Source: a virus (Duplodnaviria; Caudoviricetes). From it: a stretch of DNA of 38,635 bases. Of the stretch, positions 1 to 38,635 are shown one piece after another (the first letter of the stretch is position 1; the number at the start of each line of letters is the position of its first letter). The stretch covers positions 1 to 38,635 of IMG/VR virus record IMGVR_UViG_3300012948_000008; one strand, written 5' to 3'. Under the pieces are notes generated by a model, which was given only the letters and a program-made list of their open reading frames with translations, did not search any database and was not told where the DNA came from. The position numbers were made by a program, and so were the translations under genes.

Positions 1-82
1 GGTAACGTGCAACCGGGAGGGGCAGCCAGCGCCAAAAGAAAAAAAGTCTTTCAACAACAACGCTTTGGGAGGTGAAGAGATC

Positions 83-217
83 ATGTGGCGAATAGTTCTG
101 TTAATAGCGGCGATCGTTGTTTTCGCGATCGAGGCCTGGCGCTCGAAGTCTTTGATCGCCCTCGGCCTGGCTTTACTCGCGGGCTCTTTCTTTTTCGCGG
201 CCGGGGCCCTGCGATGA
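83..217 (+). CDS. 44-aa two-transmembrane-helix protein, holin candidate (below ORF-track cutoff)
   Basis: GGAGGT RBS upstream; MWRIVLLIAAIVVFAIEAWRSKSLIALGLALLAGSFFFAAGALR; stop overlaps next start (ATGA at 214-217). Confidence 0.7.
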   Translation: MWRIVLLIAAIVVFAIEAWRSKSLIALGLALLAGSFFFAAGALR

Positions 218-825
218 TCAACGCACGCATGAACGTCTCGATCGCGGGCTCGAAAGAGCTCGACAAACAAACGAAGTTTGGACTCGCGGCCGCGCTTACC
301 TTGACGGCCAAAGAGATCCAAACCGGCGTCATACAGTCGATCGAGTCGAGCTTTACCGTGCGGACCGGATGGGATAAGCCCTCGAATATTTTCGGCGTGC
401 GGATCAAGCCCGCGACGAAAACGGATCTCTCGGCGTGGATCGGGACCGCGGCCGACTGGCTCGCGAAGTTTACCGAGCAACCGGCCGGATCCTTTGTTGT
501 CAAATTACCGGCGGGCGAGTTTCTCGCGATCCCGACGAAAAACGTCAAGCGCACGAAGCGCGACATAGTGAGCAAGGCTCAACGGCCGCGCTCGCTCGTC
601 GGCAAGCGCGACTTTGTGATCGTGACAAAGCGCGGCGTGCGCGTGCTCTTTCAACGCCGCGGCCGGGGCAAGAGCTCGACGCTTGTCGCGCTTTATATCC
701 TCGTGCCGCGCGCGCGGATCCCGCAGAAAGATTTTATGGCGGGACCGGCCGAGCGGATTTTCGCGAAGCGCTTCGGGCCGATCTTCGAGGATCAAGTCGC
801 GCGGGCTTTCGCCTCGGCGAAATGA
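214..825 (+). CDS. Phage morphogenesis protein, lambda gpZ-like tail completion family (tentative)
   Basis: Basic protein with an N-terminal A-A-L-T-x-T-A-K helix and a C-terminal F...F...A pattern typical of gpZ-like proteins; ATGA-coupled start at 214 preferred over 85. Confidence 0.55.
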   Translation: MINARMNVSIAGSKELDKQTKFGLAAALTLTAKEIQTGVIQSIESSFTVRTGWDKPSNIFGVRIKPATKTDLSAWIGTAADWLAKFTEQPAGSFVVKLPAGEFLAIPTKNVKRTKRDIVSKAQRPRSLVGKRDFVIVTKRGVRVLFQRRGRGKSSTLVALYILVPRARIPQKDFMAGPAERIFAKRFGPIFEDQVARAFASAK

Positions 826-1214
826 CGATCCGCCCGCAAGTCTATCGCGCGATCAACGGCGCGCGGCCGATCACGCACGGGGTATTTTGCGGCGAGGTGT
901 TTGTCTGTTACTCGCGATCGTTTTGCGGGGCGGCCTGGGCCATCAATGAGATCAACGGCGGCCGGTCAATTGCTTCTACCGTTTTGCACCAAGCGCCCGA
1001 AGCGGCCGAAGCGCTCGCGGACCTGGCCGACGAAGAGGATCCCGGCCGCGCCCGTTTCCGTCGCGACGCATGGCCCCGTGAGCGAGTGGACCGCGGCCGA
1101 GCTCGCCGCTTTTCACGCCTGGGCGCTCAGTTTGAAAGATTACCCGGGGCCGGGGCCGGGGCCCTAAAATCGCCAATGCAATCGCCTTGCCCGCCTCGTA
1201 AAAATCGTTTATAG
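822..1214 (+). CDS. Hypothetical protein (an overlapping ORF at 946-1167 is an alternative)
   Basis: ATGA overlap with the preceding stop; no recognisable motif. Confidence 0.3.
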   Translation: MTIRPQVYRAINGARPITHGVFCGEVFVCYSRSFCGAAWAINEINGGRSIASTVLHQAPEAAEALADLADEEDPGRARFRRDAWPRERVDRGRARRFSRLGAQFERLPGAGAGALKSPMQSPCPPRKNRL

Positions 1215-1221
1215 GGCGATT

Positions 1222-1734
1222 ATGAGGCAAAAAAATTTCCCTTTTTTGCGAAAACCAAAGGCGGGCAAGAAAACGGCCTCGATCTCGGCTTTGCATCGGC
1301 AAACGGGTTTATCACGAGCGACGATCGTTGAACGCCTCGACGCGGCGAGCATCAAGCCGAAGAGCATCAAGCCGCGCGAAAAACTTTACGACGAGGCCGA
1401 GGCCGCGGCCGTCCTGGCGGGCGAGAACGGCCACGGCCGGGCCGAAGTGATCGGGCTCAACGAAGCGCGCCGCAAGAAAACGATCGCCGAGGCGGATCGG
1501 ATCACACTCAAGCTCGAACGCGAACGCGGCGAGCTCGTGCCCTTGAATGAAGTACGCGATCAGCTTTTCCAACTCATCAAAGCGATGCACACTCGGATCG
1601 CTAAACGCTATCCCCGCGAGAATGCCAAGCGCTTGCGCCGATGCCGCGGCGCGGCCGATCTCGCGCATACCATCGAGATCGATCTCTCGCTCATCTTCGA
1701 AGAGCTCAAGCGCGATTATCCCCGACTCTTTTAA
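1222..1734 (+). CDS. Terminase small subunit (Nu1-like)
   Basis: N-terminal HTH (ISALHRQTGLSRATIVERL), coiled coil ending ERGELVP, directly upstream of TerL. Confidence 0.85.
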   Translation: MRQKNFPFLRKPKAGKKTASISALHRQTGLSRATIVERLDAASIKPKSIKPREKLYDEAEAAAVLAGENGHGRAEVIGLNEARRKKTIAEADRITLKLERERGELVPLNEVRDQLFQLIKAMHTRIAKRYPRENAKRLRRCRGAADLAHTIEIDLSLIFEELKRDYPRLF

Positions 1735-1737
1735 GCT

Positions 1738-3705
1738 ATGACGCCCGCCGCGTCAGTCGAGGCCCTCTTGCACGAGGCGATCGTCGCCGCGATCCCTGAC
1801 GCGCGCTTGAGCGTGCCTGACTGGGCCGACACCTATCGGATCGTCAGTCAAGGGCCCGAGGTGGGCTCGCGTTGGCAAACCGGGCGCGTGCCTTTCTTAC
1901 GCGAGATCCTCGAATGTGCAACCGATCGCCGCGTGCGCGAGATCGTGCTTTGGTCGTCGTCGCGCGTCGGCAAGACCGAGGGCGTTTTAAATAATCTCGT
2001 CGGCTTTTTCATGCATACGGATCCTTGCCCGATCATGGTCGTGCAGCCAACGCTTGACATGGCCGAGAAGTATTCGCGCGATCGCCTCACGAGCTTGATC
2101 CGCGAGACGCCCGTCTTACGAGATCTTGTCGAGGATCCGCGGGCCCGGGACTCGGGCAACACGCTCTTACACAAAACTTTTCGCGGCGGGCATATTTCGA
2201 TCGTCGGCGCAAACTCGCCCGTCGGCCTGGCGTCCGAAGATATCCGCGTTTTGCTTCTCGATGAGGTGGATCGCTTTCCGGTTAGCGCCGGGAGTGAGGG
2301 CGATCCCGTGGCCCTGGCCCGTGTCCGCACGCGCAACTTTGCCGCCTTGCTCGATGCGCTTGTAGTGATGACGAGCTCGCCGACGATCGAGGGGCAAAGC
2401 CGCATCGCCCGGGCGTACGCCGCGAGCGATCGCCGTCGTCTCTTCGTGCAATGCCCGGCCTGTGACGCCTGGCAACTCCCGCTTTGGCAGAATGTGAAAT
2501 GGTCCGATCTCGGCCTCGCGCCGGGCGCGGCCGTCTACGTTTGCCCCGAGTGTAACGCCGTGATCACTGACGCCGATAAGGACGAGTTGATCCGCCGTTA
2601 CGAGTGGCGCGCCGAGCGCGACTTTAACGGGATCGCCGGTTTCAAATTACCGGGCACGGTTTCGCCCTGGATGAGTTGGGGCGACATGGCCGAAGAGGTG
2701 ACGCGCGCGGCGCATGAGCACTCACTCGCACAGAAACAAGTTTTTGTTAACACCACGCTCGGCGAGCTTTGGGAGCCCTGGGAAGAGATCGACAAAGAGG
2801 ATCTCGAATTCCGGCAGGAAGAGTACAAGGCCGAAGTGCCCGCGGGCGTCGTCTTGCTAACGTTCGCGGTTGACGTGCAGATCGATCGCCTCGAAGTCGA
2901 GATCGCCGGGTGGGGTGTAGGTGACGAGCGATGGTCGATCGACTATCGGGTTTTGCGTGGCGATCCCGCGCGCGTCTCGGCCGAGGACGAGATCACGCTT
3001 TGGGACGAGCTTGCGCGCTATCTGGAAACCGACTGGCGGCACGAGCTCGGCGTCGCGATGCGCGTGCGTTGCGGTTGCATCGACTCGGGCGGCGCGTACA
3101 CTGACGCGGTATATAAGTTTTGCAAGCGCGCGGCCGGGCGGCGGCGGCTTTGGTGGGCCGTCAAGGGGGCCTCGATCCCTGGCCGTCCGATCGCCCCAAA
3201 GAAGCCGACGCGCGTCGGGCGTGATAACGTCGCCTTGCGAACGATCGGAACCGAGGTTGCGAAAGATCGGATCGCCGCGGCGCTCAAAAGCGGATGGTCG
3301 CCCGCGGGCGAGTGGCTCGGCGGCCCGGGCGCTTATCATTTCCCGGCGCACTATACGGCCGAATACTTCGAGCAATTGACGAGCGAGCGGGCCGTCGCCT
3401 CTTATCATCGCGGCTATCCGGTCAAACGTTGGGAGCTCAAGCCCGGCGCGCGCAATGAGGCCTGGGACGATCTTGTTTATAACCTGGCAGCGAAAGAGAT
3501 CCTCAAGCCCAACTTGAAACACTATCGCGATCTTTTACTTGAGCGGGCCGGGCAAAAGCCCGAGGGCGAGGGACCGGGCCCGGGCGACGAGGGCGCGAGC
3601 GGGCCGCCGCCGGGCAGCGAAGGGCCCGCGAGCCCGGCGCGAAACCCGAGCGGGCGACCGTTCAGATTACCGCGGCGACGCGGCGGCTTTGTTAGTAACT
3701 GGTGA
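1738..3705 (+). CDS. terL: Terminase large subunit, lambda gpA family
   Basis: Walker A SSRVGKTE, Walker B LLLDEVD, two CxxC motifs, nuclease motifs VDVQ..RLE, IDSGG and NEAWD. Confidence 0.97.
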   Translation: MTPAASVEALLHEAIVAAIPDARLSVPDWADTYRIVSQGPEVGSRWQTGRVPFLREILECATDRRVREIVLWSSSRVGKTEGVLNNLVGFFMHTDPCPIMVVQPTLDMAEKYSRDRLTSLIRETPVLRDLVEDPRARDSGNTLLHKTFRGGHISIVGANSPVGLASEDIRVLLLDEVDRFPVSAGSEGDPVALARVRTRNFAALLDALVVMTSSPTIEGQSRIARAYAASDRRRLFVQCPACDAWQLPLWQNVKWSDLGLAPGAAVYVCPECNAVITDADKDELIRRYEWRAERDFNGIAGFKLPGTVSPWMSWGDMAEEVTRAAHEHSLAQKQVFVNTTLGELWEPWEEIDKEDLEFRQEEYKAEVPAGVVLLTFAVDVQIDRLEVEIAGWGVGDERWSIDYRVLRGDPARVSAEDEITLWDELARYLETDWRHELGVAMRVRCGCIDSGGAYTDAVYKFCKRAAGRRRLWWAVKGASIPGRPIAPKKPTRVGRDNVALRTIGTEVAKDRIAAALKSGWSPAGEWLGGPGAYHFPAHYTAEYFEQLTSERAVASYHRGYPVKRWELKPGARNEAWDDLVYNLAAKEILKPNLKHYRDLLLERAGQKPEGEGPGPGDEGASGPPPGSEGPASPARNPSGRPFRLPRRRGGFVSNW

Positions 3706-3962
3706 TCACGATGCCGAATTGTTTCGCATGTGGACGGCCCGCGGCGCGCTTGGATCGCCAGATCTGGCAATGGGTTTGCGAGGGGCAAAGTGACTGCGGG
3801 ATGAGCTTTAGACGGCCCTTGCGTGATGGCGTCTATCAAGTTATAACGCGACAGTTTTGCGCGGGCTTTGTTCGCGAGGGCGGCGTGCTCGTCATGTGCG
3901 CGCCGATACTCCGAAAACGGATCGAGTATTGGCAAACGTGCGCGCGCCGGATCGCGGATTGA
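3702..3962 (+). CDS. Small Cys-rich hypothetical protein
   Basis: GTGA overlap with the terL stop; CFAC and further Cys residues. Confidence 0.55.
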   Translation: MITMPNCFACGRPAARLDRQIWQWVCEGQSDCGMSFRRPLRDGVYQVITRQFCAGFVREGGVLVMCAPILRKRIEYWQTCARRIAD

Positions 3963-4000
3963 CACCCGGCGCGACGCGCTCGGGCGCTTTGAGTTATGAT
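3960..4000 (+). promoter_or_regulatory. Putative late promoter, copy A
   Basis: TGACACCCG-GCG-CGACGCGC (3960-3979), then TATGAT (3995-4000); the motif recurs at 4209 and 7822. Confidence 0.6.
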
Positions 4001-4006
4001 CGCCGC

Positions 4007-4106
4007 GGTTGTCATGTTGTCGATCCCTTGAGGGGTGTGGGCCTTTTTCAAGGGTGGACCGGATCGGGATCTTTGCGGCCCGCGAGATCCCGGCCGGTTT
4101 CTTTTT
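4007..4106 (+). ncRNA. Candidate ~100-nt small RNA with intrinsic terminator
   Basis: Follows promoter copy A; no useful + strand ORF; CCCTTGA/TCAAGGG hairpin, then a long stem (4058-4098) and TTCTTTTT. Confidence 0.45.
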
Positions 4107-4208
4107 ATGAAACCCGATCGCGAACGTCTCGCCCTTTGGTTTTTTTGGTTCATGATCCTGGGGATCCTCGCCGCCGGGGCTTTCGCCTTTTATTGGCTCG
4201 TGAATCAC

Positions 4209-4250
4209 TGACACCCGCGCCGACGCGCGCCCGCCGCTTTCCGTTACTCT
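4209..4250 (+). promoter_or_regulatory. Putative late promoter, copy B
   Basis: TGACACCCG-CGC-CGACGCGC (4209-4228), TACTCT (4245-4250), ATG 10 nt later with no RBS. Confidence 0.6.
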
Positions 4251-4260
4251 CCCGCTCGCA

Positions 4261-4803
4261 ATGGGCGACATAATCACGGATCCCGTTGATCCTGGCGACG
4301 TCAAAACGTTCGCGCAAGACTACGCCGCACTCCTGGCCGAGATCTCAGCGACGGAAAAGATCACGGCGTCGAGTTGGGAAACACCCGCCGAGCTCGCCGT
4401 GATCTCGAACACTTTCGACGACACCTCGACCGCGATCAAGCTCGACTTTACCGCGGCCGTTGTCGGCCTCAATTATGCTTGTTACAACTCGATCGAAACC
4501 GACAGCGGCGAGAAGCGCCGCCGCTCGATCGTGATCCCAGTGCGCGACGCCGCGACTTTCTCGGGCACGGCCGCCGAGTATAAAGCGACGCTCGACGCGA
4601 TCCGCGCGGCCATCGCGAACACGGCCACGCGCGGCCAACTCCGACGGCAAATCGGCGACAAAACGATCGAGTGGATGAGCATAGAAGAGCTCATGAAAGC
4701 CGAGACGCGCTTTCAGCAACTCTATAACGACGCCAAGCGCGCCGAGCGCGTCGCCCAAGGCGGATCGTTTTCAACGATGATTCATACGCGCTTTGTCGGC
4801 TGA
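4261..4803 (+). CDS. gpW-like head-to-tail joining protein with a fused N-terminal beta-rich adaptor domain
   Basis: C-terminal LDAIRAAI...QIGDKTIEWMSIEEL is gpW-like and sits at the gpW position before the portal; the first ~95 aa resemble phage fibre/decoration adaptor proteins. Confidence 0.7.
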   Translation: MGDIITDPVDPGDVKTFAQDYAALLAEISATEKITASSWETPAELAVISNTFDDTSTAIKLDFTAAVVGLNYACYNSIETDSGEKRRRSIVIPVRDAATFSGTAAEYKATLDAIRAAIANTATRGQLRRQIGDKTIEWMSIEELMKAETRFQQLYNDAKRAERVAQGGSFSTMIHTRFVG

Positions 4804-4814
4804 GGGCTTAGAGA

Positions 4815-6446
4815 ATGAACGCGACGATCAAGCGAGTCTTAAAGTTTTTCGGTTACAAAGGCCCGGCCGCCGCGGCCCTGGGCCCGCGCTATCATCGGCG
4901 CACGTACAAGGGCGCGATCCCTTCTAACCTCACGGCCGACTGGTCAACCGCTCAGACAAGCGCCAACAATGAGCTTCGCCGCTCGTTGCGAAATTTGCGC
5001 GCCCGCTCACGCGAGCTCTATCGCAACAAAGGCGTGATGAAAAAGTTTTTGTCGATGCTCGGGGCCAACGTTGTCGGCCCTGACGGGATCGTTTTGCGGG
5101 TAACGTTTGATCCTCACGGTAACTCGACAACCGAGCGCGACAAAGAGCTCGCGGTGATGATCGAGAATGCTTTTAAAGAGTGGGCCAAGCCCGAGAATGC
5201 GAGCACGTCGGGCAAGCTTTCCTTTATTGGTCAACAAGCCTATGCCTTGCGCTCGATGGCCCGAGACGGCGAATTCCTTTGCCGTGAGATTATCGGCGCG
5301 CCGAATCCTTTCGGCTATGCGCTCAACTTTCGCGATCCCGCCTGGCTTGATGAAACCTTCTCGATCATTCTCCCGGGCTCGCGCCGCGTGCTTATGTCGG
5401 TCGAGCTCGACGACAACGATCGCCCCGTGCAGTATTGGCTGACACGCCCGCAGAATGATTATCTCTTTGCCGAGTATCAACCGACCGCACGCTTTCGCGT
5501 GCCCGTGCCCGCCGCCGAAGTGATTCATAAATTTCTCGTGACCGAGGACGAGATCCAAACCCGCGGCGTGCCCTGGGTCCATGCCGCGATGGAAGATATA
5601 CACATACTCGGCGGCATGGTCGACGCCGAGCTCGCAGCCACGCGCGCGGGCGCTTGTGTGACTGACTATTTGATGCCGCCGAAAGACGAGGACCAAGGCG
5701 ACGCGCCGGATCTCATTCCGAGCGAATTCGAGGCCGGGGCCATCCGCGAGCTTGAGCCCGGCGTCGCCCAAGTGATCCCGGCCGGGTGGGACGTCAAGAC
5801 TAACGATCCGAAACACCCTAACGCCAACATGCCCGCGTTTATCAAAGAGGTTAAGCGCGACATCGCCTCGGCGCTTGAGGTAAGTTATGAATCACTCGCC
5901 AACGATCGCGAGGGCGTTAACTACTCATCGATCCGCGCCGGGCTTCTCGAAGAGCGGGACCTGTGGCGCATGTTGCAGATATTCATGATCCAACACTTTT
6001 GCTCGCGCGTCTTTCGCAATTGGTTGCGCTCGGCGATGCTGACCGGGGCCGTCAATCTTTCCTTACGCGATTATGAGCGCGTGCGCGACACCTGGCGGCC
6101 GCGCGGTTGGGACTGGGTGGATCCGCTTAAAGACATACAAGCCGCGATCCTGGCGATCATGAACGGCCTCGAATCTCGGACGGATTATTGCGATCAACGG
6201 GGCGACGATTTTATAGACAACGTTGCCAAGCTAACCGAAGAAAATAAGCTTCTCGAAGCGGCCGGGCTCGGGCCCCAACTGACGGCCAAAGCGCCGCCGA
6301 AACCGGCAACCGACAAAGAGCAACCGGGGGCCAAAGAGCAAGCGCCCGAGGGCGAGCCCGCGGGCGCAGAGGGTGACGGCGAAGAGGCCTCGCGCGTCTT
6401 GCCGATCTTTGAGTCTCTACTCTTGCCGAGCACTCGGGCCCAATAG
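4815..6446 (+). CDS. Portal protein, lambda gpB family
   Basis: LRARSRELYRN, NVVGPDGI, DGE, QTRGVPW, NYSSIRAGLLE and W.WVDPLKD motifs. Confidence 0.97.
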   Translation: MNATIKRVLKFFGYKGPAAAALGPRYHRRTYKGAIPSNLTADWSTAQTSANNELRRSLRNLRARSRELYRNKGVMKKFLSMLGANVVGPDGIVLRVTFDPHGNSTTERDKELAVMIENAFKEWAKPENASTSGKLSFIGQQAYALRSMARDGEFLCREIIGAPNPFGYALNFRDPAWLDETFSIILPGSRRVLMSVELDDNDRPVQYWLTRPQNDYLFAEYQPTARFRVPVPAAEVIHKFLVTEDEIQTRGVPWVHAAMEDIHILGGMVDAELAATRAGACVTDYLMPPKDEDQGDAPDLIPSEFEAGAIRELEPGVAQVIPAGWDVKTNDPKHPNANMPAFIKEVKRDIASALEVSYESLANDREGVNYSSIRAGLLEERDLWRMLQIFMIQHFCSRVFRNWLRSAMLTGAVNLSLRDYERVRDTWRPRGWDWVDPLKDIQAAILAIMNGLESRTDYCDQRGDDFIDNVAKLTEENKLLEAAGLGPQLTAKAPPKPATDKEQPGAKEQAPEGEPAGAEGDGEEASRVLPIFESLLLPSTRAQ

Positions 6447-6809
6447 CGCGGCCCGGTGTTCGTCGGCCTTGGCGAAAGCTTGCTCGAACGTGTCGCCCTG
6501 GCCCTCGATCGAAAAGCCGAGCCCGTCAAACTTGCCGACTTCAAACCGATAATACATCGAGGGCCAAAAGGCCGCGTCTTTCCGTTTCAACGCCTCACGC
6601 TTGCGCGCGAGTAACTCTTGATACCAGTCAAGCGCGTTTAAGCGCTCGGCGATCTCTTGCTCGATCGCCGTGATCTCATCGCGAGCGGCGATGAGTTGCT
6701 CGCGGCCCTTGGCCCGCCTTTCGGGCGAGCTCATATCGTCGCCCTGGCGCACGATCGCGCGCTTGCCCCAACGCTTGCGCGCGAGCTTCTCGGCTTGCTG
6801 TTTTGTCAT
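6417..6809 (-). CDS. Hypothetical protein (inverted accessory cassette)
   Basis: ATGA-coupled to 6806-7060; helical, protein-like composition. Confidence 0.7.
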   Translation of the reverse strand: MTKQQAEKLARKRWGKRAIVRQGDDMSSPERRAKGREQLIAARDEITAIEQEIAERLNALDWYQELLARKREALKRKDAAFWPSMYYRFEVGKFDGLGFSIEGQGDTFEQAFAKADEHRAALLGPSARQE

Positions 6810-7060
6810 GATGCCGCCTCACTTTCGGCCGCGTCTTGGCAGTCTTGAGAATCGGGATCGCATGCTTCGAGCCCGTGCCCGACTCTGTTAAGCGCATCTT
6901 CCCAAAGCTCGCGCGTCGGTTGATCACTCCACTGTGACTCAACGAGACAGTGCACGCCATCGCTCGCCCAATGAAAGCCCGCGGGCGCGTCGATGAGAAT
7001 CTCGAAAGGGCCGCCCGCGCCTGGCTTGCCGTATTCAATTTCGGCCCCGAGTAGTTTCAC
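6806..7060 (-). CDS. Hypothetical protein (inverted accessory cassette)
   Basis: GAGGT RBS upstream; DAPAGFHW..DGVHCLV and C-x4-DC. Confidence 0.7.
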   Translation of the reverse strand: MKLLGAEIEYGKPGAGGPFEILIDAPAGFHWASDGVHCLVESQWSDQPTRELWEDALNRVGHGLEACDPDSQDCQDAAESEAAS

Positions 7061-7094
7061 GGCCGCGAGTACCTCTTAGCGGATGGTTTCTTGC

Positions 7095-7412
7095 TCATCG
7101 GCCCGCCTCGCTTTCTGCGATGAGGCCCGAGGCCCTCATCGCGCGCGTGGCAAACAAGATGCACGAGGCATTGACCGAGGCCTTGGCCATGGCGGCCCCG
7201 AGCACTTCGAGGGCCTCTTTCGCCTCGCGGGCGGCCTCGTCATAACCGGCCAAGATCTCGGCCCGCAAGGCGGGAATAAAGCGGCCGAGCTTCTCGTCGT
7301 CGCGAAACGCCTCGACGATCCCGCGTCGGTGGGCGATCTCGATCGCCGCTTTCATTGCGCCATCACATAACAGCGACGGCAAATCGGTTGCGGTTTGGGT
7401 TTGGTTTTTCAT
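7095..7412 (-). CDS. Hypothetical protein (inverted accessory cassette)
   Basis: AAAGGG RBS, ATG at 7412. Confidence 0.7.
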   Translation of the reverse strand: MKNQTQTATDLPSLLCDGAMKAAIEIAHRRGIVEAFRDDEKLGRFIPALRAEILAGYDEAAREAKEALEVLGAAMAKASVNASCILFATRAMRASGLIAESEAGR

Positions 7413-7445
7413 GGTGTCGTTTGTCCCTTTCAAGAGTAAGTGTGA

Positions 7446-7661
7446 TTAGTTTCGCGCTTTGTTCAAGAGGCCCTCGGCATCGAGGGCCTCAACTATGATC
7501 TGATATCCGCCGCGGACCTGGGCCGCGCCGCGCTTCGTTTTGTAAACCTTGGCGGCAAGCTTCGTGCCCGGGCCGACGAAACACTCGCCGATAAAGTCGC
7601 CGTTTGTGCAGAGAATTAAATTCGGATTGATTGCGCTTCTCACTATGTATTCGGTTGCCAT
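7446..7661 (-). CDS. Hypothetical protein, first gene of the inverted cassette
   Basis: Purine-rich RBS, ATG at 7661, directly downstream of the repeated sigma70 promoter. Confidence 0.7.
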   Translation of the reverse strand: MATEYIVRSAINPNLILCTNGDFIGECFVGPGTKLAAKVYKTKRGAAQVRGGYQIIVEALDAEGLLNKARN

Positions 7662-7705
7662 TGTTTTTCTTTCCCTTTCTGGCGTCTCGCGCCCTGACAA
7701 GAGAG

Positions 7706-7750
7706 ATACTAGCAAATCATATGATAGCTGTCAAGCGAATCATAGGATTT
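7706..7750 (-). promoter_or_regulatory. Sigma70-type promoter/operator, copy 1 of 3
   Basis: TTGACA-17 bp-TAGTAT with the palindrome ATCATATGAT in the spacer; 38-bp core (7709-7746) identical at 27311 and 28910. Confidence 0.85.
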
Positions 7751-7821
7751 TAGTCAACTTATTTTAGGCCCCTAAAATCGGGCCCAAAAACGGGCCTTTT
7801 GCGGCCTGGGCCGCTACATAG

Positions 7822-7863
7822 TGACACCCGCCGCGACGCGCCCTCGATATGTTGTGTTAGTTT
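7822..7863 (+). promoter_or_regulatory. Putative late promoter, copy C
   Basis: TGACACCCG-CCG-CGACGCGC (7822-7841), TAGTTT (7858-7863), ATG at 7873 with no RBS. Confidence 0.6.
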
Positions 7864-7872
7864 CCCGGCCCG

Positions 7873-9861
7873 ATGAGCAAGCGCGCGGGAAACGGCAAGC
7901 GGCGGCAATTCGCCGAGGTACTCGAAAGGGTTTATGAGTTGCCTTTTGTGATCGCGCGTGATGCGGCGATCGACGACGAGGCCCGCACAGTCGAGCTCTC
8001 GATCTCATCCGACGCGCCGATCGATCATTGGTTCGGCCGGATCATTCTCGATCACTCCGCGAGCTCAGTACGCCTTGATCGCATGCGCGCGGGCGCGCCC
8101 TTACTTCTCAATCACTCGGTCGATCAGCAAATCGGGGTACTCGAAAACGCGCGGCTCGATGAGGGCAAGTTAAGAGCAACGGCGCGCTTCTCACGCTCAA
8201 CCCTGGCGACCGAAATTTTTCAAGATATCAAAGACGGGATCCGCCGCAATACGTCGGCCGGTTTCATCCTTCACGAGCTCGACTTAGAACAAAAAAGCGA
8301 CAAGGGCCCGAACACTTACCGCTCGAAAGACTGGGAGCCGCTCGAAGCTTCGATCGCCGCCGTGCCGCGAGACATAAGTGTAGGCGTTGGCCGCTCATTG
8401 CGGGCCGAGGGCGACGACGACGAAGAGAACCAAAACGATCCCGAGGACGATCCCGCCGACGACAAAGATCCGACCGACGAAGAGGAAACCGCAGCGCGCG
8501 CCGCCCGGGCGGCCGCCGGAAAAACTTTGCAAGTGAGGACTCAAAACATGGAAACGATCACGCCGCCCGCGCCGAATCCTTTCGCGCTTATGACCGAGCG
8601 CACGCAATCCTTTGTCACGTTCGCCGTTGGCTTCGGGAGTACCGACGAGCGCAAAGCCGAGCTCGAAGAGATGGCCCGCGAGTATGCCCTCACGAACAAA
8701 ACCGAAACCGAATTTTTCGCGGCGATCAATGACAAGCGCGCGGCCTGGCAGACCGCTTTGCCGAAAGCCGCGCCGATCGTCTCGTTGACTGACAGCGAGC
8801 GCAAGCGCTACTCGATCGCCCGAGCGATCCTCAGCGACGCCAACGCGCGCGATCGGGATTACCGCGGCGAGACGCAATGCTTCGAGCTCGATATCTCACA
8901 AGAGATCGAGCGCAAGCTCGACGCGCCCGGCGCAAAGAAACACGGCGGCTTTTACATGCCGACCGGGATCGCCCTGGCCCGCGGCCTCGAACTACAACGC
9001 GCGGGCCTCGATACGAAAACGGCGACCAAAGGGCAAGAGCTTGTCTTTACCGAGCCCGGCTCGTTTATCGAAATGTTACGCAACCGGGCCAAGGTGATGT
9101 TGCTCGGCGCAACCGTTTTGCCCGGCCTGACCGGCAACGTCGCCTTTCCGCGGCAAACCGGCGCGGGTACGTTCGTGTGGGTGGGTGAGAATCCCGGCGC
9201 GGACGTGGCCGACTCTAACCTCTTGCTCGATCAAGTCGTGCTCTCGCCTAAGACCGGCCAAAGCTCGACGAGCTACTCGCGACAACTTCTGCAACAAGGC
9301 GTCGCCAACGTCGACGGGCTCGTACAAAACGATCTCGTGCAGATCAACGCCCTGGCGATCGATGCCGCGTCGATTCATGGCGCGGGCGCGCCCGCGCCTA
9401 CCGGGATCTATTCCCTGACGGGCGTCAATGCCGTGGCCATGGGCGGCGCGATCACGTTCGCCAAAGTGGTCGACATGGAAACCGTGATCGAGGCGAATAA
9501 CGCCGACGTCGGGACCATGGCTTATCTGACGACGCCCGAGATCGGCGGCAAGGCAAAGCAAGCGCCCGTCCTGGCCAACACGATCGGGTTGCCGATCTGG
9601 CAAAACGGCCAAATGAACGGCTTCCGCGCCGAGGTATCAAACCAAGTTAGCAAGACGCTCGGGGCCGGGGCCGAGCACGGGATCGTCTTTGGCGTTTGGT
9701 CCGAATTGATGATCGGCGAGTGGGGCGCGCTCGAAATAATCACGGATCCCTACCGCTTGAAAAAGCAAGGCATGATCGAGGTGACGAGCTTCGTTATGGT
9801 CGACGTTAACGCGCGGCATGCTAAGGCATTCTCGAAAGGGACCGGCTTAACGAACACCTAA
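7873..9861 (+). CDS. Fused HK97-type prohead protease and major capsid protein
   Basis: Protease motifs PLLLNH, QIGVLE, NTSAGF, W.PLEAS..VP.D; acidic linker; HK97-fold capsid (FPRQTG, WVGEN, FGVWSE, TDPY). Confidence 0.93.
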   Translation: MSKRAGNGKRRQFAEVLERVYELPFVIARDAAIDDEARTVELSISSDAPIDHWFGRIILDHSASSVRLDRMRAGAPLLLNHSVDQQIGVLENARLDEGKLRATARFSRSTLATEIFQDIKDGIRRNTSAGFILHELDLEQKSDKGPNTYRSKDWEPLEASIAAVPRDISVGVGRSLRAEGDDDEENQNDPEDDPADDKDPTDEEETAARAARAAAGKTLQVRTQNMETITPPAPNPFALMTERTQSFVTFAVGFGSTDERKAELEEMAREYALTNKTETEFFAAINDKRAAWQTALPKAAPIVSLTDSERKRYSIARAILSDANARDRDYRGETQCFELDISQEIERKLDAPGAKKHGGFYMPTGIALARGLELQRAGLDTKTATKGQELVFTEPGSFIEMLRNRAKVMLLGATVLPGLTGNVAFPRQTGAGTFVWVGENPGADVADSNLLLDQVVLSPKTGQSSTSYSRQLLQQGVANVDGLVQNDLVQINALAIDAASIHGAGAPAPTGIYSLTGVNAVAMGGAITFAKVVDMETVIEANNADVGTMAYLTTPEIGGKAKQAPVLANTIGLPIWQNGQMNGFRAEVSNQVSKTLGAGAEHGIVFGVWSELMIGEWGALEIITDPYRLKKQGMIEVTSFVMVDVNARHAKAFSKGTGLTNT

Positions 9862-9949
9862 GCCGCCGGGTGAGGGGCGCGGGAGCTCGGGCTCGATGAT
9901 TACTCGCCGCGGTTACTTCGCGCGGCGCTACTGGAGAGAAAGAGGGAAT

Positions 9950-10204
9950 ATGCCGCCGGTAGGCTTCGGCCGCACAGACAAAACCCGCCGCGTGCGCTTT
10001 CGCTCAAACGTTTGTTTCGGCGGCACTGACTACGGCCCCGACTATGCCGAGGACGAGGCCGACGTGCCGATCAATTTTGCCTTTGAGCTCGTCAACGATG
10101 GCCGGGCCGAGTTGATCGACGAGGGGCCCGACGAGGCCGAGCTCGACGAGACGATCGGCCGCGAGGCCGCGCCGAAAAAGACCACGAAGGGAGCGCGCAA
10201 ATAA
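9950..10204 (+). CDS. Small post-capsid head-associated protein
   Basis: AGAGGG RBS; A.ELV..GRAE motif and basic tail typical of small genes that follow MCP. Confidence 0.65.
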   Translation: MPPVGFGRTDKTRRVRFRSNVCFGGTDYGPDYAEDEADVPINFAFELVNDGRAELIDEGPDEAELDETIGREAAPKKTTKGARK

Positions 10205-10205
10205 C

Positions 10206-10547
10206 ACGCCGAGCGGATATGAGAAAGCGGATCTCGCGTCTTTCTTTGCCGAGGATGGCGTCGGCGAGCGCGGACATATAACCGGCCCGGCGGGCTTCGT
10301 GCTCGACGTGCTCGGGATCTTTGACAGCGGGTGGCAAGACGTTTCGCTTTATGCCGAGACAAACGTCGACACAACCGAGCCCGTTTTCGAATGCGCCTCG
10401 ATCGACGTGGCGACCGTTAAAAAGGGCATGGTCTTAAACATGCCCGGGCTCGAAGCGCACGAGGATGGTTTCGGGATCTCTTATCGCATCGAGCGCCTCG
10501 CGCCCGCGGGCGTGCAATCAACGCGGATCTTTTTGAGGGCCCTTTGA
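10206..10547 (+). CDS. Head-tail joining protein, gpFII-like; probable ACG start
   Basis: The frame is open upstream of the GTG at 10299 and encodes the family-like N-terminus ADLASFFAEDG, followed by V.GIFD and a beta-rich core. Confidence 0.7.
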   Translation, partial: TPSGYEKADLASFFAEDGVGERGHITGPAGFVLDVLGIFDSGWQDVSLYAETNVDTTEPVFECASIDVATVKKGMVLNMPGLEAHEDGFGISYRIERLAPAGVQSTRIFLRAL

Positions 10548-10548
10548 T

Positions 10549-11121
10549 ATGGATCGGATCTTTCCCTGGCTCGCTTCTCTTTTGCTGGCGCTTTGTCTCA
10601 GCGGCGGCGGGGTGGCCCAAGGCGACACGGCTATGACGACGCCGCTTACAAAGCGCCAACAAGTGATCGACAAGATGATCGCGCGCCTGGGCCGGATCCA
10701 AATCGCGAACGGCTTCGCGACCGATATCGGGACCACGCCCGCCGACGATTGGCCGACGCGATACAGCGAGGATGAGTTAAGAGAAGCAACGCGGCTCGGC
10801 GTTTTTGATCTGACTAACAAAAGCTTTCAAGAGTATCCCGAAGAGAAAAAGATCTCGAATATCTTACCGATGCAAATTCGGATCTTTCATTCGCGCGAAA
10901 CGACGCCCGCCGAGTTGCGCTTGATGATCGCCGACGTGCAAAAGGCGATTATCGAGGATGAGCTCAGCGGCGCGCGCGACGCAACGCTCGGCGGCCTGGC
11001 CGTCGACATGAAACCCGACGAGGACGGTTTCATTATTCCGAAAGAGACTTTCGAGATCGAGGGCGCGGCCGTCGGGTTTACGGTCGAATATTTAAACGCG
11101 CCTTTTGACGCTTACGAGTGA
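10549..11121 (+). CDS. Tail terminator/completion protein
   Basis: KRQQVI..L..I..ANGF.TD.G and TLGGLA.D motifs; lies directly before the tail tube gene. Confidence 0.7.
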   Translation: MDRIFPWLASLLLALCLSGGGVAQGDTAMTTPLTKRQQVIDKMIARLGRIQIANGFATDIGTTPADDWPTRYSEDELREATRLGVFDLTNKSFQEYPEEKKISNILPMQIRIFHSRETTPAELRLMIADVQKAIIEDELSGARDATLGGLAVDMKPDEDGFIIPKETFEIEGAAVGFTVEYLNAPFDAYE

Positions 11122-11137
11122 AAGCGAGGGTCGAGGC

Positions 11138-11902
11138 ATGGGCGTTAAATATTTTATCGGCGCGGGTGACATTTACGTTGCGAAACTAGATCCGAATTTT
11201 AACCCGCTCGACTTTCGCAACGTCGGCGAGGCCCCGGTCTTTGAATTCGATCCGACGATCGAATATGCCGACAACTGGGCCACGAACAAACTAACGCCGA
11301 ATCTGCAAGATCTACACGCGCCGATCAAAAATACTGCAACCGTACACCTCACGATCAAAGAGCGCACGGCCGAAAACTTAGAGCTCGAATTGTTTGGTGT
11401 AGCCAGTCAAGATGCCGCCGGATCGTATACGGGCAATGATGCCTTTCCCGATGGTATTCTCGCCGGGCAGACAGTCATGATCCCGGGCGGGCATATCGGC
11501 ATAAGCGCGCTTGTGATCAAAGACTCATCGGCCACGCCCGCGACCGTGGCCCCGACAAAATATCAAGTCAACCCTGACGCGCCTTTCGTGACGTTTCTCG
11601 ACGTGACCGGATTAACGCAACCGTTCAAGGCTTTCTCGTACAGTTACGATGACAGCGACGTGGTAACGATTTTGGAAAAGCCGACGCCCGAGCTTTGCAT
11701 CGTCTTTGATGGCCGCAACCTGGCGACGCCCGAGCGGATCTGGTGTCGGCTCGATCGTGTCTCCCTGGGCCCGGCGGCCAAGGTGACGATCAAGAGCGGC
11801 ACGGCGACCGGCACGGGTAACACGGCCGCGGTTTATGAGCTTACCGGCGCGGCCTTGATCGTGCCTGGCCGCGTCTCGTACGGCGAGTATCGCAGTTATT
11901 GA
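11138..11902 (+). CDS. Major tail tube protein
   Basis: GAGG RBS; YFIGAGDIYVA...FRNVGEAP.F, ENL.L.L.G; precedes the chaperone and tape measure genes. Confidence 0.85.
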   Translation: MGVKYFIGAGDIYVAKLDPNFNPLDFRNVGEAPVFEFDPTIEYADNWATNKLTPNLQDLHAPIKNTATVHLTIKERTAENLELELFGVASQDAAGSYTGNDAFPDGILAGQTVMIPGGHIGISALVIKDSSATPATVAPTKYQVNPDAPFVTFLDVTGLTQPFKAFSYSYDDSDVVTILEKPTPELCIVFDGRNLATPERIWCRLDRVSLGPAAKVTIKSGTATGTGNTAAVYELTGAALIVPGRVSYGEYRSY

Positions 11903-11904
11903 TC

Positions 11905-11994
11905 ATGGCGCAACGAGTGTATGCCGCGATCGCCCTCTTGCTTTGGTTTGCGATTCTCGTCGCGGTTGCTTTGAGAAACCGACGCCGCCCTTAA
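11905..11994 (+). CDS. 29-aa single-transmembrane peptide
   Basis: MAQRVYAAIALLLWFAILVAVALRNRRRP, starting 2 nt after the tail tube stop. Confidence 0.45.
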   Translation: MAQRVYAAIALLLWFAILVAVALRNRRRP

Positions 11995-12080
11995 AATTCC
12001 CGCCCCGCCGCCCGGCCCTCGCAACCGTGCGGCGCGCCCGCAAAACAAAATCAATTTTCATGTTGTGAAAGTGTGAAGTT

Positions 12081-12479
12081 ATGCCAAAGGTTAACGTCAG
12101 TCAGTTTGTCGCGGCGACGCGAACGATCATTGTGCCGCTTACTTTCGAGGATGACGCGGGCGAGCGTCAAACCGAGGGCTTTAAAGTCGTTTACAAAGCT
12201 TATTCGCCGCGCGTCGCGCGCCAAATGGACGAGCTACAAAAACAGAGCGCCGACAGCATCACAGAGGTACTCGCGGCGATCGTCGTAAGCATTCCCGAGA
12301 TCGGCAACGGCGAGGGCCCGATCGCGATCACGGCCGAGAATCTCGATCAATTCTCTAATGAAAATCTTTTGGCGATTTACAAAGCGATCGTCGATGACGT
12401 GCGCCCTATTCAAGCGCCGAAGCAACCCGCCGACTCGCCCTCTTTCTCCGCGACGGCAGCGACGGCGCGGAGTCAATAG
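12081..12479 (+). CDS. Tail assembly chaperone (gpG-like)
   Basis: Size and position between tail tube and tape measure genes. Confidence 0.75.
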   Translation: MPKVNVSQFVAATRTIIVPLTFEDDAGERQTEGFKVVYKAYSPRVARQMDELQKQSADSITEVLAAIVVSIPEIGNGEGPIAITAENLDQFSNENLLAIYKAIVDDVRPIQAPKQPADSPSFSATAATARSQ

Positions 12480-12661
12480 TGCCCGAGTTGGCTTCGTTGG
12501 CTTTGTCGGTTCGCTTTAAAAAAAGCTTTACCGAGATCGACGAAGGATGGAGTCAACGCGATGTAAATCTCGCTTTCTTTTTTTTGCGAGCTCAAGCCCT
12601 GGCGGCTGAGCCTAACCACCTTGAATTTTACCGGCAAATCTCTTTGCTGAGCGACGAGTAA
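12404..12661 (+). CDS. gpT-like extension, probably reached by -1 frameshift from gpG
   Basis: -1 frame is open from 12398 to 12661 and overlaps the last ~25 codons of gpG. Confidence 0.55.
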   Translation, partial: PYSSAEATRRLALFLRDGSDGAESIVPELASLALSVRFKKSFTEIDEGWSQRDVNLAFFFLRAQALAAEPNHLEFYRQISLLSDE

Positions 12662-12665
12662 GAAA

Positions 12666-15050
12666 GTGGCGACTAGAGATATCACAGCTTTCCGCGAGCG
12701 CGTCGAGATCGTCGTCGATAACGTGCGTGCCTCGGCCGCTCTCCGCGATACCGAAAAGCAACTCGACAAGTTAACTGGCGTCTTTAAAACCGGCCTCGGG
12801 GTTTTTAACAAAGAGTCGGCCGAAAGCATCGAGAAGATCGACAAGATCGGCGGCTCGTTTGGATCCTTGCTCAGCGGGCCCGTCGGCATGGCCGCCGGGA
12901 TCTTCACTTCGATCGCGGGCTCAGTCGGCGGCGCGGGGTATGCCCTTTTTCAGTTAGCCGATCGCGCGGCCGAGGCGGGCGACAAGATTTTTGAGCTCAG
13001 CGAAAAATCAGGTTTCAGTGCGCGCACGATCTCGGCTTTCAAACTCGCGGCCGAGGCGGGCGGCTCGACGATCGAAGACTTCGCCGCCGGGCTCTCAAAA
13101 TTCAATATTAATATGGCCGCGGCGGCCGAGGGTAACGAGAAGCTCGGCAAAGCTTTTCAACGCATGGGCGTTGATGTGACGGCCGGGCTTAAAAATCCCG
13201 ACGCGGCGCTCGCGCAGTTTATGAAGCGCTTTGCCGAGTTGCCCACAAATCAAGAGCGCGTGATCGCGGCGTCGGAAATATTCGGCAAAAAGTTTGGGGC
13301 CAATCTCGTCGGCACGTTCAACCAAGCGGGCGGCGATCTCGATGCTTTCATGGCCAAAATGGAAAAGCTCGGGATCGTAATTGATGACGAGACGGCCAAA
13401 ACCTCAAACGAATTCGAAGATCTGAAAAAACAATTCGAGACGCAATTCGGCGCGATGACGCGTACGATCGGCTATGAGACGTTGCCCGCGTTTATGACGT
13501 TTTTCACTGACGTTAACGCGAGTCTCGAAGCGAATCAAAAACACTGGAAAGAGTGGGGCGAGACGACGGCGGGCGTAATTCTCACGGCCGAGGGTTTAGT
13601 GATCAGTTTCGGAAAGACCGTGCATGATCACTGGGACGAAATGTTGACGCCGGTCACGGGTCAAGCGCAGTTTCTTTATCACTGGTTCGAAAATCTCAAG
13701 ACGAGCACAAAAGAGCTCGTCGATCAATATGAAATGTTCAAGGGCGAGGCCTACGGCGGCGAGTTGACCGCGGGCCGCGGCGTCATGCCCCGCAAGGGCC
13801 TGGGCATCGGCGAGGATGGCGACGGCGACGGCGGCGGGAAAAAAGCGCGGGCCGTCAAGGCGATCGCGGATCCGCTAAAACAATTTAGAGATCTGACGGA
13901 TCGCCTTTCGGCCAGTCTCGAAAACTGGGGCGATAAAACGGAACTAGCGCGCGTAAAGCAAGAGCTCTTACGGATCAAGATCGGGACCGTGACCGACGCG
14001 CAGCGAAAAGAGATCGAAGCGCTCGCCGCCCTGGCCCAAGCCTACGCCGATCAAATCGACGCGCGCCGCAAACTCGACGACGAAACCAAAAAGCAAGCGC
14101 AACAAATGGAAGAGGCCGACGCTTACTTTAAGCAGTTCGTCGCCGATCAACGGCAAGATCTTGAACGCCTAACCGGAGTCACACATACGGCGCACGAAGC
14201 GGCCGAGGCCTTTCTCACGGCCTACAAAAACATGGGCGGCCAAATCGAGGACGTTAACGCCTATGTGATCCGCCTCAACGCTTCGCTGATGGACACGATC
14301 AACTTGGCGGGCAAGCTCGGCGATAAGGTAGACGATCGCGTGGCCGCTTTCGGCGACATGATCGCCAAGTCGGGCGAGGGCCTGACCAAAGACTTTACCG
14401 ACAAGGCCGGTCAAGACTTTCGCGAAGAGCTCGCCAAGGCCGGGCCGCCGCCCTCGGCCTTGCCGAAGTGGAAACACTTTTTCACCGAGGGCCTAATGGG
14501 CGCGTTGCAAGAGGTGGCCGCGCGCGCGCCGCAGCAACAAGTGGGCAAAAAGCGCGGCCTCTTTTCGAAGATCCTCGGCTACGCTTCGCCGTTTCTTTCT
14601 TTGATCCCGGGCGTCGGTCCAATCCTTTCCATGGCCGCGGGCGCTTTAAGCTCGGGCCTGGGGGGTGACTGGGGCGGCGCGATCACGCAAGGCGTTGGGG
14701 CCTTTCGCGGGATCCAAAGCTATCAAGCGGCGCATGCGGGACCGTTCGCGGGCGTCACGGGCGGGGCCAGCGGCGGCCCGGCGGCGCGCGCCATGGGCGG
14801 CCCGGTTAGTGCGGGCGAGTCTTACCTCGTCGGCGAGCATGGGCCCGAGCTCTTTACACCCGGCGGCGGCGGCATGATCGCCTCGGCGCATATGACGGCC
14901 GTTCTCGCCGACTTGCGTCGCGAGATCTCCCGCCTCGGCAACATGCCCGCCGAGCACGTCGTTATGAAGGGCGCGCGCGGCCTGGCCCGGGCCATGGACA
15001 GCGATGCGAGTCTCTCGGAGTCATACGGGCGGCGCTTGCGCCTGGCTTGA
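12666..15050 (+). CDS. Tail tape measure protein
   Basis: 794 aa, Ala/Gly-rich and helical; C-terminal RAMGGPV..G..YLVGE.GPELF.P motif. Confidence 0.93.
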   Translation: MATRDITAFRERVEIVVDNVRASAALRDTEKQLDKLTGVFKTGLGVFNKESAESIEKIDKIGGSFGSLLSGPVGMAAGIFTSIAGSVGGAGYALFQLADRAAEAGDKIFELSEKSGFSARTISAFKLAAEAGGSTIEDFAAGLSKFNINMAAAAEGNEKLGKAFQRMGVDVTAGLKNPDAALAQFMKRFAELPTNQERVIAASEIFGKKFGANLVGTFNQAGGDLDAFMAKMEKLGIVIDDETAKTSNEFEDLKKQFETQFGAMTRTIGYETLPAFMTFFTDVNASLEANQKHWKEWGETTAGVILTAEGLVISFGKTVHDHWDEMLTPVTGQAQFLYHWFENLKTSTKELVDQYEMFKGEAYGGELTAGRGVMPRKGLGIGEDGDGDGGGKKARAVKAIADPLKQFRDLTDRLSASLENWGDKTELARVKQELLRIKIGTVTDAQRKEIEALAALAQAYADQIDARRKLDDETKKQAQQMEEADAYFKQFVADQRQDLERLTGVTHTAHEAAEAFLTAYKNMGGQIEDVNAYVIRLNASLMDTINLAGKLGDKVDDRVAAFGDMIAKSGEGLTKDFTDKAGQDFREELAKAGPPPSALPKWKHFFTEGLMGALQEVAARAPQQQVGKKRGLFSKILGYASPFLSLIPGVGPILSMAAGALSSGLGGDWGGAITQGVGAFRGIQSYQAAHAGPFAGVTGGASGGPAARAMGGPVSAGESYLVGEHGPELFTPGGGGMIASAHMTAVLADLRREISRLGNMPAEHVVMKGARGLARAMDSDASLSESYGRRLRLA

Positions 15051-15192
15051 GGCGTACGGGGTTTTTCGCGCCTCGTGCAAGCTTCGGATTGCAGCGGGGC
15101 GCGGGAAAGACGCGGCGGCCTTTTGATGAGCGCGTCAAAAGGGGGCGAGCTTGAGAGTGGCCGCCGCGCTCTTGAAAAGAAAGGTTTTTTCA

Positions 15193-15819
15193 ATGAGTCA
15201 ACCGACTGTTCAAATTATCGATCTCTCGCATCACAACACGATCCCGCAAGATCTGACGGCGACCAAAGCCGCGGGCGTGCTCGGCCTCATTCACAAACTA
15301 ACCGAGGGCTCGGGCTTTGTGGATGAGAAAGCCGCGGCCCGTAACTATCTCGCCGACGAGGCCGGGCTCTTGTGGGGCGTCTATCATTTTTTGCGGCCGG
15401 GCGATATGGCCGCGCAAGTCGATTTTTTCGTTAAGACGGCGCGCGAGCTCGATGTGCTCGACGATCGCTCGCTCGTTTGTGTCGACTATGAAGATCCCGA
15501 CGTCAGTCTCGCCGAGCTTTACGAGGCGCTTGCGGCCATGCGGACGCTGACCGGCCGCGCGCCCGTGCTCTATGCGGGCGGCGTGCTCAAAGACAAGGGC
15601 GGGGCCGAGGCCTTGCCCGAGTTGCGCGCTTTCCGGCTTTGGCTCGCGCAGTACGCCGACGAGCTCGTTTTACCCGCGGGCTTCGATCATTTTTGGGCCT
15701 GGCAGTTTACCGACGAGGGCACGATCGCGGGCGTCAATTCACCCGTGGATCTCAACCACTACGCCAAAGCGCCCGAGCGCTTGCGGCTCGACTGGGCGCA
15801 CGCCGAAATGCCCTGTTAA
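15193..15819 (+). CDS. GH25 muramidase (endolysin)
   Basis: IDLSHHN, KLTEG, GVYHF, DYE catalytic DxE, LWLAQY, WQFT, VDLN. Confidence 0.93.
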   Translation: MSQPTVQIIDLSHHNTIPQDLTATKAAGVLGLIHKLTEGSGFVDEKAAARNYLADEAGLLWGVYHFLRPGDMAAQVDFFVKTARELDVLDDRSLVCVDYEDPDVSLAELYEALAAMRTLTGRAPVLYAGGVLKDKGGAEALPELRAFRLWLAQYADELVLPAGFDHFWAWQFTDEGTIAGVNSPVDLNHYAKAPERLRLDWAHAEMPC

Positions 15820-15822
15820 CGG

Positions 15823-16248
15823 ATGGCTTACGAGACGCTCAAGACTGACGGATTTTTGATCACGGCGACCGGCTCGGGCTTTGTCATGGCCCGGGCGGGT
15901 TTCGGCGACGGTTACGACACGGCGATCAACGTCGAGCAAGAGCGGCGCAACTGGAAAATAAAGATCGACGTCTTGCCCGATCTCCCGGGCTCGCCCTTGG
16001 TCGATAGCCAAACCCGGGCGCTTTACCTTTGGGATTTTTTCACGGCCCGCAAAGCCGAGGGCGACGCGCCCTTTTGGTTGAAAGATCCAAAAGACGATCT
16101 CTTATACCTGGCGGCTTTTGCGGCTGATGCTTTGAGTTATGAGATCCTCGCGTCACACGTTTATGCAAGCGGCCTCGACTTAGTTCAGCGGCGCAAGAGT
16201 GATCAAACGTCGCCGATCACAGATCCCGGGAGCGGGATCGGACCATGA
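15823..16248 (+). CDS. Distal-tail-like minor tail protein, paralog 1
   Basis: FGDGY...W...LWDFF..RK.EG..PFW.KDP pattern (gpM/Dit-like); downstream of the tape measure gene. Confidence 0.65.
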   Translation: MAYETLKTDGFLITATGSGFVMARAGFGDGYDTAINVEQERRNWKIKIDVLPDLPGSPLVDSQTRALYLWDFFTARKAEGDAPFWLKDPKDDLLYLAAFAADALSYEILASHVYASGLDLVQRRKSDQTSPITDPGSGIGP

Positions 16249-16727
16249 CGGAACGTCTACGCACAACCGGCTTTTTATTCAAGCAAACCGAGATCGGATC
16301 CGCCGTGCTCTCGGCCGACTACGGCGACGCCTATCGGTCGCCCGGGGCCGTGATCGGCGCGGCCCTGCGAAAGTGGACCGCACGGATCGAGGTATTACCC
16401 GACGACGGCCGCGGCGGGTTTGTCGAGGGCCAAGCGCGGGCCTCTTATCTTTGGGACTTCTGGCGCGCCTCGAAGGCCGCGGCCGACGCGCCCTTTTGGC
16501 TTTACGATTACAAAGATGATCTCTTTTACCTGGCGAGCTTCGCCGACGACGATCTCAGTTTTGACATGCTTTGCGCGAAAGTATTCGCGACCGGCTTAAA
16601 TTTTCGCGAGCGCCGGATCGCGGGCGTCACCTCGCCGATCGTGAGCTTTCCGATCCTCGACGAGCAAGCGGGCGCGGCGATCTCCGATGAAACGGGCGAC
16701 GAGCTTCTCGAAGAGGGGATTTACTGA
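16245..16727 (+). CDS. Distal-tail-like minor tail protein, paralog 2, with acidic C-terminal extension
   Basis: Colinear with paralog 1 (VLPD, YLWDF, DAPFWL.D.KDDL.YLA.FA.D.LS). Confidence 0.65.
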   Translation: MTERLRTTGFLFKQTEIGSAVLSADYGDAYRSPGAVIGAALRKWTARIEVLPDDGRGGFVEGQARASYLWDFWRASKAAADAPFWLYDYKDDLFYLASFADDDLSFDMLCAKVFATGLNFRERRIAGVTSPIVSFPILDEQAGAAISDETGDELLEEGIY

Positions 16728-16730
16728 GCC

Positions 16731-19700
16731 ATGAAGATCAGCGAATACGGCGAGCTCTTTACCCCGGCCCCGGGCGATTACCTCGTGATCGTGCAAGGCG
16801 GGACCACGTACAAAGTACGCCTCGACGTGCTCGGCCTGGCGAGCGGCGGCGGCGGCACGGGACTACTCGATCCGGCGGCCAACGGGCTTGTAATTCGCAA
16901 CGCCGAAAACGTGACGATCGCGCGCTCACTCATCGCGCCCGCGGCGGGCCTGGCGATCGCCAATCCTGACGGCGTGGCCGGGCCGCCAACGTTCAGTCTT
17001 GCGAACGATCTCGCCGCGCTCGAAGCCCTCAGCGGCCCGGGCTATCCCAAGCGGGCCGCGAGCCCGGCCGATACCTGGGCTTTGATGCCCGCGATCCCGG
17101 CGGGCGATATCTCGGGCGCGCAAGCCCTGACGGGCGTCAGTGATCCAAACGTAACGATCACACTCGGCGGCTCGGCGGCAACGGCCGTACTCTCGCCCGC
17201 CTCGATCACGCTCGGGTGGGCCGGTCAATTATCGGTTGCTCGTGGCGGGACCGGCGCGGGCACGCTCGCGAATAACGGGATCCTCTACGGCGGCGGCATC
17301 GGTCCGATCTCCGCGCTCGCGCCCAACGCCGCGGTAACTAACAAGTTTTTAACGCAATCAAACGGCGGCGCGCCCGCCTGGGCCACGATCACGCCCGCCG
17401 ATCTCCCGGGCGGCTTCTCGGGTTTCGCGAATCCGTCGACGCTTATCGGCCTCGCGGTTGTCAACGGCTCGACGACGACGGCAATGAGAAGCGATGCGGC
17501 CCCGGCCCTCAGTCAAGCGATCGCGCCGACCTGGACCGCGGCGCACACATTCACGGCCGGGATCTCGATGGCCGCCACGAAGATCACAAACCTGGCCCAA
17601 GCAATCGCGAGCACTGACGCGCTCGCCGCCGGGCGCACGATAACCGAGGGCGCGGGCCTGGCCGGGAACACTTACGACCTAACGGCAAACCGCACGCTTG
17701 CGCTCGGCTTGCCCTCGACGCTTACGGTTTCAACTGTCGACGCCGCGAGCGGGACCACGCACGCGCACGCGATCACGTCGAGCTCGAATCCCGGCGCGGC
17801 CGCGATGATCCTGGCAACCGATGCGAGCGGCTATTTAACGACCGTGCGCCTTACGGTCACGGATCGGATCTTCGTTAACGCCGCGGTTGCTAACTTTTTT
17901 CTTAAGGACACCTTGACCGGATGGCAGAGCGCGAGCTCGCTTGTGATCACGCCGCAGATCAATAACTCGATCCGCTCGACCAACTTCACGGCCGGGCTTG
18001 TCGGGTGGGGGATCAACGCGATCGGCGATGCCGAATTTAATAACATCGTCGTCCGGGGCGAGTTGCGCGCCTCGGTTTTTAAAATTCAAGAGCTTGCGGC
18101 GACGGCGGGCACGTTCGGGGTTTTCTATTCGGCGAGCACTAATTATGCCGACGTGACGACGCCCGGCGCAGTCGGCGGCGCTTTCTCTTTCGACGCTAAA
18201 AACTCCGACGCGGGCGGCATGCTTTTTGGCGTCGGCGATCCCGTGCGTTGGAAAGCTTTTGTTTCAACCTCGGGCGTCATTATCGGCGACTCCTGGGCGA
18301 CCGTTAACACGCGCACGAATCACGGGACCTATACAACCTACACGGCCACGCTCAGCGCCGGGAGTGTTAACACAACTTACCGGGCGGGCACGGCCGTTGT
18401 CGACTACGGCCCAAGCGGGACCGGGTTTATCACGCTCTCGGCCGATGGGACCGTTGGCGCGTCGCCTAATCTGACCATGGCCAAGCATGCGGGCTCGCCC
18501 TGGGCGGCCTTTACGACGCTTTTAAGGCTCGGAAATCTCAACGGCTCATATGGGTATGCGTCCGACGTCTACGGCCTCGCCGTCGGCCAGTATGGCGTGA
18601 GCAATGATGCTTGGATCACGATCGCCAATAGCGGGACCGCGGCGACGAGCGGCGTACGCCTGGGCCAAAACACAACTACTTACATTCAACTCAAAACGGA
18701 TGGCTCGGGATATCTGGCCAACTCGTTGATCGCCTGGGATACGAGCGGCAATCTAAACGTTACCGGCAACGCGACGATCGCCGGGTGGACGATCACGCCG
18801 AATGCTTTAACAACGCCCGGCGGCTACGTGAAAGTCGCAGCTAACGACGATCTCTCGATCACGCCCGGCGCTTGGTTCGGCCGCAGCCCGAGCGGGTTTT
18901 ATGGCGTGCGCTTGCAAGACGGATTTTCTAACGAGATCCGCATGCTCATCGGCGACGGCTCGATCTATCCCTATATCGGATTTATCGGGGCGGGTGTTTA
19001 TCGCGTCGTGATCGGCGGACTCAACGGCGCGAGTTTCCCGGGCGGGCCGAGCTCTAGCATGGGCCTCAAGATCGGCGACAACTCGGCTAACTTGCTCGTC
19101 GAATTCTCAAGCGTGCGAAACACGATCGCCGGGTGGACCATTACGACCACGCGGATCGCCAACGCGCACGTTTTGATCGACAACCCGGGGCAATTTATTT
19201 CGCTCGGCTCGACACCGCCGACAGCGTACAACACAGCGGCCGGGCTTTACTTCGAGGGCGCGAATGGCGGGCGCGTCTCGTGGTATTCCGACGTTAATAA
19301 TTACTTACTTTGGGATTCGTCAAAGCTCATTATCAAAGCCCAAAACTTCACGCTCGACGCCTCGGGCAATCTCACGGCCACGAGTGCAACTCTCAGCGGC
19401 GCGATTACGGCCACGAGTGGATCAATTACTGGCAACGTCACGATCACGGGCTCGCTTACGGCCGCGAGTGGTAACGTCCTACTCGACGCGAACGGCCTGA
19501 CGCTCGCGCCGACGAGCACGCTTGCATATTTTCGCTTTCAATCGGCCGGGCAAACTACGCTTGAGTTTAGAGGCGCGGACGGCGACAACATAATCCAATC
19601 GAAGGGGCGAACGGGCGGCAGTTTTTCACAAGCCGCGCGCTTGATTCTGTCCGCTCTAGATCAAGCGGGCTCTCACTCGGCCTCGTTTCACGTCACGTCA

Positions 19701-20777
19701 ACCGCGACGGCGGCCTCGGCGGGCGTCTATAACATTGACGGGTTTGTGATCGGCGGAAACGGCTCGTCACCCGGCGCAATGATCGATCTTCGACTTGCTA
19801 GTGATGGTCCGGCATTTATCGGCCGCGGCCCGTCGAGCGCGGGACGTTTCGAGCTTGATTTTAACAGCGACGGATCTTGGTCGATGTGGGATTGTTCGGG
19901 CGGCACATGGGCCAAAGGGATCACGCACAAGGGCGGCAACGTCGGCGTCAATACTACAAACCCTTCTAACGCAAAATTGCATGTCGTCGGAGCGGCAAAC
20001 AATAACACTTTTTATGCTAAGGCCGACACAACGACGGGCCAAAGTTTCGGCGCAGTCGTAGACGCCGGGACCAATGCGTCAGACTCGGCCTTACTCGTGC
20101 GCGCGGCGAATTCTACGACGACCTATTTCGCGATCCGCGGCGACGGTTTCTTTAGTTCCTACTCGACCGTCAATTTTGCGGTTTTTGATGGGCCGAGTGG
20201 TTCCTATCTTCGGCTTCGCAATAACAGCGCGGAATCGGGTTATGTCGGCTCGGCAGTCTCGATCGGAATTCCCACGGCGACCGGATTAGACACGGGTTTA
20301 TATTCCGCCGCTAACTTGCACCTTTACGCGAACAATACATTGATTTTCAGCGGCAACTTACGCTTGCGAACGTACGGCGCGGGCACGTTGATCACTGACG
20401 CGAGCGGCAACGTCTCGGCCTCATCCGATGAGCGCCTCAAGTTTGTCGAGGGCGAATATACGCGCGGGCTCGCCGCTCTACGCCTGGCCGGGCGGCCGGT
20501 CTATTACAAGATGCGCCCGGGCTTTTATACCGACGACACCTCAACGCGCTTCGTCGGCTGGACCACACAACGGATCGCGCCGGGAATTCCCGAGGCCGTC
20601 ATGCCTGGCGATCCATATGACAACCTTTGGGATCGCGCGATACATGCCACGATGCACAACGCCATTTTGGATCTCGACACGCGCGACGACGCCTTACAAA
20701 GTCAGATCACAACGTTACAAAACCAAGTCGAGCAATTGACCGCGCGCGTCGCCGCACTCGAAGCGGCGGCCGTCTGA
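16731..20777 (+). CDS. Long tail fibre/receptor-binding protein with C-terminal peptidase S74 intramolecular chaperone
   Basis: 1348 aa, G/T/S/A-rich; N-terminal KISE...D...IVQ.G.T.KV anchor; SDERLK autocleavage motif and terminal coiled coil. Confidence 0.9.
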   Translation: MKISEYGELFTPAPGDYLVIVQGGTTYKVRLDVLGLASGGGGTGLLDPAANGLVIRNAENVTIARSLIAPAAGLAIANPDGVAGPPTFSLANDLAALEALSGPGYPKRAASPADTWALMPAIPAGDISGAQALTGVSDPNVTITLGGSAATAVLSPASITLGWAGQLSVARGGTGAGTLANNGILYGGGIGPISALAPNAAVTNKFLTQSNGGAPAWATITPADLPGGFSGFANPSTLIGLAVVNGSTTTAMRSDAAPALSQAIAPTWTAAHTFTAGISMAATKITNLAQAIASTDALAAGRTITEGAGLAGNTYDLTANRTLALGLPSTLTVSTVDAASGTTHAHAITSSSNPGAAAMILATDASGYLTTVRLTVTDRIFVNAAVANFFLKDTLTGWQSASSLVITPQINNSIRSTNFTAGLVGWGINAIGDAEFNNIVVRGELRASVFKIQELAATAGTFGVFYSASTNYADVTTPGAVGGAFSFDAKNSDAGGMLFGVGDPVRWKAFVSTSGVIIGDSWATVNTRTNHGTYTTYTATLSAGSVNTTYRAGTAVVDYGPSGTGFITLSADGTVGASPNLTMAKHAGSPWAAFTTLLRLGNLNGSYGYASDVYGLAVGQYGVSNDAWITIANSGTAATSGVRLGQNTTTYIQLKTDGSGYLANSLIAWDTSGNLNVTGNATIAGWTITPNALTTPGGYVKVAANDDLSITPGAWFGRSPSGFYGVRLQDGFSNEIRMLIGDGSIYPYIGFIGAGVYRVVIGGLNGASFPGGPSSSMGLKIGDNSANLLVEFSSVRNTIAGWTITTTRIANAHVLIDNPGQFISLGSTPPTAYNTAAGLYFEGANGGRVSWYSDVNNYLLWDSSKLIIKAQNFTLDASGNLTATSATLSGAITATSGSITGNVTITGSLTAASGNVLLDANGLTLAPTSTLAYFRFQSAGQTTLEFRGADGDNIIQSKGRTGGSFSQAARLILSALDQAGSHSASFHVTSTATAASAGVYNIDGFVIGGNGSSPGAMIDLRLASDGPAFIGRGPSSAGRFELDFNSDGSWSMWDCSGGTWAKGITHKGGNVGVNTTNPSNAKLHVVGAANNNTFYAKADTTTGQSFGAVVDAGTNASDSALLVRAANSTTTYFAIRGDGFFSSYSTVNFAVFDGPSGSYLRLRNNSAESGYVGSAVSIGIPTATGLDTGLYSAANLHLYANNTLIFSGNLRLRTYGAGTLITDASGNVSASSDERLKFVEGEYTRGLAALRLAGRPVYYKMRPGFYTDDTSTRFVGWTTQRIAPGIPEAVMPGDPYDNLWDRAIHATMHNAILDLDTRDDALQSQITTLQNQVEQLTARVAALEAAAV

Positions 20778-20791
20778 AAGGAAAAAAAACA

Positions 20792-21019
20792 ATGGATGTG
20801 AAAATGAGATGCCAGTCGATCCGCGGCACGGCGCAAGCGGATCAGATCGTAACCGAGCGCACGTTTGTCTCGACCGATAACGACGGCAATCAACTAAACG
20901 CCGACGTCACCAACGCCAGTTATCAAGACACGCAAACCGGGCCCGCGGGTGATACCTCGATCCAACTTAACGAGGTGGTCACGTTCGCGATCGGCGTGCC
21001 GCCGGTAGTAGCAACTTAA
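20792..21019 (+). CDS. Small hypothetical protein, possibly fibre-associated
   Basis: AAAGGA RBS, ATG at 20792. Confidence 0.7.
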   Translation: MDVKMRCQSIRGTAQADQIVTERTFVSTDNDGNQLNADVTNASYQDTQTGPAGDTSIQLNEVVTFAIGVPPVVAT

Positions 21020-21038
21020 AAAACCGAAAGGGGCAAAA

Positions 21039-21446
21039 GTGAATATTCAAGACGTCTTGCGCTTCGTTGAGCAAGCCGAGCGATACCTCGCGGCCAACGA
21101 TCCGCAAAGAAAAACCAAGCTCGCCTATGCGCTCGCCCGCGTCACTAAACAGTGTCAACCGAAGATTCAAGAGTATCTAGCCGAGCTCGAAGATCTTCGC
21201 GTCGAGCATTGTCTCGTTGATAAGGACGGGGCGATCCGACGCGCCGGGCCCGAGGGCAAAGATTACGTTTTCAGCCGCGAGGGCTTGACCGCTCTTAACA
21301 CGGCGCATCGCGAGTTACTAGAGAAAGAGATCAAGATCGATCCCTACTACGCAACGAGCTTGCCCGAGGATCTCTCGGAGGTTTGGCGCGCGGAATTCGA
21401 GCGCTTCGTGATCCGTGAGGCCGACGAGCTCGCCGCCGTGGCTTGA
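21039..21446 (+). CDS. Hypothetical protein, resembles DUF1617-like post-fibre proteins
   Basis: AAAGGGG RBS; helical with H...DKDG and ELLE.EI.I. Confidence 0.65.
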   Translation: MNIQDVLRFVEQAERYLAANDPQRKTKLAYALARVTKQCQPKIQEYLAELEDLRVEHCLVDKDGAIRRAGPEGKDYVFSREGLTALNTAHRELLEKEIKIDPYYATSLPEDLSEVWRAEFERFVIREADELAAVA

Positions 21447-21450
21447 GTCA

Positions 21451-24400
21451 ATGACCGTTAGAATACCGGACTCAGAAAAGCTCGCCGCGCTTCGGGCTTT
21501 GGCTTATACCGAAGTAGCCGAGCTCGTAAAGATCTCGTGGCCCGCGCCCGACGGCGAGATCTTTTACACCTCGACGATCGATCCTCACCTTTTGCGCCTC
21601 TTGCCCGTCGAGGTGGCCCCGCTCGAAATGCGTTTACCCGGGCGCACGTTTCAAGAGATCTTGAGCGATACCACGATCTCGGATGATCGCGTTAACTTGC
21701 GTCTTTGGGACGGCGACGGGGCAATCACGGATCTGGCGGCCAAGTATGGGGCCGGGCAACGAGTCGAGATCTTTTACTGGTTCCCGCAAGTCGAGCTTTT
21801 TTTCTCGCAATGGTTTGGGCACTTGCAACCCGTCGAGCAAGGCTCGGCCGAGTGGTACGAATGCACGGCCGAGGTGGGCTTTATGTCGTCCATGTTGCCC
21901 TTGCCGCGGCGGGCTTTCTTTTCGAGTTGCTCGGCCCTCTTCGGCGGATGGCTAACGACGCAAGACGAGATCGATCAAGGTGATTGCCCGTACAACCGAC
22001 ACCTGGGCGGCGCGGCCGCGAGTTTGATCGATCTCATTCCGACCGACGCCGCCAACGTCGACACAACCGCGGGCATAATCAAAAACGCGGGCGGCGCGGC
22101 TTGGAATGCGGGCGCGCGGCACTCGATCGCGATCAACGAGGGCGAGGATGCCGTGATCGAAGTGATCCGTGGCAGCGAGTATGCGATCGCGGGCTTCTCG
22201 ACCAATCCGATCTTGCGATCGTTCGCGGATTTTTTGCTCGGCTTGCAATGGAATCCCGCCGCGGCAAGCCCGGCTTATGGCTCGACGCTTACCTTACAAG
22301 CCAACTTCGGCGGCTCGCAGTTATGGCCCGCGGCGCGCTCGGCCCTGGGCGACACCTTGCGGATCGAGTTGCGCTCGGGCCGCTTTCGCCTCTACGGGCC
22401 CGGCGGCGAGATCTCGCCCGGGAGCTTTCAACCGCCCGCCCCGGCCTATCCGCTCTACTTGGGGATCGCAATTATGAACGTCGGCGCGGGCGCGTCGTCG
22501 GTTAAGGTGAAGATCGGCGATATAGGCGCGGCCGGTATGACGGGCAACCTTGATCCCGCGACGTCGGCCCCGTTTACCGATTGCCCGCGGGACCGGCCCG
22601 CGTGCATCGCGCGCCTCGGCGACGATCTTTCTTATCTCGGCTTCGATACCGTGATCCAATCGTACACGGTCGGGCAAACCAAGGGCCCCGCGATCACGGT
22701 TACGACGCGCGGCAATGAATCAAATCTCAAGCGGCCGTTACGGGTGATCGCGGGCGAGCGCGAAGTACAAGATCTCGATCTCCTGGCGTACAGCGTCGAG
22801 CCCGACACTAAACACCCCGAGGGCGGGGCCGTCACGGTCTTGATGGCCGAATGCGAGGGGCCGATCGACGCCGCCTCTAATCAGTCGGTCAACGGCGTGG
22901 CCATCGGGGCGATGCACTTAAACCAACGCAACGGCGAGACGCGCCAAAGTCGGACCGGCTTTTCGGCGCAAGTCGCGAATTATTCGGGCACGGCGCTTTT
23001 CTTTGGTCGGGCACAAGGCGACTTCACGAAGATCACGCCCGATCAACTCCGCGGCTCGGCGCATATTCGCGGCTCGCGCGACGTGCGCCGCTACACGAGC
23101 GAGACGAGTTTCGCCGAAGAGTATTCGACCGATCGGGCATGGTGGCTCTTGCATTGCTTACGCAACCGACGTTGGGGGTACGGGCTCGACGTCAAGCGCT
23201 TCGTGATTCAAGACTTTATCGATCTCGCCGCCTGGGGCCAAGAGATCGTTTCTTTCACTGACGCGGGCGGCACTCATTACACGGGCCAGCGCACAACCTT
23301 TCACGCCGAGCTCATCGATCGGACCGTACAGCAACAAATAAACGATATCTGTCTCGCGGGCCGGTATGGCTTGCCGTACGTCGAGGCGGGCAAGCTTCGG
23401 ATCAAGCCGCTCTCGGCCGCGCCCGAGTTTCTGACGCCGCAACAATTCACGACGAAAGCTTACCTCGGGGCCCTGGCGCGCAATCCGACGTCAACCGAGC
23501 TCGACGCCTGGGTGACGGCCCTTAACTCGGCCATGTCGACGAGCGAGGCGGCCTTGCTTGCCGAGGCGCAATCGCTCGTCAAGGGACTTTTCGAGGGTAG
23601 CGAATACCTCGGGCTCGCCACGACGGACGAGGCCTTTATGAGCGATTTATACGCCGCCTACCTGGGCCGGGTGGCCGACGCCGAGGGCTCGGCCTTTTGG
23701 CTTCGGGAAATGCAAGTCAACGGCAAGCCGCGGGCCGACGTCGAGGATGCTTTCGGCACTTCGCCCGAGTTTGTGCGCCGCGTCGACGGCATGCTCGGCC
23801 TGGGGATCCCGGTCTTTACCGATCAAGGCTCGGCGCGCAATATCGTTTGGGAAAGCAACCGCTCGACGCTCAAGCGGCAAGTCGTGACCGATGCCGATCT
23901 CCCCAATCGCGTCGTGATCACGTTCGACGACGAAGAGCACAAAAACGCCGAGCGCCCCTTACCTTTCGAAGATCCCGATCAGCAACTCGCCGCCGGGCGC
24001 GCTTTCGGCGATACAACTCGCCGCGTCGTCGAGAAAACCTACTCGGCCCTCGGGGTGACTAACATCGGCGAGGCCGTGCGCCTGGGTAACTTGCTCTTAC
24101 ACCTCGGGGCGTTCGACGAGGGCGGGACTAAAAATAATCTTCGCGTACAGTTTTCGACGTGGTACAGCGAGACGATCGATCTCCATAAGTACAGCTTGAT
24201 CAAAGTCGAGGCCGAGAAGCTCGATCGGATCAACGATATCCGCGCGGCCGCCGGGCTTGAGCGCTTCGACTATTTTCGCATTCGCTCAATGAAGCGAGCC
24301 GCGGATCTCAAAGTCGAGATCTCGGCCCAAGCTTACCCGCGCGCTTACTATCAAGCCATGGAATCATGGAATATCCCGCCGCCAATCCCGGGCGCGCCTG

Positions 24401-24516
24401 GGCTCGTGAATCCCGGCGGCGACTTTCTCACGCCGCCCGGCATCTTGCCGATCGACGGCGGCTCGGTTGTGCTCGAAAGCGATCGGGCAACTTTCAAGAT
24501 CGCCGAGATCGTATGA
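21451..24516 (+). CDS. Tail tip/hub protein (gpL-like Cys region fused to a gpJ-like region) with DUF4214-like insertion
   Basis: C...CPY...C-x6-C cluster, CEGPI, YSGTA, L.N.RWGYG, N.V...F.D; inserted LY..YLGR..D.EG..FW...F..S.EF repeats. Confidence 0.8.
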   Translation: MTVRIPDSEKLAALRALAYTEVAELVKISWPAPDGEIFYTSTIDPHLLRLLPVEVAPLEMRLPGRTFQEILSDTTISDDRVNLRLWDGDGAITDLAAKYGAGQRVEIFYWFPQVELFFSQWFGHLQPVEQGSAEWYECTAEVGFMSSMLPLPRRAFFSSCSALFGGWLTTQDEIDQGDCPYNRHLGGAAASLIDLIPTDAANVDTTAGIIKNAGGAAWNAGARHSIAINEGEDAVIEVIRGSEYAIAGFSTNPILRSFADFLLGLQWNPAAASPAYGSTLTLQANFGGSQLWPAARSALGDTLRIELRSGRFRLYGPGGEISPGSFQPPAPAYPLYLGIAIMNVGAGASSVKVKIGDIGAAGMTGNLDPATSAPFTDCPRDRPACIARLGDDLSYLGFDTVIQSYTVGQTKGPAITVTTRGNESNLKRPLRVIAGEREVQDLDLLAYSVEPDTKHPEGGAVTVLMAECEGPIDAASNQSVNGVAIGAMHLNQRNGETRQSRTGFSAQVANYSGTALFFGRAQGDFTKITPDQLRGSAHIRGSRDVRRYTSETSFAEEYSTDRAWWLLHCLRNRRWGYGLDVKRFVIQDFIDLAAWGQEIVSFTDAGGTHYTGQRTTFHAELIDRTVQQQINDICLAGRYGLPYVEAGKLRIKPLSAAPEFLTPQQFTTKAYLGALARNPTSTELDAWVTALNSAMSTSEAALLAEAQSLVKGLFEGSEYLGLATTDEAFMSDLYAAYLGRVADAEGSAFWLREMQVNGKPRADVEDAFGTSPEFVRRVDGMLGLGIPVFTDQGSARNIVWESNRSTLKRQVVTDADLPNRVVITFDDEEHKNAERPLPFEDPDQQLAAGRAFGDTTRRVVEKTYSALGVTNIGEAVRLGNLLLHLGAFDEGGTKNNLRVQFSTWYSETIDLHKYSLIKVEAEKLDRINDIRAAAGLERFDYFRIRSMKRAADLKVEISAQAYPRAYYQAMESWNIPPPIPGAPGLVNPGGDFLTPPGILPIDGGSVVLESDRATFKIAEIV

Positions 24517-24524
24517 GGTGAAAC

Positions 24525-24770
24525 GTGGCGAGCAATTACGCGGCTTTTGATGTGATGTTCGAAAACGACGACGGCACGACCACGCCCGCCGCGCTCGAAA
24601 CAGTTCACGTTTACGACGCAACGGCCCTCGCCGCCCTGGCGGATCTGACGGCCGACGTCAACGGGCATATTCCCGCCGGGACCGTAACGGGCGCGGCCGG
24701 GACCGTCTTGCGCTTTTGGGTAAATCACGGCGACGGGCGGGTAGGTTACGCCGAGACGATTACAACATGA
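24525..24770 (+). CDS. Small virion-associated hypothetical protein
   Basis: GAGGT RBS, GTG start, beta-rich. Confidence 0.7.
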   Translation: MASNYAAFDVMFENDDGTTTPAALETVHVYDATALAALADLTADVNGHIPAGTVTGAAGTVLRFWVNHGDGRVGYAETITT

Positions 24771-25081
24771 ATCTTTTGATCGCATCCTCGGGCGGCCGTA
24801 ACCTTGTCATAAGGCCTGGCGCGCGGCCGACGTTCTACTCGTCGAGCACTTTGCAACCCGCGATCGTTGAGGTGTATTGGCGCTTCGAGGATGAGCCGCC
24901 CGCGGCCGCCCGCTTGATCGGGCGATATCAACCCGGGCAACAAGTCGGCTTACCACTAACGACAAACCGTAACATAATCCTTTCGACGATCTCAGTTTCG
25001 GCGGGCGGCGTGCGATCCGTGCGAGATCTTCGCGACGCCGCCGAGCTCTTGCTTCTCGTGCCCGCCTCTACCGGGCATTAG
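24767..25081 (+). CDS. Hypothetical protein, last gene of the late operon
   Basis: ATGA-coupled start. Confidence 0.65.
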   Translation: MNLLIASSGGRNLVIRPGARPTFYSSSTLQPAIVEVYWRFEDEPPAAARLIGRYQPGQQVGLPLTTNRNIILSTISVSAGGVRSVRDLRDAAELLLLVPASTGH

Positions 25082-25302
25082 TCCTCAACCTCAAAGGCCG
25101 CCCCGCTCGTGAGCTCGGCCTCGATGCCGTCGGCCGTGGCGCGCAAGATCCCGGGCATGGCTTGAATCATGTCGAGGGCGTCGGTTTGCACTTCGAGGCC
25201 GTGCCCGAATTGGCCGTTAATGATGATCAGGATCACGCCCTGGGCGTGCGCCGTCTTGCGGGCGAGTGTGGCGATCGCGTCGTACTTACCCGGGCCGATC
25301 AT
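25078..25302 (-). CDS. Hypothetical protein
   Basis: AAAGGA RBS; GPGKYD N-terminus; convergent overlap with the late operon. Confidence 0.7.
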   Translation of the reverse strand: MIGPGKYDAIATLARKTAHAQGVILIIINGQFGHGLEVQTDALDMIQAMPGILRATADGIEAELTSGAAFEVED

Positions 25303-25323
25303 AGGTGTGGCTTTCCTTTCGCT

Positions 25324-25641
25324 TTAATTGCGCTCAGCGGCCGCCCGGGCGCGCGCCTGGGCCTCTTGTCGCTTGAGCATAAACTCGTAGGTTTGGCGGG
25401 CCGCCTCGCGCCGCGTGAGGCCGTTCTCGCATGCGTGGCAATCCTCGGGCCCGCCTTGCTCAGTACACCGGCCCCGCAAGTGGGTCACACTCCCGAGGAC
25501 CGAGCGCACGAGGCACTCGCGATGCACGAGCCCGGGCTCGCCCTCGATGCCCGTGCGAAAGCCGATCACAGTGATCGGCACGGCCATGTCGGCGGCGATC
25601 TCTTCGGCCGTAACGAGCTCTTCGCAGTTTGGGCAAATCAT
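25324..25641 (-). CDS. Cys/His-rich putative zinc-binding protein
   Basis: CPNC...HREC...H...C...CHAC. Confidence 0.7.
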   Translation of the reverse strand: MICPNCEELVTAEEIAADMAVPITVIGFRTGIEGEPGLVHRECLVRSVLGSVTHLRGRCTEQGGPEDCHACENGLTRREAARQTYEFMLKRQEAQARARAAAERN

Positions 25642-25704
25642 GAGATCATTCTAACGCATGATGATCGCTCTAGCGCACAAAATCGCAGAAAAGCCGCGCG
25701 CGAT

Positions 25705-25949
25705 CCGTAGAGGACCACGAAGAGGACCACGAAAGCCCAAAACGGGCAAAAACATCAATATTTCGGCGGGTTTTGGCAATCCCGTCTCCCCTTGGGAGGG
25801 AGCGAGGGCTAACACTCTCAAGCGCTCTCAAGCGCTCTCTAGTGCTCAATTGTTGGGGTTTTTGCGATTTAGCGCAAGGCGGGCGACAGTCGGCCGGGTA
25901 AAAAGGATCGGGATCGATCAACCGTAGAGGACCACGAAGAGGACCACGA
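25705..25949. other. attP region with integrase arm-type and Xis-type repeats
   Basis: Identical 28-bp blocks at 25705-25732 and 25922-25949, each with two AGAGGACCACGA copies; tandem CTCTCAAGCG at 25815-25839; adjacent to the 3' end of int. Confidence 0.8.
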
Positions 25950-25953
25950 GGGC

Positions 25954-25986
25954 AAAAAAAGGGGCGCGCCCGGCCGGGCGCGCCCT
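25954..25986 (-). terminator. Intrinsic terminator downstream of integrase
   Basis: GGGCGCGCCC-GGCC-GGGCGCGCCC stem-loop followed by T7 on the minus strand. Confidence 0.8.
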
Positions 25987-26042
25987 CGGACCGTTCAGCG
26001 ATACGGCCCTATCTTACGCGCCCCGTCGGGCGCGCAAGATGC

Positions 26043-27251
26043 TCAATTATTCGAGTCAGTCTCGACAATAAACTCGGGCCCGGCCGCGGCCTGGGCCTCG
26101 CCCTGGGCCTTGGCGGCGACGAGCTCGGCCGCGGCAATCTCGGCCCGGGCCTTGTCGATCCCCGCGCCAATCTCGCGCGCTTGATCGGCCCCGATGTTTA
26201 CATAGATCTCATAAAAGGTTGACCAGTTACTATGACCAACGATTTTCATAACTTGGATCGGCTCGCGCTTGAAAACGTGGACCATGCGAGTGATCGCCGT
26301 ATGCCGTAGATCGTGCCAGTGAAGATCCGCGAGCCCGGCCCGCGTGCAGAGGGCGGCGAAAGTCTCGCGCGGGTTGCCCGTGGCGAAAATGCGCGCGCTC
26401 TCGGGCGATCGGGTGGCCAAGTGTTCGTCAAACGCTTTGCGTAAGAGTGAAGTGACCGGGACCGGCCGCACGCGCTTGCGCCCGGTCTTGCCCTTGCAAG
26501 ACGTCGCCCAAACGATGCCGCCGGGCAAATCAACCTCAGCATCCGTTAACGAGTATTGCTCGCCCTGACGCATGCCAGTCTCTAGGGCCATCGTGATCGC
26601 AAAAGCGATCTCTTTCGATTTCGACTTGGCCGCCTCGGCGAAGAGCTTCGCCTCTTCGGCATAGGAAAGGATCCGCGAGCGCTTCGAGTCGACGCCCGCC
26701 TTGATCACGGGATCGCCGTCGTCAAAAGGGTTGCTGACGATCAATTTTTGATGCCGCGCGATCGTGAGCATGCGCCGCAAGAGGCCGAGCTCGCGGTTAG
26801 GCGTGGCCATTTTGCGATCGCCCGTGCCGCGCGTTTTCGGCGTCGCGAGACGCTCGGTCACGTACTTCGTGAGATCGTCGTGCGTGATCTTGCTGAGCGC
26901 AAATTTGCCGAAATACTCTTTCAAAAAAACGAGCTCGCTCTTGCGGTTTTTGTATGATTTCATGCCCGCAACTTTCTCGTTGCCCGCGTACACCGCCGGG
27001 ATCAAGTATTTCGCCGAGTAGGTTTCGGCCCAAGTGTTAAAGCTCGTCTCGCCCGTCGGCTTAACATAACCTTTGAGCTCGGCCTCGATCTCGGCCTCGA
27101 TCTGGTGACGCATTTTGTTGGCGGCCTGGCGGCCCTTGACGATCTTTTTCTTTTGATCGGGCGCGCCCTTGGCGTTGATGTAGCGCTTGCGAACCATAAA
27201 GCGCCCGTCGCCCAAGTCTTTAATAGTTCCGTCTTTGTGTCCTCGTGCCAT
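26043..27251 (-). CDS. int: Tyrosine recombinase (phage integrase)
   Basis: TGMRQGE (R), WHDLRH (HxxR), VGHS (H) and a C-terminal Tyr; AAGGA RBS before ATG 27251. Confidence 0.96.
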   Translation of the reverse strand: MARGHKDGTIKDLGDGRFMVRKRYINAKGAPDQKKKIVKGRQAANKMRHQIEAEIEAELKGYVKPTGETSFNTWAETYSAKYLIPAVYAGNEKVAGMKSYKNRKSELVFLKEYFGKFALSKITHDDLTKYVTERLATPKTRGTGDRKMATPNRELGLLRRMLTIARHQKLIVSNPFDDGDPVIKAGVDSKRSRILSYAEEAKLFAEAAKSKSKEIAFAITMALETGMRQGEQYSLTDAEVDLPGGIVWATSCKGKTGRKRVRPVPVTSLLRKAFDEHLATRSPESARIFATGNPRETFAALCTRAGLADLHWHDLRHTAITRMVHVFKREPIQVMKIVGHSNWSTFYEIYVNIGADQAREIGAGIDKARAEIAAAELVAAKAQGEAQAAAGPEFIVETDSNN

Positions 27252-27307
27252 TGTCTTTGTTTCCTTATCTCTTTGTTTAATTTTGGGCTTTCCGCCCTGA
27301 CAAAGAG

Positions 27308-27350
27308 ACTCTAGCAAATCATATGATAGCTGTCAAGCGAATCATAGGAT
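27308..27350 (-). promoter_or_regulatory. Sigma70-type promoter/operator, copy 2 (drives int)
   Basis: TTGACA-17 bp-TAGAGT, same 38-bp core. Confidence 0.85.
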
Positions 27351-27351
27351 T

Positions 27352-27846
27352 TTATTTAGACGGGCCCGCGGGCCGGGCCCGATGGCCACAAACGATCTTA
27401 TAGCTGAGGCCGCCGAGGTTAGCGTCGCGATCGGCCCGGAGCATCCAATCGGCACACTCGACCGGCGGGCGCTTATGCCGCGCGATTGCCTTTTGACGCT
27501 CGCGGCTCGCGAGGGCGAGGGCCTTGCGGTACTCGGCGAGCAATTGATCGTCCGAGGGCAACGCCGCGAGCTCTTGATCGAGCGCGCGGATCTCGGCGTC
27601 AGTCTCGGCCAGTTTGCGCCGATAGTCGGCGAGCTCGGCGTCGTCGTCGACGCTTCGCCCCAAAATGCGATCGTTATTCTCGCGCCTGGCGACGTCTTTG
27701 GCATAGAGATCGCGGAGTTGCCCGAGGGTGTTTCGGGTGTCTTGCTTGACGGCGACATATTCGGCCTTGATCGCGATGATCTCGGGCCGGTCTTGCGGCG
27801 GCGTGAAAGATGCGCCGAGGGCGATCATTAAGAAAAGCGCTTTCAT
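27352..27846 (-). CDS. Exported coiled-coil protein with signal peptide
   Basis: MKALFLMIALGAS N-terminus; ATGA-coupled; C-terminal Cys pair. Confidence 0.65.
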   Translation of the reverse strand: MKALFLMIALGASFTPPQDRPEIIAIKAEYVAVKQDTRNTLGQLRDLYAKDVARRENNDRILGRSVDDDAELADYRRKLAETDAEIRALDQELAALPSDDQLLAEYRKALALASRERQKAIARHKRPPVECADWMLRADRDANLGGLSYKIVCGHRARPAGPSK

Positions 27847-28058
27847 GCCCCGGCCTCGCTTTCTGCCTGGGCTTTCTCTTCGCCCTCGGCGGACCAATCG
27901 GTTAGCAATTGCAGAATCAACGCCCGCAACGAGATGCCCTCGCGCTTGGCTTTGGTCCTGACGCGGGCCCAAAGGCCCGCCGGGATCGAGTCGAGCAAAT
28001 AGCGCTTTCCGGTTTCGCCGTGCGGCGTGAAGCTCTTCGAATATCCTCGTTTTTTCAT
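27843..28058 (-). CDS. Ribbon-helix-helix DNA-binding protein
   Basis: YLLDSIP..LW..V...AKREGISLR.LI..LL. Confidence 0.75.
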   Translation of the reverse strand: MKKRGYSKSFTPHGETGKRYLLDSIPAGLWARVRTKAKREGISLRALILQLLTDWSAEGEEKAQAESEAGA

Positions 28059-28849
28059 TGTCTTGTGCTTTTCCTTTCTGGTAATAAGCCCGCCGTGCTT
28101 CGCTCGATCGGTTTCAGTTCGGTTACAACCCAGTTAGGCAAATATCCGCCTAACATTTCCTTAAACTCGGCCGCGCCGAAAATTTTATTTGCATCGCGGA
28201 TCGTGTAGGTAAACACCCGGCCGGTATCGACGTTATAAACCTCGAAGCGCTTTCGCGCCCGCCGGGCCCGCGGGGCCGCGGCCTCGCGCTTCTCACGATC
28301 GGCGAAGAGGGCGGCGCGCCGGGCCGTGCGGCCCGCCGTCTCGGCGTCGGTCTTGAGCGCGGCCTCGGCTTGGCCGAGCGCTTTTGGATCATTCGCCTCA
28401 AGCCAAGCGCGCGTTTCGGGGCAAAGGATCAAGACTTTGAGCGCGGCCTCGATCGCGTTGGCTCGGCCGGTTATGCCGATCGCTTTGAGCTCTTCGGCCG
28501 TCGGCCAGTCAGTACCCGCCTCGACGCATTCGCGCGTGAGTGAGTGCTCGACGACGGGCCGCTCGACCCGGGCCGCATCTTCGGCGTCTTGCCGATCCTT
28601 GATCGCCTGGGCCTCGGCGCTCAAACGTTGCGGCGTCTCGCAAGCGAGCAAAGCACTTTCGCCCGCGCGCATCGTAGGCGGCCGAAAATGCGTCAGTTTA
28701 TAGGGCTTGCGGCCTCGCCGCCGTGGCTTCGGGCCGCATACGTTACAGTTATCGCAATTAGAACAAAATTGTTCGTTTTCGCACTTCGGGCACGGCGAGT
28801 TGACCGTCGATCCCGAGCAAATCGAGCAAGTGTTATTTTCGGTTGTCAT
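28055..28849 (-). CDS. Hypothetical protein with N-terminal 8-Cys zinc-binding region
   Basis: CSIC...CPKC...CSNC..CNVC; first gene after promoter copy 3. Confidence 0.7.
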   Translation of the reverse strand: MTTENNTCSICSGSTVNSPCPKCENEQFCSNCDNCNVCGPKPRRRGRKPYKLTHFRPPTMRAGESALLACETPQRLSAEAQAIKDRQDAEDAARVERPVVEHSLTRECVEAGTDWPTAEELKAIGITGRANAIEAALKVLILCPETRAWLEANDPKALGQAEAALKTDAETAGRTARRAALFADREKREAAAPRARRARKRFEVYNVDTGRVFTYTIRDANKIFGAAEFKEMLGGYLPNWVVTELKPIERSTAGLLPERKSTRQ

Positions 28850-28906
28850 TGTCTGTATTTTCTCGTTTCTCTTTTTAATTTCGGGCTTTCCGCCCCAACG
28901 AGAGAG

Positions 28907-28950
28907 ACTCTAGCAAATCATATGATAGCTGTCAAGCGAATCATAGGGTT
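28907..28950 (-). promoter_or_regulatory. Sigma70-type promoter/operator, copy 3
   Basis: TTGACA-17 bp-TAGAGT, same 38-bp core. Confidence 0.85.
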
Positions 28951-29233
28951 TTATTTGAGGCCGAGCTCGCGGCGCTTTCGGTCCCAAGCTTGATCGGTCG
29001 GGGCGTCGAGAAAGCCGAGGGCGGCGAGGGCTTCGAGTTGCACGTCGCGCGCGCCGCGGCAAATCCTGGGCGGCTTGCCCGTGCGTCGGTTGATCGCGTT
29101 ATTCGCGCCCGTGCTATGACAGATCCGCGAGGCCTGGGAAAGCGCCGAGACGGCGAGCGAGGCGGCGAGATCTCGATATTTCACTGTCAACCCTAAAGGG
29201 GCACGTCGCGCATTGTTTTTTGGCTACTTTCAT
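28951..29233 (-). pseudogene. Zinc-binding phage protein split by a 1-nt frameshift near 29182
   Basis: ATG 29233 gives MKVAKKQCATCPFRVDS; the rest (KYRDL...ICHSTG...ICRGARD) is in the adjacent frame. Confidence 0.6.
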
Positions 29234-29235
29234 GA

Positions 29236-29505
29236 TCAAGGGGCGGGCGGCGGGTAACGGTTTGGGCGGCCGTAATTAACGGCGCGGGACCATCCGCGCG
29301 GCTCGGCCTGGCCGGGATCCCAACTGAGGGCCTCGCGCACGGCGAGGGCGGGATCGTCGTATCAATAACCGTCGGACCATCCGACGGCCTCGACGCTCTC
29401 GCTTAAGATGATGCGCGCCCGGGCGAATGTGAGCGGCACGACGTCGATCACGCGGCCGTCAGGCAAGACGCGCGTTAAGAGATATTCGGATCGGTCAATG
29501 GGCAT
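29236..29505 (-). CDS. 89-aa phage protein with in-frame TGA at codon 48 (candidate selenoprotein/readthrough)
   Basis: AAAGGG RBS; ...GWSDGY*YDDPALAVREALSWDPGQAEPRGWSR...; a hairpin follows the TGA. Confidence 0.6.
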
Positions 29506-29559
29506 GCGTGCGCCCTTTCGAGGGAAAAAGGGGCCGAGGGGGGATCTCTCGGTTAAAGC

Positions 29560-29853
29560 TTACCGGCCGCCGCGGTGGATCTTCGCGAGGTGGACCGAAA
29601 GCCAACGCCAACGGCGGAGGCCGTAGTCACACTCTCGCGGCGGGCGATCGTGGCAGACCGGGCACTCGACCGTTAGGCCCCAATAGCGCCCCGCCTTGCG
29701 AACGTGAAAGAGGCCCGCGAAACCGGCGGGCAACGTCGGGCTCAGATACTTAAAGCCGACCGTCGGGATTACGGCTTTTTTGGCGGCCGCGGCGGCGCGC
29801 TTCGACCGAAAGACCGCGGCCTCGGGTTTTTCTTTGCGTGCGGTTGCGTGCAT
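29560..29853 (-). CDS. Hypothetical protein with C2H2-like zinc-finger residues
   Basis: GAGGT RBS; ECPVC...H...H. Confidence 0.65.
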   Translation of the reverse strand: MHATARKEKPEAAVFRSKRAAAAAKKAVIPTVGFKYLSPTLPAGFAGLFHVRKAGRYWGLTVECPVCHDRPPRECDYGLRRWRWLSVHLAKIHRGGR

Positions 29854-29857
29854 CGTT

Positions 29858-30514
29858 TCACCTCGTTTCTAAAACCTGGGCGAGCCCGGCGCGCAGCGCG
29901 GCCGGATCAAGTGAATTCGATCGGGCATAGTGATCCAAAAAAGCGTCAGTATGCCCGGCCAAGTATGCGACATGATGCGAGAGATCGGTTGCGGGCGGCG
30001 TGCCGACCGGCCCGGGCTTACGGCCTGGCTTACGGCCGGGCTTGCGGCGCGGCGTGAGCTCGGCCCGCTTGATCCCGGCCTTGCGCGCCTCGGAGTATTT
30101 TCTAAACTCGGGATCGTTGGCGCGGGCCTCGATCTCGGCCTCAATAAAAAGCTTGCCCTTGCGTTTTATAAACCCTTGCTTGGCCCAACTAAAGATCGTT
30201 GACTGATTGACGTTGTACTTGAGCGCGGCCTCGCGCCCGCCGATCAAGCCCGCGCCCGCCTTGGGCTTGCGCCCGCGCTTGGCCGGTTTGCGGGTTTTGA
30301 GATTCGCCGATCGTTTCGGATCACTCATCGCCGCGATGATATCGGCCTCGACGAAACCGCGGCCGCGCTCATAATGCACGAGCCCGCGATCGCGCCAGTT
30401 ATATAAAATCGAATTCGAAAGGCCGAATTTTTTTTGAGCGGCCCCGGTTGAAAGAAAAACGCCGGGCTCGATGAGCACGGCGTCGCCATTGTTTGTTAGG
30501 TTTGCGGTTGTCAT
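29858..30514 (-). CDS. Tandem helix-turn-helix DNA-binding protein with basic RKPG linkers
   Basis: Two MerR/Xis-like HTH repeats (AQKKFGLSNSILYNWRDRG; AALKYNVNQSTIFSWAKQG); AAAGGA RBS. Confidence 0.8.
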   Translation of the reverse strand: MTTANLTNNGDAVLIEPGVFLSTGAAQKKFGLSNSILYNWRDRGLVHYERGRGFVEADIIAAMSDPKRSANLKTRKPAKRGRKPKAGAGLIGGREAALKYNVNQSTIFSWAKQGFIKRKGKLFIEAEIEARANDPEFRKYSEARKAGIKRAELTPRRKPGRKPGRKPGPVGTPPATDLSHHVAYLAGHTDAFLDHYARSNSLDPAALRAGLAQVLETR

Positions 30515-30644
30515 AGGGTTGTCGTTTGTCCTTTCGTTGATCGGTCAATTGCCGCGGCCGACTTTTTCGAGCACGTCGGCGAGCGGCTCGATGATCGCCG
30601 AGGCGATCGCAGCCGCGCGGACCATAGATCGGCGCGTTGGGAAC

Positions 30645-30977
30645 TTAAGCACGTTGTCGTTTTTTCTCAAGCGAGGGAAAGCGCGTCAACTTACGTTGAC
30701 GCCCGGGCCCTTTCCCGAGCAACTTGCTTTCGAGAATTATCTCCGCGATCCGATACGCGAGAAGCTCATCCGAAGAAAGCAATTTCTTTTGCTCGTCTAA
30801 AATTTCGGGTTGTGAGCGAGGGCTTTTGGATTGGCGACGAAGATAAGTCTTGACCGCGGACCGCAAGAGCATTTCGATCGTGTTCGAAAGCGTGCGGCCC
30901 TCTTGTTTGGCGATCGCGCGGATCTGGCCCTTGAGATCGGGCATAAGTCGCAAAGAGGCCTGGGCGCGTCGTTTCAT
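30645..30977 (-). CDS. Arc/Mnt-like ribbon-helix-helix regulator (repressor candidate)
   Basis: SLRL.PDLK..I..IAKQEGRTLSN.IE.LL. Confidence 0.8.
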   Translation of the reverse strand: MKRRAQASLRLMPDLKGQIRAIAKQEGRTLSNTIEMLLRSAVKTYLRRQSKSPRSQPEILDEQKKLLSSDELLAYRIAEIILESKLLGKGPGRQRKLTRFPSLEKKRQRA

Positions 30978-30985
30978 TGGCCCGC

Positions 30986-31085
30986 ATTCTATCCTGAAAA
31001 CGCGATCTCTTGTCAATACTTAGCTTGACTTGTACAGAAAGTGCACACTTTCGCTTGACATTGAACGCGGCGCGCGTGGTATCTT
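30986..31085. promoter_or_regulatory. Divergent promoter/operator region (genetic switch)
   Basis: Leftward TTGACA-19-TAGAAT (31016-30986); rightward TTGACA-19-TATCTT (31055-31085); inverted repeat GAAAGTG-CA-CACTTTC (31037-31052). Confidence 0.6.
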
Positions 31086-31140
31086 TCGCGCCCCACGCCC
31101 TTCAAGATCTGGCAATCCCCTTGTTAGCCTTGGAGTGCTT

Positions 31141-31386
31141 ATGCAATCCGATCGCAAGACAAAATCCATTTTCATTCGATGCAACGCGCAACTTCGAAGA
31201 GCTCTTGAGAAACGAGCGGCCCGCGATGGCCGCTCATTGTCAAACTACGTGAGATTAGTCCTCGATCGTCATGTAACCGAAGAGCTTACGACGCCGCGGG
31301 CGAAGCGAAAAAAGAGCGGCGAAGCTTCTAGCGAGTTTCCTTTTGCCGTCGTTTCGCCGCCAACGCGCGCGGCCGATCGCGTTTGA
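31141..31386 (+). CDS. Arc-like ribbon-helix-helix regulator (Cro-position gene)
   Basis: GGAG RBS; SIFIRC...L...LE..A..DGRSLSNYV..VL. Confidence 0.85.
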   Translation: MQSDRKTKSIFIRCNAQLRRALEKRAARDGRSLSNYVRLVLDRHVTEELTTPRAKRKKSGEASSEFPFAVVSPPTRAADRV

Positions 31387-31529
31387 CGGAATTCGGGCCC
31401 GCCCCGCTTTCACCCTGCGATCTGAGCGGGCGAAAGGGCCCGAATTGTCGCCCGGCGCGCCGTGTCTGACGCATGGCCGACCGGCGCGCCCTGGGCGACG
31501 GGCGAAAAAAAGAAAGGGGATCCAAAAAA

Positions 31530-31745
31530 GTGAGAACGAAAGACGAGGCGCTTAAACACTTCGCTTATATACCGCCGACCGAGGCGACGGGGCCGAAGTT
31601 TGAAAGCGTGACTGAGATCTTTAGCGGGGCCGTTGATCGACTTTGGGATCTCGTGCCCGACGGCCCGGGCAAGACGTACGCCTTTCGGCAATTGGCTGCG
31701 GCGCGCATGGCTTTTAATTCGGCGATCGCGCACGAGGGCGAATAA
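31530..31745 (+). CDS. Acb2/Tad1-like helical-hairpin protein (candidate anti-defence nucleotide sponge)
   Basis: AAAGGGG RBS, GTG start; F.Y.PP...L...VP.G..K..A...L..A.M..NSAIA pattern. Confidence 0.6.
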   Translation: MRTKDEALKHFAYIPPTEATGPKFESVTEIFSGAVDRLWDLVPDGPGKTYAFRQLAAARMAFNSAIAHEGE

Positions 31746-32170
31746 TGTCGCGCCGTTGCCCGCGTTGTGCACTTGAGTTGCCCGAGGATGCTTTCGGCCG
31801 ATGCCGGTCGCGGCCGGATGGTAAAAACCTCTATTGTCGCCAGTGCACGCGCGACAAAACGAGCGCGCAACGCGAGCGCTCAAGAGCTCGGCGTAAGGGT
31901 TCAGCGATCGCCCGGCCCGGGCCCGAGGCCTCGCTCTACCGGCGGCCCCGAGGGGCATATCTCGAAGTCTTTCGCCGCCTGGGCCCCGAGGATCGCGTGC
32001 TCTTCGCGATTCGCCGCGGGGCGAAGAGTTACCGCGAGATCGTGCGCTTCACCCGGCTCTCGGGCGATCAGGTAAGCGACGCGATCGCCGAGTTGCTCTT
32101 GTGGCGAAAACAGATCGGCACGCGGATCACTTCGATCGGGCGGCGTGAATATTTCGAAAAGGCGGCTTGA
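31745..32170 (+). CDS. Zinc-finger plus winged-HTH protein
   Basis: CPRC...F...DG....CRQC, then SYREI...TRLS...V..AI..L. Confidence 0.75.
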   Translation: MSRRCPRCALELPEDAFGRCRSRPDGKNLYCRQCTRDKTSAQRERSRARRKGSAIARPGPEASLYRRPRGAYLEVFRRLGPEDRVLFAIRRGAKSYREIVRFTRLSGDQVSDAIAELLLWRKQIGTRITSIGRREYFEKAA

Positions 32171-32174
32171 GGTA

Positions 32175-32546
32175 ATGAGCGAAGATCTAGCAGCAAGGGG
32201 CGCGCGGGCCCGGCGGCAATTGATCGAGGCCGAGGCCTCGGCCGTGCACGCCCTCGCCGCGGCCCGGGCCCTGATAAGCGAGCTCGAAGAGCAAAACCGG
32301 CAACTCCGCGAGGCGGCCGCCCGCGGCGATGATCAGATCTATACCGAGAAAGAATTCGCGAAGCTTTTCAAAGTTTCGTGGATCACGATCAAGCGCTTGC
32401 GCTTAGAGGGCAAGCTCTCGCCGTTTTGGTTTGGGACTCATCCGCGTTATTCGCGAGCCGCGCACGTCGCCAAGGCGGCCGAGATCTTCGGCGTGGCTGA
32501 GGCGGCCGGGCCCAAGCGCACAAGACAACAAAAGGGGGGCGCATGA
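32175..32546 (+). CDS. Excisionase-like HTH protein with N-terminal coiled coil
   Basis: GAGGT RBS; IYTEKEFAKLFKVS..TI.R....GKL. Confidence 0.7.
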   Translation: MSEDLAARGARARRQLIEAEASAVHALAAARALISELEEQNRQLREAAARGDDQIYTEKEFAKLFKVSWITIKRLRLEGKLSPFWFGTHPRYSRAAHVAKAAEIFGVAEAAGPKRTRQQKGGA

Positions 32547-32800
32547 TGCTTTGGATCATTGCCGCGCTTATCGGCGTTGGCGTTTTTCTTTTGGGCTTTT
32601 CCTTTGGCGTGTATATGAGCGAGGCGACGGCGGCCGTTTTATGGTTTCGCGAGCACGCGAAAGCCGAGACGGCCCGGCGCAAGAGCGTCGAAGAGGTGCG
32701 CGCGGCCTGGCGCGAGAAGCGCGAGCGCGAGCGCAACCGGGCGGCGCTTATCAACGAGCCCGCGGCGGCCGAGCTCGGCGAGCTCGACGGGGTGAACTAA
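32543..32800 (+). CDS. Small membrane-anchored protein
   Basis: N-terminal hydrophobic helix, charged tail, ATGA-coupled. Confidence 0.65.
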   Translation: MMLWIIAALIGVGVFLLGFSFGVYMSEATAAVLWFREHAKAETARRKSVEEVRAAWREKRERERNRAALINEPAAAELGELDGVN

Positions 32801-32967
32801 TGCCGAAAAAGGCAAAGCGCCGGGCGCATCGCGTTTTGAGCGATTCCCGGCCCTCTAACCGCCCGCCCGCAAGGGTAAGGCAATCGGTCGATCGGCGTGA
32901 TCAACGGCCTCACAAGCGCGCGCCTGGGCCAAGGCGAAGGCTTTAAGACAAGAAAGGCGATTTCCCC

Positions 32968-33672
32968 TTGACTGGCTTTTTGGCGCGTCAGGTTTTGCGC
33001 TCGGCTCTCGATCCGAATCTAAAACCGCTCGCGGTTTCCCTGGCCGTGATCGGCCCTGACGACGGCGCGCGGATCTTTCCCTCGACGCTCTATCTTGCCT
33101 GGCTTCTCGGTCTTGATCCGCGGACCGTGCGCGCCAAGCTCGCCGAGCTTCGCGGGCTCAAGATTATTGAGGCCCAAGGGCGGCGCGGCCGGGCCACTTG
33201 CTACCGTTTCAACGTCGCCAACTTGCCGCGGCGGCCGTCCTGGGCCGAGACACGAAGCGGATCCCTGGATCCGCTTGCGGGCGCGGCGAAGCGGATCCCT
33301 GGATCCGCCCAAGCGGATCCCCAGATCCGCGAAAGCGGATCCCCAGATCCGCCTATGTATAAGAGTGATGATCTAAGTTATGGGCCAAGCCCGCGCCCGC
33401 CGCAACGAAAGCGCAACAAGCTCGCGCGGCCGGGCCCCGAGCCCGAGCGACAAGCGCCGAATAGGTTAAGAGAAGCGATCGCGGCCGTCGATCAAATTAT
33501 GGATCCGCAAGGGTGTCAACGATTCGATTTTGATCGCGCGATCGCCACGATCGCGAGTCGGGCCGAATACGCGGACCGATACCACGGCGAGGATTTTATC
33601 GGGACTGTGATCTTTTACTTCCGGCAAGCTCGCGGCCTGGACCTGGCCGCGGGCGGAAAGGTGAAAGCGTAA
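32968..33672 (+). CDS. Replication initiator (N-terminal winged HTH, lambda O-like organisation)
   Basis: D.G..IFPS...LA...GL..RTV...L.EL...G...Y; contains four iterons. Confidence 0.8.
   Translation: MTGFLARQVLRSALDPNLKPLAVSLAVIGPDDGARIFPSTLYLAWLLGLDPRTVRAKLAELRGLKIIEAQGRRGRATCYRFNVANLPRRPSWAETRSGSLDPLAGAAKRIPGSAQADPQIRESGSPDPPMYKSDDLSYGPSPRPPQRKRNKLARPGPEPERQAPNRLREAIAAVDQIMDPQGCQRFDFDRAIATIASRAEYADRYHGEDFIGTVIFYFRQARGLDLAAGGKVKA
33255..33352. repeat. Four 20-bp iterons, probable replication origin
   Basis: AAGCGGATCCC(TG/CA)GATCCGC at 33255, 33289, 33311 and 33333, followed by a short AT-richer tract. Confidence 0.85.
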
Positions 33673-33676
33673 GACG

Positions 33677-34048
33677 ATGGCCACGAATGAACCGACCGAT
33701 CTGACTGAGCGCTTTGTCAGTTTGGCAACGCTCAACAATGGCGCGGCGATCGAGCAATTCGATAACGAGCTCGACGTCGTTTTACAAAACATACTCGATC
33801 CCAACACGAAGCCCGAGACAAAGCGCGAAGTGATCTTGAAAGTGGCGATCACGCCCGCCGAGCATCGCCGACACGCCGACGTCTCGATCCAAGTCACGAG
33901 CAAGATCGCCCCGGCGCAAGAGTCGCGCACGGTCTTTTTTCTCGGCAGCAAGCGCGGCCGCGCCGTCGCCGCCGAGCGTGATCTCAAACAATTATCTTTT
34001 CTCGACGAAGAGACGCCGAAGCCGATCTCTTTGGAAAGGACGAAATAA
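33677..34048 (+). CDS. Conserved phage protein (family often labelled replication terminator protein)
   Basis: GA..E.F..EL..V..NI.DPNT....KR...L...I.P...R.......SK.AP. Confidence 0.75.
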   Translation: MATNEPTDLTERFVSLATLNNGAAIEQFDNELDVVLQNILDPNTKPETKREVILKVAITPAEHRRHADVSIQVTSKIAPAQESRTVFFLGSKRGRAVAAERDLKQLSFLDEETPKPISLERTK

Positions 34049-34051
34049 GTT

Positions 34052-34822
34052 ATGGCCCGCACTGAATTTGACAGCGACGACAAAACTTTGATCGGCGTGA
34101 TTCAACGCGCCGTAGAAACCGACACGATCTCGATCGATGGCGTCGAGTTTATAACGCGCCCGGTTTTTCATCCGCCCGCGCCCGGCCTGGCCGCGGCCCT
34201 GGTAACTCATACGTTGCAGAGTGTGATCGATTATCTCGCGGGCGATCGCCGTTTCGATCAAGTCGTGCCGCAAAGCGCGAGCGATCCCGGCCTGGCCGTG
34301 CATGTCGTCTCGCCGGTCGAGGTGCAGATCGTCGGGCAACTCGAAGAGCGATCCCGCTTGCGCGAGGTTTTGCTCGCGGCGCGTTGCGTCGAGGTGATCG
34401 GCCGCACGTTCGCCTTTGGCCGGTTTTATCCGCTCGATGAGTTTGTGATCTCTTTGCGCTCGCTCTTTTTTGAGACTGACGACGTTAACACTTTGATCCG
34501 CATTCTCGGGCGCGTCGAGGATTCGAGTGTGAAGCAATTCGACGACGACGGCGTAAGTCAGTCAGTCACGGCAACCGTGGGGATCACGACTAAGCGCGAC
34601 GTGACCGTGCCCGCCGTCGTGATGCTGATGCCGTTTCGCACGTTTCCCGAAATTATTCAGCCGCCAAGCGAGTTTTTCTTGCGCTTGCGTTCGGGCGGCG
34701 AGGATGAGCCGCCGCAAGCCGCGCTCTTCGAGACTGACGGCGGCAAGTGGCAGATCGTCGCGATCGACGAGATCAAAGAGTTTCTAACCGGCAAAGTCGG
34801 CGACGTGCCGATCATTGCCTGA
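34052..34822 (+). CDS. Conserved phage protein, usual partner of the preceding gene
   Basis: TL..V.DY, DDGVSQ.VT, L.PFRTF.E..QP.S.F..R, LFE.DGG.W. Confidence 0.75.
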   Translation: MARTEFDSDDKTLIGVIQRAVETDTISIDGVEFITRPVFHPPAPGLAAALVTHTLQSVIDYLAGDRRFDQVVPQSASDPGLAVHVVSPVEVQIVGQLEERSRLREVLLAARCVEVIGRTFAFGRFYPLDEFVISLRSLFFETDDVNTLIRILGRVEDSSVKQFDDDGVSQSVTATVGITTKRDVTVPAVVMLMPFRTFPEIIQPPSEFFLRLRSGGEDEPPQAALFETDGGKWQIVAIDEIKEFLTGKVGDVPIIA

Positions 34823-34835
34823 GCTCGGGGCGCGC

Positions 34836-35207
34836 ATGAATCCACAAGGGCACGATCAACGATCGCTTTTTGAGGCCGGGACCGAGGCCGCACAAGACCG
34901 GCGCGATCGCGGCATGGCTCGGGCCGTCGATCACGCCGATCGCGTCGAGCCGAAATGGAGCTCGAAAGCCGAGGCCTACGTCGTGCGCGTGCTCGATGAG
35001 TGGGGCCCGCATCGGCGTTTTCTGGCCGAAGAGTTAGTTGCCAAGGCCGAGCGCGAGGGCGTGCTCAGTGATCCGCCGGATCGCCGCGCCTGGGGGGCCG
35101 TGATCGTGAGACTGGCAAAGCGCGGCGTGATCGAGCATTGCGGTTTTGCTCGGGCGCGCACGAGCAACCAAGGGCCCAAGTCGGTTTGGCAAAAGCGGGC
35201 GGCATGA
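34836..35207 (+). CDS. Conserved phage hypothetical protein, winged-helix-like
   Basis: RD.GM.RA..HA, D.RAWGAV...A..G.I. Confidence 0.7.
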   Translation: MNPQGHDQRSLFEAGTEAAQDRRDRGMARAVDHADRVEPKWSSKAEAYVVRVLDEWGPHRRFLAEELVAKAEREGVLSDPPDRRAWGAVIVRLAKRGVIEHCGFARARTSNQGPKSVWQKRAA

Positions 35208-35476
35208 TGGCGAGGGGCGGCGGGAGTTGGCGCGATATCGCGCGGCCGATCATTCAAAGCGCTTTGCTGGCAAGCGCGGGCAAGCCCGAGGCCGAGATCA
35301 AGCGGGCGCTCTTCGCCGCGTATCCGTTTCACGAGCGCCGATACTGGCCCTATAAAGTTTGGCTCGATGAGATCAAGATCCAACGGGGCCAAAAGCGCGC
35401 GAGCTTTCAAGCCAAAGCGAACGCGCCGCCGGATCCGCGTCAGATCAAACTATTCGACGAAAGGGGCAAACGATGA
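35204..35476 (+). CDS. Conserved phage hypothetical protein
   Basis: AYPF.ER..WPYK.WLDE; ATGA-coupled. Confidence 0.7.
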   Translation: MMARGGGSWRDIARPIIQSALLASAGKPEAEIKRALFAAYPFHERRYWPYKVWLDEIKIQRGQKRASFQAKANAPPDPRQIKLFDERGKR

Positions 35477-36066
35477 TCAAAGCAAAACTAGAGACGATCC
35501 CGCGCGCGTTACTCATCGCGCGCGATGCTGAGACGCAATACACGGCCGACGATCTCGCGATCCTGGCGGCCGACATAAGGGCCGAGGGTTTGCGCGAGCC
35601 CTTGCTCGTGCGGCCCTTGCCCGCGGCCAGCGGCGTCGAGGGCTTCGAGGTGATCGTCGGCAAGCGCCGCTTGCGCGCCTGTGAGGCGGCCGAGCTCGAC
35701 GAGATCCCTTGTATGGTCGCCACGATCGACGACGACGCGCTCGCTAAAGCCGAGGCCGAATACCGCACGAAGCGCGAACGATGGATCGTGCTCTTTCCGC
35801 ATGTGCGCGCCGCGATGCTGGCCAAGTCGGCCAAACTGACAAAGCTCTCGCCGCCGCTTTTGCAAACTCTCGCCGTCGAGCTTGGCTTGCCGAAAAAGAT
35901 CAAAGCGGCCGAGCTTGGGCCCGCCCTGGCCGCGAGTCGGATCCGCGACGAGCTCAACGCGGCCGCGAATTCATACTTTGCCGAAGAGCGGATCGCGCCC
36001 TGGGCCAAGGGCCTCGGGATTGATATCAAAGCGATCGAGAAAAGAGAGAAAGCGAAGCGCCGATGA
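35473..36066 (+). CDS. ParB N-terminal domain protein
   Basis: LAADI..EGL.EPL.VRP, FEVI.G.RRLRA...A....IPC. Confidence 0.85.
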   Translation: MIKAKLETIPRALLIARDAETQYTADDLAILAADIRAEGLREPLLVRPLPAASGVEGFEVIVGKRRLRACEAAELDEIPCMVATIDDDALAKAEAEYRTKRERWIVLFPHVRAAMLAKSAKLTKLSPPLLQTLAVELGLPKKIKAAELGPALAASRIRDELNAAANSYFAEERIAPWAKGLGIDIKAIEKREKAKRR

Positions 36067-36425
36067 GTCGCATGGGCCAAGCCAAAGCCGCGCGCTTATT
36101 CGGCCGGATCGAAATGACCGAGGAAGAGCTCGGCGAAAATATTCGCGACGCTTGCGAGGCGTTCGGGTGGCGTTGTCTTTGGCTTCGCAAAACTTTTCAC
36201 TCAAGCGCGGGCATTCTCGACATGCTCTTGATTCCGTTACGTGGCTTCGAGCATCGACGCATCTTGCATCGCGAGTTGAAAGGCTACAACGCCCGCGGCG
36301 AGCTCGGGACGTTGACGATCGATCAGCAACAAACAATATGGGATATCAACGCCGCGGGAGGTGACGCGGCGATGTGGGGGCCGCGAGACTGGCAGAGCGG
36401 CAAAATCATCAACGAGTTGCGATGA
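36063..36425 (+). CDS. VRR-NUC (PD-(D/E)XK) nuclease, resolvase-like
   Basis: MTE.EL...I, G..D, RELK, G.L...QQ, W.P.DW. Confidence 0.8.
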   Translation: MSRMGQAKAARLFGRIEMTEEELGENIRDACEAFGWRCLWLRKTFHSSAGILDMLLIPLRGFEHRRILHRELKGYNARGELGTLTIDQQQTIWDINAAGGDAAMWGPRDWQSGKIINELR

Positions 36426-36571
36426 GTGGGCCCGTGTTACAATTGCGATCCTCACAACCGCATCGATCGGCTTTCCAGCAAAAGACCGCTCGATCAAAGC
36501 CGCGAAGCCGGATCTTTATTGATAGGCTTCGCGGCTTCGTGCTTTGGGCCCGGGCCGTATGAATTCACGCA

Positions 36572-37036
36572 ATGATGGCTCGGCGGGCATTATCGAAACG
36601 ATCTCGTTTTCGCGACGCGAAGCGCAGCGCCGCGGATCTCGACGCGCTCATTCTGGCGCGCGAGCTCGACGCACTCTCGGCCCGCTTTCCGCGCTTCTCA
36701 TTCTCGATCAATTCACTCTCTTATCGCGTGCGCTTTCAACTTCGATCGACCAAAGAAAAACAAAAGCTCATCAAGCGCGCGCTTACCAGTTTCGATCGCC
36801 TGGGCCTCGATGAGATTCGCGACGAGACGGGCCTCGATCGGGCGGCGGTGATCGAATGCCTGGCCCCGATGATTAGAGCGAAAGAGATCGAGCTTTGCTT
36901 GCGCGACGGCGCACGCTATCGCCCGCCCGTAAGCGCCCGCCTCGACGAGCTCGGGCGGCCGATCGACTCGCTCGACCGGCGCAACGCGGGCAACTTCGGC
37001 GCGCTCTACTTTCGCTTAACCGCGCGCGAGGATTGA
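36572..37036 (+). CDS. Hypothetical HTH-containing protein (late activator candidate)
   Basis: LDEIRDETGLDRAAV..CL; lies near the end of the early operon; start uncertain. Confidence 0.55.
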   Translation: MMARRALSKRSRFRDAKRSAADLDALILARELDALSARFPRFSFSINSLSYRVRFQLRSTKEKQKLIKRALTSFDRLGLDEIRDETGLDRAAVIECLAPMIRAKEIELCLRDGARYRPPVSARLDELGRPIDSLDRRNAGNFGALYFRLTARED

Positions 37037-37041
37037 TCACG

Positions 37042-37302
37042 ATGGCCAAAGTTAAGATCAAACTAAAGCAAACCGACACGGCCGACGAGGCAACACTCGA
37101 AGCGAACGGATCGCCCGAATGGATCAAAGAGATCATTCCGTTGATCGCTTACGTCGTTGGCGCGATCGTCAAGTCGCGCGGCATCGAGCCCGGCAATATC
37201 GCCCGGGCCGGTAACGAGCTCAACGAGGCCTTTTATGCCGCGACGCGCGGCGAAGAATACAACGGCGAGATCGTGACTGTGACGATCGAGGACCAAGGCT
37301 AG
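37042..37302 (+). CDS. Hypothetical protein
   Basis: GAGGA RBS; its TAG stop lies within the first units of the repeat array. Confidence 0.7.
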   Translation: MAKVKIKLKQTDTADEATLEANGSPEWIKEIIPLIAYVVGAIVKSRGIEPGNIARAGNELNEAFYAATRGEEYNGEIVTVTIEDQG

Positions 37303-37577
37303 GCATGCCAAGGCACGGCGACGCACGCCGAGGCGGGGCGAGGCATGGCATGGCAAGGCCGGGCGGGCTTGGGCATGGCGTGGCGATGCGGGGCGAGGCA
37401 AGGCGAGACTCGGCAAGGCGGGGTTGGGCGAGGCCGGGCATGGCCCGCCGAGGCGAGGCGAGGCGACGGCGGGGCAAGGCGCGGCGGGGCCCGGCATGGT
37501 TGGGCGAGGTAAGGCCGGGCGAGGCGGGGCAAGGCCTGGCGTGGCGGGGTGAGGCACGGCCGGGCAAGGCAAGGCAA
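37297..37577 (+). repeat. GGY-NN pentamer array 1 (candidate guide RNA)
   Basis: 56 five-nt units by hand count, 49 starting GGC/GGT; one +1 register slip at 37467. Confidence 0.9.
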
Positions 37578-37602
37578 TCAAAAGCGAAAGGATCAAAAAC
37601 TT

Positions 37603-38175
37603 ATGACAACCAAAGCGATCAAAACGACGATCAAGGGCATTAGTCCGCTCTTGATGCACGCTTTCCCGTTAGTGGCGATCGAGGCGCTCGAAAAGAAACC
37701 GGCCGAGGTGCAAGCCGAGCATGCGGCGTACCGTATGCCGATCTCTAATGGCGACGTCGGCACGCGGGCCGCGGGCTTCACGCAACCTAATCTTTACATA
37801 CCCGGGATCTGTGTACAGCGGGCGCTCATCGCCGCGGCCACGTACAGCAAGGGCAAGGGCCGGGCCTCGTTGCAAAAGCCCGCGGCCGCTTGCTTACTCA
37901 TCGCGCCCGAGTATCTCGATCTCGGCGTGACCACCTACACGATCGACTCGCGGCCGGTTGTCGTGCCCGCCACGAAAGGGCGGATCATTCGACACCGGCC
38001 GCGCCTCGATGAGTGGCAAGTCACTTTCGATCTTGAGTATGACGATACGTTACTCAAAGCAACCGAGGTAAGAGCGATCGTCGACAACGCGGGATCGCGC
38101 GTTGGCTTGCTCGACTTTCGCCCCGAGAAGAAAGGGCCTTTCGGTCGCTTTATGATCATTGAGTGGACCGAATAA
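37603..38175 (+). CDS. Solitary RAMP/Cas7-like protein (Vipr-like effector), 190 aa
   Basis: GAAAGGA RBS; first strand plus SPLLMH; LYIPG..V..AL; C-terminal Gly-rich loop G..VGL.DFRP...GPFGRF; flanked by GGY-NN arrays. Confidence 0.75.
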   Translation: MTTKAIKTTIKGISPLLMHAFPLVAIEALEKKPAEVQAEHAAYRMPISNGDVGTRAAGFTQPNLYIPGICVQRALIAAATYSKGKGRASLQKPAAACLLIAPEYLDLGVTTYTIDSRPVVVPATKGRIIRHRPRLDEWQVTFDLEYDDTLLKATEVRAIVDNAGSRVGLLDFRPEKKGPFGRFMIIEWTE

Positions 38176-38532
38176 GCCGAGACGAGGTTAGGCCTCGCAA
38201 GGCCGGGCGCGGCGAGGCCGGGCAAGGTGTGGCAAGGCCGGGTATGGCGTGGCAAGGCTCGGCCGGGCGTGGCTTTGTACGGTGAGGCATGGCGAGGCTA
38301 GGCAGAAGCTCGGCGCGGCAAGGCAAGGCCGGGCAAGGCATGGCCGGGCACGGCCTGGCGAGGTAGACCGTGGCTTGGCTCGGCGTGGCAAGGTTAGGCA
38401 AGCAAGGGCGAGGCCGGGCGGGGCAAGGCCCGGCATGGCAAGGCGAGGCCCGGTTAGGTTGGGCTCGGCGTGGCGATGGCAAGGCGGGGCGGGGCGATGC
38501 CTGGCTTGGCATGGTCAGGCAAGGCGAGGCAA
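38176..38532 (+). repeat. GGY-NN pentamer array 2 (candidate guide RNA)
   Basis: 71 five-nt units by hand count, 63 starting GGC/GGT; +1 slips at 38306 and 38477; starts at the first base after the stop codon. Confidence 0.9.
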
Positions 38533-38591
38533 GGGAGCAACACGGCCCAATGGGGCACGGCGCGGCGTACGTTAATTGCGCGCCCGCGATC

Positions 38592-38633
38592 GGGTCCTTG
38601 CCCAAGACTTACGGCCCGAGCGGGTAACGTGCA
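38592..38633 (+). other. Lambda-like cos site: cosQ GGGTCCT and predicted 12-nt cohesive end GGGTAACGTGCA
   Basis: GGGTCCT at 38592-38598, 23-nt spacer, GGG-start 12-mer at 38622-38633 coinciding with the contig ends; gpA-type terminase. Confidence 0.75.
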
Positions 38634-38635
38634 AC

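Follow-up and report, generated by a model that had tools for sequence, protein, structure and literature searches.

VIPR systems are phage-borne and pair a minimal RAMP protein, Vipr, with vrRNAs made of 9-16 GGY/NN repeats (bioRxiv 10.64898/2026.04.26.720920). As described in the text of this preprint and of bioRxiv 10.64898/2026.04.26.720927, one protomer occupies each repeat, the guide reads its target by a code that skips 1 nt, and the outcome is transcriptional repression; VIPR is proposed to be the viral ancestor from which class 1 CRISPR effectors arose, and to be a compact DNA binder that can be programmed, and the tests of function and structure that they describe concern type II systems only. 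VIPR is also treated in bioRxiv 10.64898/2026.10.15.759431 and 10.64898/2026.10.21.760802. The published systems number 667 and fall into types I-VII (bioRxiv 10.64898/2026.04.26.720920), a classification whose main text does not allow membership or type to be assigned to the clade studied here. In published descriptions, the Csm3, Cmr4 and Cas7 subunits of class 1 CRISPR-Cas pair their crRNA contiguously with the target at 6 nt per subunit, whereas VIPR uses a 5-nt repeat RNA and a gapped code.

A VIPR locus on a temperate siphophage

The DNA that we analysed (the window) is the whole of IMG/VR record IMGVR_UViG_3300012948_000008, 38,635 nt from a soil metagenome, with a 13-nt terminal overlap. 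A PHROGs scan of 26 selected ORFs identified terminase, portal, capsid-protease, tail, tape measure, endolysin, integrase and Arc-like repressor genes, and the window is a circular temperate siphophage. No CRISPR array was found in the window, and none of the 26 ORFs scanned against PHROGs carried a cas annotation. As for the host, the relatives search returned none and a terminase scan gave one match at 29%; one Vipr homolog (64% identity) comes from an Acidobacteriota MAG, which is no evidence of the host of this phage.

Other features of the genome were noted in passing. Two divergent ribbon-helix-helix (Arc-like) genes at 30648-31386 probably form the lysis-lysogeny switch. An element of about 60 nt occurs in three copies (7671-7755, 27273-27357 and 28872-28956; 72-81% identical over 85 nt), and the two copies scanned contain a minus-strand promoter-like site, TTGACA-17-TAGAGT, with the palindrome ATCATATGAT in the spacer; these copies are likely repressor-controlled early promoters. 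Three 22-nt tandem copies (33289-33353) inside an O-like replication initiator gene (32968-33672) are likely origin iterons.

The locus of interest lies near the end of the record, and its features are as follows.

37042..37302, + strand: 86-aa ORF, abutting tract T1; no family match; absent among the neighbours of 30 related loci
37297..37466, + strand: GGY-NN tract T1, 34 units, 27 of them GGY; predicted vrRNA that may hold more than one guide
37468..37577, + strand: GGY-NN tract T2, 22/22 units GGY; 1-nt register shift from T1; 25 nt separate it from the vipr start
37603..38175, + strand: vipr gene, predicted 190-aa single-RRM RAMP; thumb hairpin 113-135, G-loop at about 163-183
38176..38305, + strand: GGY-NN tract T3, 26 units, the first two degenerate; directly follows the vipr stop
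38307..38476, + strand: GGY-NN tract T4, 34 units, 31 GGY; register +1 from T3; may comprise two guides
38478..38532, + strand: GGY-NN tract T5, 11 units, 10 GGY; register +1 from T4

Sequence and predicted structure of the 190-aa protein

The vipr ORF is preceded by a Shine-Dalgarno-like AAAGGA (37587-37592) and has a private, low-confidence insertion at about residues 49-61. Its translation contains SPLLMH at residues 14-19, LYIPGICVQRAL at 64-75, SRPVVVPATKGRIIRHRP at 116-133 and AGSRVGLLDFRPEKKGPFGRF at 163-183, all invariant or nearly so across 120 homologs and in the RAMP-type order that a sequence-only reading of this DNA had claimed. In an AlphaFold2 model (mean pLDDT 86.4, pTM 0.81), which describes the protein as a minimal RAMP with one RRM, a thumb and a G-loop, strands 113-121 and 126-135 form a hairpin at SRPVVVPATKGRIIRHRP, where the same reading had placed the thumb. 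Searching with this model, Foldseek returned CRISPR effector complexes in every row listed (top E 4.2e-6, TM-score about 0.5), and ranks 1-24 of VIA-align were CRISPR complexes or RAMP subunits only (top match Z 10.2, rmsd 4.4 Å over 152 residues). The best matches were thus Csm3 and Cas7, at 10-14% identity, rather than proteins of a non-RRM fold. No Vipr chain was among the matches listed by either search; the Foldseek library ends on 2026-04-08, earlier than the Vipr preprints. The RAMP fold of the model and the lack of a detectable CRISPR array agree with the earlier proposal of a stripped-down Cas7-like subunit outside CRISPR. Such a subunit, with one protomer per 5-nt repeat and a bearing on the origin of class 1 effectors, is what the texts of bioRxiv 2026.04.26.720920 and 2026.04.26.720927 describe for Vipr; the proposal was correct but not new.

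Of 1535 candidates from a search of 5.8 billion proteins, 1323 were relatives at E<=0.001; the protein itself aside, the best 120 of the 1323 share 60-70% identity with the query. A profile search gave 4854 representatives at 50% clustering. The protein matches PHROG 4652, a family without annotation and of unknown function, over its full length (E 1.8e-18), while Pfam, NCBIfam and PADLOC gave no match. Among PDB sequences, the sole significant match was Vipr of Escherichia phage SUSP1 (PDB 36pp), with E 6.2e-5 for the single sequence and 4.3e-9 for the profile; hhalign of the family against SUSP1 Vipr (97.2%, E 4.3e-11) covers 159 columns at 26% identity, spanning residues 3-187. In a quick tree, which cannot assign VIPR type, 63 viral loci lie apart from SUSP1 and LESphi2. 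The latter, a Pseudomonas phage (OQ594955.1), has at 1061-2540 an unannotated VIPR-like locus with GGY tracts, a Vipr of 28% identity and, downstream of it, a 163-aa gene; used as a query, LESphi2 Vipr finds matches in 135 GenBank phage records, SUSP1 among them.

According to the text of bioRxiv 2026.04.26.720927, SUSP1 Vipr reads GGY and binds its guide through H17, R138, D177, W178 and R179, and needs both K33 and K82 for repression. The first group aligns to H19 (H in 117/120 homologs), R132 (R in 120/120), D171 (116 D and 4 E), F172 (119/120) and R173 (120/120) of the window's protein; by this alignment the GGY-reading residues are kept. The DNA clamp region aligns weakly: there K82 falls on T80 (T, A, S or V in 117/120 homologs), K33 on a gap, K88 on K92, and R39 near the invariant K31. 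The helical bundle region has about 15 residues fewer in the window's family than in SUSP1 (H19-to-Y65 spacing of 31-39 residues in 119/120 homologs vs 49 in SUSP1), and a GKGRAS insertion is invariant in the homologs. The invariant K31 and this insertion may substitute for K33 and K82, and the invariant K31, K83, K85 and R87 are possible replacements for the missing lysines.

Repeat tracts and neighbouring genes

The five tracts together have GGY in 112 of their 127 units, with positions 4-5 variable. Wherever two tracts abut, at three junctions in all, the register shifts by +1 nt. Tracts with at least 10 GGY units number five in the window, all after position 37200, and none was found in 100 shuffles. 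Same-strand tracts lie within 1.5 kb of the gene in 69/80 viral homolog loci (near-duplicates included), and in 31/32 loci at >=52% identity; tracts on the other strand were found in 0/80. By the criteria used, no GGY tract was found within 1.5 kb in the other 11/80 loci (L029, L033-L035, L044, L047, L048, L052, L053, L064 and L066), whose Vipr homologs may have non-canonical repeats or be orphans. Tract length is 11-34 units in the window and has a median of 16 and a maximum of 81 in close relatives. The downstream tracts of L031 (81 units) and L032 (65 units) are uninterrupted, in-register GGY/NN, far beyond the published 9-16.

One contig covers 36500-38635 with 0 differences and is possibly the source of the window itself. 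Other contigs of run X1 align partially to the arrays and have different flanks, which suggests that the sample contains more VIPR arrays.

A structured tail was not seen after T5, where the 108 nt that start at 38528 do not fold better than shuffled sequence (z -0.26), and an Rfam scan gave 0 matches to the hammerhead or any other family. A short hairpin-like motif at 38544-38568, after the last tract, is common to L001 (about 630-650, after its upstream tract); it occurs in only those two arrays and could be due to chance. No sigma-70-like promoter was found at 36300-38635.

The locus resembles the type II VIPR of SUSP1 in being phage-borne, in having a single small RAMP with conserved H/R/D/aromatic/R guide-binding residues, flanked on either side by GGY/NN tracts, and in having no CRISPR array. 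However, SUSP1 has vap1 directly after vipr and tracts of 11-15 units with conserved tails, whereas the window shows no conserved vap gene and no conserved structured 3' tail, its tracts of 11-34 units are joined by 1-nt register shifts, and its Vipr, at 26% identity, has a shorter bundle with no aligned K33/K82. No gene lies between vipr and T3; the neighbours of 30 close loci have nothing in common with the window's, and this comparison does not support the 86-aa ORF at 37042..37302 as a vap gene. Because no nuclease is conserved next to the gene, the window's Vipr would, by analogy with SUSP1, repress rather than cut.

Compared by figure legends (Figs S18 and S20 of bioRxiv 2026.04.26.720920), the staggered-array and single-guide VIPR systems share with the window back-to-back tracts, a changed register and the lack of a long spacer, but their processed RNAs have 1-nt overlaps whereas the tract register in the window moves by +1 nt. 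A short-bundle, long-tract clade does not come up in the VIPR preprint text consulted, although figures and data files may cover it. With Csm3/Cmr4/Cas7 the window's Vipr shares the RRM core, thumb and G-loop; it differs from class 1 CRISPR-Cas in its 10-14% identity and in having no cas operon and no CRISPR array that we could find. By the defining features testable here, the window locus is a VIPR, and neither a type II VIPR nor a CRISPR Cas7.

Codon phase of the predicted guides and search for targets

We compared six models of the NN dinucleotides, with the last four units of tracts removed and background ORFs called mechanically. A model in which NN reads codon positions 1-2 was the best of the six for 5/5 window tracts and 45/65 close-clade tracts (total log-likelihood +70.5 over mixed phase), its residual dinucleotide correlation was 0.81 vs 0.27-0.63 for the alternatives, and the sense-strand codon model was strongly preferred over antisense. 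It is thus statistically supported that the NN dinucleotides read sense-strand codon positions 1-2, although a purine bias against RNA self-pairing could contribute in part to this fit. The skip would therefore fall on the wobble base, and we infer that only a 1-nt skip allows successive dinucleotides to stay in one codon phase.

Targets were searched for with seven 8-unit skip-1 seeds against viral contigs (84 loci) and one 10-unit seed against metagenome contigs (4 loci); the seeds were exact, which misses mismatched targets, and left T5, T1 units 15-34 and the ends of T2 unseeded. None of the 88 seed matches extended along its tract (best totals 13/34, 11/22, 10/26 and 12/34). Of the 35 matches of the T1 seed, 17 have the motif N-x-D-x-D-G-D-I-I-x-R-G, where 10/12 units (3-14) match, 8 of them forced by the seed, and 3/4 tested T1-seed matches score above the cut-off for Peptidase_S78 prohead protease. 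The longer seed gave no match with the protease motif, and we regard this motif as a lead only for the target of T1. Against 80 related loci the window tracts did no better than shuffles, the skip-3 value of 12 in that comparison being an unmasked array that matched itself; within the window, with arrays masked, the best self-targeting match was 7/10 units under skip 1.

When 123 tracts were compared with 0.52 Mb of related loci, a guide of L056 ranked first, with 11/12 under skip 1; the other skips reached at best 9. Units 17-28 of this tract (3571-3731) match the antisense thumb codons of the vipr of a rival, L021, with the skip on codon position 3 (wobble), and 0/300 shuffles reach 11. The same guide matches the window's vipr at 10/12 and its own vipr at 6/12. 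L056 belongs, at 40% identity, to a sister clade rather than to the close clade, and this match is one among 123 tracts tested. The L056 vipr itself lies antisense within a tail-gene cluster. Guides against vipr genes have already been reported in the text of bioRxiv 10.64898/2026.10.15.759431.

Proposed function and alternative explanations

We consider it highly probable that the locus encodes a Vipr-family RAMP and five GGY-NN tracts, likely transcribed as guide RNAs, which would silence genes of competing phages. The assignment to the Vipr family follows from the RAMP fold of the model, the full-length homology to SUSP1 Vipr, the same-strand arrays conserved in relatives, the conserved GGY-reading residues and the phage context. 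By analogy with SUSP1, the tracts would be transcribed as vrRNA, one protomer would bind each pentamer and hide its GGY, and each NN would pair with two DNA bases, one base being skipped; the resulting filament on double-stranded DNA would need no PAM and would block transcription. Expression, oligomerisation on RNA into a filament and repression by the window's Vipr are thus all expected from SUSP1 Vipr. Several observations weigh against this reading: none of the seed matches of the window's tracts extended into a confirmed target, K33 and K82 of SUSP1 have no aligned counterpart, the tracts exceed the published 9-16 units and show no structured tail, and 11/80 homolog loci gave no GGY tract by the criteria used.

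It is unlikely, in our judgement, that the protein represents a Vipr subfamily with altered mechanics, in which long tracts would form one long filament or be cut without a structured tail, and the shorter bundle would change the handling of the skipped base or favour RNA targets. The reduced H19-to-Y65 spacing, the unmatched K33 and K82 with an invariant GKGRAS insertion instead, the 34-unit tracts in the window and those of 41, 65 and 81 units in relatives, and the preference for the sense-strand model would all fit such a change. However, the GGY-reading residues are all kept, K31, K83, K85 and R87 could stand in for the missing lysines, and a pure codon-1-2 signal is expected from skip 1 only. 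The sense-strand preference cuts both ways, since a guide that reads the sense strand would be unable to pair with mRNA, a point in favour of DNA, and staggered and single-guide arrays are already published (bioRxiv 2026.04.26.720920).

Far less probable is that the phage captured an orphan CRISPR Cas7/Csm3, for instance as an anti-CRISPR decoy, and that the repeats are incidental. The best structural matches are indeed Csm3/Cas7, but the Foldseek library predates the Vipr preprints, sequence homology leads to Vipr, Pfam and NCBIfam gave no Cas match, and arrays co-occur with the gene in 69/80 loci. Open Arg/Gly-rich frames run through parts of the repeats, as might be expected of a GC-rich microsatellite, low-complexity coding sequence or assembly artefact; we give this explanation almost no credence, since repeats of 5 nt in which GGY is fixed and NN varies, on one strand only, also occur in AT-rich relatives (GC 0.37-0.48), and the contig that spans the region, if not itself the source of the window, agrees throughout. 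The survey of tracts in homolog loci and the codon-phase fit largely rule it out.

Implications for the VIPR family

VIPR is a kind of system already known, to which the window locus adds a member and about which it opens no new question of its own. It is conceivable, though we hold it doubtful, that the large environmental clade (1323 homologs, E<=0.001) forms a VIPR subfamily with a short bundle and no vap gene, in which the two lysines essential in SUSP1 are missing and tail-less tracts of 20-80 repeats are used; its guides would then either be much longer or be cut from one transcript in a new way. If this were true, it would be the most stripped-down programmable VIPR so far. The window locus is a distant, apparently accessory-free VIPR with a reduced bundle and long tracts, and the temperate phage that carries it is complete. 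It lends itself to testing whether all VIPR systems share the one-base-skip code and the DNA clamp.
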